Part shown: positions 1 through 25,637 of the stretch, in pieces
Numbering within the stretch: position 1 is the stretch's first letter
How the letters are laid out: the number at the start of each line of letters is the position of its first letter
Assembly (NCBI GenBank): GCA_013815505.1
Contig: JACDGA010000001.1
Coordinates: 1 to 25,637 of the forward strand
Direction of reading: 5' to 3'
Origin: Acidimicrobiia bacterium
Lineage (GTDB): Bacteria; Actinomycetota; Acidimicrobiia; Acidimicrobiales; Ilumatobacteraceae
Length of the DNA stretch: 25,637 nt
Notes under the pieces: generated by a model
What the model saw: only the letters and a program-made list of their open reading frames with translations
Told to the model about the DNA's origin: nothing
Databases searched by the model: none
Made by a program: the position numbers and the translations under genes

Positions 1-42
1 AGTCAGCGCAACTGCTGCGATCGCCTTTTTGATACCAAGCAT
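1..42 (-). CDS. 5' part of a probable secreted protein (runs off the window), MLGIKKAIAAVALT...
   Basis: ATG at 42-40 with AGGAG (52-48) 5 nt upstream; KK followed by a hydrophobic Ala-rich run resembles a Sec signal peptide. Only 14 codons are visible. Confidence 0.65.
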   Translation of the reverse strand, partial: MLGIKKAIAAVALT

Positions 43-234
43 CCAAACTCCTGTCGTTGGCGCCCCCGGTCACTGTCGCGCCGATCGTTCACCTCGCCAA
101 GTACTTTTTCCACGCGCTCGATCTGTTGAAACCGCGTTCAGGCAACGGTCACGAACACAGCGCGCTGCGGAGGGGCGTCAAGGGTGATGGTGCTGGTGCG
201 GGACCGTCCAAGGGGGGACGAAGGACGTCAGCAG

Positions 235-307
235 TGGTCGAGACCGGCGTCGATCCGGTGACCTTCCGCTTTTCAGGCGGACGCTCTGCCGACTGAGCTA
301 CTCGACC
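235..307 (-). tRNA. tRNA-Phe(GAA)
   Basis: Reverse complement GGTCGAG-TAGCTCAGTCGGCAGAGC-GTCCGCCTGAAAAGCGGAAGGTC-ACCGGATCGACGCCGGT-CTCGACC-A. Acceptor stem GGTCGAG/CTCGACC, anticodon loop CTGAAAA, CCA not encoded. Confidence 0.93.
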
Positions 308-327
308 GTGAGAGAGATGGGGGGTGT

Positions 328-405
328 TGGCGGTCCCGACGGGATTTGAACCCGCGACCTCCGGCTTGACAGGCCGGCGTGAACTCCAGACTTCACCACG
401 GGACC
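328..405 (-). tRNA. tRNA-Asp(GTC)
   Basis: Acceptor stem GGTCCCG/CGGGACC, anticodon loop CTGTCAA, T-loop GGTTCAAATCC, encoded CCA. Confidence 0.96.
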
Positions 406-423
406 TTGATCGATCGCAATCAA

Positions 424-499
424 TGGCACCCCCAACGGGATTCGAACCCGTGCCGCCACCTTGAAAGGGTGGTGTCCTAGGCCGCTAGACGATGGGGGC
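424..499 (-). tRNA. tRNA-Glu(TTC)
   Basis: Acceptor stem GCCCCCA/TGGGGGT, anticodon loop CTTTCAA, T-loop GGTTCGAATCC, encoded CCA. Glu-Asp-Phe order is a familiar actinobacterial tRNA cluster. Confidence 0.96.
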
Positions 500-537
500 C
501 TGCGGAGCCGGGTCCGCTTCTCGCTGAGAGCGAGATG

Positions 538-546
538 ACGTTAGCA
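538..546 (-). promoter_or_regulatory. Extended -10 promoter (TGC-TAACGT) for the tRNA cluster
   Basis: TGnTANNNT match on the minus strand about 40 nt upstream of tRNA-Glu. Confidence 0.55.
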
Positions 547-594
547 GCATCGCCGTCGGACTCCACTGGGCCGATCAGCCGCCCTGCGGGCGCC

Positions 595-1083
595 TCACAA
601 TGACCGGACGGTCCACTCCAGCAGCCACGACAGCCAGGTGTAGAGCTGATACTCGGGCCGGTCGTCGAGGCGCTCCTCCTCGGCATCCTCGTCGTCCTCG
701 TCCGTGATCTCGAGCATCGTCCCGAGCACGAGGCGGATCGTGTTGATCGAGCGCATGAACGCATTCGCGCCCGACTCGTCGAGCAGCGCTGTGCTGCGTG
801 ACAGCGACGCCCTGACCGTGTCGATCGCGCCGAGGCGACTCGCCAGCAACTCGTCCGACATCAGCCGGGCGTACTCCGCCGAGCGCTCGGGGTCCGAGTA
901 GGCGTCGGGGTTGAGCCGCCCCGCCAGTTCGGGCGACAGCACCGCCCTGCCGTCGGCGCCGTCGGCTGTCGCGGCCAGCATCTCGGCGAGCTCGCCGAGC
1001 AGTCGCTCGAGGAGGGAGCGTTCGTCGGCAGGGAGGTCGATCTCGATGCCGCCCTCCACCCGACGCACCGGTGGCTCGAACAT
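595..1083 (-). CDS. DUF2017-like protein (usual clpS partner)
   Basis: MFEPPVRRVEGGIEIDLPADERSLL..., RLNPDAY.D, 'AFMRSINTIRLVLGT.L', C-terminal YQLYTWLSWLLE. Lies immediately downstream of clpS, as in other actinobacteria. Start could be GTG 1101. Confidence 0.75.
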   Translation of the reverse strand: MFEPPVRRVEGGIEIDLPADERSLLERLLGELAEMLAATADGADGRAVLSPELAGRLNPDAYSDPERSAEYARLMSDELLASRLGAIDTVRASLSRSTALLDESGANAFMRSINTIRLVLGTMLEITDEDDEDAEEERLDDRPEYQLYTWLSWLLEWTVRSL

Positions 1084-1120
1084 CGAGCTCGCGCCGTTCA
1101 CGCCGAGCCTCTCGTCGGGT

Positions 1121-1411
1121 TCATCGGTCGTGTTCCATGCTGGCCCACAGGCCGTGCTCGTGGAGCCGGAACACGTGCAGCTCCGCCTGCTCGCGGGCAC
1201 CGGACGAGACGACGGCCTTGCCCTTGTGGTGGACGTCGAGCATCAGCGCCGTCGCCTTCTCGAGGTCGTAGCCGAAGAGCTTCTGGAGCACGTGGGTGAC
1301 GTAGCTCATGAGGTTGATCGGGTCGTTCCACACGATCACGACCCACGGATGGTCCTCGGCCGTCTCGTCGTCGACGTTCGATTCGATCACGGGGGTGGTC
1401 GACGTCGACAT
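1121..1411 (-). CDS. clpS: ATP-dependent Clp protease adaptor ClpS
   Basis: [25 protein letters not shown]...[13 protein letters not shown], the actinobacterial ClpS signature. Confidence 0.95.
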
Positions 1412-1579
1412 CGCTCAACAGTCTGCCGTGATCCTGCGGGCTCGTCGTCCGCTTCGCTTTCTCCTCACGCCGCGTGCGACTCGTCGCTGGCGCTTCCCTC
1501 GTCGCATCCCCGCTGGCTCGGCGCGTTCCCGGTCGGGTGAGGTTGGGTGCAGCGAAATCGGCCGCCGTACGATGGAGGC

Positions 1580-2572
1580 GTGTCCGTCGGCAGCCGCCCG
1601 CTCGTCCCGTCGCGGCTCGCACCGCATGGAACGGCGCGCCCACCGCTCGTCCCCCACGACGCGGGCGACGTCGTCGGCCCTCCGCACGGCCACGCACCAG
1701 CGTCCACTGTCGCCGCCTACATCGCGCTGACGAAGCCGCGCATCATCGAGCTGCTGCTCATCACGACGGTGCCGACGATGATCCTTGCCCGGCAGGGCTG
1801 GCCGTCCACCGCGCTCGTGGTGGTCACAGTCATCGGCGGCACCCTCGCCGCGGGTGGCGCCAACGCCATCAACATGGTCGTCGACCGCGACATCGACCGG
1901 CTGATGCAGCGCACGCAAGGTCGCCCACTCGTCACCGGCGCCATGACGCCCACGTCGGCGCTCGCGTTCGCGCTCGCGCTCGAAGCCGCAGCGTTCGCCG
2001 TGCTGTGGTGGGGCGCCAACCTGCTCTCCGCCGTGTTGGCCCTGGCTGCAACGGCCTTCTACGTCGGCGTCTACACGCTCTGGTTGAAGCGCACCAGTCG
2101 CCAGAACATCGTCATCGGTGGGGCGGCCGGTGCGGTACCGGTGCTCGTCGGCTGGGCGGCCGTGCGCGACTCGCTCGGCTGGGAGCCGATCGTGTTGTTC
2201 GCCGTCATGTTCCTGTGGACGCCGCCGCACTTCTGGGCGCTGGCGATCAAGTACCGCGACGACTATCGCGCCGCCGGAGTGCCGATGTTGCCGAGCGTGG
2301 TGCCGCTGCGCGAGGCGGCACAACAGATGATGGCCTACACCGTGCTGCTCGTCGCCAGCACGTTGGTGCTCGCTCCCGTGGCCTCGCTGTCGTGGATCTA
2401 CACGGTCGCTGCGGCCCTGCTCGGCGCCGTCTTCGTGTCGCTCAATGTGGTACTCGTCCGCCGCCCCACACCGGCGATGAGCATGCGGGTCTTCACCTAC
2501 AGCATCACCTATGTGACCCTTCTCTTTGGGGCGATCGTGGTCGACGTGTTCGTCCGCCACGGCGTCTCGTGA
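1580..2572 (+). CDS. ctaB: Heme o synthase (protoheme IX farnesyltransferase)
   Basis: LTKPRII, NMVVDRDIDRLMQRTQGRPL, YTLWLKR, NIVIGGAAGA, FLWTPPHFWAL. Start chosen at GTG 1580, 6 nt after a TACGAT -10. Confidence 0.95.
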   Translation: MSVGSRPLVPSRLAPHGTARPPLVPHDAGDVVGPPHGHAPASTVAAYIALTKPRIIELLLITTVPTMILARQGWPSTALVVVTVIGGTLAAGGANAINMVVDRDIDRLMQRTQGRPLVTGAMTPTSALAFALALEAAAFAVLWWGANLLSAVLALAATAFYVGVYTLWLKRTSRQNIVIGGAAGAVPVLVGWAAVRDSLGWEPIVLFAVMFLWTPPHFWALAIKYRDDYRAAGVPMLPSVVPLREAAQQMMAYTVLLVASTLVLAPVASLSWIYTVAAALLGAVFVSLNVVLVRRPTPAMSMRVFTYSITYVTLLFGAIVVDVFVRHGVS

Positions 2573-2659
2573 TTCCGATCCGTTGCCTGCTGGCAGGTAG
2601 TGTCGGCGCCGTTACCGACGCCCTGCTCCGCCGTTCCGATCTTCGATGAGACCATCTGA

Positions 2660-4321
2660 ATGACCACCCTTGACACCAGCGCCGCCGCGACGACCAACGA
2701 CGGTCGCGCGCTCGTCGCTGACGACACGATCGGTGTGTTCGACTCGATGTCGGGCTGGCTGACCACCACCGATCACAAGCGCATCGGACGGCTCTTCGTC
2801 GTGTCCTCGCTCGTCGTGGGCGTCGCTGTGGCGCTGGTCGCCGTCGTGCTGGGCATCGAGCGGGTTGCCGACGGCGAGGTCTTCGATGCATCCGCCGTGC
2901 CGCAGCTGTTCGCTGCGTTCCGCTTCGGACTCGTGTACTCCCTCGCACTGCCGCTGATGGTGGGCCTCGCCATCGCCGTCGTGCCGCTGCAGGTCGGCGC
3001 GCGAGCGCTGGCGTTCCCGAGGCTGGCACTCACCGGCTTCTGGTTCTGGGCGAGCGGCCTCGTGTTCGTCGCCATCGCTCTCGCCAACAACGGCGGGCCG
3101 GCGGGGGGCGACCCCGACATGGTCGACCTCTTCCTCGCCGCCTACGCGCTGCAGCTGATCGGGCTGCTCGCAGCGGGCGTGTCCGTCGCCACCACCGTGC
3201 TGACGGCGAGAGTCCCCGGCATGACGCTGCGCCGGATCCCGCTGTTCTCCTGGTCGGCGCTCGTGCAGGCCATCGCGATCACGCTCACGCTGCCCCTGCA
3301 GATCGGGCTCGTCGTCTACCTGTTCGTCGACCACCGCAACGGCCGTCTCGCCTTCGGTGGCAACACCGGCATCGGGCAGTGGCTCGGGTACGGGGTCACC
3401 CAGCCGATGACATACGTCGCCGCGACCACCGTGTTCGGCCTCGCGCTCGAACTGGTCGCCGTCACGTTCGGTCGACGGTTGCAGCTCCGCAGCGTGCTCT
3501 ACGCCGGCGTCGGACTCGTCGGCGTGGGTGCCCTCGGTGCCGTCACGCAGCAGACCCGCAACTTCGAGGTCCTGTGGCGCACGGCCGGCGCGCCCGACGA
3601 CGCCGCCGAGACGCTCGGCGACATCGTCACGCTCGGGCTGTTCCTCGGGTTGCCGCTGCTCGGCGCCCTCACCGTGCTCGGCGCCGGCGGGTTGACCGCT
3701 GCGGCCGCCCCGAAGGTGCGCCCCCGGATCTCCGGTCCGTTCGTCATGTCGTTCCTCGGTGCCGGCATGGTCGTCACCGGCATGGTCGGCGGGCTCGTGT
3801 ACCCCATCGGGATCTTCGGACTCAGCGGCACCGTCTTCGAGGAGGCATGCCTCGTCTACGTCGTCTACGGCACAGTGCTCGCCGGCATGGGCGCCGTCGC
3901 CTACTGGGCGCCGAAGTGGTGGGGCCGCCTGATCCCCGACAAGCAGGTGCTCGGCCTCGGCGCGCTGGGCATGATCGCCACCGTGCTCGCCTCGCTGCCC
4001 TACGTCGTCGCAGGGTTCGCCGACCAACCGGCCGGGGCCGTCGACTTCGACTACGAGGGGCCGAAGGTGCTGTGGAACCTCGCCGTCACCGCGGGACACG
4101 CGCTGATGGCCGTCGTCGTGCTCGCCTTCGTCGGACTCGTGGCGAAGACAGCCACCGGTCGCGGTGGCGACGACGCGCACGACGACCCGTGGGGTGGTCA
4201 GACGCTCGAGTGGGCCACCGCGTCCCCGGCGCCGCGTGACAACTTCGCCGAGGTCGGCTCGGTGATGTCGCCCGAGCCGCTGCTCGACTCGACGGCCGAG
4301 CCGGACGAGGAAGGTCGTTGA
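2660..4321 (+). CDS. Cytochrome c oxidase subunit I-like protein lacking metal ligands (pseudo-CoxI)
   Basis: Keeps fold motifs TTDHKRIG, PLQVGARALAFPR, PGMTLRRIPLFSW, YWAPKWWGR, DPWGGQTLEW..SP.P..NF. Positions of the six His ligands read F, Q, A, V, C, V by manual alignment to CtaD at 7279. Confidence 0.85.
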   Translation: MTTLDTSAAATTNDGRALVADDTIGVFDSMSGWLTTTDHKRIGRLFVVSSLVVGVAVALVAVVLGIERVADGEVFDASAVPQLFAAFRFGLVYSLALPLMVGLAIAVVPLQVGARALAFPRLALTGFWFWASGLVFVAIALANNGGPAGGDPDMVDLFLAAYALQLIGLLAAGVSVATTVLTARVPGMTLRRIPLFSWSALVQAIAITLTLPLQIGLVVYLFVDHRNGRLAFGGNTGIGQWLGYGVTQPMTYVAATTVFGLALELVAVTFGRRLQLRSVLYAGVGLVGVGALGAVTQQTRNFEVLWRTAGAPDDAAETLGDIVTLGLFLGLPLLGALTVLGAGGLTAAAAPKVRPRISGPFVMSFLGAGMVVTGMVGGLVYPIGIFGLSGTVFEEACLVYVVYGTVLAGMGAVAYWAPKWWGRLIPDKQVLGLGALGMIATVLASLPYVVAGFADQPAGAVDFDYEGPKVLWNLAVTAGHALMAVVVLAFVGLVAKTATGRGGDDAHDDPWGGQTLEWATASPAPRDNFAEVGSVMSPEPLLDSTAEPDEEGR

Positions 4322-4896
4322 TGCAGGCCCTCGCAGCCGCCCCTGCCCCTGCGCCGCGCCGCCAGGTGCTCGTCGGCACCGCGTTCGCGTGCGTTGCCGG
4401 CACGATGCTCGTCGGCGGGATGCTGGCCGTCTGGCTCGTGATCCGTGACCGTGCCATCGCCGCAGAGGGGACGTGGGTGCCTCCCGACGTGGCGATCCCC
4501 GAAGTGCCGTCCAACATCATGCTGATCAGCTTCCTCGCGCTCGTCGTCTTTGCGCAGTGGGCGGTCTACGCCGCGCGCCGGGGCGAGCGGTCGAGCGCAG
4601 CGCTCGCACTCGGCGCCACGGGCCTCGTCGCGATCGCCGTCGTCAACGCCCAGGCGTTCGTCTACTCACAGATGGAGCTGCCGATCGCAGACACGGCCTA
4701 CGGGCCGATGTTCTACGCCGTCACCGGGGTCTTCCTGGTGCTGATGGTGGTCGGGCTGGCGTTCACCGTCGTGACGGCGTTCCGCGTGCTCGGTGGCCGC
4801 AGCGACGGCGACGTCGTCGCCGCCCACGCCCTGTACTGGTACTTCGTGGCGGCGGCGTTCGCTGCGATCTGGCTGATCGTGTACGTGACGAAGTGA
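4321..4896 (+). CDS. Cytochrome c oxidase subunit III-like protein, degenerate
   Basis: About five hydrophobic helices; MFYAVTG (cf. FYALTGFHG) and LYWYFV...IW (cf. LYWHFVD.VW). ATG overlaps the upstream stop (TGATG). Confidence 0.8.
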   Translation: MQALAAAPAPAPRRQVLVGTAFACVAGTMLVGGMLAVWLVIRDRAIAAEGTWVPPDVAIPEVPSNIMLISFLALVVFAQWAVYAARRGERSSAALALGATGLVAIAVVNAQAFVYSQMELPIADTAYGPMFYAVTGVFLVLMVVGLAFTVVTAFRVLGGRSDGDVVAAHALYWYFVAAAFAAIWLIVYVTK

Positions 4897-4912
4897 TCGG
4901 GAGCGCCTGACG

Positions 4913-6064
4913 ATGCTCACCAACGGGTCCAAGCTGCTCCTCGCCGGCACCACGCTGGCTGCGGTCGCAGCGATCGTCTACGGCGTCACGCAGGACGGCA
5001 CGCTCGGCGTCGTCGGCCTGCTGTCGGCCGCCATTGCCCTCGGTTTGCTCGCCGGCATCGTCATCGCCACCCGCGATGGCAACGTGTCGGCGATGGACGA
5101 GGCGGCGGCACAGACCGCTGTGGCAACCCACGTCGCGCCCGAGGGCAACATCTGGCCGCTCATCGTCGCCGGTGGTGCCGCACTCGTCGTGCTCGGGCTC
5201 GTGACGCAGTCGGCGTTCGTGATGCTCGGCATCGGGCTGCTGCTCATCGCGGGACTGCAGTGGATGGTCGACGCGTGGAGCCAGAGCGCATCTGCTGACG
5301 GCACGTTCAACCGCGACGCGAGGGCCCGCTTCGCCGGTCCGCTCGAGTTCCCGCTGCTCGCCACGGCGGTGGGGGGCGTGGTCGTCTTCTCGTTCAGCCG
5401 GATCATGCTGTTCCTGTCGAAGACGGCGGGTCCGGTGGGGTTCGTCGTCGCCGCACTGCTGATCCTCGCCGGCGGCTTCCTGTTCGCCTCGCAGCGGTCG
5501 ATGCGGTCCACCGCCGTTGCGGGCCTCACCGCGTTCGCTGCACTCGGCCTCGTCGCCGGCGGCGTGGCGGCCGGTCTCGACGGCGAGCGGTTCATCGAGG
5601 AGCACGAGACGACGGGCTTGCTCGGCGAGGAATCCGAGTGCGACACGACGGACGAGACCCACGCGGACGAGAACGCCTCACAGACGGTCGGCAACAAGGC
5701 CGCCATCATGGCCGACATCACCCTCGACGCCGAGGGTGAGCTGACGTCGAAGGCGCCCGGCCAGCAGGCCAGCCAGCGCATCGTGGTCGGGCGAGGCAAC
5801 CCGAGCAACATCATCTTCCACAACGAGAGCGACGAGCCGCGCCGGATCACGTTGACCACGGGGCAGCGGCCGCTGCTCGACGAGGAGGGTGAGGAGATCG
5901 AGGGTCAGACGACGCCCGATCAGCGCTGCACCGCACTCGCCGAGGAGGGCGGTTCGCAACTCCTCACGTTCAGAATCGACAAGCGCTCCGCCGTCGCCGA
6001 CGAGGCCTTCGAGTTGACGGTCCCAGGCGTCGAGGGACAGGCCATCGAAGTGGTGGTGCCGTGA
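4913..6064 (+). CDS. Membrane protein: CtaF-like N-terminus, extra TM helices and a C-terminal beta-rich, cupredoxin-like soluble domain
   Basis: N-terminal pattern P..NIWPLIVA...W resembles actinobacterial subunit IV (CtaF). About 7 TM segments, then an acidic beta-rich domain (NIIFHNESDEPRRITL...GGSQLLTFRI...FELTVPG) without a Cys/His/Met copper set. Domain calls are by eye. Confidence 0.55.
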   Translation: MLTNGSKLLLAGTTLAAVAAIVYGVTQDGTLGVVGLLSAAIALGLLAGIVIATRDGNVSAMDEAAAQTAVATHVAPEGNIWPLIVAGGAALVVLGLVTQSAFVMLGIGLLLIAGLQWMVDAWSQSASADGTFNRDARARFAGPLEFPLLATAVGGVVVFSFSRIMLFLSKTAGPVGFVVAALLILAGGFLFASQRSMRSTAVAGLTAFAALGLVAGGVAAGLDGERFIEEHETTGLLGEESECDTTDETHADENASQTVGNKAAIMADITLDAEGELTSKAPGQQASQRIVVGRGNPSNIIFHNESDEPRRITLTTGQRPLLDEEGEEIEGQTTPDQRCTALAEEGGSQLLTFRIDKRSAVADEAFELTVPGVEGQAIEVVVP

Positions 6065-7272
6065 CGGCTCCCGCTACCGTGATCCGCGTGCCCTCCCACC
6101 GAAGGTTGATGCTCGCCGTCGGTGCAATCGCAGCGGTCACGCTCACTGCCTGCGCCGAAGATGCGCCCCAGGACACGTGGCAGCCCGAAGGCGAGAACTC
6201 CACCCGCATCCACAACCTGCAGTGGCCCGTGTTCGCCATCGCCGGCGTCGTCGGACTGCTCGTCTTCCTCGCCATCGTGTGGGTCGTCATCCGCTATCGC
6301 GACCGCGGGCAGCCCATCCCGAAGCAGTCGCACGGCAAGCCGGCGCTCGAGATCGCGCTCACGATCCTGCCCGCACTGATCCTCGTGGGGGTCGCCGTGC
6401 CGACCGTCGGCACGCTGATGGCATTGGCCGAGACCGACGACACCGAGTGCTCGGTCAACGTCTATGGGCAGCAGTGGTGGTGGGAGGTCGAATATCCCGA
6501 GCAGAAGGGCTGTGGCGGCATCGATCGCGAGTTCGTCACGAGCGGCCAGATGGTGATCCCCACCGGCACGAAGGTGCTGGTCAGCGGTACGAGCCGTGAC
6601 GTCATCCACAGCTGGTGGATCCCGGCGTTGAACGGCAAGAAGGACATGGTCCCCGGTCGCGTGCACACCGTGCGAACCCAGGCCGACGAGCCAGGGATCT
6701 ACGCCGGCCAGTGCACGGAGTTCTGCGGTCTGTCGCACGCCAACATGCGCATGGAGGTGGTCGCCCTCGACCCCGGCGACTTCGAGACGTGGAAGGCCAA
6801 CCAACTGAAGCCGTATGCCGCGCCCGAGGAGGGCTCGATCGCCGCTGAGGGCGAGTCGGCGTTCATCTCGCAATGCGCCCGCTGCCACGTCGTCGACGGC
6901 CTCGACGACGGCGGCGTCAACGCGCCCGAGCAGTTCGTCTACTCGCGCACGGCGCCCAACCTCACGAACCTGATGACGCGCAACACGTTTGCCGGCGCGA
7001 CGTTCGACCTGCTCACCGACGAGTGCCGCGAACGCGTGTGGGAGGCGACGCCGGAGGAGTTCGGCGAGCGCTACCTCGAGGGCGTCACGCCGGAGTGCCT
7101 CAACGAGGTCGACCTCAGGGCGTGGATCAAGAACGCTCCGGCGATGAAGCCGATGTACACCGACGGCACGAAGCTCGGCCCGACTGACGGCAGGTCACGC
7201 GGCATGCCCGCCCTCGGGCTCAACGACGACCAGGCCGATCAGCTCGTCGCCTACCTCTTGGAACGGAACTAG
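6061..7272 (+). CDS. ctaC: Cytochrome c oxidase subunit II with fused cytochrome c (caa3 type), lipoprotein
   Basis: Lipobox LTAC, GQQWWWEVEY, CuA ligands DVIHSWW and CTEFCGLSHANM, heme c motif CARCH. GTG overlaps the upstream TGA. Confidence 0.95.
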   Translation: MTAPATVIRVPSHRRLMLAVGAIAAVTLTACAEDAPQDTWQPEGENSTRIHNLQWPVFAIAGVVGLLVFLAIVWVVIRYRDRGQPIPKQSHGKPALEIALTILPALILVGVAVPTVGTLMALAETDDTECSVNVYGQQWWWEVEYPEQKGCGGIDREFVTSGQMVIPTGTKVLVSGTSRDVIHSWWIPALNGKKDMVPGRVHTVRTQADEPGIYAGQCTEFCGLSHANMRMEVVALDPGDFETWKANQLKPYAAPEEGSIAAEGESAFISQCARCHVVDGLDDGGVNAPEQFVYSRTAPNLTNLMTRNTFAGATFDLLTDECRERVWEATPEEFGERYLEGVTPECLNEVDLRAWIKNAPAMKPMYTDGTKLGPTDGRSRGMPALGLNDDQADQLVAYLLERN

Positions 7273-7278
7273 CCCACG

Positions 7279-9300
7279 ATGGCCATCATCGAGCGCCCCG
7301 CCACCGAACCCGTCGTCGCTCCCACCCCCACTCCCGCCCCAATCGTGACGCCCTCCGAGGCGTTCGGCACGTTCCGCCGACCCGTCGAGACCACGGGATG
7401 GCGAGCATGGGTGTTCACCGTCGACCACAAGAAGATCGGCGTCATGTACGGCGCCGCTGCGCTGTTCTTCTTCGTGGTCGCCGGTCTCGAGGCGCTGCTC
7501 ATCCGTGCCCAGCTCGCCGGGCCGGAGGGCACGGTGCTATCGGCCGACGTCTACAACCAGATGTTCACGATGCACGCGACGACGATGATCTTCCTGTTCG
7601 CGATTCCGATGGCCGCCGGCCTCGCCAACTACCTCGTCCCGTTGCAGATCGGCGCCCGTGACGTCGCCTTCCCGCGCATCAACGCCTTTGGCTTCTGGTG
7701 CTTCCTCGCCGGCGGCATCGTCCTCAACCTCTCGTGGTTCCTCGGTGGCGCTGCCGACGGCGGCTGGTTCATGTACCAGCCCAACGCCTCCGTGCCGTTC
7801 TCGCCCACCAACGGCGTCGACTTCTGGGCGCTCGGCCTGCAGATCGCCGGCATCGCCTCGCTCACCGGCGCCATCAACCTGATCGTCACGATCCTCAACA
7901 TGCGGGCGCCGGGGATGAGCCTGATGCGCATGCCGGTGTTCACCTGGATGATCCTCGTGACCCAGTTCCTGCTCGTGTTCGCCATCCCGGTCATCACGGT
8001 GGCGTTCTTCCTGCTCACGTTCCAGCGAAGTTTCGACGCCGCCTTCTTCTCGCCGGCAGCCGGCGCCGACCCGCTGCTGTGGCAGCACCTGTTCTGGATC
8101 TTCGGGCATCCCGAGGTGTACATCCTCGTGCTGCCGTCGTTCGGCATCGTCTCCGAGGTGCTCCCGGTCTTCTCGAAGAAGCCACTGTTCGGCTACCCCT
8201 TCGTCGTCTTCTCGGGCATCGCCATCGGCTTCCTCGGGTGGGGCGTGTGGGCGCACCACATGTTCGCCTCGGGTCTCGGCCCCGTGTCGGTCGCCGTGTT
8301 CGCCACGGCGACGATGGCGATCGCCGTGCCGACCGGGGTCAAGATCATCAACTGGACGCTGACGATGTGGGGCGGCAAGTTGCGCTTCACCACGGCGATG
8401 CTCTTCGCCATGGGCCTCGTCGTGCAGTTCACGATCGGTGGCCTGTCGGGCGTCACGCACTCGGTCGCGCCGTCGGACACCCAGCAGACCGACACGTACT
8501 ACATCGTCGCCCACTTCCACTACGTCCTGTTTGGCGGGTCGGTGCTCGGGTTCTTCGCCGGCTTCTACTACTGGTGGCCGAAGGTCTTCGGCAAGTGCCT
8601 CAGCGAACGGCTGGGACGTTGGAACTTCTGGCTGATGATCATCGGGATGAACTTGACGTTCGGTCCGATGCACATCCTCGGCCTGCAGGGACAGCCGCGA
8701 CGGATGTACATCTGGACGACGGAGCGCTCGGGTGAGGGGTTCTTCAACCTCGGGTTCTGGAACCTCGTGTCGTCCATCGGTGCGTTCATCCTGGCCGTCG
8801 GTGTGCTCTTCTTCCTGACCAACATCGTCCACACGCATCGCAAGGGTGCGCCGGCGCCGCTTGACCCGTGGGACGCACGCACGCTCGAGTGGATTACGAC
8901 GAACCCGCCGAAAGAGCACAACTTCGACCGCGTCCCAACCGTCAGCCACCTCGACGAGTTCTTCCATCGCAAGTACGAGGACGTCGGCGAGGGTGATGCC
9001 CACGATCTCCGTGCGGTGGCGACCGCCGAGGAGGTGCTGGCCGCCGAGCAGGCACAGGCCGACGCCCAGATCCACATGCCGTCGCCGAGCTACTGGCCGA
9101 TCGTGGTCGCCGCCACGCTGCCGGTCATCGCCCTCGGGATCATCTACGGCGTGTACATCGTGTCCATCGTGGGTGCGCTGCTGATGGTGTTTGGGATCTT
9201 CGGCTGGGCGATGGAGCCCGGCACCGCGCCCGACTCGGACTTCGATCCGTCCCCGGTCGACGACGGCGGGCCGACCACGGAGCTGGTTCGAAGTGAGTGA
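7279..9300 (+). CDS. ctaD: Cytochrome c oxidase subunit I (A1 type) with C-terminal extension
   Basis: FTMHA, WIFGHPEVY, VWAHHMF, VAHFHY, D-pathway GARDVAFPRIN, K-pathway VPTGVKI, GQPRR. Extra IHMPSPSYWP plus hydrophobic helices at the C-terminus. Confidence 0.98.
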   Translation: MAIIERPATEPVVAPTPTPAPIVTPSEAFGTFRRPVETTGWRAWVFTVDHKKIGVMYGAAALFFFVVAGLEALLIRAQLAGPEGTVLSADVYNQMFTMHATTMIFLFAIPMAAGLANYLVPLQIGARDVAFPRINAFGFWCFLAGGIVLNLSWFLGGAADGGWFMYQPNASVPFSPTNGVDFWALGLQIAGIASLTGAINLIVTILNMRAPGMSLMRMPVFTWMILVTQFLLVFAIPVITVAFFLLTFQRSFDAAFFSPAAGADPLLWQHLFWIFGHPEVYILVLPSFGIVSEVLPVFSKKPLFGYPFVVFSGIAIGFLGWGVWAHHMFASGLGPVSVAVFATATMAIAVPTGVKIINWTLTMWGGKLRFTTAMLFAMGLVVQFTIGGLSGVTHSVAPSDTQQTDTYYIVAHFHYVLFGGSVLGFFAGFYYWWPKVFGKCLSERLGRWNFWLMIIGMNLTFGPMHILGLQGQPRRMYIWTTERSGEGFFNLGFWNLVSSIGAFILAVGVLFFLTNIVHTHRKGAPAPLDPWDARTLEWITTNPPKEHNFDRVPTVSHLDEFFHRKYEDVGEGDAHDLRAVATAEEVLAAEQAQADAQIHMPSPSYWPIVVAATLPVIALGIIYGVYIVSIVGALLMVFGIFGWAMEPGTAPDSDFDPSPVDDGGPTTELVRSE

Positions 9301-9946
9301 CGCAGCCACGCTCGAGGCCCAGGTGGCTCACGACGACCACGGCGATCACGGTGGGCACGGTGGGAACGGCGCTGGCCACCCACCCACCACGACTGGCCTG
9401 TCACACAACAAGCTCGGCATGTGGCTGTTCCTCGGGTCGGAGTGCCTGCTGTTCGGTGGGTTGATCAGCACGTACATGCTCTACCGCGGGCGAGCCAGCG
9501 AGAACCTCGGTCCCGACCAGATCTACGACCTCCCGTTCACGTCGGTGTCGAGCTTCGTGCTGCTGATGAGCTCGCTCACCATGGTGCTCGCCGTCTCGGC
9601 GGCCGGCCGCAAGGACGTGCGCAACGTGAAGCTGTGGCTCACCGTCACGGCACTGCTCGGCGCGACGTTCGTCGGTGGCCAGGTGTACGAGTTCACCAGC
9701 TTCTACCGCGAGGGCCTCGGCTTCACCACGAGCTTGTTCTCGTCGAGCTTCTACGCCCTCACCGGCTTCCACGGCGTCCACGTCTCGGTGGGCATCATCA
9801 TGTTGCTCGCCGTCGTCGGCATGATCTCTCGTGACCGCATCCCTGGCGACAGGGCTGAGGTCGTCGAGCTGGTCGGGCTCTACTGGCACTTCGTCGACAT
9901 CGTGTGGATCGTGATCTTCACCCTCGTCTACCTGATCCCGGCGTGA
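9293..9946 (+). CDS. ctaE: Cytochrome c oxidase subunit III (5-helix type)
   Basis: GMWLFLGSECLLFG, FYALTGFHGVHVSVG, GLYWHFVDIVW. GTG 9293 preceded by GGAG and overlapping the ctaD end. Confidence 0.95.
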   Translation: MSDAATLEAQVAHDDHGDHGGHGGNGAGHPPTTTGLSHNKLGMWLFLGSECLLFGGLISTYMLYRGRASENLGPDQIYDLPFTSVSSFVLLMSSLTMVLAVSAAGRKDVRNVKLWLTVTALLGATFVGGQVYEFTSFYREGLGFTTSLFSSSFYALTGFHGVHVSVGIIMLLAVVGMISRDRIPGDRAEVVELVGLYWHFVDIVWIVIFTLVYLIPA

Positions 9947-9959
9947 GCGAGAAGGTGTC

Positions 9960-10319
9960 ATGAGCGAATCCACCACCCTCGACGAGACGGCAACCGGCAC
10001 GGATGCCACCGCGCAGCACTCGCCCGAGCCCCCCGACGACGGGCACGCTCACGGCGCCACCGACGGTCAGTACATCGTCATCGCCCTGATCCTGGCCGTC
10101 ATCACCGCCGCCGAGGTGTCGCTCAGCTACATGGACGTCGGGCCGATCTTCATCCCCGCCCTGCTCGTGATGATGGCCGTCAAGTTCGTCATCGTCGTCA
10201 GCTACTTCATGCACCTGAAGTTCGACAACCGGATCTTCTCGTTCCTCTTCTACTCGGGACTCCTCCTCGCCCTCGGCGTCTACGTCCTCGCCCTCGCCAC
10301 CTTCGAATTCTTCGCGTAG
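9960..10319 (+). CDS. Prokaryotic cytochrome c oxidase subunit IV family protein
   Basis: YIVIALILAVITAAEV, AVKFVIVVSYFMHLKFD (FMHL motif), three TM helices. Confidence 0.9.
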   Translation: MSESTTLDETATGTDATAQHSPEPPDDGHAHGATDGQYIVIALILAVITAAEVSLSYMDVGPIFIPALLVMMAVKFVIVVSYFMHLKFDNRIFSFLFYSGLLLALGVYVLALATFEFFA

Positions 10320-10505
10320 TCGCACTCACTCGCCGTCGCCGCCTTCGGCGGCTCGGCTCCGTTCCTGCGAGTTTGAGGGCCTCGCTGCGCTCGGCGGGGC
10401 GCGACTGGTCTGGGCCAACGTCTGTCGCGCCGGCCAAGCCGGCGCTCGTGCGTCCGCCTGATACCAGGGCCGCCTTCGTCCTCTGCTCGCCGGTAGGTTC
10501 GTCGA

Positions 10506-11825
10506 GTGCTCGATCTGCGTGCGATTCGTCACGATCCCGGAGCGGTACGTGACGCGCTCGCACGGCGGCATTCGGCAGCCGTGCTCAGTGACTTCGATCG
10601 GGCGGTGGAGCTGGATCTCGGTGTACGGGAGCTGACTGCGGCGCGTGACCGGGCACGGGCGGAGATCAACGAAATCTCGAAGGAGGTCGGTGCGCTGCGG
10701 CGCGCCGGTGACGTCGAGGGAGCCGAGCGCCTGCAAGCGCGCAGTCGAGAGCTCGGGTCGAACGAGAAGAATCTCGCCGCGCAGCACGGTCTGGCGGAGA
10801 CCTCGCTGCGGGAGGTGTTGCTCGGGATTCCCAACGTGCCGCATGCCGATGCGCCCGATGGCACGAGTGACGCCGACAACCCGGTGGTCACCGGGCCGGT
10901 CGGGATGCCGGACGAGTTTGCCCCGCACCAGTGTGTGCCGCACTGGGAGACCGGCGCCGCGCTCGGCATCCTCGACGCCGAACGGGCGGTGAAGATCAGC
11001 GGCGCGATGTTCAACCTGCAGCGTGGCCTCGGCGCGACCCTCGCCAGGGCGCTGTGTCAGTACGCCCTCGACTGCAACGCCGACGCTTTCGAGGAGGTCC
11101 GCCCACCGTCGCTCGTCACCTCGGCGACGCTGACGGCGAGCGGCCAGCTGCCGAAGTTCGCCGACGACGCGTACCACATCGCCAACGACGACCTCTGGTG
11201 CATCCCGACGGCCGAGGTGCCGCTCACCTCGCTCTACGGCGGGGAGATCGTGCCCGAGGCGTCACTCCCGATCCGGATGATGGCGGCGACCCCCTGCTAC
11301 CGGCGCGAAGCCGGATCGGCGGGACGCGACACGCGGGGCATGCTGCGCGTCCACGAGTTCGACAAGGTCGAGATCCTCGCCGTGTGCACGCCCGAGCAAG
11401 CGCCGGCGTTGCTCGACGACATGGTCGCCAGGGCGGAGGCCACCATCGCCGGCCTCGGTCTGGCGTATCGCGTGATCGAGATCTGCACCGGCGACCTCGG
11501 CCAGAGCCATCACCGCAGCCTCGACATCGAGGTCTACGCGCCGGGTGCCGAACAGTGGCTCGAGGTCTCGTCGGTCAGCTGGTTCAGCGACTACCAGGCC
11601 AGGCGCGCCGACATCCGCGTGCGGCGCGAGCCGCGCGACGGCGAGCAGCAGCCCAAGGGCACCGAGATCGCCCACACGCTCAACGGTTCGGCGCTCGCCG
11701 TGCCACGCGTGTGGGCCGCGATCCTCGAGCACTGCCGCCAGCCCGACGGGTCCGTGCTGATTCCCGACGTGCTGCACCCGTACACGCGCGGGGCGACGCG
11801 GATCTCCCTCCCGGCTTCGAGCTGA
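10506..11825 (+). CDS. serS: Serine--tRNA ligase
   Basis: IPTAEVP, CYRREAGSAGRDTRGMLRVHEFDKVE, EVSSVS, HTLNGSALAVPR. Confidence 0.97.
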   Translation: MLDLRAIRHDPGAVRDALARRHSAAVLSDFDRAVELDLGVRELTAARDRARAEINEISKEVGALRRAGDVEGAERLQARSRELGSNEKNLAAQHGLAETSLREVLLGIPNVPHADAPDGTSDADNPVVTGPVGMPDEFAPHQCVPHWETGAALGILDAERAVKISGAMFNLQRGLGATLARALCQYALDCNADAFEEVRPPSLVTSATLTASGQLPKFADDAYHIANDDLWCIPTAEVPLTSLYGGEIVPEASLPIRMMAATPCYRREAGSAGRDTRGMLRVHEFDKVEILAVCTPEQAPALLDDMVARAEATIAGLGLAYRVIEICTGDLGQSHHRSLDIEVYAPGAEQWLEVSSVSWFSDYQARRADIRVRREPRDGEQQPKGTEIAHTLNGSALAVPRVWAAILEHCRQPDGSVLIPDVLHPYTRGATRISLPASS

Positions 11826-11834
11826 GGTGGCCCG

Positions 11835-12473
11835 GTGAGCACGCCGCCGCGTGAGCACGTGCAGTATCAGTCCGATGCGTTCGACGTCGGCGATCTCGCT
11901 GCCACGCCCTTCGAGCAGTGGCAGCGCTGGTACGCCGACGCGCTCGCCGCCGACGTGCCCGAACCCGACGCGATGATCGTCGCGACCTTGGACGACAATG
12001 GGGCACCCGACGCACGAGTCGTGCTGTTGCGGGACATCGACGATCGCGGGCCCGTGTTCTACACCAGCTACGAGAGCGCCAAGAGCACCCAGCTCGATGC
12101 CCGTCCCGTGGCTGCCGGCGTCGTCACGTGGGTGACGCTGCACCGCCAGGTTCGCTTCCGTGGCGCCGTCGAACGCGTCGACGCCCACCAGAGCGACGCC
12201 TACTTCTCGACCCGGCCGAGGGGCAGTCAGATCGGCGCTTGGGCATCGCCGCAGAGCGGCGAGCTACCCGACCGCGATGCGCTCGTTGCGCTCGTCGCCG
12301 CCGCCGAGCAACGCTTCGAGGGACGTGACGTGCCGCGGCCGCCGCAGTGGGGCGGTTGGCGGATCCTCGCCGACACGGTCGAGTTCTGGCAGGGCCAGCG
12401 CGACCGCCTCCACGATCGGCTCCGCTTCGAACGCGCCGGCGACACGTGGACGGTCACCCGACTCGCGCCCTGA
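11835..12473 (+). CDS. pdxH: Pyridoxamine 5'-phosphate oxidase
   Basis: PDARVVLL, FYTSYESAK, RQVRFRG, YFSTRPRGSQIGAWASPQS, VEFWQGQRDRLHDR. Confidence 0.95.
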   Translation: MSTPPREHVQYQSDAFDVGDLAATPFEQWQRWYADALAADVPEPDAMIVATLDDNGAPDARVVLLRDIDDRGPVFYTSYESAKSTQLDARPVAAGVVTWVTLHRQVRFRGAVERVDAHQSDAYFSTRPRGSQIGAWASPQSGELPDRDALVALVAAAEQRFEGRDVPRPPQWGGWRILADTVEFWQGQRDRLHDRLRFERAGDTWTVTRLAP

Positions 12474-12543
12474 GACGTCGCGGCCGTTCGCGCGCGATGC
12501 TGTCCGACGTGATGGAGTTGCTCGTACAGCCCGGGACACGCTG

Positions 12544-13383
12544 ATGCTCGTTTGGATGGACCTCGAGATGACGGGGCTCGACCACCAGCAGGACGTCATC
12601 GTCGAGATCGCCACGCTTGTCACCGACGACGACCTGAACATCGTGGCCGAGGGGCCCGACCTCGTCATCTACCAGCCCGACGAGGTCCTCGACAAGATGG
12701 ATCCGTTCGTGGCCGGCATGCACACGCGCTCCGGCCTGCTCGAGGCCATTCGCACGTCCCACGTGACGCTGCAGGACGCCGGGGCGGCGACGTACGAGTT
12801 CATCCGGTCGTACGCGCCGGTGCCGCGCACCGTGCCGCTGTGCGGCAACTCGATCGGCACCGATCGCCGTTTCCTCGCGGCCTATCTCCCCGAGATCGAG
12901 CAGCACCTGCACTACCGGTCCGTCGACGTGTCGAGCGTCAAGGAGCTCGTCAAGCGCTGGTACCGGCCGGTGTGGGACGAGCGGCCACGCAAGGAGGGGA
13001 CGCACCGGGCGCTCGACGACATCCGCGACAGCGTCGACGAGCTGCGCTTCTACCGGCGCCACGCCTTCGTGCCGCCCGTGACCGGCGTCCGGCACGTCGT
13101 GCTGTTCCGGTGGGTCGACGACGCCACGCCCGAGCAGATCGCGACGGTGAAGAGCGCGCTCGCCTCGTTGCCGTTGCTGATCCCCGAGATCAGCGGCTAC
13201 CGCGTCGGCGCCGACCTCGGCCTCGCCGGCGACAACGCGCAGTTCGCCGTCGTTGGCGACTTCGCCGACGAGGAGGCGTGGACGACCTACCGTGACCACC
13301 CAGAACACCAGAAGATCATCGCCGAGCTGATCCGTCCCCTCGTCGCGCAGCGCTGGGCAGTGCAGTTCCGCAGCGGCTCGTGA
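12544..13383 (+). CDS. orn: Oligoribonuclease fused in frame to a C-terminal Dabb (stress-responsive alpha/beta barrel) domain
   Basis: LVWMDLEMTGLD, LCGNSIGTDRRFL, HYRSVDVSSVKEL, HRALDDIRDS; then RHVVLFRW...YRDHPEHQ typical of Dabb. Confidence 0.9.
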   Translation: MLVWMDLEMTGLDHQQDVIVEIATLVTDDDLNIVAEGPDLVIYQPDEVLDKMDPFVAGMHTRSGLLEAIRTSHVTLQDAGAATYEFIRSYAPVPRTVPLCGNSIGTDRRFLAAYLPEIEQHLHYRSVDVSSVKELVKRWYRPVWDERPRKEGTHRALDDIRDSVDELRFYRRHAFVPPVTGVRHVVLFRWVDDATPEQIATVKSALASLPLLIPEISGYRVGADLGLAGDNAQFAVVGDFADEEAWTTYRDHPEHQKIIAELIRPLVAQRWAVQFRSGS

Positions 13384-14357
13384 GGGCCGTCGTGATCCCC
13401 GAGTACGGGGACGCCGATGTCCTTGCGGTCGAGGACGTCGACGATCCCGTGCCGGGTCCCGACGAGATCGTCGTCGCCGTGCGATCGACCGCCCTCAACC
13501 GCGCCGACCTGTTGCAGCGCATGGGTCTCTACCCCGACCCGAGCGGGCGCACGCCCGAGATCCCCGGCCTGGAGTATGCGGGGGTCGTCAGCGCGGTCGG
13601 CACGCGCGTGCACGCCTGGCGCGAGGGCGACAAGGTGATGGGCATCGAGTCCGGTGGCTGTCACGCCGAGCTGGTGGCGACCCACGGGCGTCAGGCGATG
13701 CGGGTCCCCGACGGCGTGCCGCTCGCCGACGCCGGCGCGATCCCCGAGGTCTTCGTGACCGCATGGGACGCCCTCGTCCGCCAGGGTGGGCTGACGGCCG
13801 GTCGGTGGGCACTCGTCCACGCCGGCGCCTCCGGCGTCGGAACCGCCGCGATCCAACTCGCCAAGGCAATGGGCGCGCACATCGCTGTGACGTGCTCGTC
13901 CGGCAAGGCCGACCGTTGCCGCGAGCTCGGCGCCGACCTCGTCCTCGAGCGCAGTCCCGCCGCGTGGCGCGATGCGCTGCGCGACGCCGTGCCCGACGGC
14001 GTCGATGTCGTGCTCGACGTCGTCGGTGGCGACGAGATCGAGCGCAACCTGCACGTCGTGCGCACCGAGGGTCGCATCATCCAGGTCGGCGTGATGGGCG
14101 GCGGCGCCGCATCGGTCAACGCCGGGCTGCTGCTGGCGAAGCGCGTGCACTGGATCGGCACCACGTTGCGGTCACGTCCGCTGGAGTCGAAGATCGCGGT
14201 CAGCCAGCAGTTCCAGCGTGAGGTGGCGCCGTGGTTCAGCGACGGGACGCTCGTCCCCGTCATCGATCGTCGTCTCGCGCTCGACGATGTCGTCGAGGGG
14301 CACCGCGTGATGGAGTCCAACGCGAACGTCGGCAAGATCGTGCTCGACGTCGCCTGA
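13380..14357 (+). CDS. NAD(P)H-quinone oxidoreductase, PIG3/zeta-crystallin (MDR) family
   Basis: ALNRADLLQRMGLYP, PGLEYAG, IPEVFVTAW, LVHAGASGVGTAAIQLA, GKIVL. Confidence 0.9.
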   Translation: MRAVVIPEYGDADVLAVEDVDDPVPGPDEIVVAVRSTALNRADLLQRMGLYPDPSGRTPEIPGLEYAGVVSAVGTRVHAWREGDKVMGIESGGCHAELVATHGRQAMRVPDGVPLADAGAIPEVFVTAWDALVRQGGLTAGRWALVHAGASGVGTAAIQLAKAMGAHIAVTCSSGKADRCRELGADLVLERSPAAWRDALRDAVPDGVDVVLDVVGGDEIERNLHVVRTEGRIIQVGVMGGGAASVNAGLLLAKRVHWIGTTLRSRPLESKIAVSQQFQREVAPWFSDGTLVPVIDRRLALDDVVEGHRVMESNANVGKIVLDVA

Positions 14358-14384
14358 TCGGCACCGAGGGGACCGATGACACAC

Positions 14385-14399
14385 CAAATGTCCTTGACT
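14385..14399 (+). promoter_or_regulatory. Candidate -35 (TTGACT) with an A/T run just upstream (CAAATGTCC-TTGACT), possible WhiB7 autoregulated promoter
   Basis: TTGACT at 14394-14399 with AAAT ending 4 nt upstream, the arrangement known for WhiB7/WblC promoters. No convincing -10 was found at normal spacing. Confidence 0.35.
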
Positions 14400-14492
14400 T
14401 GCCGTCGGCGAACGTGGTTCCCTGACAGTCAGCAGCAGCCGGGGGCGTTCTCTCGGCGCGACGACACTCACCACGAAAGCGAGCACCGACCG

Positions 14493-14681
14493 ATGATCCA
14501 GGCCTTCGAACACAGCGCAGCGAGCAAGCGTGCTCGCGTCGCGTGGGTCGCGGCCGATCTCGGTCAGGCCACCCTCGCACGCGTGAGCGAGCCGCTCATG
14601 CGTTGCACGTCGACCGGCACGACCGCCACCCTCTCGCCCAACGACACGGGCACCCGGTGCCTCGGGAGCGAACCGATGTAA
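14493..14681 (+). CDS. 62-aa leader peptide (uORF) of the whiB7-like gene
   Basis: MIQAFEHSAASKRARVAWVAADLGQATLARVSEPLMRCTSTGTTATLSPNDTGTRCLGSEPM. GAAAG-type initiation region shared with the downstream gene; stop lies 20 nt before a strong hairpin. Confidence 0.7.
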   Translation: MIQAFEHSAASKRARVAWVAADLGQATLARVSEPLMRCTSTGTTATLSPNDTGTRCLGSEPM

Positions 14682-14748
14682 GTACCCCTTTCATCGAAGA
14701 CTCACGAGGCCGCCGGGAACATAGTTTCCGGCGGCCTCGTGACGTTTT
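14653..14748 (+). terminator. Transcription attenuator (intrinsic terminator with a competing antiterminator)
   Basis: Perfect 15-bp stem 14702-14716/14728-14742 followed by CGTTTT. 14653-14668 in the uORF can alternatively pair with 14701-14717. Confidence 0.8.
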
Positions 14749-14842
14749 CGGCCCGACGTGTCCGTCCGTCCCACCTCTTACTCCACGAACCACCCACCTG
14801 ACACCGCACTCGACACCACACCACCACGAAAGGCCTCGACCG

Positions 14843-15175
14843 ATGTTGAGCTTCATTGAAATCGCAGATCGACGAACCGACGCCGTCGACACGCGTCCGG
14901 TCATCCCGCGCTGCGCCGACGGCAACGGCACGCTCACCCCGCTCTTCTTCTCCGACGACCTGATCGACATCGGACGAGCGAAGGCGATCTGCGGCAAGTG
15001 CGAGCTCGCCGCATCCTGCCTGGCGGGAGCACTGGAGCGAGAAGAGCCGTGGGGCGTGTGGGGTGGCCAGCTGTTGGAGAACGGTCGGATCATCCTCAAC
15101 AAGCGTCCCTGCGGCCGTCCGCCGCGTCGCCCACGACCCGAGCTCGTGATCGACGAGATGGGCGTCGTCGCCTGA
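14843..15175 (+). CDS. whiB7: WhiB-family Fe-S transcription factor, WhiB7/WblC-like
   Basis: Four Cys (PRCAD, ICGKC, SCL), EPWGVWGG turn, C-terminal basic AT-hook-like KRPCGRPPRRPRP, plus uORF/attenuator leader. Confidence 0.8.
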   Translation: MLSFIEIADRRTDAVDTRPVIPRCADGNGTLTPLFFSDDLIDIGRAKAICGKCELAASCLAGALEREEPWGVWGGQLLENGRIILNKRPCGRPPRRPRPELVIDEMGVVA

Positions 15176-15203
15176 TCTGAACAGTTCCTACCTGGGGCCC
15201 GTC

Positions 15204-15245
15204 GGTCGCTCCCGTCCATCTTCCCCCCGGTGGACGGGAGCGGCC
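15204..15245 (+). terminator. Hairpin terminator after whiB7
   Basis: GGTCGCTCCCGTCCA / TGGACGGGAGCGGCC 15-bp stem (one G-U). No U-tract, as is common in actinobacteria. Confidence 0.6.
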
Positions 15246-15299
15246 CCGGCGCCCCATCACCCGGCGTCATGGGCACCGGCGTCGGTAGCCTGCTCGGAG

Positions 15300-15848
15300 A
15301 TGGGTGCAGGAGCCAACGTCCGGCCGCGGCTGCTCGTGGCCTCGTTGCTGATCGCTGCCGTGGTTGGCATCGGCGGCGGCCTCTGGTGGGGCACCCGCTC
15401 CGACGATGACACGGCGGACGCGACGTTGAACGATGCGTCGAGCGTCGGCGAACCGTTGCCCGACGTCGAGCTGCTCGACGTCGACGGCGACCCGGTGTCG
15501 ACGGGCGACCTCGTGGGCCGTCCCCTCGTCGTCAACCTCTGGTACACGGCGTGCGCACCGTGCCGTCGGGAGATGCCGGCGCTCGCCGACGCGGCCCGCC
15601 GGCTCGACGGTGAGGTGCGCTTCGTCGGCATCAACACACAGGACGACGTCGACACAATGGTCGACTTCGCCGACGAGGTGGACGCCGACTACGAGCTGCT
15701 GCGCGACCCCGATTTCACGTTCTTCAACGAGGTTCGTGTGATGGGCTTCCCGACCACGTTCTTCGTCGACTCCGACGGCACGATCGTCGCCCAGACGGGT
15801 GAGGTGGATGCGGATGAGCTGCAGCGCCAGATCGACGCGCTGCGATGA
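15300..15848 (+). CDS. TlpA/ResA-family membrane-anchored thiol-disulfide oxidoreductase
   Basis: N-terminal TM anchor, LVVNLWYTACAPCRREMP, GFPTTFFVD. Confidence 0.9.
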   Translation: MGAGANVRPRLLVASLLIAAVVGIGGGLWWGTRSDDDTADATLNDASSVGEPLPDVELLDVDGDPVSTGDLVGRPLVVNLWYTACAPCRREMPALADAARRLDGEVRFVGINTQDDVDTMVDFADEVDADYELLRDPDFTFFNEVRVMGFPTTFFVDSDGTIVAQTGEVDADELQRQIDALR

Positions 15849-16783
15849 TCGTCGCCGCCGTCCTCGACAGCGATCAGCTCAGCCTGTCGCTCGTGCGTGG
15901 CATGGTGGCGTCCGTCAACCCGTGCGGCTTCGTGTTGCTGCCGACGTTCCTCCTCTACTTCCTCGGCGCCGGCGGTGGGGACGCCTCGACGGCTGCAGGT
16001 GATCGGGCGGGGATCCGGCGTGCGCTCGTCGTCGGCGGTTCGGTGTCCGCCGGGTTCATGGCGGTGTTCGTCGTCGCCGGACTCGTCATCGACCAGGTCA
16101 GCAACTGGTTCCTCGAGCGGGCGTTCTACGCCACGGCTATCGTCGGTGCCGGTCTCGTCGTGCTCGGCATCGCGATGCTGCTTGGCTTCCGCCTGCCGAT
16201 CAGCACGCCGTCGCTGAGCGTGGCGGCCGAGCGTCGCACGGTGCGCACGATGTTCTTCTACGGCTGTGCGTACGCAGTGGCCTCCATCGGGTGCACGATC
16301 GGCTTGTTCATCCCGACGATGTTCGGCGCCGGCCGGCAGGACGGAGCGCTCGCCGGCATCACGAACGGCCTTGCCTACGGCTTCGGGATGGCCCTCGTCG
16401 TGGTGGCGCTGACCGTGTCGCTCGCGTTTGCCCGCATCGGGATCGTGTCGTGGCTGCGTGCCTCGATGCGCTACGTGGAACGCGTCGCCGCCGTGTTCGT
16501 GGTCGCCTCGGGGCTCTACCTCATCTACTACTTCTGGTTCGTCGATCTCCGCAACGGGTCCGGTGGCGTCACATCGCGAGTCGATCGCGTGAGCTCGTGG
16601 ATCACCGCTCGCGTCGACGAACACTCGACCATCGTCGTCGTCGGGCTCGGTGCCGTCGTGGCGATCGCCGTGCTCATGGTCGCAGCCCGCAGCAGCCGCT
16701 CGGGGGCTCCGCCCGCTGGTGGTGACGTGGTCGACACTACGGTCGCCGGCGGTGCAGAACCGACGACCTCGACTCGGACCTGA
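15845..16783 (+). CDS. ccdA: Cytochrome c biogenesis CcdA/DsbD-like membrane protein
   Basis: VNPCGFVLLP and ASIGCTIG (two TM Cys), LAYGFGM. ATGA overlap with tlpA. Confidence 0.8.
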   Translation: MIVAAVLDSDQLSLSLVRGMVASVNPCGFVLLPTFLLYFLGAGGGDASTAAGDRAGIRRALVVGGSVSAGFMAVFVVAGLVIDQVSNWFLERAFYATAIVGAGLVVLGIAMLLGFRLPISTPSLSVAAERRTVRTMFFYGCAYAVASIGCTIGLFIPTMFGAGRQDGALAGITNGLAYGFGMALVVVALTVSLAFARIGIVSWLRASMRYVERVAAVFVVASGLYLIYYFWFVDLRNGSGGVTSRVDRVSSWITARVDEHSTIVVVGLGAVVAIAVLMVAARSSRSGAPPAGGDVVDTTVAGGAEPTTSTRT

Positions 16784-17555
16784 CGTCCCGATCCAGCCGG
16801 CAGCGACCGTGATCGTCGTTCGCGACGCGCCCGGCGGACTCGAGGTGCTGATGCTGCGGCGCGCCGCCGGCGCGAGCTTCGCCGGCGGTGCCTACGTGTT
16901 CCCCGGCGGTCGCGTCGACCGCGCTGACGCCGGCGACGAGATCGCTGACCACTGCAGCGGACTTGACGATGCGACTGCTTCGGCGACGCTCGGGATCGCA
17001 TCCGGCGGGCTCGCGTACTGGGTTGCGGCCGTGCGTGAATGCCTCGAGGAGGCGGGCGTACTCGTTGGCGCCCGACGTGACGGGTCGCCCGTCTCGCTCG
17101 GCGACGACGTCCGCCGCAAGGTGCACGACGGGTCGATGTCGATGGCCGATGTGTGCCATGCGTACGACGTCGTGATGGCGTTCGACCAGGTGCACTACGT
17201 GTCGCACTGGGTGACGCCGCGAGGCGAGCAGCGGCGCTTCGACACGAGGTTCTTCCTGACGGCGCTGCCCGAGGGACAGGTTGCCGCCCACGACGCGATC
17301 GAGACGGTCGAGACGCACTGGTGCCGACCTGCCGAGATGCTCGAGCGGATGGCAGGGCGCGAACTGCTGCTCCTGCCGCCGACGGTTGCCAACCTCGAAC
17401 GCCTCGCCGCCGACGGCGACGTGGCTTCTGCGCTCGTGTCGGCGGCCGGCGTGGAGCGTCCGGTCCGCATCGAACCACGCCTGCGCCTCGACGAGACCGG
17501 GCGATGGATCGGCATCGCGATGCCCGGCGATCCCGACTACGACGACCTGGACTAG
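16752..17555 (+). CDS. NUDIX hydrolase
   Basis: PAATVIVVRD, AYVFPGGRVD, AAVRECLEEAGV, HWVTP...RRFDTRFF. Start uncertain; GTG 16752 follows TACGGT by 8 nt. Confidence 0.85.
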   Translation: MQNRRPRLGPDVPIQPAATVIVVRDAPGGLEVLMLRRAAGASFAGGAYVFPGGRVDRADAGDEIADHCSGLDDATASATLGIASGGLAYWVAAVRECLEEAGVLVGARRDGSPVSLGDDVRRKVHDGSMSMADVCHAYDVVMAFDQVHYVSHWVTPRGEQRRFDTRFFLTALPEGQVAAHDAIETVETHWCRPAEMLERMAGRELLLLPPTVANLERLAADGDVASALVSAAGVERPVRIEPRLRLDETGRWIGIAMPGDPDYDDLD

Positions 17556-17556
17556 C

Positions 17557-18771
17557 TCAGCCGGGCGCTGTGAGCGCGGAGCCGGCGCGACCGAGGGCGA
17601 TCTCGACGGACTCGAGCATCCGTGCCGAGCACCCGGCCATCGCCGCGTCGTCGAGCACTGCCCGTGGTGGGGCGACGTCCTCGGCGAGCGTCTTCGCCAG
17701 CGTGCGGAACGCCGCACCTGCGGCGGACTCGTGGTCGAGCGCGATCGGCCGTCCCGCGTCGCCGCCGGCGACGATGGCTGGCTCCATCGGGATCTGCGCC
17801 AGCAGCGGGGCGCCGATCGTGTCGGCGAGTGCCTGGCCTCCGCCGCGACCGAACAGCTCGTACGACTCACCGTGGTCGCACGTGAAGGCGGTCATGTTCT
17901 CGACGACGCCGAGCACGGGGAGGAAGCTGCGCCGCGCCATGTCGGCGGCGCGCTGGGCGACCTTCTGCGCCGCGAGCGCCGGCGTCGTGACGACAAGCAT
18001 CTCGGTGCGGGGGAGCAGGCGGGCGAGGCCCATCTGCACGTCGCCGGTGCCCGGCGGCATGTCGATCAGGAGGTAGTCGAGGTCGCCCCACTGCACGTCG
18101 GTGAGGAACTGCTCGACCGCCTTGGTGAGCATCAGTCCACGCCACATGAGCGCGGTCTCCTCGTCGATCATGAAGCCCGTCGAGACGACCTCCAGCACAC
18201 CGTCGCCGACGTGGCGTTTGTTGGGGAGGATCTTCGCCCTGTCGGATCCCTCCGACTTCTCGGCACGCAGGTTGTCGCCGATGCCGAGCAGTCGCGGCAC
18301 CGAGAAGCCCCAGATGTCGGCATCCAGCACGCCGACCCGGAAGCCCTGCGCAGCGAGTGCGGTGGCGAGGTTGACCGTCACGGACGACTTGCCGACGCCG
18401 CCCTTGCCGCTGGCGATGGCGAGAATCCTCGTGCGCGCCGGCACCTCGGTGTCTGGCGCTTGCTGGCGGGCGTTCCACCGTGCCTTCGTCATCACCTCGC
18501 TGCGTTCGTCGGCTGTCATCTCACCCCACGTGATCGACACGTTCCTCACGCCGGGATGGACACCGACGCGTTGTTCGACCTCGCGCTTGATGTCGGCACG
18601 CAGCGGGCACCCGCCGATCGTCAGCTTCACGGTGACCTCGACGTCGCCGTCGTCGCTCACGACCACCTTGGGGACCATGCCGAGCGACACGATGTCGGAG
18701 CCGAGTTCCGGGTCGATGACGCCACCGAGCACGCCCATCACCTCGTCGTGGGAGGGAGCAGGCATCGACAT
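17557..18771 (-). CDS. mrp: Mrp/NBP35 (ApbC) Fe-S carrier ATPase with an N-terminal DUF59/MIP18-like domain
   Basis: VIDPELGSDIVSLGMV, GGCPLR, ASGKGGVGKS, LDADIWGFSVP, WRGLML, DMPPGTGD, GVVENM. Start ATG 18771 lies 7 nt after TAAAAT. Confidence 0.92.
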   Translation of the reverse strand: MSMPAPSHDEVMGVLGGVIDPELGSDIVSLGMVPKVVVSDDGDVEVTVKLTIGGCPLRADIKREVEQRVGVHPGVRNVSITWGEMTADERSEVMTKARWNARQQAPDTEVPARTRILAIASGKGGVGKSSVTVNLATALAAQGFRVGVLDADIWGFSVPRLLGIGDNLRAEKSEGSDRAKILPNKRHVGDGVLEVVSTGFMIDEETALMWRGLMLTKAVEQFLTDVQWGDLDYLLIDMPPGTGDVQMGLARLLPRTEMLVVTTPALAAQKVAQRAADMARRSFLPVLGVVENMTAFTCDHGESYELFGRGGGQALADTIGAPLLAQIPMEPAIVAGGDAGRPIALDHESAAGAAFRTLAKTLAEDVAPPRAVLDDAAMAGCSARMLESVEIALGRAGSALTAPG

Positions 18772-18830
18772 GGCACTCATTTTACCGGCACCCGCCGTGT
18801 TATGTCGTGGAACGGGCTAGCCTGGGCGAT

Positions 18831-19517
18831 GTGGTTGTGACTTCGGCGACATCCGCGGCCCCTGGGGCGCTCGACGTGTTGAAAGCGCTGGCCGACAACA
18901 CTCGGTACGCGATCTACCGGCACCTCGGCGAGTGCCGCCGGCCCGTCACCACGGCCGAGATCGCCGACCATCTCCAGCTCCACCCCAACACCGTACGTCC
19001 GCACCTCGAGCGGATGCGCGACGTGGGGCTCGTCGAGGTCGACATCGACAGTCGCGGCGAGGTCGGCAGGCCTCAGCACCACTATCGGCTCGCCACGTCG
19101 CCGCCGCCGCTCGGGTTCGACCCGCCGGGCGTCACCGAGCTCGCCGACATAGTGCTGGCGATGGCGACACGTCTCGGCGCCTCGCCACTCGACGCGTTCG
19201 CCGCCGGTGTCGACCGCGGCGCGGCACGAGCCGACCGCTACCGCACCGCACCGTCGGCGCTCGAAGCCCTTGTCGACGATCTCGGCACGCTCGGGTTCGA
19301 ACCGGCGGTGGCCGAGGCTGCCGATCACGAGACGGCGGTCGTGTCGTTCGGGGTGTGCCCGTTCGGCGATCACGTGGACGAACACCCCGAGCTGATCTGC
19401 TCGCTCCACCGGGGGATCGTCACGGGACTCGTCGACGAGATGGGCGACGCAAGGGTCGTCGAGTTCTGCGACCGCGGACATCGCACGCCATGTCGCGTTG
19501 CGGTCGGCGAGCGCTAA
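18831..19517 (+). CDS. Winged-HTH transcriptional regulator with Cys-rich C-domain (SufR-like)
   Basis: LKALADNTRYAIY, LHPNTVRPHLERM, GRPQHHY; C-terminal VCPF, LICSLHRG, EFC...PC. Start GTG 18831 lies 7 nt after TAGCCT. Confidence 0.8.
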   Translation: MVVTSATSAAPGALDVLKALADNTRYAIYRHLGECRRPVTTAEIADHLQLHPNTVRPHLERMRDVGLVEVDIDSRGEVGRPQHHYRLATSPPPLGFDPPGVTELADIVLAMATRLGASPLDAFAAGVDRGAARADRYRTAPSALEALVDDLGTLGFEPAVAEAADHETAVVSFGVCPFGDHVDEHPELICSLHRGIVTGLVDEMGDARVVEFCDRGHRTPCRVAVGER

Positions 19518-19550
19518 CGTTCTGGGTAGTCCGGAGAAGGAGAACATGAC

Positions 19551-19880
19551 GTGATCACGCTCACTGACAACGCAGCGGGCAAGGTGCGACAGCTGCTCGC
19601 CGCCGAGGGGTCCGATGACCTCGCGCTCCGTGTCGCCGTACGGCCGGGAGGCTGCAGTGGCTTCTCGTACGAGATGTTCTTCGATTCCGACGTCGGCTCC
19701 GACGACGAACAAGCCACGTTCGGCGACGACTCGACGGTCAAGGTAATTGTGGACGCCGCATCGTCACAGCTGCTGGAGGGTGCCACCCTCGACTACAGCG
19801 AGACACTCGAGCAGTCGGGGTTCCAGATCACGAACCCCAACGCGTCGCGCACCTGCGGCTGCGGCCAGAGCTTCTCCTGA
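19551..19880 (+). CDS. erpA: A-type Fe-S carrier protein (ErpA/IscA/HesB family)
   Basis: LRVAVRPGGCSGFSY, NPNASRTCGCGQSF; SD AGGAG 8 nt before the GTG. Confidence 0.93.
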   Translation: MITLTDNAAGKVRQLLAAEGSDDLALRVAVRPGGCSGFSYEMFFDSDVGSDDEQATFGDDSTVKVIVDAASSQLLEGATLDYSETLEQSGFQITNPNASRTCGCGQSFS

Positions 19881-21466
19881 CCCCGACTCGGGTCTCGTTC
19901 GTCCTCAACGACAACGACGTCTCGGTCGACGCGCTCGGCGCGTCATCACTGCTCGATGCCCTGCGTGAGTCGCTCGGCATCCACTCGGCCAAGGACGGAT
20001 GCAGCCCCCAGGGCCAGTGTGGCTGCTGCACGGTGCTCGTCGACGGCTCGCCCCGTGTCGCCTGTGTGACCCCGCTCGCTCGCGTGGCGGGGCGTCGCGT
20101 CACGACGTTCGAAGGCCTCGACGACGCCGACGGTTGGGCCGATGTGATGTCCGCGACCGGCGCCAGCCAGTGCGGTTTCTGCACCCCGGGCATCATCGTC
20201 CGGGCGGCGTCGCTCGCGCTCGAGCGGCGTCGGGATGCCGCCGCCGTCGATCGGATGTTGCTCGCCCATCTCTGCCGCTGTACCGGCTGGCAGCCGATCA
20301 GGGAGGCCATCGTCGCCGGACCATGGACATCGAACGGCGGACACGCCGGCGTCGGGCGTGACGACGACGCGGCGAGCGTCCGCGCCGAGATGGAAGGCGG
20401 CGTCGGGCAGCACGTGTCGGTCGCGGTGGCGACCGGCGCCGGTGGGTTCTCCGACGATCTCGCGCCCGACGACGCACTCGTGGCACTGCTCGCCGCGGAC
20501 GGGGAGTGGGTGGTCGGTGACTCGCTCGACGACGCCCGGCAACGCTCGGGCAAGGTGCAGGGGCGCAGGTCGACTACCGCGCTGTCGTGGCCGGTCGACG
20601 TGCCTGCCGGATCGTGGGTCCGCACGCTGGAGACCACGTGGGTGGAGCCCGGCTACCTCGAGCCCGACGCGTCGTGGTGCGCGCCGGGTGGTGAGCCGTC
20701 GCCTGCACTCGGCAACGGTGGGGCGTTCGGCGCCAAGGTGGCGAGCGAGGTGACGAGCGTCGCGCGACGTCTCGCCGACGAGCACGGGCGACCGGTGCGA
20801 GCGCTGTACACCCGCGAGGACGTCGTGCGCCGCGGCCCGAAGCGGCCACCACTCGCCATCGCCGTCGATGCCGACGGAGGTGGTGTGCTGCGCATCGCCC
20901 ACTCGGGCGACGAAGACCCCGCTCGTTCCGTCGACGTGGCACGACAGGGCCTGGAGCTCGCAGGCTTCACCTTGGCCTCGTGGCACGTCGAGGTCGTCGA
21001 CGTGGCCGGGCCGCCGACGTCCGTCGCGCTGCGCGCCTCAATCGTCGGTGAGCTGCTCGCCGTCGCAGCATCACTCGACACGGCGCCCGACGTCGTCGCG
21101 CTCACCAGTGGCGCCCGAGCCGTGGCGGAGTTCGACGGCGACGAGCTGGTGATCCACGTGCATGCCGGCGACCCGCTCGACGCCACCGTGTTGCGCAGCT
21201 ACTGCACCGGCGCTGCGCACGCCGCGCTGGGAATGGTGCGATCGGAGGCGGTCGCCCTCGATGACATCGGGCGGCCGGTGGACCTGACGATCCGCTCGTT
21301 CGGCATCCTCCGCGCCCAGGACACGCCGGCGATCCGCATCGAGATCGCCGACGCCGACCGGGGCGGCGAGCCGCTCGCCGTCAGTGATGCCGTGTTCGCC
21401 GCAGCGCTCGCCGCCGCCTGGCGGTCGACCAGCTTCGCACCGCGCTGGCCGGCCCACCGTCGCTGA
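19877..21466 (+). CDS. 2x[2Fe-2S] domain fused to a shortened molybdopterin-binding (xanthine dehydrogenase family) domain; start probably non-canonical
   Basis: KDGCSPQGQCGCC, SQCGFCTPG, HLCRCTG; then YLEPD, NGGAFGAK, PVRALYTREDV, LTIRSFGILRA. The frame is open from inside erpA, but there is no ATG/GTG/TTG before 20033. CTG 19877 overlaps the erpA stop. Confidence 0.75.
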   Translation: MTPTRVSFVLNDNDVSVDALGASSLLDALRESLGIHSAKDGCSPQGQCGCCTVLVDGSPRVACVTPLARVAGRRVTTFEGLDDADGWADVMSATGASQCGFCTPGIIVRAASLALERRRDAAAVDRMLLAHLCRCTGWQPIREAIVAGPWTSNGGHAGVGRDDDAASVRAEMEGGVGQHVSVAVATGAGGFSDDLAPDDALVALLAADGEWVVGDSLDDARQRSGKVQGRRSTTALSWPVDVPAGSWVRTLETTWVEPGYLEPDASWCAPGGEPSPALGNGGAFGAKVASEVTSVARRLADEHGRPVRALYTREDVVRRGPKRPPLAIAVDADGGGVLRIAHSGDEDPARSVDVARQGLELAGFTLASWHVEVVDVAGPPTSVALRASIVGELLAVAASLDTAPDVVALTSGARAVAEFDGDELVIHVHAGDPLDATVLRSYCTGAAHAALGMVRSEAVALDDIGRPVDLTIRSFGILRAQDTPAIRIEIADADRGGEPLAVSDAVFAAALAAAWRSTSFAPRWPAHRR

Positions 21467-21524
21467 CGGCCGCGGTGGCGACCAGACGCCCCGTGGCCCG
21501 TCCTGGCGGATACGTTCGTGTCCG

Positions 21525-21875
21525 ATGAACAAGCCGCTCGGTCCATATTCGCCGTTCGTCCTCGCCGGTGACTTCGTGTTCGTGTCCGGTCAGGTCGGGA
21601 TGCTCGCCGGAGAGCTCGTCGACGGCGGGATCACGGCACAGACGAACCAGGTCATCGCCAACCTCTCGCAGCGGCTCACCGAGGCAGGGCTCTCGCTCGG
21701 CGATGTGGTCAAGACGACGTGCTTTCTCACCGACATGGGCGACTTCGAGGCCTTCAACGAGGCGTACGTCAACGGGTTCGGCGATCATCGACCGGCGCGA
21801 TCGACGTTTGCCGTCGCCGGCCTCCCTGCCGGCGCCATCGTCGAGATCGAGGCCGTCGCCCACCGTTCGTCCTGA
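21525..21875 (+). CDS. ridA: RidA/YjgF family enamine-imine deaminase
   Basis: LGPYSP, FVSGQVG, VVKTTCFL, FNEAY, RPARSTFAVAGLP, VEIEAVA. Confidence 0.92.
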   Translation: MNKPLGPYSPFVLAGDFVFVSGQVGMLAGELVDGGITAQTNQVIANLSQRLTEAGLSLGDVVKTTCFLTDMGDFEAFNEAYVNGFGDHRPARSTFAVAGLPAGAIVEIEAVAHRSS

Positions 21876-21879
21876 TCTC

Positions 21880-22452
21880 GTGCCCGACGTGGAGGTGCAG
21901 CGCTGCGACTGGGCAACGGGCTCGAACGATCGCAACGTCGCCTACCACGACACGGAATGGGGTACACCGCAGCGTGACGCCGGCGTGCTCTTCGAGTTCC
22001 TTGTGCTGGAAGGCGCGCAGGCGGGGCTGTCGTGGACGACGATCCTCGACAAGCGCGAGGGATACCGGGCGGCGTTCGCTGGGTTCGACCCGGTGCAGGT
22101 CGCCGCCTTCGACGATGACGACGTCGCCCGCTGCCTCGCCGATCCCGGCATCGTGCGCAACCGGGCGAAGGTGGCATCGGCCATCTCGAACGCCCGCGCC
22201 TGGCTCGAGCTCGACGATCCAGCGGCGTTCCTGTGGGGCTTCGTCGACGGCGTGCCGGTTGACCGACGCGCCGTCCACGCGAGCGACCTTCCTGCCGAGA
22301 CGGAGATCTCGAAGACGATGAGCAAGGAGCTCAAGCGGCGAGGGTTCCGGTTCGTCGGGCCAACCATCTGCTACGCCTACATGCAGGCGTGCGGTCTCGT
22401 GAACGACCACCTCGTCTCGTGCTTCCGCCACGACCAGGTCACCTCGCGCTGA
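21880..22452 (+). CDS. tag: DNA-3-methyladenine glycosylase I
   Basis: RCDWA, YHDTEWG, LEGAQAGLSWTTILDKR, IVRNRAK, FRFVGPT, GLVNDHLVSC. Confidence 0.96.
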   Translation: MPDVEVQRCDWATGSNDRNVAYHDTEWGTPQRDAGVLFEFLVLEGAQAGLSWTTILDKREGYRAAFAGFDPVQVAAFDDDDVARCLADPGIVRNRAKVASAISNARAWLELDDPAAFLWGFVDGVPVDRRAVHASDLPAETEISKTMSKELKRRGFRFVGPTICYAYMQACGLVNDHLVSCFRHDQVTSR

Positions 22453-22522
22453 CGCGCTCGACGTACCCCACCGGGCCGAGGTCGCACTCGGACCGGACGG
22501 GCCCGCTCGCTACAGTGGCGAC

Positions 22523-22678
22523 ATGGCCGGTGCCGTCCTCATCGTCGTGGCGTTGCTGCTGTTCCCCGTGCTGTTCCTGATGAGCGGCGCACTCGCCGCA
22601 GGGATCTTCGGCGAGTCGCTCGCTCGCGACGGCGCCAAGCGCTACGAGGGCAGCGAGCTCCTCGAGCTCGACGACTGA
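22523..22678 (+). CDS. 51-aa small membrane protein (absent from the ORF track)
   Basis: MAGAVLIVVALLLFPVLFLMSGALAAGIFGESLARDGAKRYEGSELLELDD. GC-rich third positions; ATG 6 nt after TACAGT; fills the intergenic gap. Confidence 0.75.
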   Translation: MAGAVLIVVALLLFPVLFLMSGALAAGIFGESLARDGAKRYEGSELLELDD

Positions 22679-22700
22679 CCGTCTGACGCGAGGCTGTTCG

Positions 22701-24086
22701 TTGCACCGTCACGACGAGGACGCAGAAGGGCTGACCCGCGCCGTCGTCCGCTATGCGATCGACCGGGTGCGGATGCAGTCGCCGCCGCTCGACGGCCCGG
22801 TCTCGCCCGCCGAGCTGCGCCGGCGCGCCGGGGAGACCATCACCGACGACGGCATCGGCGGCGACGAGGCGCTGCGCATCTTCAGCGACGTACTGGCACC
22901 GGCGTGCATCTCGATCGACCACCCTCGCTTCTTGTCGTTCGTGCCGGCGGCACCCACCGAGGCAGCCGTCCTGTTCGACCTCGTGGTCGGGGCGTCCAGC
23001 ATCTACGGGGGGTCGTGGCTCGAAGGCGGTGGGGCGATCTACGCCGAGAACGAAACGCTGGCCTGGATCGCCCGACTTGCCGGCATGCCGAAGTCGACCG
23101 GCGGGGTCTTCGTCAGCGGCGGCACCGCCGGCAATCTCAGCGCGCTGCTCGCCGCGCGACACCAGTGGCGACGCCTCGCCGACGGCAGGCTCGATCGCGC
23201 GCGCGGTTTGATCGTCGCCTCGAAGGGAGCGCACTCGTCGGTCGCGCAGGCGGCGCGGGCGATGGACGCCGACGTGGCACTGTGTGACGCCGACGAACGG
23301 GGCCGCCTCAGCGGCGACGCCGTGCGAGCGCTCGTCGACGGACTCGACGAGGACGACCTCGAGCGGCTGTTCGCCATCGTCGCCACGGCCGGCACGACCA
23401 ATGCCGGCGTCGTCGACGACCTCGCCGGCGCCGCTGATGTCGCCGCCGAGAACGGTGTCTGGTTCCACGTCGACGGCGCGTACGGCGCGGCGGCGCTTGC
23501 CGCGCCGAGCGTGCGTGAGCACTTTGTTGGGATCGAGCGCTCCGACAGCCTGATCCTCGACCCGCACAAATGGCTGTTCGCCCCGTTCGACGCCTGCGCG
23601 CTGCTCTACCGCGATCCCGAGGCCGGACGCGCCGCCCACACGCAGCAGGCGGAGTACCTCGACGTGCTGCATCCTGTCGCCGAACCGGGCCAGGAGCCGG
23701 GTCCGTGGAACGCGTCCGACTTCGCCCATCACCTCACGAGGCGTGCACGTGGGCTGCCGCTGTGGTTCAGCCTGGCGACGCACGGCACGCGTGCGTACGA
23801 GGAGGCGGTGGAGACGACGTTGCGCGTGGTCCGCGAAGGCGCCGACGTGATCCGCGGGGCCGATCACCTCGAGCTCATCATGGAGCCGGAGCTGTCGATC
23901 CTGCTGTTCCGGCGAACGGGCTGGGACGCCGAGCAGTACCAGCAGTGGAGCGATCGCATGCTGGCCGAGCAGATCGCGTTCGTGACGCCGACGAAGTGGG
24001 GAGACGAGACTGTGCTGCGGTTGTGCGTCGTCAATCCGTTGACGACCGTCGACGACATCGAGCTGCTCGTCGAGATGCTGGCGTGA
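22701..24086 (+). CDS. Group II PLP-dependent amino acid decarboxylase
   Basis: HPRFLSFVP, FVSGGTAGNL, TAGTTNAG.VDD, WFHVDGAYG, LDPHKWLF (PLP Lys). TTG start after GAGG. Confidence 0.92.
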   Translation: MHRHDEDAEGLTRAVVRYAIDRVRMQSPPLDGPVSPAELRRRAGETITDDGIGGDEALRIFSDVLAPACISIDHPRFLSFVPAAPTEAAVLFDLVVGASSIYGGSWLEGGGAIYAENETLAWIARLAGMPKSTGGVFVSGGTAGNLSALLAARHQWRRLADGRLDRARGLIVASKGAHSSVAQAARAMDADVALCDADERGRLSGDAVRALVDGLDEDDLERLFAIVATAGTTNAGVVDDLAGAADVAAENGVWFHVDGAYGAAALAAPSVREHFVGIERSDSLILDPHKWLFAPFDACALLYRDPEAGRAAHTQQAEYLDVLHPVAEPGQEPGPWNASDFAHHLTRRARGLPLWFSLATHGTRAYEEAVETTLRVVREGADVIRGADHLELIMEPELSILLFRRTGWDAEQYQQWSDRMLAEQIAFVTPTKWGDETVLRLCVVNPLTTVDDIELLVEMLA

Positions 24087-25477
24087 CTGCGACGGCGGCG
24101 ACGCCGGTCGGCGCCGCCGGCGCGGTCGATCTCGTCATCGACGGTGCGACGTCGGTCGTCGTGTTCGACGACGTGCGCACGGAGCTCGACGGCGGGTGGG
24201 TGGCGATCGACGGCGGACTCGTCGCCGCCACCGGGACCGGCGCGGCGCCGCCGGCGCGAACGACGCTCGACGCCTCCGACTGCCTCGTCACCCCGGGGCT
24301 CGTCAACACGCATCATCACCTGTTCCAGAACCTGACACGGGCGCATCCCGTGATGACCGGCAAGCCGTTGTTCGGCTGGTTGCAGTCGCTGTACCCGCTG
24401 TGGCGCGGCCTCGACGAGGAGGCGGCGTACGTGTCTGCGTGGGTCGGGCTCGCCGAGTTGGCGCTCTCGGGCTGCACGACGTCGAGCGATCACCTCTACC
24501 TCCACCCGCGCGGCGGAGGCGATCTGCTCGGCGCCGAGATCGCCGCCGCGCTCGATCTCGGCGTCCGGTTCCATCCCTCGAGGGGAGCGATGTCGCTGTC
24601 GCACAAGGACGGCGGGCTGCCGCCCGACGATGTCGTGGCGCCCGACGACGAGATCCTCGACGCCTTCGAGCGGGCCGTGCACGATCACCACGATCCGGCG
24701 TACGGCGCGATGACCCGCATCGCGCTCGCGCCGTGTTCGCCGTTCACGGTGACGGAGTCGCTGATGGTGGCGGCGGTGGAGCTGGCGGAACGGCTCGACG
24801 TGCGGCTGCACACGCACTTCGCCGAGAACGCCGAGGACGACGAGTTCTCGCTGGCGACGTTCGGCTGCCGTCCGACGGAGTACTTCGAACGCACGGGATG
24901 GCTGACGGAGCGGGCGTGGCTGGCGCACTGCGTCACGCCGGACGCCGACGAGGTGCGGCGGCTCGGCGCGGCGCGTGTCGGGGTCGCGCACTGCCCGTCG
25001 AGCAACATGATTCTCGCTTCAGGGGTGGCTCCGGTCGTCGACCTGCTGGCAGCGGGCGCACACGTCGGCCTCGGTGTCGACGGCTCGTCGTCGTCCGACG
25101 CGGCGTCGCTGTGGATGGAGGCGCGCCAGGCGATGTTGGTCGGCACGCTGCGCAGTGGCGCCGGTGCGATGACGGCCCGAACGGCGCTCGAGATCGCCAC
25201 GATCGGTGGTGCGGCGTGTCTCGGGCGCACGGGCGAGCTCGGCACGCTCGCCGTGGGAGCCGTCGCCGACGTCGCCGTGTGGCCGCTCACCGGCCCGGCG
25301 TTCGCCGGCCCACTCGCTGATCCGGTGGAGGCGCTGTTGCGGTGCGGTCCGGTCCGGGCTCGCCACACGGTGGTCGCCGGCCGTCCCGTCGTCCTCGACG
25401 GCGAACTCGTCTCACCCGACGTGGAGGCGATGCTCACCCGCCACCGCGCGGCCTCTCTCCGCCTGTGTCAGCGATAA
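24083..25477 (+). CDS. Amidohydrolase of the 8-oxoguanine deaminase/AtzB group
   Basis: PGLVNTHHHLFQNLTR, SDHLYL, ALAPCSPF, LHTHFAE, AHCPSSN, GLGVDGS. GTG overlaps the upstream TGA. Confidence 0.88.
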   Translation: MTATAATPVGAAGAVDLVIDGATSVVVFDDVRTELDGGWVAIDGGLVAATGTGAAPPARTTLDASDCLVTPGLVNTHHHLFQNLTRAHPVMTGKPLFGWLQSLYPLWRGLDEEAAYVSAWVGLAELALSGCTTSSDHLYLHPRGGGDLLGAEIAAALDLGVRFHPSRGAMSLSHKDGGLPPDDVVAPDDEILDAFERAVHDHHDPAYGAMTRIALAPCSPFTVTESLMVAAVELAERLDVRLHTHFAENAEDDEFSLATFGCRPTEYFERTGWLTERAWLAHCVTPDADEVRRLGAARVGVAHCPSSNMILASGVAPVVDLLAAGAHVGLGVDGSSSSDAASLWMEARQAMLVGTLRSGAGAMTARTALEIATIGGAACLGRTGELGTLAVGAVADVAVWPLTGPAFAGPLADPVEALLRCGPVRARHTVVAGRPVVLDGELVSPDVEAMLTRHRAASLRLCQR

Positions 25478-25484
25478 CACGCGG

Positions 25485-25505
25485 CGTCGGCGGACACCGC
25501 TGACG
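25485..25505. terminator. Hairpin between convergent genes
   Basis: CGTCGGCGG-ACA-CCGCTGACG, 9-bp stem with one G-U. Confidence 0.5.
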
Positions 25506-25513
25506 AAGGAGCG

Positions 25514-25637
25514 TCAGTTGGCGGTGCGGGGGGGCACCGTGTCGAACATCGGGCCTTCGGTGCGCGAGCGCTTCAGCTCGTAGAAGTAGGGCAGCCGGGC
25601 GAGCGCGACGGCGCCGTCGAACGCCGTGACGGCCTCC
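25514..25637 (-). CDS. 3' end of an unidentified protein (...ARLPYFYELKRSRTEGPMFDTVPPRTAN*)
   Basis: Open frame with GC-rich third positions ending in TGA at 25516-25514. Family not recognised. Confidence 0.65.
   Translation of the reverse strand, partial: EAVTAFDGAVALARLPYFYELKRSRTEGPMFDTVPPRTAN

Follow-up and report, generated by a model that had tools for sequence, protein, structure and literature searches.

A three-gene oxidase-like module of Acidimicrobiales that lost its cofactor ligands stepwise and remains under purifying selection

Between the heme O synthase gene ctaB and the caa3 oxidase gene ctaC, an Acidimicrobiia bacterium carries three intact, coupled genes on the plus strand, termed psI, psIII and psX. 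We show that psI has lost the cofactor ligands of oxidase subunit I and retains its fold (as predicted by modelling), that cofactors were lost stepwise across the tree of its relatives, that the gene order is conserved, and that all three genes are under purifying selection. Heme-copper oxidases (HCOs) are defined by six His ligands; here a set resembling subunits I, III and IV plus a cupredoxin domain has lost all of its ligands, and yet it is selected across a bacterial order. The DNA analysed, referred to as the window, is a stretch of 25,637 nucleotides (Acidimicrobiales; Ilumatobacteraceae; GCA_013815505.1, contig JACDGA010000001.1, positions 1-25,637, forward strand). The initial annotation, made from the sequence alone, knew of no described system of this kind, and this held: no published description of the module was found in the literature searched.

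Three coupled genes between ctaB and ctaC

The cluster consists of the following genes:

1547..2572, plus strand: ctaB, heme O synthase (PF01040, 213 bits; NF003349, 390 bits, above cut-off)
2660..4321, plus strand: psI, cofactor-free paralogue of oxidase subunit I, 553 aa, ATG start (PF00115, 88 bits)
4321..4896, plus strand: psIII, divergent subunit-III-like protein, 191 aa from ATG (PF00510, 46.6 bits)
4913..6064, plus strand: psX, seven transmembrane (TM) helices and a C-terminal cupredoxin domain without copper ligands, 383 aa (PF12270, weak; AF2 and Foldseek)
6061..7272, plus strand: ctaC, subunit II with fused cytochrome c domain, GTG start (TIGR02866, 181 bits, above cut-off; PF00034)
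7279..9300, plus strand: ctaD, working subunit I with C-terminal 2-TM extension (TIGR02891, 694 bits, above cut-off; PF00115, 520 bits)
9293..9946, plus strand: ctaE, subunit III, start approximate (PF00510, 65.8 bits; CyoC/QoxC-type NCBIfam matches)
9960..10319, plus strand: ctaF, Bacillus-type small subunit IV (PF03626 COX4_pro, 39.5 bits; TIGR02229 caa3_sub_IV, 31 bits)

The psI stop codon TGA (4319-4321) overlaps the ATG of psIII (4321-4323) in a TGATG junction. A 16-nt spacer with GGGAG precedes psX, whose own stop codon (6062-6064) overlaps the GTG start of ctaC (6061-6063) in a GTGA junction. No convincing terminator was found within the cluster. The three intact same-strand ORFs and both overlaps had already been described in the initial annotation and are confirmed to the base. 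Two starts deserve comment: that of ctaB is uncertain, with homology beginning at about residue 51, and the ORF finder extends the psIII frame upstream to TTG 4318. Long ORFs are common in the window DNA (69% GC); psI, psIII and psX are considered real genes because of their family matches, more than 1000 homologues and dN/dS values well below 1.

psI matches PF00115 with 88.1 bits (E 7.5e-25; cut-off 34.8) and reaches 159 bits against the NCBIfam equivalog TIGR02891 (CtaD_CoxA), under its cut-off of 670.75. It is 26% identical to the adjacent CtaD. Its AF2 model (pLDDT 88.7, pTM 0.90) has 12 TM helices and superimposes on the solved mycobacterial, corynebacterial and E. coli subunits I with a Foldseek TM-score of 0.78. 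The subunit-I fold, as modelled, is retained despite the loss of the ligands. Of the six His of subunit I, two bind the low-spin heme, one the high-spin heme and three CuB. All six are kept in 18/18 sequences of true CtaD, and the CtaD of the window has them together with the Glu, Tyr and Lys residues. In psI the six positions are F, Q, Q, Q, C and V. Moreover, the D-channel region GARDVAFPRIN reads GARALAFPRLA, the Glu of HPEVY is Met, the K-channel Lys is Ala, and the heme-propionate Arg pair RR has become AG. Public annotation nevertheless labels psI 'cbb3-type cytochrome c oxidase subunit I' or 'cytochrome o ubiquinol oxidase subunit 1', so that one oxidase too many is counted in metabolic reconstructions of the Acidimicrobiia concerned, which are abundant in water and soil.

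psIII exceeds the PF00510 cut-off (46.6 vs 23.8 bits) and shares 28% identity with CtaE (E 4e-13). Its best NCBIfam match is NF050119 (aa3_CtaE_Actin), with 40.8 bits far under the cut-off of 190. For psX, residues 6-119 match PF12270 (CtaF) only weakly (20.3 bits, cut-off 26.9); the same family is matched at E<=0.01 by 16 of 42 psX family members (best 1.7e-5), and the psX profile gives a weak E of 0.57 against M. tuberculosis CtaF (8hcr_H). From these weak matches we infer that the N-terminal four-helix part of psX bears some likeness to CtaF. Three further TM helices follow (TM5-7); they share homology with the anchor of a blue-copper protein whose gene follows ctaG in a sister order. The C-terminal domain (AF2 pLDDT ~88) has a cupredoxin fold, with Foldseek matches to 4hcf, 4hcg and 4hci (TMt 0.67-0.73; 0.68-0.73 for 4hcf) and to auracyanin and laccase domains (E ~1e-4).

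Thus, the initial reading of the trio as mirrors of subunit I, subunit III, and subunit IV plus a subunit-II-like domain held only in part: the CtaF match is weak and no sequence relation to subunit II was detected. Comparison of the psX profile with CtaC by hhalign gave a probability of 1.9%, BLASTP of psX homologues from a sister clade (clade B, see below) found no match to CtaC in the soluble domain, and no Pfam COX2 match (PF00116, CuA domain) was found in psX. The soluble domain folds as a cupredoxin, yet its sequence could not be related to that of CtaC/COX2. It is instead related to membrane-anchored type-1 blue-copper proteins (amicyanin, auracyanin, Cupredoxin_1), with which psX has the cupredoxin fold and, in TM5-7, the anchor in common. 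psX of the window differs from them in its fusion to four extra CtaF-like helices and in the absence of all four copper ligands.

Stepwise loss of ligands and origin of the module

We compared 240 psI homologues, which fall into clade A (ligand-free, n=120; the clade of the window) and the earliest-branching clade B (n=120). Clade B psI keeps the low-spin heme His pair in 120/120 and the heme a3 His in 99/120 proteins, has Arg at the first CuB His in 120/120 and has lost the second and third. Clade B psX retains a canonical type-1 copper site, with the motifs YHN and CDFHxNM and Pfam matches to Cupredoxin_1 and Copper-bind (PF13473 / PF00127; 42 and 27 bits); its His-Cys-His-Met site is that of the blue-copper proteins. 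In clade A psI, residual His is confined to the TM2 position (11/120), CuB site 1 (1/120) and CuB site 3, where it aligns within a gapped region (15/120). The type-1 ligands (His, Cys, His, Met) are absent from psX of the window and from two other aligned clade A psX, and the positions conserved across 42 clade A psX do not make up such a site. As heme ligands and a type-1 copper site persist in the earliest-branching clade, we conclude that the cofactors were lost stepwise across the tree. The relatives form a series: hemes and type-1 copper without CuB; low-spin heme ligands only; none. CuB ligands are kept by no member. In Ilumatobacteraceae all ligands are gone, and the module can therefore neither reduce oxygen nor carry electrons. 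The initial claim that functional residues are missing thus held for the six His of psI and the copper ligands of psX, while the term 'non-catalytic' has to be limited to the lineage of the window.

A cryptic redox enzyme, binding heme or copper through non-canonical ligands such as the psI Cys or a psX Cys pair, could be invoked, since in psI of the window the a3 His is replaced by Cys and clade A psX has invariant C243 and C339 and conserved H231/E232. However, the a3 position in the 120 clade A proteins is Ala in 68, Val in 32, Ser in 14, Thr in 4 and Cys in only 2, so this Cys is not conserved; the type-1 ligands are all missing; and the psX Cys pair is more simply explained as a disulfide in an extracytoplasmic domain. 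We regard this explanation as very improbable.

The residues replacing the ligands vary within clade A (F/Y/H, A/V/S, V/L). The clade has also acquired its own set of residues, conserved at >=90% and shared with neither true CtaD nor clade B: E67, R68, R88, W241, Q248, R273, R277, Q297, Q298, D385, E394, E395, Y403, Q456 and H480. Several of them are polar or charged and lie at the former cofactor pockets (R88, Q248, Q297/Q298, E394/E395, H480). They could line a membrane pathway (channel or transporter) repurposed to pass protons, other ions or small molecules. Against this, they may merely fill the empty pockets with salt bridges and hydrogen bonds, the D- and K-channel residues of psI are lost, and Pfam and NCBIfam searches found no transporter-like family match. 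We consider a channel unlikely.

As to its origin, the initial annotation had set the trio as a 'shadow' module beside the true caa3 copies, but the module is not copied from its neighbours. A tandem duplication of the adjacent caa3 genes was rejected: psI and CtaD share the 26% identity given above, and caa3 CtaD, sister orders included, forms a 100/100 clade that excludes psI. The module does share the operon, strand, coupling, A-family fold and subunit types with this Bacillus/Thermus-style caa3 (CtaC-cyt c, CtaD, CtaE, COX4_pro CtaF). The psI tree mirrors the CtaD tree, and psI is sister to aa3_Actin-type CtaD with moderate support (85/62). In the PDB, its closest matches by sequence are the CtaD of mycobacteria and corynebacteria. 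The module thus derives from an A-family oxidase, most likely one of the actinobacterial aa3 type.

The aa3 core (CtaD, CtaE, CtaF, CtaC) of the actinobacterial bcc-aa3 supercomplex (e.g., PDB 6adq, 7rh5, 7q21) is accordingly the nearest sequence and fold match of psI, whose profile score with mycobacterial CtaD is 336 bits. The likeness extends to psIII, which best matches aa3_CtaE_Actin, and weakly to the psX N-terminus (PF12270). Unlike this core, the module has none of the six His, proton-channel residues or paired heme-propionate Arg, scores far below the NCBIfam cut-offs (159 vs 670; 40.8 vs 190), and lacks a CuA domain; its CtaF-like part is joined to a cupredoxin of the type-1 blue-copper kind. 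Among HCO families, gNOR alone departs from full conservation of the active-site histidines; one of them is replaced, and gNOR is described as the first family with such a change (Murali et al. 2024, PMC11214002). Both gNOR and the module belong to the HCO superfamily and have an altered active site, but gNOR loses one His, clade B the three CuB His and clade A all six.

Distribution and purifying selection

We fetched 31 Acidimicrobiales loci from ten families. The order ctaB-psI-psIII-psX-ctaC-D-E-F was found in 31/31 loci, four of which are incomplete: three contigs stop before the distal genes, and one stretch has no ctaB match. Wherever the sequence of a module-bearing locus reaches that far, ctaB lies directly upstream of psI. 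For these 31 loci we conclude that the module is orthologous to one common to the whole order, located between ctaB and ctaC. Sister orders of the same class have an orthologous ctaC-D-E-F-ctaG operon without the module, and no ctaB match was found there in the stretches fetched around ctaC. Among the loci examined, ctaB and the caa3 operon are neighbours only when the module is present. In three complete genomes of relatives (G008, G095 and G171) psI is accompanied by one true CtaD only, that of the adjoining caa3, which is the sole intact oxidase subunit I.

Two proposals of the initial annotation, that selection for a non-catalytic role and not decay accounts for the intact genes, and that synteny and dN/dS would reveal this, bear on the possibility that the module is a decaying remnant, a dead and functionless duplicate heading for loss. 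In favour of decay, every catalytic residue is lost and the evolutionary rate is two to three and a half times that of CtaD (psI relative to CtaD: 1.9x in clade B, 2.9x in clade A). However, the genes are unbroken in 31/31 genomes across an order: no internal stops were found in psI, psIII or psX, barring one flagged psX (locus L036), in which the search hit continued beyond the stop codon of the gene. dN/dS is 0.13-0.43, well below 1. For psI it is 0.128 against a relative at 96.6% identity, and median within-genus omega values are 0.37 (psI), 0.34 (psIII) and 0.43 (psX), compared to 0.18 (ctaD), 0.26 (ctaC) and 0.44 (ctaF) for the caa3 genes. Moreover, ~150 positions are conserved at >=90% in 121 clade A proteins, and the fold is confidently predicted. 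Thus, psI, psIII and psX are under purifying selection, selection rather than decay held, and a decaying remnant is all but ruled out.

Possible roles next to the sole working oxidase

Four functional options had been offered initially (a pseudo-protomer, a docking scaffold for complex III or alternative complex III, an assembly template, a channel), and none is singled out yet. The reading we put forward as the most likely, at about even odds, is that the module replicates the structure of an oxidase core without its cofactors and serves as a non-catalytic partner of caa3; its assembly, its contact with caa3 and its role are inferred, and there is no physical evidence for them. psI provides a 12-helix subunit-I-like and psIII a 5-helix subunit-III-like protein, and psX a weakly CtaF-like (subunit IV) four-helix part followed by a cupredoxin domain that is anchored by three helices and predicted to face outward. 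Module and caa3 are probably on one transcript, with translational coupling to ctaC, and the three proteins would most likely form a membrane subcomplex beside the sole working oxidase. The ancestral job was probably that of a blue-copper electron carrier held next to caa3. In the lineage of the window the structural role alone would remain, i.e. organising, stabilising or helping to assemble caa3. Several points speak against a structural partner. In principle caa3 needs no module, since sister orders run it without one; the conserved polar residues of clade A might reflect a new activity and not plain scaffolding. Rate covariation of the module with caa3 subunits is weak and mixed, and the constant position directly after ctaB suits an assembly role equally well.

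Such a role is the main rival explanation and remains possible. Together with CtaB (and CtaA), the module would act as an assembly factor or template, a subunit-I-shaped receiver or holder that delivers heme O/A or new subunits to CtaD/CtaC without being a permanent part of the oxidase. It is supported by the invariable position downstream of ctaB, by the adjacency of ctaB and caa3 genes only where the module is present, and by the heme ligands kept in clade B. One clade B locus has a thioredoxin-like maturation gene between psX and ctaC, so that the operon mixes structural and assembly genes, and the module shows weakly positive partial rate correlations with ctaB (0.22-0.30). However, these are no stronger than those with ctaE or ctaD, the clade of the window has no heme ligand at all and its replacement residues vary, and sister orders build this caa3 in the module's absence. 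A three-protein replica translationally coupled to ctaC would also be an odd form for a chaperone.

The structural-partner reading has a bolder version, which is no more than a possibility. The module would be the emptied descendant of an ancestral actinobacterial aa3 oxidase, whose early form was a novel CuB-less heme and blue-copper HCO complex feeding electrons to caa3, e.g. from quinol via the hemes and type-1 copper. Ilumatobacteraceae would have lost these as well and kept the shell as a permanent pseudo-protomer of a hetero-supercomplex on which caa3 depends. A parallel is offered by mitochondrial complex III, whose peptidase-derived core proteins are dead paralogues kept as structural subunits. 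They resemble the module as enzyme homologues kept for architecture after catalytic loss; in the present case, however, a whole multi-subunit set was duplicated and emptied, and its incorporation into a larger complex is not shown.

Kept next to the only intact subunit I of the three complete relatives, the module and its series of relatives make testable both a path from respiratory enzyme to pseudoenzyme and the contribution of a bare protein scaffold. The psX family is present in Desertimonas flava, a cultured relative; since cultured relatives carry the module, biochemical tests are feasible.

Three ghost genes between ctaB and ctaC

The cluster consists of eight genes, three of which (psI, psIII and psX) encode ghost proteins resembling subunit I, subunit III, and CtaF followed by a cupredoxin domain.

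Genes of the cluster (coordinates, strand, description)
1547-2572, + strand: ctaB, upstream neighbour of psI
2660-4321, + strand: psI, ORF of 553 aa
4321-4896, + strand: psIII, ORF of 191 aa
4913-6064, + strand: psX, ORF of 383 aa
6061-7272, + strand: ctaC, with a fused cytochrome c domain
7279-9300, + strand: ctaD, the true subunit I
about 9293-9946, + strand: ctaE, the subunit III gene of caa3
9960-10319, + strand: ctaF, small, COX4_pro-type

The stop of psI overlaps the ATG of psIII (TGATG), psIII and psX are separated by a 16-nt spacer that includes GGGAG, and the GTG start of ctaC is overlapped by the psX stop (GTGA). Both overlaps had been described in the initial annotation and were confirmed on re-reading the sequence. 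A promoter/terminator scan of the cluster revealed no convincing internal element. Unlike in close relatives and in the early-branching clade B described below, there is no Caa3_CtaG gene between ctaF and serS (10319-10506), and ctaA does not adjoin ctaB (1200-1547). The CtaG matches of this metagenome-assembled genome (MAG) lie on contigs C505 and C448, and its CtaA match on C474.

PsI matches PF00115 with 88 bits, versus 520 bits for the true CtaD, with which it shares 26% identity. When psI is aligned with 18 true CtaD proteins, each of which has all six His ligands, its residues at these positions are F, Q, Q, Q, C and V. Also missing are the D-channel Asp/Asn, the K-channel Lys, the HPEVY Glu and the Arg pair, so that for psI the earlier claim that the conserved functional residues are lacking held. 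The subunit I fold is nevertheless predicted to be retained: the AF2 model has 12 TM helices (pLDDT 88.7, pTM 0.90) and a Foldseek TM-score of 0.78 to solved subunit I chains. Among 121 proteins of clade A, the psI group without cofactor ligands to which this lineage belongs, approximately 150 positions are at least 90% conserved. Loop and surface motifs such as DHK, PLQxGAR, FPR, RxPGM, WxPK and LEW are common to psI and true CtaD, and the former cofactor pockets hold a conserved, clade-specific set of polar residues. The Cys at the heme a3 position is not one of these conserved features, since Ala, Val, Ser, Thr or Cys occurs there across the clade. A salt bridge from Arg88 to Glu394/395 is conceivable, a suggestion made without model coordinates. 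PsIII scores 46.6 bits against PF00510 and shares 28% identity with CtaE.

PsX is predicted to have seven TM helices. Its residues 6-119 match PF12270, the actinobacterial CtaF family, weakly and below the cut-off (20.3 bits), and 16 of 42 psX family members match it at E<=0.01. The C-terminal 120 residues are confidently predicted to adopt a cupredoxin fold, for which the protein has no copper ligands. The initial annotation had called this soluble domain subunit-II-like. Since hhalign and BLASTP comparisons with CtaC gave no match, descent from subunit II was rejected, and the likeness is limited to the shared cupredoxin fold. Invariant in the family are Cys 243, Cys 339 and an acidic linker; a Cys243-Cys339 disulfide may exist, which is again proposed without model coordinates. 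The linker between TM7 and the cupredoxin domain (residues 224-262, about 5582-5698) is very acidic and almost invariant, with H231, E232, C243, E248, A251, D252, S256 and Q257 as named positions. It might act as a patch for docking or for binding cations, a tentative inference from sequence alone. All psX homologues, including one from the cultured Desertimonas flava, are annotated as 'hypothetical protein'.

Conservation, distribution and origin of the module

More than 1000 psI homologues of 50-62% identity were found, mostly in Ilumatobacteraceae and Acidimicrobiia MAGs, and they are publicly annotated as 'cbb3-type cytochrome c oxidase subunit I' or similar. A survey of 200 genomes sampled from the class recovered psI in 21/21 members of the family and in the majority of the other families of its order; the distance to the true ctaD was always about 4.5 kb. 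The order ctaB-psI-psIII-psX-ctaC-ctaD-ctaE-ctaF is found, as far as the sequence extends, in 31/31 psI-bearing loci from ten families (three contigs stop short of the distal genes and one stretch lacks a ctaB match), and none of these loci has an internal stop in psI, psIII or psX. The dN/dS of psI is 0.128 relative to a 96.6%-identical relative. Across eleven pairs that share a genus or are otherwise close, omega has medians of 0.37 (psI), 0.34 (psIII) and 0.43 (psX) for the ghost genes and 0.18 (ctaD), 0.13 (ctaE), 0.26 (ctaC), 0.44 (ctaF) and 0.16 (ctaB) for the flanking genes. The number of homologues, the unbroken synteny, the dN/dS values and the roughly 150 conserved positions therefore exclude that the ghost genes are decaying. 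Thus, the claim of selection rather than decay held: the trio is neither absent nor broken in any of the 31 loci, and no value near 1 was seen.

Seven loci from sister orders, i.e. other orders of Acidimicrobiia, contain an orthologous ctaC-D-E-F-ctaG operon with neither ghost genes nor a ctaB match in the stretches fetched. Second COX1 matches in three families (f17, f14 and f30) were rejected as ghost genes because they are two pieces of one true CtaD. Thus, within the loci and genomes sampled, the module is specific to one order, and at the sequence level the sister-order operons show that a caa3 oxidase of this type can work without it. Four further candidates outside the order were also rejected: L037, L041 and L068 are true aa3_Actin-type oxidases (the actinobacterial aa3 type), and L042 is another A-type oxidase.

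Mycobacterial and corynebacterial CtaD are the highest-scoring targets of the psI profile (336-320 bits), followed by B. subtilis aa3-600 (306) and Thermus caa3 (256); for the true CtaD next door, aa3-600 ranks first. In a tree of 49 rows with a single outgroup, the caa3-type CtaD proteins of Acidimicrobiales and the sister orders form one clade (100/100) that excludes psI, which is sister to aa3_Actin-type CtaD with only moderate support (85/62). Moreover, psIII has its best match in aa3_CtaE_Actin, and the N-terminal part of psX gives a match to actinobacterial CtaF. The module is therefore not a tandem copy of its neighbours, as the tree rejects duplication of the adjacent ctaD, and it probably derives from a classical actinobacterial aa3 oxidase.

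The true CtaD has a C-terminal two-helix extension (residues 593-647) matching the last helices of actinobacterial CtaF (PF12270, E 1.8e-5) and DUF7541. In the real enzyme, subunit I thus has part of a subunit-IV-like element attached to it by fusion, whereas psX has a complete CtaF-like part.

In the literature searched there is no published description of the module, in line with the initial annotation, and such paralogues go unmentioned in a review on oxidase assembly proteins. The gNOR family was reported as the first HCO family that replaces even one active-site His (Murali et al., 2024; PMC11214002). We classify the module as a pseudoenzyme version of the A-family oxidase core that this literature does not describe.

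Clade B and the order of cofactor loss

A search with the psI of locus L040, an outlier among the fetched loci, uncovered clade B. Of its 120 proteins, all retain both low-spin heme His, 99 the heme a3 His, 119 the Glu/Asp of HPEVY and 104 the Tyr. The first CuB His is always Arg (120/120; P0247-P0366) and the other two are lost. The gene order is as in clade A, with ctaA divergent upstream and Caa3_CtaG downstream. Clade B psX has a canonical type-1 copper site (YHN..., CDFHxNM) and matches the Pfam families Cupredoxin_1 and Copper-bind.

Rooting the tree with CtaD recovers psI as monophyletic, with clade B as the sister of all other psI. The psI and CtaD topologies mirror each other, suggesting that the two were inherited vertically together. 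Outside clade B, the low-spin His pair is kept in one family (L031), a single His remains in others and none in the family studied here. From the tree and the ligand pattern we therefore infer that CuB was lost first, in the common ancestor; the high-spin heme ligand followed, and after it the copper site and the low-spin ligands. The rate of psI relative to CtaD is 1.9x in clade B and 2.9x in clade A, and the figures for psX are 2.4 and 3.6. These rates indicate that constraint relaxed along the series.

The invariant Arg of clade B adjoins the retained high-spin heme ligand, the Tyr and the Glu/Asp; judged from sequence alone, this distal pocket might allow a chemistry other than oxygen reduction. 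The clade B locus L060 has a thioredoxin-like (AhpC-TSA/Redoxin) gene between psX and ctaC (9722-10291) and a second one 3' of ctaG (15470-15985). Their sequences suggest that both are likely copper-site maturation factors within the operon.

Oxidase complement and proposed role

In three complete or near-complete relatives (G008, G095 and G171), psI and the adjacent true ctaD are the only COX1-family genes, and caa3 is thus, at the gene level, their sole heme-copper oxidase. Cytochrome b genes in these three genomes are of a short, b6-like kind. The MAG studied here (G000; 78% complete, 535 contigs) has on contig C448 a second intact CtaD of the aa3_Actin type (L002:1254-3416; NF050116, 810 bits), followed 3' by a Caa3_CtaG gene (about 3485-4150), and on contig C269 a long, actinobacterial-type cytochrome b. 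Since the complete relatives lack such a CtaD/CtaG pair and the long cytochrome b, these extra genes may represent either a real bcc-aa3 branch or contamination of the bin.

What is conserved in the module are the subunit I, subunit III and cupredoxin folds. As there is no conserved ligand for heme or copper, its sequence makes a redox role very unlikely. In the most economical reading, which rests on the conserved folds, motifs and polar residues and on the coupling to ctaC, psI, psIII and psX would assemble into a subcomplex resembling an oxidase core in shape, and this would be a non-catalytic partner of caa3. Without expression or proteomic evidence, we regard the reading as a whole as about as probable as not. 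The main rival is a function in assembly or as a template, in connection with CtaB; it remains possible and is suggested by the invariable position of the module after ctaB. The new conserved charged residues could point to a repurposed pathway for ions or small molecules, which appears unlikely. In a mirror-tree analysis of rate covariation (24 genomes; partial correlations, non-independent pairs), the strongest signals are psX-ctaD (0.53) and psI-psIII (0.44), with 0.28 for psI-ctaB; in these genomes no partner stands out and the readings are not separated.

On this non-catalytic partner reading, the likely ancestral role, in clade B, would have been to bear a blue-copper electron carrier or hold it in place, and in the present lineage the structural role alone would remain.

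TM5-7 and the cupredoxin domain, which make up the second half of psX, have a homologue in a 3-TM-anchored blue-copper protein whose gene comes right after ctaG in a sister order. In one such locus (L065:12600-13834, genome G048), two blue-copper proteins are encoded 3' of ctaG, one 3-TM-anchored, with a membrane anchor common to psX, and one lipoprotein-like. Both have His-Cys-His-Met sites and, as inferred from their sequences, are likely electron donors to caa3.

Follow-up and report, generated by a model that had tools for sequence, protein, structure and literature searches.

The gene at positions 2660..4321 of the forward strand encodes a protein of 553 amino acids that is predicted to retain the fold of a cytochrome oxidase subunit I (COX1), and in which the haem, CuB, Mg, and proton-pathway residues have all been replaced. 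The best explanation, to which a probability of roughly 0.55 is assigned, is that this ghost subunit I is a non-catalytic, cofactor-free paralogue, which together with a ghost subunit III and a protein here called X makes up a "ghost oxidase" that serves as a structural partner of the caa3 oxidase. This partner role is the most likely one, and it is the structure of the operon that suggests a physical association.

The window, i.e., the whole stretch of DNA that was analyzed, comprises positions 1 to 25,637 of contig JACDGA010000001.1 (assembly GCA_013815505.1, forward strand) from an Acidimicrobiia bacterium of the Ilumatobacteraceae, and all genes described below are on the forward strand. 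A Bacillus-style cta cluster is opened by ctaB at 1547..2572, which encodes haem O synthase (NF003349 390 bits, Pfam UbiA). Ghost subunit I (pCoxI) is followed by ghost subunit III (pCoxIII, 4321..4896, about 191 amino acids with five transmembrane helices, TM; Pfam COX3 46.6 bits) and by X (4913..6064, 383 amino acids). Downstream are the genes for the genuine subunit II, a caa3-type protein fused to a cytochrome c domain (ctaC at 6061..7272; TIGR02866 181 bits, Pfam COX2 and Cytochrom_C), the genuine subunit I with all ligands present (CtaD, 7279..9300; Pfam COX1 520 bits, TIGR02891 694 bits), the genuine subunit III (9191..9946; TIGR02842/NF050119 138-158 bits), and the genuine subunit IV (COX4_pro, 9960..10319; Pfam COX4_pro 39.5 bits). 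The listed reading frame of the genuine subunit III overlaps ctaD, and its real start is probably near 9300. The genuine CtaD has a CtaF-like C-terminal extension, with Cyt_c_ox_IV at residues 599-646. The frames of ghost I, ghost III, X, and ctaC are chained, with stop and start codons that overlap or almost touch: the ghost I stop and the ghost III ATG overlap by one base (TGATG), ghost III and X are separated by a 16-nt gap containing GGGAG, and 4 nt (GTGA) are shared by the end of X and the start of ctaC. An earlier first-pass annotation of this DNA had overlooked that ghost I belongs to a trio of cofactor-less genes whose order is conserved. Beyond the caa3 oxidase of the window, the same genome encodes an aa3 oxidase with QcrB-CtaC-CtaD-CtaF (contig C448), CtaE (C306), and a cupredoxin (C225). 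Because complete genuine oxidase sets are thus already present, the ghost set is an extra one and fills no gap.

Membership of ghost I in the superfamily was verified with the Pfam model COX1 (PF00115), which it matched with 88.1 bits at a cut-off of 34.8, compared with the 520 bits of the genuine CtaD. Its scores were far too low for a functional CtaD/CoxA, namely 159.2 bits against TIGR02891 (equivalog cut-off 670.75) and 158 bits against NF050116 (cut-off 880). The CcoN model TIGR00780 gave no match at E<=0.01 and only A-family models matched, showing that the protein is not of the cbb3 type. Among the names under which members of the family are public are "cbb3-type cytochrome c oxidase subunit I" and "cytochrome o ubiquinol oxidase subunit 1," as the first-pass annotation had anticipated when it expected automated pipelines to mislabel the gene. 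The AlphaFold2 model contained 12 core TM helices (pTM 0.82, core-helix pLDDT 85-95), and in Foldseek the CtaD proteins of mycobacteria and Corynebacterium matched it with a TM-score of 0.78, within an A-family CtaD range of 0.74-0.79; the predicted structure thus shows that the COX1 fold is retained. Like the A-family subunits I (CtaD/CoxA; PF00115, TIGR02891; actinobacterial aa3 CtaD in PDB 6hwh, 6adq, and 7q21), ghost I has 12 TM helices and a subunit III partner, and it shares with them the non-catalytic motifs DHK.IG, VPLQ.GA..AFPR, R.PGM...P.F.W, and DPW.G.TLEW...P..NF as well as a DRN-like VDHR. In contrast to A-family CtaD, its TM3-4 loop is 13 residues shorter, and the Mg-site residues and the Arg pair that binds the haem propionates are missing.

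The substitutions were read from BLASTP, from HMMER comparisons with PDB chains, and from family alignments made with MAFFT, and the three methods agreed. Of the six ligand His that define a functional haem-copper oxygen reductase none is left. The two haem a ligands are replaced by F87 and V399, the haem a3 ligand by C397, the first CuB ligand by Q248, and the two CuB ligands of TM7 by Q297 and Q298. The proton pathways are likewise lost, with N121 replaced by I105, D132 by A116, N139 by A123, and E286 by M250, and TM8 is devoid of any Lys, so that K362 is missing too. The propionate Arg pair has become A458/G459. Y288 is retained as Y252, but its His cross-link partner is a Gln, and neither the cross-link nor the D and K pathways characteristic of the enzyme are present. 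The protein contains four His (residues 39, 225, 480, and 507), none of them at a ligand position. D224-H225 was considered as a new polar motif and was rejected, as it is the counterpart of the ancestral DRN motif of the genuine subunit I. The central claim of the first-pass annotation, a subunit I homologue without metal ligands or proton channels, was therefore borne out by all three types of alignment. Its statements that structural motifs survive at both ends and that the CuB His and the Glu of the TQPMTY motif (3401..3415) are lost while the Tyr is kept also proved to be correct. Its pairing of GVWAHH with GALGAV was off by three residues; in the family alignment, for which a W-A retained in distant members provides the anchor, WAHH stands against VTQQ. 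Pairwise BLASTP and HMMER alignments of TM7 were shifted by two residues, and both His are absent under every alignment, as had been claimed.

The sole NCBIfam match of ghost III was NF050119 (aa3_CtaE_Actin), and its identity to the genuine CoxIII is 28%. X consists of a CtaF-like (subunit IV) N-terminal part with four TM helices, a middle part with three TM helices, and a C-terminal cupredoxin domain without copper ligands. The N-terminus matched PDB 7q21_F (E 8e-4), and the C-terminal domain, modeled with pLDDT values of 80-90, matched auracyanin (6kol, E 5e-5) in Foldseek. The latter thus has the fold of a type-1 (blue) copper protein without its ligands: the C..H..M copper loop has given way to T-VPG-V, and the first His has been retained in the lineage of the window only. 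Homologous to the middle part plus cupredoxin are the 3-TM + Cupredoxin_1 blue-copper proteins that are encoded after CtaG in other Actinomycetota (L177:3066-3716, L178:3491-4150), with E-values of 1e-9 to 1e-21 per genome. These genuine proteins retain the His...Cys..His..Met copper site, which X does not, and they do not have the CtaF-like 4-TM part. X is therefore a CtaF-like part fused to a membrane blue-copper protein that lost its copper ligands. Its cupredoxin domain is absent or split off in some lineages and is thus not essential. A relationship of X to subunit II was also considered and was dropped, because an hhalign comparison with actinobacterial CtaC gave no match (probability 5%).

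More than 1,200 homologues of ghost I were found, which form 236 clusters of 50% identity at E<1e-30, and in a sample of the same family 21 of 21 genomes had a ghost I match far above the score range of genuine CoxI. The order ctaB-ghostI-ghostIII-X-ctaC-ctaD-ctaE-ctaF was shared, wherever the contig reached, by 83 close loci and most of about ten distant ones, which belong to Microthrixaceae, Iamia, and other Acidimicrobiales. The distant loci were searched with the pattern DPWxGxTLEW, which also occurs in genuine CoxI; about thirteen of the 80 loci recovered were ghosts, about ten of them distant, and most of the 80 encode real oxidases, e.g., from Chloroflexota and Gemmatimonadota. Across the whole order Acidimicrobiales, ctaB and ctaC thus flank the ghost trio, and the window, with a ligand-deficient subunit I, a subunit III-like gene, and a CtaF-like/cupredoxin gene at this position in a genuine caa3 operon, fits the module. 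At least one carrier is a cultured species, Desertimonas flava SYSU D60003 (locus L058).

Ghost I, ghost III, and X are under purifying selection. The dN/dS of ghost I was 0.05-0.15 in 13 of 14 close pairs, compared with 0.03-0.14 for genuine CoxI, and its reading frame was intact in every genome examined. In-frame TGA codons that had been flagged in three genomes turned out to be terminal stops and not internal ones. The ghost clade is monophyletic (100/100 support) and forms a long branch outside the aa3-actinobacterial and caa3 groups. Basal ghost lineages retain haem His ligands, which shows that the ligands were lost stepwise, CuB first, then haem a3, and lastly haem a; haem may therefore have been part of the ancestral role. 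Of 21 pairs, ghost I and X showed the strongest covariation of evolutionary rates (rho 0.58; genuine CoxI-CoxII 0.38), which fits a sub-complex of the two. The rate of ghost I covaried with neither genuine CoxI (0.04) nor CoxII, and therefore an independent complex suits the data as well as a docked one.

Two sets of sequences were used to unravel which residues took the places of the ligands, the 120 nearest homologues (close clade, Ilumatobacteraceae level) and 103 representatives of the wider ghost family. In the close clade the following residues of ghost I were conserved: R88 of TM2 (118/120; codons of F87 and R88 at 2918..2923), Q248 (116/120) and Y252 (95/120) of the TQPMTY motif, Q297 (116/120) and Q298 (110/120) of TM7 (3548..3553), E394 (118/120), E395 (120/120), and V399 (100/120) of TM10 (E394-E395-A-C397-L-V399, 3839..3856), and H480 of TM12 (120/120, 4097..4099). 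The first-pass annotation had pointed to new polar residues in the core, which holds for E394, E395, and H480 in the close clade, but not in the wider family, where they occur in 28, 25, and 20 of the 103 representatives, respectively. Gln is more widespread at two of the CuB positions (50/103 and 73/103, the latter at the first TM7 position). An Arg at the position of R88 was found in 56 of the 103 representatives, in none of the 14 with the bis-His pair of haem a and in 56 of the 89 others; Arg88 and a bis-His haem a site exclude each other. The first-pass annotation had suggested that an emptied haem cavity could accommodate lipid, quinone, or a different metal. Judged from the sequences, the Arg, Glu, and Gln that are conserved in place of the ligands would suit filled-in pockets at least as well as empty ones.

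The following mechanism is proposed. Ghost I, ghost III, and X would assemble into a replica of the oxidase core, in which the cupredoxin domain of X may take the place of a subunit II domain. Homology to known structures suggests that a cluster of Arg88 (TM2), Glu395 (TM10), and His480 (TM12) would close the former haem a pocket, and that a hydrogen-bond network of Gln248, Gln297, Gln298, Tyr252, and Glu394 would close the former binuclear pocket. The replica, probably produced in a fixed proportion with the caa3 oxidase, would neither transport electrons nor pump protons and could dock onto the caa3 oxidase, e.g., by replacing a second monomer or as a scaffold of a supercomplex. It is tempting to speculate further that the stable, cofactor-free replica is an obligatory half of an asymmetric caa3 "oxidase-pseudo-oxidase," or that the emptied pockets form a new ion-binding or ion-conducting site of Gln, Glu, Arg, and His, and this extension is put forward as tentative. 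If true, this would be the first known respiratory enzyme whose working parts include a complete, inactive duplicate of its own catalytic core.

Alternatively, the ghost complex could be an assembly scaffold or chaperone, which briefly holds subunits II, III, or IV or haem a or copper intermediates while subunit I is loaded, and which is absent from the mature enzyme. The location of the ghost set between ctaB and ctaC, the presence of CtaG in the same cluster at many loci, the co-translation with ctaC, and the haem-binding His of the basal members are in line with such a function. However, the vicinity to ctaB, which was found 5' of the ghost gene, with 2-3 exceptions among about 90 loci, wherever the upstream flank was available, reflects the ancestral Bacillus-type order ctaB-CDEF-G into which the module was inserted, axial ligands are completely absent from the Ilumatobacteraceae proteins, and three full-size, stoichiometrically coupled membrane proteins would be a costly chaperone. 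A scaffold is therefore rather unlikely.

A new function on the old scaffold appears to be quite improbable. In this case the buried Gln, Glu, Arg, and His would make up a new site at which a lipid head group, water, protons, or a cation is bound or conducted. The complex would then act independently, e.g., as a channel, transporter, or sensor. The conservation of Q248, Q297, Q298, E394, E395, R88, and H480, each in 110-120 of 120 close homologues, the family-wide Gln at two CuB positions, and the mutual covariation of ghost I and X without the genuine subunits speak for it. Yet the conservation of E394, E395, and H480 is restricted to the close clade, apolar residues replace both known routes of proton uptake, no partner gene suggests transport, and the module is always located in the caa3 operon.

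It is very doubtful that ghost I is still a redox enzyme, with Cys397, a Gln, or a Glu as an unconventional ligand of haem or another metal. Haem ligation by Cys occurs in other protein families, Tyr252 is retained, and polar residues are located at the old active site. The Cys at the haem a3 His position, which had been the headline feature of the first-pass annotation, turned out to be a peculiarity of the lineage: it was present in 2 of the 120 nearest homologues, and the others had Ala (68), Val (32), Ser (14), or Thr (4). In addition, no His, Cys, or Met is conserved at any ligand position, the propionate Arg pair and the Mg-site residues are lost, and the partner cupredoxin has no copper site, so that there is no entry for electrons. 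Lastly, a decaying, functionless duplicate would explain the evolutionary rate of ghost I, which is about double that of its genuine counterpart (tree lengths of 16.1 and 8.1, respectively), but this reading is effectively refuted by a dN/dS of about 0.1, the intact reading frames, and a monophyletic clade that spans the whole order with 65% mean column identity among its close members.

Literature searches found no published description of the ghost family. A published classifier of haem-copper oxidases discards sequences without six His (PMC3084760), and thus a conserved branch of the superfamily went unnoticed and was mislabeled as "cbb3-type" or "ubiquinol" oxidase. The mislabeling inflates the counts of terminal oxidases in the Acidimicrobiia, which are abundant in freshwater, soil, and marine habitats. 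Ghost I is a natural experiment on a subunit I scaffold without cofactors, its family is a record of their stepwise loss, and the ghost set is a possible new type of supernumerary subunit. With a cultured carrier available, the question is directly testable.

Haem-copper oxidases rank among the best-studied membrane enzymes. NO reductases and newer NOR-like families show that their scaffold tolerates altered active-site residues and the loss of proton channels. These proteins keep both haems and an FeB or CuB site and are enzymes, in contrast to the Ilumatobacteraceae ghosts, which have no metal or haem ligand at all. Dead paralogues are also known as structural subunits of respiratory complexes, e.g., the peptidase-like core proteins of the bc1 complex and, in plants, the gamma-carbonic-anhydrase-like subunits of complex I. 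Ghost I shares with them an enzyme fold that stayed under selection after the loss of its catalytic residues, while its association with a complex is one that we infer. Unlike these paralogues, ghost I copies the complex's own catalytic core, and it does so alongside copies of subunit III, subunit IV, and a blue-copper protein.

Throughout an entire order, the caa3 operon contains the gene of a COX1-fold protein without cofactor ligands (ghost I), which selection retains along with two further relatives of respiratory proteins that likewise lack cofactors. The window, most closely related to Ilumatobacteraceae of the class Acidimicrobiia, has a G+C content of about 69%, and its source assembly comprises 2.56 Mb at 78% completeness. 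On the plus strand it carries ctaB (1547-2572), ghost I (553 aa, 2660-4321), the subunit-III-like ghost III (191 aa, 4321-4896), a third ORF termed X (383 aa, 4913-6064), ctaC for caa3 subunit II, to which a cytochrome c is fused (6061-7272), and the genes of the genuine caa3 subunits I (CtaD, 7279-9300), III (ctaE, end at 9946) and IV (ctaF, 9960-10319). As far as their contigs extend, 83 retrieved loci share this order, one of them belonging to Desertimonas flava SYSU D60003, which is in culture; so do most of about ten far more distant loci (Microthrixaceae, Iamia, other Acidimicrobiales). The reading frames from ghost I to ctaC are chained in the window: one base serves both the stop of ghost I and the start of ghost III (TGATG), a gap of 16 nt with GGGAG inside lies between ghost III and X, and the GTG start of ctaC is overlapped by the stop of X (GTGA). 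Between the genes, no terminator-like sites beyond the shuffled-sequence level were detected. A DUF2017 gene (477-1200, minus strand) lies divergently upstream of ctaB, and ClpS adjoins it in the three related loci examined. The ORF at 12160-13383 (plus strand) encodes an RNase T-type exonuclease domain followed by a C-terminal Dabb (stress-responsive A/B barrel) domain. The long ORFs at 1474-2649 and 2612-4180 (minus strand), and many others, are spurious; they lie opposite real genes or in a different frame from them, as a G+C content of about 70% leads one to expect.

The ghost genes are not needed to complete an oxidase: besides the caa3 set, the genome encodes an aa3 set of the actinobacterial type on a different contig (QcrB-CtaC-CtaD, where CtaF shares the reading frame), CtaE on a third one, and also CtaA and a genuine cupredoxin. 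The favoured reading, to which a probability of roughly 55% is given, is that a replica complex without cofactors would be co-produced with the caa3 oxidase and would dock onto it as a structural partner. A ghost complex that serves as an assembly scaffold is possible, but considerably less probable. Residual rates of seven genes were correlated after their branch lengths had been fitted to a single topology with 47 loci and 91 branches, normalisation on seven genes being crude. The strongest of the 21 pairs was ghost I/X (rho 0.58), compared with 0.38 for genuine CoxI/CoxII, a weak indication that ghost I may pair with X in the way subunit I pairs with subunit II. The values for ghost I versus genuine CoxI and CoxII were 0.04 and -0.07, and thus these correlations in 47 loci gave no positive sign of co-evolution of ghost I with the real enzyme.

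Ghost I scored 88 bits against Pfam COX1, versus 520 bits for the neighbouring CtaD, and 159 bits against TIGR02891, versus a cut-off of 671. In BLASTP it was 26% identical to the neighbouring CtaD (554 columns) and 28% to the second, actinobacterial-type CtaD of the genome; its best solved relatives are the mycobacterial and corynebacterial CtaD. The AlphaFold2 model, for which 21 homologues were used (pTM 0.82; core-helix pLDDT 85-95), matched the CtaD of the supercomplexes of these two groups with a TM-score of about 0.78. The first-pass annotation had described all metal ligands and proton pathways as substituted, and apart from the register of TM7 all alignment methods agreed with its list. 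The two haem a His are replaced by F87 and V399, the haem a3 His by C397 and the first CuB His by Q248; E286 became M250, while Y288 is retained as Y252; D132, N139 and N121 became A116, A123 and I105; the propionate Arg pair became A458/G459; and TM8 contains no Lys. The four His of ghost I are all located outside the ligand positions. In TM7, GVWAHH had been paired with GALGAV; the family alignment, anchored by a W-A retained in distant members, sets WAHH against VTQQ instead, and therefore all three CuB His are Gln in ghost I. Ghost I cannot be an oxidase.

Among the 120 nearest homologues, E395 and H480 were kept in all, R88 and E394 in 118 each, Q248 and Q297 in 116 each and Q298 in 110. 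C397 was found in only 2 (Ala 68, Val 32, Ser 14), so that the proposed Cys at the haem a3 His position is no family feature; of the residues for which conservation had been at issue, E394, E395 and H480 stood, as clade-specific and not family-wide ones. D224-H225 was considered as a new motif and rejected, since these residues correspond to the ancestral DRN motif. Judged by the architecture known for subunit I, R88, E395 and H480 would line the former haem a pocket, and Q248, Q297, Q298, Y252 and E394 the former binuclear pocket. An independent new function built on such conserved buried polar residues is conceivable, but unlikely. The most persistent family-wide feature was Gln at two CuB positions (50/103 and 73/103 representatives). 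An Arg directly after the first haem a His position was present in 56/103 representatives and in 0/14 of those retaining both haem a His, counts that are inflated by relatedness; this exclusion would fit an Arg side chain that occupies the space of haem a where TM2 and TM10 face each other.

A 59-sequence tree placed the ghost proteins in one clade (support 100/100), separated from all genuine A-family subunits I (actinobacterial aa3 and caa3 types) by a branch of about 1 change per site, and therefore ghost I is not a recent copy of the neighbouring CtaD. When the root was placed, by assumption, on this branch, the earliest ghost lineages had haem ligands and lacked CuB. All three haem His are retained in the ghost lineage P0256 and the haem a pair in P0218, L091 and the Microthrixaceae-type ghosts; in the Ilumatobacteraceae clade, which includes the window, no ligand His is left. 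With the assumed root this new result reads as a stepwise loss, in which CuB would have gone first, haem a3 next and haem a last. For ghost I itself, a role as an unconventional redox enzyme is highly improbable. P0276, a subunit I relative in the representative library, has lost two of three CuB His (GRPEAY, WLHR) but retains E286, the haem a3 His and the haem a pair; its branch lies on the genuine side, as sister to all genuine subunit I sequences, so partial ligand loss may have occurred a second time, independently.

Ghost I is a gene and not a wreck. Its homologues number more than 1,200 (50-62% identical, with one at 96%), and the representative library contained 236 clusters (50% identity, E<1e-30); a complete ligand set was present in 0 of about 100 full-length representatives. 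In 14 closely related locus pairs (Nei-Gojobori) dN/dS was 0.05-0.15 for ghost I and 0.03-0.14 for genuine subunit I, the one exception being ghost I of the window versus L007 (0.27, with a dS of just 0.05). That ghost I is a functionless relic is hardly credible. In-frame TGA codons flagged inside ghost I of three genomes were rejected, as they are terminal stops. On a fixed topology the tree lengths of the ghost genes were 16.1, 14.3 and 19.3, versus 8.1-9.4 for the genuine genes, a roughly twofold faster evolution.

A full-text literature search found no published description of the family. A published HCO classifier states that sequences without the six His were discarded (PMC3084760), which would explain this absence. 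New here are the non-conservation of C397, the Gln in place of the three CuB His, the exclusion between Arg88 and bis-His haem a, and the rate covariation of ghost I and X.

The first 115 residues of X resemble actinobacterial subunit IV, CtaF (7q21_F, E 8e-4; weak Pfam Cyt_c_ox_IV), and the last 120 adopt a confident cupredoxin fold (pLDDT 80-90) with structural matches to auracyanin, amicyanin and laccase domains (E ~5e-5). Across the phylum, the X profile matched 216-330-aa proteins of other Actinomycetota families; these align with the three central helices of X (E 1e-9 to 1e-21). The two inspected ones are membrane-anchored blue-copper proteins with a full His...Cys..His..Met site, encoded directly 3′ of CtaG, a caa3 assembly factor. 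In X the copper loop is T-VPG-V, and the first copper His is retained only in the lineage of the window. X therefore joins a CtaF-like part to a blue-copper protein devoid of copper ligands, and its origin, also a new result, is a genuine membrane blue-copper protein. The conserved pair C243/C339 may form a disulfide. One family belonging to the same order (G002, G019, G039, G059) has an X of just 281-288 aa that lacks the cupredoxin, and at L001:10235-11392 an in-frame stop separates a membrane part of 288 aa from a cupredoxin remnant of 84 aa; the cupredoxin cap is therefore dispensable. The family of these two inspected proteins (L177:3066-3716, L178:3491-4150), about 220 aa long with 3 TM and a fully liganded type-1 copper cupredoxin, may be a membrane-anchored electron donor to caa3 oxidases in Actinomycetota. 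Both genuine subunit I genes of the genome carry a CtaF-like segment (subunit IV, PF12270) in frame, at 9055-9220 of the window (CtaD) and at L005:3042-3401 (contig C448). On the genuine subunits I this part is C-terminal, whereas in the ghost set it is N-terminal, on X.

What the first reader, a model, noticed from the sequence alone, without database searches (positions are those of the whole stretch)
4913..6064. CtaF-like / extra TM / copper-less cupredoxin-like fusion: a possible stand-in for subunits IV and II
Seen: four N-terminal hydrophobic segments with P..NIWP and a terminal Trp, about three more TM helices, then an acidic beta-rich domain with only two distant Cys (ESECDT, DQRCTA) and no CxExCxxxHxxM. 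Inference: a cupredoxin-like fold without CuA, possibly closed by a disulfide, that could dock an external partner. This is the least certain domain call in the module.
Basis: inference. Interest (0 to 1): 0.68.

Follow-up and report, generated by a model that had tools for sequence, protein, structure and literature searches.

The report
Copper-less cupredoxin subunit of ghost oxidase
This gene encodes a seven-helix membrane protein that joins a cytochrome-oxidase subunit-IV-like module to an outward-facing blue-copper-type domain that has lost all its copper ligands; together with two neighbouring cofactor-less oxidase look-alikes it appears to form an undescribed, non-catalytic "ghost oxidase" set in Acidimicrobiales soil bacteria.

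Summary

- **Architecture.** ORF 4913-6064 (383 aa) has three parts: a CtaF-like four-helix module, three more TM helices carrying a family-wide S-R-x-x-L motif, and an acidic linker followed by a C-terminal domain.
- **Fold.** AlphaFold models the C-terminal part at pLDDT 94. An exhaustive PDB comparison returns only cupredoxins (EfeO, nitrosocyanin, Cupredoxin_1, auracyanin; Z about 10-11).
- **Origin.** The domain descends from a mononuclear type-1 blue-copper domain, not from CuA subunit II. Distant relatives in the same operon slot keep His/Cys/His/Met. Here those positions read R311, V370, V373 and Q376.
- **Cys pair.** C243 and C339 co-occur in 155 of 197 relatives and are both absent in 34. 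C243 lies in a lineage-specific insert, which favours a structural disulfide.
- **Context.** The gene always follows a ligand-less CoxI paralog and a CoxIII-like gene, between ctaB and the working ctaCDEF genes.
- **Co-variation.** All five sampled loci that keep the copper site also keep the low-spin haem His pair in the CoxI paralog. This supports a former electron-entry role analogous to subunit II.
- **Present role.** Probably non-redox and structural, but this is untested.

I found no published description.

The parts
4913..6064 (+). Whole gene, 383 aa plus stop. It is the third gene of the cofactor-less oxidase-like set.
   Evidence: ORF and translation; GC3 frame signal; homologues of the same length in 28 of 31 related genomes.
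4899..4903 (+). Shine-Dalgarno-like GGGAG, 9 nt before the ATG.
   Evidence: Read directly from the sequence.
4913..5284 (+). CtaF-like (subunit IV-like) four-helix module, residues 1-124. It includes the PEGNIWP motif (residues 76-82, nt 5138-5158) and W117/W122.
   Evidence: PF12270 at 20.3 bits over the whole profile. PDB 8hcr_H is the best sequence match. AFDB 'cytochrome c oxidase polypeptide IV' matches residues 1-232. The family profile hits stand-alone CtaF at E about 1e-13. hhalign 84%.
5285..5350 (+). Arg-rich loop, residues 125-146, predicted cytoplasmic. R139, E145 and P147 are invariant.
   Evidence: Loop charges across the family; invariant columns.
5351..5581 (+). Three-helix membrane anchor, residues 147-223. 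The FSRIML motif (161-166, nt 5393-5410) has S162, R163 and L166 invariant across the whole superfamily.
   Evidence: AF2 helices; alignments A1 and A3. The segment is homologous to the anchor of stand-alone three-TM blue-copper proteins.
5582..5704 (+). Acidic linker, residues 224-264, net charge -10. It holds the lineage-specific insert with C243 (nt 5639-5641) and the ADENASQ motif, and it packs on the beta domain.
   Evidence: The insert is absent from Cu-bearing and Cys-less relatives. pLDDT is 82-93 in the domain model. Charge.
5705..6061 (+). Copper-less cupredoxin domain, residues 265-383. The former type-1 ligand positions are R311 (nt 5843-5845), V370 (6020-6022), V373 (6029-6031) and Q376 (6038-6040). 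C339 is at nt 5927-5929.
   Evidence: Model pLDDT 94.4, pTM 0.87. VIA-align Z of 10.8, 10.6 and 10.0 to EfeO-Cup, nitrosocyanin and 4hcf, with all top-50 matches cupredoxins. Foldseek results. Ligand mapping. Transitive hhalign 99.7% and 98.8%.
2660..4321 (+). Context: ligand-less CoxI paralog, 553 aa, the presumed partner. It lacks the CtaF-like C-terminal tail that the real CtaD carries.
   Evidence: PF00115 at only 88 bits. All six His ligands are replaced.
4318..4896 (+). Context: divergent CoxIII-like gene, 192 aa.
   Evidence: PF00510 at 46.6 bits. It is present upstream of the target in the annotated homologous loci, and in all 33 a CoxI-like gene lies about one gene-length further upstream.
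6061..7272 (+). Context: working CtaC (CuA plus haem c). Its start overlaps the target's stop.
   Evidence: TIGR02866 at 181 bits; CuA and CxxCH motifs and the GTGA overlap.

Best explanation
**What the protein is.** The gene encodes a seven-helix membrane protein, N-terminus in and C-terminus out, made by fusing two older parts:
- a CtaF-type subunit IV module of four helices;
- a three-helix-anchored type-1 blue-copper protein.

It is the third subunit of a three-gene paralogous oxidase-like set: pseudo-CoxI, pseudo-CoxIII and this protein. The set lies between ctaB and the working ctaCDEF genes.

**Inferred arrangement.** By analogy with CtaF, the N-terminal bundle binds pseudo-CoxI, which lacks the CtaF-like tail that the real CoxI proteins of this organism carry in cis. 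This holds the cupredoxin domain on the outer face, where the CuA domain of subunit II sits in a real oxidase.

**Ancestral state.** In early-branching relatives the domain still has a His/Cys/His/Met type-1 copper site, and pseudo-CoxI still has the low-spin haem His pair. The domain was therefore originally the electron-entry module of this paralog.

**State in the window's lineage.** All four ligands are replaced (R311, V370, V373, Q376). A new acidic insert is pinned to the beta sandwich, most likely by a C243-C339 disulfide. The former copper-site loops (RR310-311, VPGV370-373) remain invariant. The domain therefore now serves a non-redox role as a structural cap or docking surface of a cofactor-free complex.

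**Shown versus inferred.**
- Shown: the architecture, the fold, the loss of ligands, the ancestry, the synteny and purifying selection.
- Inferred: the physical association with pseudo-CoxI, the disulfide, the topology and the present function.
For: **Fold.** The domain model has pLDDT 94.4. The exhaustive PDB comparison gives only cupredoxins at the top: EfeO Z 10.8, nitrosocyanin 10.6, NirK 10.5, 4hcf 10.0.

**CtaF homology.**

**Fusion origin.**
- Outside the order the family profile splits into two kinds of hit. One is stand-alone CtaF next to CtaD. The other is a set of roughly 250-aa three-TM type-1 copper proteins directly behind ctaG.

**Ancestry of the copper site.**
- Relatives P0228, P0234, P0257, P0258 and P0272, and loci L027-L029, keep N-x-D-x-G-x-x-H and C-D-V-H-P-x-x-M.
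- P0228 passes the Pfam cut-offs for both PF12270 and PF13473.
- hhalign links the Cys-pair forms to the Cu-less forms at 99.7% and the Cu-less forms to the Cu forms at 98.8%.

**Belongs with the ghost set.**
- The order ctaB / CoxI-like / CoxIII-like / target / ctaC is seen in the annotated homologous loci, and a CoxI-like gene lies upstream of the target in all 33 loci examined.
- Four genomes of the order without the target (at least 92% complete) were found to hold only fully liganded CoxI (plus one other oxidase-family gene in G076), and a fifth had no CoxI match.
- The target diverges at the ghost pace: 48-49% identity, like pseudo-CoxI at 49%. CtaD is at 74-79%.
- All 5 loci with the copper site keep the haem His pair in pseudo-CoxI, against 2 of the other 28. 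These forms are a basal grade in the pseudo-CoxI tree.
- The real CoxI proteins of this genome carry CtaF modules in cis. Pseudo-CoxI does not.

**Selection.** dN/dS is 0.41 against G001, and 0.19 against G002, which is an unpublished genome. The gene is intact in 17 of 17 sampled genomes of the family.

**Cys pair.** Both present in 155 proteins, both absent in 34, one only in 8, of 197.

**Topology.** K+R residues concentrate in loops 125-146 and 193-198.
Against: - No direct evidence of any protein-protein contact exists.
- The co-variation of copper and haem ligands rests on only 2-3 independent contrasts on the tree. It could reflect a single shared loss.
- Twelve sampled lineages have dropped the cupredoxin domain entirely while keeping the rest of the set. 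The domain is therefore not essential to whatever the set does.
- The gene is translationally coupled to ctaC, and both of its ancestral parts belong to real oxidases elsewhere. Association with the working caa3 enzyme cannot be excluded.
- No transcript evidence was found.
Confidence: 0.6

Rival explanations
1. The protein is an accessory subunit of the working caa3 oxidase (CtaC/CtaD/CtaE), not of the ghost set. On this reading it is a CtaF-type subunit IV whose tethered former blue-copper domain now only shapes or shields the cytochrome c / CuA entry side.
For: - Its stop overlaps the ctaC start.
- Outside the order, both ancestral parts are encoded with real oxidases: CtaF next to CtaD, and the three-TM blue-copper gene behind ctaG.
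- Some Acidimicrobiia even fuse a Cupredoxin_1 domain to CoxB.
Against: - The real CtaD here already carries a CtaF-like tail, and a COX4_pro gene follows.
- Four genomes of the order with a normal oxidase but no ghost CoxI also had no match to the target.
- The target evolves at the ghost pace, not the pace of CtaC/D/E.
- Copper-ligand retention tracks haem-ligand retention in the ghost CoxI.
Confidence: 0.17
2. The two invariant Cys, with nearby H231, E232 and the acidic residues, form a new metal site, for example Cu(I). The outward-facing domain would then act as a membrane-tethered copper chaperone or buffer for CuA assembly in the co-translated CtaC, as CupA or Sco/PCuAC do.
For: - The Cys co-occur strictly.
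- Structural neighbours include metal-handling cupredoxins without a classical type-1 site: EfeO-Cup, FtrB and the Cu chaperone CupA (Z 8.6-10.8).
- The gene sits in an operon with ctaB and, in relatives, ctaG.
Against: - There is no Met or His next to either Cys.
- C243 sits in an insert that whole sister lineages with the same synteny lack, and others lack the entire domain. The pair is therefore not part of the core function.
- An extracytoplasmic location in an aerobe favours oxidised cystine.
Confidence: 0.12
3. The gene is a decaying relic with no remaining function and is merely carried along in the cta operon.
For: - All cofactor ligands are lost.
- It diverges faster than the real oxidase genes.
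- dN/dS of 0.2-0.4 is high for a respiratory protein.
- One relative, G015, shows the gene in three pieces with two TGA stops.
Against: - The ORF is intact, at the same length, in 17 of 17 sampled genomes of the family and in most of the order.
- 47 columns are invariant, including a newly gained and then fixed insert with a Cys pair.
- dN/dS is clearly below 1 in both halves of the protein.
Confidence: 0.06

Closest known systems
Actinobacterial cytochrome aa3 oxidase subunit IV, CtaF (Pfam PF12270; e.g. chain H of the mycobacterial III2IV2 supercomplex 8hcr)
   Same: Four TM helices in the same order, a long TM2-TM3 loop ending in the S-x-W-P motif, and a profile match over the whole Pfam model. 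The family profile retrieves true CtaF at E about 1e-13.
   Different: - The score is below the Pfam cut-off.
- CtaF is a stand-alone protein of about 130-140 aa, whereas this module is fused to three more helices and an outer domain.
- The adjacent CoxI-type gene is cofactor-less.
Mononuclear cupredoxins of the Cupredoxin_1 / EfeO-Cup / nitrosocyanin / auracyanin kind (PDB 4hcf, 7wgu, 1iby, 1ov8; Pfam PF13473, PF00127)
   Same: - The same Greek-key beta sandwich, with Z of 9.5-10.8 and rmsd of 1.7-2.9 Å over 86-102 residues.
- Homologous through intermediates to family members that pass PF13473 and keep His/Cys/His/Met.
- Membrane-tethered and outward-facing, like auracyanin.
   Different: - All four copper ligands are replaced.
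- The window protein has no Pfam hit.
- It carries an extra acidic N-terminal insert pinned by a Cys pair.
- The anchor is seven helices rather than a lipid or a single helix.
Copper-less subunit II cupredoxins of haem-copper enzymes (CyoA of E. coli bo3, PDB 1cyx/7xmc; gNOR subunit II as described in PMC11214002)
   Same: A cupredoxin domain kept on the outer face of a CoxI-type subunit after losing its copper. Structural similarity is Z 7.5-8.1.
   Different: - Those descend from CuA-type COX2 with a two-helix hairpin and belong to active enzymes that oxidise quinol.
- This domain descends from a type-1 site.
- It is attached to a subunit IV module.
- Its CoxI partner has no haem or copper ligands.
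SufI/FtsP (PDB 2uxt), a multicopper-oxidase-fold protein without copper
   Same: A precedent for a cupredoxin fold that lost all copper and was kept for a structural role. It appears among the Foldseek matches.
   Different: SufI/FtsP is a soluble three-domain periplasmic divisome protein with no relation to respiratory operons.
Sulfocyanin SoxE in the archaeal SoxM terminal oxidase supercomplex (Pfam PF06525)
   Same: A membrane-anchored type-1 copper protein encoded with, and feeding, a haem-copper oxidase. This resembles what the copper-bearing relatives of this protein probably do or did. The comparison rests on general knowledge; SoxE appeared here only as a weak Pfam hit for a related CoxB fusion.
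   Different: SoxE keeps its copper, has a single anchor helix, and is not fused to a subunit IV module.

Membership tests
Actinobacterial cytochrome c oxidase subunit IV (CtaF, PF12270) | Score at or above the Pfam gathering threshold (26.9 bits). | tested here: not met
   20.3 bits by hmmscan and 21.9 bits in the genome search. Relative P0228 reaches 31.1 bits. 17 of 35 members match at E<0.01, all or nearly all below the cut-off.
Actinobacterial cytochrome c oxidase subunit IV (CtaF, PF12270) | Four TM helices with the W-P motif opening helix 3, aligned over the full model. | tested here: met
   Residues 6-119 align to profile positions 5-124 of 132. Helices. W81 and P82 are invariant. hhalign to a 102-bit CtaF gives 84% probability. 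hmmsearch gives E about 1e-13.
Actinobacterial cytochrome c oxidase subunit IV (CtaF, PF12270) | Subunit of a catalytically competent aa3 oxidase. | not testable with these tools
   The upstream CoxI-type gene lacks all six His ligands. Physical partners are unknown.
Type-1 (blue) copper cupredoxins (PF13473 Cupredoxin_1 / PF00127) | Cupredoxin Greek-key beta-sandwich fold. | tested here: met
   The model has pLDDT 94.4. All top-50 exhaustive PDB matches are cupredoxins, best Z 10.8. Foldseek probability is 1.00.
Type-1 (blue) copper cupredoxins (PF13473 Cupredoxin_1 / PF00127) | His, Cys, His (and Met) copper ligands. | tested here: not met
   Aligned positions read R311, V370, V373 and Q376. 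The domain has no conserved His or Met.
Type-1 (blue) copper cupredoxins (PF13473 Cupredoxin_1 / PF00127) | Sequence-profile membership. | tested here: inconclusive
   The window protein has no Pfam hit at E<=0.01. A direct hhalign to the Cu-bearing relatives gives only 27%. Transitive links are 99.7% and 98.8%, and relatives pass PF13473.
Haem-copper oxidase subunit II (COX2, PF00116/PF02790) | CuA motif H...C-x-E-x-C-x3-H-x2-M. | tested here: not met
   A regex search finds none. The protein has only two Cys, 96 residues apart.
Haem-copper oxidase subunit II (COX2, PF00116/PF02790) | N-terminal two-helix hairpin followed by the cupredoxin, and closest fold relatives among COX2 domains. | tested here: not met
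   Seven helices precede the domain. COX2-type domains score Z 7.0-8.9, below the mononuclear cupredoxins at 9.5-10.8. There is no PF00116 or PF02790 hit.

The most novel reading that the evidence does not exclude
The three-gene set may be a previously unrecognised branch of the haem-copper oxidase superfamily. It began as a CuB-less enzyme with a tethered type-1 copper entry site feeding one or two haems; forms like this still exist in basal Acidimicrobiales lineages. It was then stripped stepwise of copper, haem and finally the cupredoxin domain, yet was retained for a very long time as a cofactor-free membrane complex that partners or regulates the adjacent caa3 oxidase. On this reading the window protein is the fossil electron-entry subunit, repurposed as a disulfide-braced docking cap.
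Probability: 0.3. Interest if true: 0.8.

Novelty: new variant of a known kind. Interest (0 to 1): 0.64.

Why it matters
Pseudo-enzymes derived from respiratory complexes are rarely documented. I found no description of a complete cofactor-free copy of an oxidase kept inside a working oxidase operon.

This gene supplies the piece that makes the set read as a whole complex: a subunit IV module plus the only cupredoxin the set has. Its relatives show a graded series:
- type-1 copper with haem ligands;
- copper-less;
- copper-less with a new disulfide-braced insert;
- the cupredoxin domain deleted.

That series allows testable questions about how redox proteins are repurposed, and about what a haem-copper oxidase scaffold does when it can no longer move electrons. 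It also points to tethered blue-copper domains as a common electron-entry solution for Acidimicrobiia oxidases.

Cultured relatives such as Desertimonas flava carry the same gene set, so experiments are feasible.

Tried and rejected
- **CuA subunit II origin: rejected.** There is no CuA motif. Relatives carry a single-Cys type-1 motif. Mononuclear cupredoxins score higher than COX2 domains.
- **C339 as the old copper-ligand Cys: rejected.** The ligand Cys aligns with V370, about 30 residues downstream.
- **ORF 1474-2649 as a module gene: rejected.** It is an Arg-rich wrong-frame artefact. The real gene there is ctaB at 1547-2572.
- **Direct profile link between the Cys-pair C-terminal domain and the Cu-bearing domain: weak.** It reached 27% and needed the Cu-less intermediate alignment.
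- **PDB sequence search with the family profile: marginal only.** It returned 8hcr_H at E 0.23.
- **Statistical test of copper/haem co-loss: underpowered.** There are only 2-3 independent contrasts.
With A7 it returned only 10 Acidimicrobiales/Actinomycetota MAG loci. The Chloroflexota clusters hinted at by the ESM Atlas could not be followed.
- **Transcript evidence: none.** No run is shown to be RNA.
- **Literature: nothing found** on this family or on cofactor-less oxidase paralogs in four full-text searches and one paper read.
- **Cys-Cys distance: not measured**, because model coordinates are not exposed.
Full report
**Setting**

The window is high-GC DNA (about 0.69 GC) from an uncultured Acidimicrobiales bacterium (names of homologues). 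The same DNA is found in soil, rock and sand metagenomes. Reading frames were fixed by third-position GC and by family searches. The gene order is:

| Gene | Coordinates | Notes |
|---|---|---|
| clpS | 1121-1411, minus strand | |
| ctaB (haem O synthase) | 1547-2572 | |
| divergent CoxI-like gene | 2660-4321 | |
| divergent CoxIII-like gene | 4318-4896 | |
| gene under study | 4913-6064 | |
| ctaC | 6061-7272 | normal; CuA plus haem c |
| ctaD | 7279-9300 | has a C-terminal CtaF-like tail |
| ctaE | to 9946 | |
| COX4_pro gene | 9960-10319 | |
| serS | follows | |

The CoxI-like protein has none of the six canonical His ligands.

**Observation**

- The ORF is intact, with GGGAG 9 nt before the ATG and a stop that overlaps the ctaC start.
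- AlphaFold2 predicts seven TM helices at 4-27, 30-55, 81-97, 100-124, 147-171, 174-192 and 199-223.
- PEGNIWP lies at residues 76-82, and W117/W122 close helix 4.
- Residues 224-383 are strongly acidic (net -22, pI 4.2). They contain the only two Cys, C243 and C339, and no CuA motif. The neighbouring CtaC has CTEFCGLSHANM and CARCH.
- The protein belongs to a large unannotated family. There are 359 or more clusters at 90% identity, all called 'hypothetical', and 596 clusters at 50% identity with E<1e-3.
- In a 35-member alignment, 47 columns are invariant. They include both Cys, W81-P82, W117, FSRIML 161-166, F302/N304, R310-R311, C339-T340 and V370-P-G-V373.

**N-terminal module**

Several lines tie residues 1-124 to actinobacterial subunit IV (CtaF).
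- Pfam PF12270 aligns over its whole length, residues 6-119 against profile 5-124 of 132. The score is 20.3 bits, below the 26.9-bit cut-off.
- Seventeen of 35 members match at E<0.01, and the distant member P0228 reaches 31.1 bits.
- The best PDB sequence match is the mycobacterial subunit IV chain 8hcr_H, at a marginal E of 0.23.
- An AlphaFold DB cluster named 'cytochrome c oxidase polypeptide IV' matches residues 1-232.
- A profile of the family, searched across the class, hits short stand-alone proteins next to CtaD at E about 1e-13. These are unambiguous CtaF, with PF12270 at 92-102 bits.
- hhalign to one of them gives 84% probability.

I conclude that helices 1-4 are a diverged CtaF module.

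**C-terminal domain**
- In the full-length model the beta part already had pLDDT 80-89.
- Modelled alone with 52 homologues, residues 226-383 reach pLDDT 94.4 and pTM 0.87. The acidic linker packs on the sandwich.
- Foldseek against PDB and AlphaFold DB returns Cupredoxin_1 (4hcf), auracyanin, azurin, laccase domains and 'EfeO-type cupredoxin-like' clusters.
- An exhaustive alignment to 48,161 PDB representatives gives only cupredoxins in the top 50:

| Match | Z |
|---|---|
| EfeO-Cup | 10.8 (rmsd 2.1 Å over 89 residues) |
| nitrosocyanin | 10.6 |
| NirK domain | 10.5 |
| 4hcf | 10.0 |
| FtrB | 9.6 |
| auracyanin | 9.5 |
| COX2-type domains | 7.0-8.9 |

The fold call is therefore secure.

**Where the domain came from**

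Among distant family members that share the TM scaffold, at least eight keep a textbook type-1 copper site: N-x-D-x-G-x-x-H plus C-D-V-H-P-x-x-M. They are P0228, P0234, P0257, P0258, P0272 and loci L027-L029.
- P0228 passes Pfam cut-offs for both PF12270 and PF13473.
- Sources name such proteins 'cupredoxin domain-containing protein', 'cytochrome c oxidase subunit 4' or 'plastocyanin'.
- Alignment maps the ligands onto R311, V370, V373 and about Q376 of the window protein.
- The direct profile link between the window subfamily and the copper forms is weak, at 27%.
- It is strong through the copper-less, Cys-less intermediates: 99.7% (E 2e-26) and 98.8% (E 1.4e-16).

Outside the order, the profile separates into two kinds of hit. 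One is stand-alone CtaF. The other is a set of roughly 250-aa proteins with three TM helices and an intact plastocyanin-type site, encoded directly behind ctaG in the caa3 operon (hhalign 80%).

The window protein is therefore a fusion of CtaF with a three-TM-anchored blue-copper protein that later lost its copper. It is not a derivative of CuA subunit II.

**The Cys pair**
- Of 197 near-full-length family proteins, 155 have both Cys and 34 have neither. Eight appear to have only one, and most of those eight are frameshifted or misaligned entries.
- C243 lies in an acidic insert of about 20 residues that is absent from the copper-bearing and Cys-less forms. C339 precedes a Thr conserved across nearly the whole family.
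- An insert and a Cys pair that arose together in an outward-facing domain point to a structural disulfide.
- A new metal site is a minority alternative. I could not measure the S-S distance because coordinates are not exposed.

**Which complex it belongs to**

*Synteny.* The order ctaB / CoxI-like / CoxIII-like / target / ctaC is seen in the annotated homologous loci. In all 33 loci examined, which include Desertimonas flava and copper-bearing forms, a CoxI-like gene lies upstream of the target on the same strand.

*Distribution.* The gene occurs in 28 of 31 close relatives. It occurs in 17 of 17 sampled genomes of the family. Full-length forms were found only within the order.

*Co-absence.* Four genomes of the order, at least 92% complete and without a match to the target, were found to hold only fully liganded CoxI (plus one other oxidase-family gene in G076). 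A fifth had no CoxI match at all.

*Divergence rate.* Identity of each window protein to its counterpart in the relatives L001, L003 and L004:

| Protein | Identity to relatives |
|---|---|
| target | 49/48/33% |
| pseudo-CoxI | 49/49/43% |
| pseudo-CoxIII | 57/48% |
| CtaC | 66-71% (52% to L004) |
| CtaD | 71-79% |
| CtaE | 75-77% |

*CtaF modules in cis.* The real CoxI proteins of this genome carry CtaF modules in cis. CtaD in the window has a tail scoring 29 bits. A second CoxI on contig C448 carries a full CtaF at 74 bits. Pseudo-CoxI has no such tail.

*Co-variation.* All five loci with an intact copper site have a pseudo-CoxI that keeps the helix II and helix X His pair of the low-spin haem, and three of these also keep the haem a3 His. 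Only 2 of the other 28 loci keep the pair, and none keeps the three CuB His ligands.

*Tree.* In a tree of pseudo-CoxI rooted on CtaD, the paralogs form one clade with 100% support. The copper/haem forms are a basal grade, and the Cys-pair forms are the most derived clade, also with 100% support. This gives only 2-3 independent contrasts, so the pattern is suggestive and not statistically established.

Together these observations favour the view that the protein is the subunit IV plus cupredoxin component of the paralogous set. They also favour the view that its cupredoxin once delivered electrons to the paralog's low-spin haem, as CuA does in a real oxidase.

**Selection and dispensability**
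- dN/dS is 0.41 against the congeneric genome G001.
- dN/dS is 0.19 against G002. G002 is flagged unpublished, and that figure, the 97% identity and locus L010 rest on it.
- Both halves of the protein are below 1.
- Twelve sampled lineages keep the TM part with the ghost CoxI and CoxIII but have lost the cupredoxin domain altogether.
- One relative, G015, shows the gene in three pieces with two TGA stops.
- The domain is therefore not indispensable to the set. In the window's lineage, however, it is well conserved, and most strongly at the former copper-site loops.

**Topology**

Basic residues concentrate in loops 125-146 and 193-198. The short loops 28-29, 98-99 and 172-173 have none. With seven helices this gives N-in, C-out. 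That fits a former copper domain and a disulfide on the outside. This step is inference.

**Mechanism proposed**

The CtaF-like bundle docks on pseudo-CoxI. The three-helix anchor and the disulfide-braced acidic linker hold a rigid, copper-free cupredoxin on the outer surface. The invariant former ligand loops (RR310-311, VPGV370-373) form the contact face. The present role is non-redox: structural, or docking of a partner, within a cofactor-free complex encoded with the working caa3 oxidase.

The rivals, set out with their evidence in the separate field, are:
- an accessory subunit of the real caa3 enzyme;
- a new Cys-based metal or chaperone site;
- a functionless relic.

**Novelty**

Four full-text searches and a reading of the 2024 survey of new haem-copper oxidase families (PMC11214002) found no description of this family or of cofactor-less oxidase paralogs. 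That paper does describe copper-less subunit II cupredoxins (gNOR, bo3), which are the nearest functional precedent. ESM Atlas clusters for this protein are unannotated. More distant clusters combine PF13473 with PF12270, some in Chloroflexota. That is a lead I could not follow.

The parts are known kinds, but the combination, its degenerate state and its context are new. I rate it a new variant of a known kind, embedded in a module that may be more novel.

Noticed in passing
own genome contig C448 (locus L062:333-3419, + strand): This is a second, fully scoring CoxI (PF00115, 517 bits) fused in one open frame to a complete CtaF module (PF12270, 74 bits). The organism therefore has two real CoxI genes with CtaF parts in cis, plus the ligand-less paralog.
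   Followed up: partly
own genome contig C225 (locus L061:564-1187, - strand): This is a 207-aa lipoprotein-like protein with a lipobox-like ...TACGDD and an intact type-1 copper site (PF13473 at 57 bits, PF00127 at 48 bits). It is a candidate mobile electron carrier that remains in this genome.
   Followed up: partly
L016:6485-7240(-) and L020:5399-6172(-): In other orders of Acidimicrobiia, a protein of about 250 aa with three TM helices and an intact plastocyanin-type copper site is encoded directly behind ctaG in the caa3 operon. Its anchor is homologous to helices 5-7 of the window protein.
   Followed up: partly
L041:1205-2650(+) and L045:7841-8989(-): Some Acidimicrobiia CoxB (subunit II) proteins carry a C-terminal Cupredoxin_1 / plastocyanin-type domain where caa3 enzymes carry cytochrome c. 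This would be a CuA plus type-1 copper subunit II.
   Followed up: no
window 9070-9216 (CtaD residues about 599-646): The working CtaD ends in a two-helix tail that matches the second half of CtaF (PF12270 at 25-29 bits) and DUF7541. The operon also encodes a COX4_pro subunit.
   Followed up: partly
loci L008, L027, L028 (CoxI-like genes): The basal ghost CoxI paralogs keep both haem His sites (helix II His and H-x-H in helix X) but none of the three CuB His ligands. This suggests a two-haem, CuB-less derivative of the oxidase fold paired with a type-1 copper subunit.
   Followed up: partly
G015:C7:156753-157892 (relative, 70% complete): The homologue appears in three pieces, with two in-frame TGA stops in one piece. 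It may be a broken copy or an assembly problem.
   Followed up: no
protein P0003 (88% identical homologue): It lacks 26 residues covering the first strands of the cupredoxin domain. This is either a natural deletion variant or an assembly artefact.
   Followed up: no
window 1121-1411 (-) and homologous loci: clpS, together with a DUF2017 gene in relatives, is conserved divergently upstream of ctaB in every long locus examined.
   Followed up: no
window 10320-10505: In relatives, ctaG (Caa3_CtaG) lies between the COX4_pro gene and serS. In the window, serS follows directly and no ctaG is present at that place.
   Followed up: no

What the first reader, a model, noticed from the sequence alone, without database searches (positions are those of the whole stretch)
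19877..21466. Miniature single-chain xanthine-dehydrogenase-family protein
About 529 aa in total. Both [2Fe-2S] domains are intact, but the Mo-binding part is only about 360 aa versus roughly 750-800 aa for a typical large subunit. Only short remnants remain (F.DD, YLEPD, GGAFGAK, TREDV, GAAHAALG, TIRSFGILRA), and no FAD subunit or XdhC gene is adjacent. The catalytic Glu region reads GGEPLAVSDAV, so it is unclear whether the Glu is kept. Inference: a minimal molybdoenzyme or a cofactor-free Fe-S protein tied to Fe-S/Moco maturation, given its coupling to erpA. It would be a second degenerate redox enzyme in this window.
Basis: partly seen in the sequence, partly recalled or inferred. Interest (0 to 1): 0.62.

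Follow-up and report, generated by a model that had tools for sequence, protein, structure and literature searches.

The report
Half-sized xanthine-dehydrogenase-like iron-sulfur protein
This gene encodes a conserved, uncharacterised Acidimicrobiia protein that keeps the two iron-sulfur clusters of a molybdenum hydroxylase but has lost about half of the molybdenum domain, so it probably no longer works as a hydroxylase.

Summary
Window 19877-21466 (+) encodes a 529-aa protein with both [2Fe-2S] domains intact and only about 365 aa of XDH-like sequence.

It is not a deletion remnant. The same short form occurs in 68 of 201 sampled Acidimicrobiia genomes and in none of about 370 other Actinomycetota. 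dN/dS is 0.25.

The AlphaFold model (pLDDT 91) superposes on rat XOR, human AOX and D. gigas MOP at Z 22-24. Full-length MOP-like paralogs sit in the same genomes. Aligned to them, the short form lacks at least 321 aa in nine blocks.

Of six MOP cofactor-contact segments, two are kept (GGxFG and Arg533). Two are deleted (HGQG and GGSRQ), Gln807 is replaced by an invariant Tyr, and the loop carrying catalytic Glu869 is deleted. The window's own Glu is not conserved in the family.

Best reading: a Moco-less, two-cluster electron-transfer protein or pseudo-hydroxylase. A residual cofactor site is not excluded.

The erpA link is weak. The mrp-erpA...RidA...glnA backbone persists in relatives that lack this gene.

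The ORF has no canonical start; a CTG overlaps the erpA stop codon.

The scan has noted this family in eight other genomes. I found no characterised member.

The parts
19877..21466 (+). Whole ORF of the short XDH-family protein (529 aa plus stop)
   Evidence: Translation. Homologues of 505-530 aa at 57-62% identity. dN/dS 0.245 against G002.
19877..19880 (+). CTGA junction: putative CTG start (19877-19879) overlapping the erpA stop TGA (19878-19880)
   Evidence: No ATG, GTG or TTG in frame before 20033. Sequence read. The junction is identical in G002. The first 52 codons have dN/dS 0.16 and encode the conserved start of Fe-S domain I.
19889..20104 (+). [2Fe-2S] domain I, plant-ferredoxin type, residues about 5-76. 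Ligands C42, C48, C51, C63, with an extra C50.
   Evidence: Pfam Fer2, Fer2_3 and Fer2_4 hits. NCBIfam small-subunit models cover residues 5-146. Cysteines conserved. Aligned to MOP residues 6-107 through the paralog.
20105..20317 (+). [2Fe-2S] domain II, Fer2_2 four-helix type, residues 77-147. Ligands C99, C102, C133, C135.
   Evidence: PF01799 5.8e-16. The four cysteines are invariant in A1.
20372..21463 (+). Pruned Mo-domain remnant, residues about 166-529
   Evidence: 339-344 residues align over the full length of Mo subunits of about 700-790 residues at Z 15-18. 30% identity over 355 columns to the full-length paralog.
20711..20737 (+). GNGGAFGAK, residues 279-287: retained counterpart of MOP G418-G422 and of the GGAFGGK motif in human AOX1
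   Evidence: HMMER alignments to 1dgj and human AOX1. Invariant or nearly invariant in the family.
21032..21034 (+). R386, counterpart of MOP Arg533 in the AFRGYG motif
   Evidence: Invariant in A1.
21113..21157 (+). Residues 413-427: one beta-hairpin between two deletion junctions. 67 aa are missing after residue 412 and 123 aa after residue 426. The missing stretch holds the paralog's EMGQG and TGSRGT motifs, which correspond to MOP H653-G656 and S695-Q700.
21200..21202 (+). Y442, an invariant Tyr at the position of MOP Gln807
21362..21370 (+). G496-G497-E498, at the site of the 13-aa deletion that removes the paralog's KGVGE loop (MOP S865-E869). E498 is not conserved in the family.
19551..19880 (+). 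erpA: A-type Fe-S carrier, upstream, stop overlapped by the short ORF
   Evidence: PF01521 1e-17. TIGR00049 119.8 bits against a cut-off of 58.8. The ErpA equivalog scores 116.5 against a cut-off of 117.
21525..21875 (+). RidA (Rid family), 58 nt downstream. It is the immediate downstream neighbour in 12 of 16 loci.
   Evidence: PF01042 1.3e-33. TIGR00004 115 bits against a cut-off of 106. Synteny.

Best explanation
The gene encodes a class-specific (Acidimicrobiia) descendant of a single-chain aldehyde oxidoreductase of the D. gigas MOP type, which carries Fe-S and Mo domains but no FAD domain. After duplication it kept the two [2Fe-2S] domains and the part of the Mo domain that packs against them. 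It lost at least 321 residues in nine blocks. The lost parts include most of the hammerhead subdomain, the first subdomain of Mo2 with two cofactor-binding loops, and the loop with the catalytic glutamate. It most likely no longer binds the molybdenum cofactor in the canonical way and cannot hydroxylate substrates. It would then act as a two-cluster [2Fe-2S] electron-transfer protein, with cluster I exposed where the cofactor used to sit. It needs no canonical large subunit or FAD subunit. In this genome it appears to be translated from a CTG that overlaps the erpA stop codon, and it appears to be co-transcribed with erpA and RidA. Shown here: the anatomy, the fold, the deletion map, conservation, purifying selection and the distribution. 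Inferred only: loss of Moco, the electron-transfer role, and the partners, which are unknown.
For: Fold: the AF2 model has pLDDT 91 and pTM 0.92. It aligns to rat XOR, human AOX and MOP at Z 22-24 over about 488 of 529 residues at rmsd 3.1 A. The C-terminal domain spans whole Mo subunits at Z 15-18.

Origin: full-length paralogs in the same genomes share the unusual KDGCSP(S/Q)GQCGCC motif and NGGAFGGK. One paralog matches MOP 1sij at E 2.4e-85 over residues 6-893 and scores 802.6 bits on TIGR03311, cut-off 830.

Deletion map. MOP 418-422 and R533 are kept. The segments around MOP 650-656 and 695-700 lie inside a deletion of about 190 aa. Q807 becomes the invariant Y442. The 865-869 loop is deleted. 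E498 varies across the family.

Selection: 60% mean column identity in 50 homologues, with many invariant residues in the remnant. dN/dS is 0.245 overall and 0.27 in the remnant.

Autonomy: G027 (97% complete) and G030 (95% complete) have the short form and MoeA, but no match to PF02738, PF20256 or PF00941.

Operon: no terminator-like site on the + strand between 18700 and 22800.
Against: GGAFGxK and R386, which contact the cofactor in canonical enzymes, are invariant. They might have been expected to drift if nothing binds there. Moco biosynthesis is present in nearly all carriers: MoaC in 66 of 68, and MoeA in the other two. Cofactor availability therefore cannot separate the options. I could not inspect the model's coordinates for a cavity. 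The list of MOP cofactor-contact residues comes from my memory of the published MOP structures. Only its mapping onto these sequences rests on tool alignments. No partner or substrate is identified.
Confidence: 0.58

Rival explanations
1. It is a truly minimal molybdo- or pterin-dependent enzyme. The retained half-pocket (GGAFGxK, R386, and Q98/C135 of the Fe-S domains) still binds a pyranopterin cofactor. The pocket would be completed by family-specific residues, by dimerisation or by a partner protein. The chemistry would differ from classical Glu-assisted hydroxylation.
For: The two retained cofactor-contact elements are invariant across the family. The relative position of the Fe-S domains and the remnant is preserved. 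Family-specific invariant residues, many of them basic or aromatic, lie in the remnant: R169, R230, R231, W255, Y260, Y442 and R473. Moco biosynthesis is present in carriers. An 8-oxoguanine deaminase and other base-metabolism genes lie downstream.
Against: Four of six cofactor-contact segments are deleted or replaced, including both loops that hold the dithiolene and phosphate side, and the catalytic Glu loop. No stand-alone MoCoBD_2 protein that could supply them in trans was found in G027 or G030. The downstream genes remain in genomes that lack this gene.
Confidence: 0.22
2. It is a component or redox partner of Fe-S cluster trafficking, functionally tied to ErpA, Mrp/ApbC and the SufR-like regulator. 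For example, it could donate electrons for cluster assembly or transfer, or it could sense cluster status.
For: In this genus the ORF is translationally coupled to erpA. The order mrp, HTH, erpA, short XDH recurs across the order. In the class sample the HTH regulator and the short form co-occur more often than not: both 45, short form only 23, HTH only 12, neither 121.
Against: mrp and erpA stay adjacent in five genomes without the gene. In 11 of 16 loci an opposite-strand gene for an exported protein separates erpA from it. The co-occurrence is far from strict and is confounded by phylogeny: 47 of the 'neither' genomes belong to one family with genomes of about 1.1 Mb.
Confidence: 0.15
3. 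It is a decaying remnant of a full-length gene, that is a pseudogene, or an artefact of MAG assembly.
For: There is no canonical start codon in this genus. Some relatives have split copies or copies with an in-frame stop: G015, G018 and G167. The distribution within the family is patchy, 6 of 21.
Against: The same architecture and length occur in 68 of 201 class genomes, including closed genomes. dN/dS is 0.25, and 0.16 in the codons before the first canonical start. The fold is predicted with high confidence. The junction is identical in an independent genome.
Confidence: 0.04

Closest known systems
Desulfovibrio gigas aldehyde oxidoreductase MOP (PDB 1sij/1vlb) and D. desulfuricans AOR (1dgj)
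   Same: Both are single chains with two N-terminal [2Fe-2S] domains followed by the Mo domain, and neither has an FAD domain. The fold superposes at Z 22 over about 490 residues. The GGxFGxK motif and the Arg533 equivalent are retained.
   Different: 529 aa against 907 aa. About 321 or more residues are missing in nine blocks. The missing parts include the HGQG and GGSRQ cofactor loops and the Glu869 loop. Gln807 is replaced by Tyr.
TIGR03311 'selenium-dependent xanthine dehydrogenase'-like single-chain paralogs in the same genomes (for example own genome C107, and G007 L028)
   Same: They are the closest full-length relatives: 48% identity in the Fe-S module and 30% in the aligned remnant. 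They share the KDGCSPxGQCGCC variant of the cluster-I motif.
   Different: The paralogs are 850-880 aa and carry all cofactor motifs and the KGVGE glutamate. The short form scores 122 bits on this model against a cut-off of 830, and only through its N-terminal 140 residues.
Eubacterium barkeri nicotinate dehydrogenase (3hrd), with its Mo subunit split into 425-aa and 330-aa chains
   Same: It is a precedent for a Mo domain that is not one 750-aa chain. 3hrd_A is the best PDB sequence hit of the remnant (E 0.006).
   Different: There the two chains together hold the complete Mo domain. Here the middle is deleted while both ends are kept. No separate MoCoBD_2 gene was found in G027 or G030.
CoxS/XdhC/PaoA-type [2Fe-2S] small subunits
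   Same: Residues 5-147 match these models at 1e-20 to 1e-30. TM-scores normalised to the small subunit are about 0.8.
   Different: Small subunits are proteins of about 160 aa that need a separate large subunit. This protein carries its own reduced scaffold and occurs in genomes where no large subunit was found.

Membership tests
Xanthine oxidase / MOP family molybdenum hydroxylases | Two [2Fe-2S] domains with eight conserved Cys ligands | tested here: met
   C42, C48, C51, C63 and C99, C102, C133, C135 are present and conserved. PF01799 scores 58.8 bits against a cut-off of 30.3.
Xanthine oxidase / MOP family molybdenum hydroxylases | Overall fold, with the Mo domain packed on the Fe-S domains | tested here: met
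   VIA-align Z 22-24, about 488 residues aligned, rmsd 3.1 A against 3an1_B, 4uhx and 1sij. Foldseek E 4e-17 to 1dgj and 1sij.
Xanthine oxidase / MOP family molybdenum hydroxylases | Complete Mo-cofactor-binding domains: PF01315 hammerhead, PF02738 MoCoBD_1 and PF20256 MoCoBD_2, each above the gathering score | tested here: not met
   PF02738 scores 20.2 bits (cut-off 27) and covers profile positions 94-144 of 244. PF20256 scores 12.6 bits and covers 222-283 of 283. PF01315 gives no hit.
Xanthine oxidase / MOP family molybdenum hydroxylases | Six cofactor-contact segments (MOP 418-422, R533, 650-656, 695-700, 799-807, 865-869; list recalled from the published MOP structures) | tested here: not met
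   Two are kept: GNGGAFGAK at 279-287, and R386. Two lie inside deletions of 67 and 123 aa. Q807 is replaced by Y442. The 865-869 loop is deleted.
Xanthine oxidase / MOP family molybdenum hydroxylases | Catalytic glutamate (MOP Glu869, bovine XO Glu1261) | tested here: not met
   The paralog's KGVGE loop is removed by a 13-aa deletion. The window's E498 is replaced by K, A, D or P in family members, and no acidic residue is conserved nearby.
Xanthine oxidase / MOP family molybdenum hydroxylases | Bound Mo-pyranopterin cofactor and hydroxylase activity | not testable with these tools
   This needs metal analysis, spectroscopy and assays on purified protein.
TIGR03311 selenium-dependent xanthine dehydrogenase (NCBIfam equivalog) | Whole-protein score above the curated cut-off of 830 bits | tested here: not met
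   121.7 bits, covering residues 7-146 only. The full-length paralog scores 802.6 bits.

The most novel reading that the evidence does not exclude
The family is a functional minimal enzyme. A half-sized Mo domain would still hold a pyranopterin or another cofactor next to [2Fe-2S] cluster I, in a pocket rebuilt from family-specific invariant residues or completed by oligomerisation. It would catalyse chemistry other than classical Glu-assisted hydroxylation. That would make it the smallest working member of the xanthine oxidase superfamily.
Probability: 0.2. Interest if true: 0.8.

Novelty: new variant of a known kind. Interest (0 to 1): 0.55.

Why it matters
Xanthine-oxidase-family enzymes are treated as invariably built on a Mo domain of about 750 aa. 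This is a conserved natural experiment in which evolution removed about 45% of that domain but kept both iron-sulfur clusters under purifying selection. The carriers are a class that includes Ilumatobacteraceae. If the protein is cofactor-free, it would, as far as I could find, be the first clear pseudo-enzyme of this superfamily turned into an electron carrier. It would also define the minimal scaffold needed to hold the two clusters. If it still binds a cofactor, it would define the minimal molybdenum hydroxylase. In either case the current database labels are misleading for hundreds of sequences ('xanthine dehydrogenase small subunit', 'CoxS/CutS family', '2Fe-2S cluster-binding protein').

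Tried and rejected
I obtained neighbourhoods through the genome search and the fetch from genomes instead.

2. Testing Moco dependence by co-occurrence with Moco biosynthesis was uninformative. MoaC is present in 149 of 201 class genomes and in 66 of 68 carriers. The two exceptions still have MoeA and full-length XDH genes.

3. The gene c7, which lies between erpA and the short gene in 11 of 16 relatives, was considered as a trans-acting supplier of the missing Mo2 part. I rejected this. It has a Tat/lipoprotein signal, a C-terminal region with a conserved CxxxxC motif (thioredoxin-like only by eye and by scan note e1-2254118), and no Pfam or NCBIfam hit. It is on the opposite strand and absent from this window.

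4. A programmed -1 frameshift that would fuse ErpA to this protein was considered and rejected by eye. There is no X XXY YYZ slippery heptamer at CTTCTCCTGA.

5. A profile of the C-terminal remnant against PDB sequences gave only marginal local hits, E 0.006-0.3. The residue map had to be made through the full-length paralogs.

6. My first GC3-based gene caller mis-called the HTH/erpA region. I replaced it with a codon-usage log-odds caller.

7. Three literature searches found no paper on a truncated XO-family protein of this kind. The library is incomplete, so this does not prove that none exists.

8. The protein atlas returned only unnamed Actinomycetota clusters of the same family.

Full report
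**Observation**

The frame at 19877-21466 (+) translates to 529 residues and a stop. The ORF listing reports only a 477-aa ORF from GTG 20033, because no ATG, GTG or TTG lies further upstream in this frame. That shorter ORF would cut off the first cluster motif. The 52 upstream codons encode the conserved start of Fe-S domain I. The only plausible start is therefore the CTG at 19877, which forms a CTGA overlap with the erpA stop codon. The close relative G002 has the identical junction. Against G002, the 52 upstream codons show 8 synonymous and 4 non-synonymous changes, giving dN/dS 0.16. G002 is flagged as unpublished. The junction comparison, the dN/dS values and the L002 synteny row rest on it.

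**Domain content**

Pfam finds Fer2_2 at residues 77-145 (5.8e-16) and weak Fer2-type hits at 10-76. Beyond that it finds only sub-threshold fragments of MoCoBD_1 (profile 94-144 of 244) and MoCoBD_2 (profile 222-283 of 283), and no hammerhead domain. NCBIfam models of XDH-family small subunits and single-chain enzymes match residues 5-147 only.

**Not a deletion remnant, and class-restricted**

The word-index search returned hundreds of proteins of 505-530 aa at 57-62% identity. Sources name them 'xanthine dehydrogenase small subunit', 'CoxS/CutS family' or '2Fe-2S cluster-binding protein'. They come from Ilumatobacter and Ilumatobacteraceae.

- An exhaustive search with the C-terminal 378 aa found 380 clusters at E <= 1e-10.
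- Whole-genome searches found the short form in 68 of 201 sampled Acidimicrobiia genomes. Several families are at or near 100%. Two families have none: 0 of 47 in one with genomes of about 1.1 Mb, and 0 of 20 in another.
- In a phylum sample it was found in 13 of 401 genomes, all inside the class.
- Fifty homologues show 60% mean column identity, with many invariant residues in the C-terminal part.
- dN/dS against G002 is 0.245 overall and 0.27 in the C-terminal part.
- A few relatives carry split copies or copies with an in-frame stop. The gene is therefore dispensable in some lineages.

**Fold**

AlphaFold2 on the 50-sequence alignment gave pLDDT 91 and pTM 0.92. Foldseek ranks the two single-chain Desulfovibrio aldehyde oxidoreductases first, at E about 5e-17. 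VIA-align gives Z 22-24, about 488 aligned residues and rmsd 3.1 A against rat XOR, human AOX and MOP. Residues 160-529 align to 339-344 residues spread over entire Mo subunits, for example residues 2-702 of 4zoh_A and 2-764 of 1jro_B, at Z 15-18. The Mo domain is therefore pruned internally, not truncated at one end.

**Origin and deletion map**

The same genomes carry single-chain paralogs in open frames of 865-894 aa, such as own-genome contig C107 and L028-L034. These paralogs share the unusual KDGCSP(S/Q)GQCGCC cluster-I motif and NGGAFGGK. One of them matches D. gigas MOP at E 2.4e-85 over residues 6-893. It scores 802.6 bits on TIGR03311, whose cut-off is 830.

A MAFFT alignment of short forms with paralogs shows at least 321 residues missing, in nine blocks of 8 aa or more. 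Identity is 48% in the Fe-S module and 30% over 355 aligned columns of the remnant. I combined this alignment with the MOP numbering. The list of MOP cofactor-contact residues is recalled from the published structures. The mapping gives:

| MOP segment | State in the short form |
|---|---|
| G418-G422 | Retained as GNGGAFGAK, residues 279-287 |
| Arg533 | Retained as the invariant R386 |
| W650-G656 (HGQG) | Inside adjoining deletions of 67 and 123 aa |
| S695-Q700 (GGSRQ) | Inside the same deletions |
| C799-Q807 | Replaced; Gln807 is the invariant Y442 |
| S865-E869 (catalytic Glu) | Removed by a 13-aa deletion |

The Glu in the window's GGEPLAV is K, A, D or P in other family members.

**Autonomy**

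G027 (97% complete) and G030 (95% complete, two contigs) have the short form and MoeA. No match to MoCoBD_1, MoCoBD_2 or the FAD subunit family was found in either. The protein therefore does not depend on a canonical large subunit or FAD subunit. Moco biosynthesis is almost universal in the class and cannot discriminate between the readings.

**Context**

In 16 loci from the order the arrangement is conserved:

- mrp/apbC on the opposite strand
- an ArsR/SufR-like HTH gene
- erpA
- a gene I call c7, on the opposite strand, encoding an exported protein
- the short XDH gene
- RidA, often with a 4-nt overlap or a gap under 110 nt
- Tag, a PLP decarboxylase and an 8-oxoguanine deaminase
- a GlnR-like regulator and glnA

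The window lacks c7, which is how the short gene comes to abut erpA. Five genomes without the short gene keep the mrp-erpA and GlnR-glnA ends of this backbone, four keep RidA, and the three from the same family also keep c7. Adjacency to erpA and RidA is therefore mostly conserved chromosome order. It is weak evidence for a shared function.

The HTH gene co-occurs with the short form only loosely: both in 45 genomes, short form only in 23, HTH only in 12, neither in 121. This count is confounded by phylogeny. No terminator-like site lies on the + strand between 18700 and 22800, which is consistent with co-transcription in this genome.

**Interpretation**

The most likely reading (about 0.6) is a Moco-less derivative that works as a two-cluster [2Fe-2S] electron-transfer protein or pseudo-hydroxylase. 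The invariant GGAFGxK motif and R386 keep alive a second reading (about 0.2), in which a residual or rebuilt cofactor site is still used. A dedicated role in Fe-S trafficking is possible but poorly supported. Pseudogene and assembly-artefact readings are effectively excluded.

**Comparison with what is known**

I found no characterised member. Eight unverified first-reader notes from this scan describe the same family in other genomes. I rate it a new variant of a known kind, of moderate interest.

Noticed in passing
window 19877-19880: The short XDH ORF has no ATG, GTG or TTG start. A CTG overlaps the erpA stop codon as CTGA. The junction is identical in a second genome of the genus (G002, unpublished). 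Gene callers at ENA and NCBI truncated the close homologues to 477 aa (P0003, P0004). This suggests termination-reinitiation at a non-canonical start.
   Followed up: partly
window 18837-19517 (+) and 17557-18780 (-): An ArsR/SufR-like HTH regulator lies divergent from mrp/apbC. Its N-terminal HTH domain gives a weak SufR_cyano hit. It is absent from all five examined loci that lack the short XDH gene. Class-wide co-occurrence is only loose: both 45, short form only 23, HTH only 12, neither 121.
   Followed up: partly
window 21525-25477 (+): A same-strand run follows the short gene: RidA (21525-21875), Tag 3-methyladenine glycosylase (21880-22452), a PLP-dependent decarboxylase (22701-24086, diaminobutyrate-decarboxylase-like but below cut-off) and 8-oxoguanine deaminase (24083-25477, 588 bits against a cut-off of 532). 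This may be a module for damaged-base or amine metabolism. It is conserved whether or not the short XDH gene is present.
   Followed up: partly
L013:6748-7614 (-) and equivalents in 11 of 16 related loci: An uncharacterised protein of about 290 aa with a twin-arginine/lipoprotein signal (SRRTFL...AACG) and a conserved C-terminal PAYCQTxxCGP motif. It has no Pfam or NCBIfam hit. It sits between erpA and the short XDH gene in most relatives and is absent from this window.
   Followed up: partly
own genome G000 contigs C107, C80, C302, C395: The same MAG carries a full-length single-chain paralog that lies at the left edge of contig C107. It is like the relatives' paralogs, one of which scores near the TIGR03311 cut-off. 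Three further canonical XDH-family loci are present, two of them with FAD subunits.
   Followed up: partly
window 12544-13383 (+): A single ORF combines an RNase_T-type exonuclease domain with a C-terminal Dabb (stress-responsive A/B barrel) domain.
   Followed up: no
G015 (L005/L024), G018:C9:6159-6818, G167:C64:6471-7500: Copies of the short form are split into two pieces or carry an in-frame TGA. This suggests ongoing loss in some lineages.
   Followed up: no
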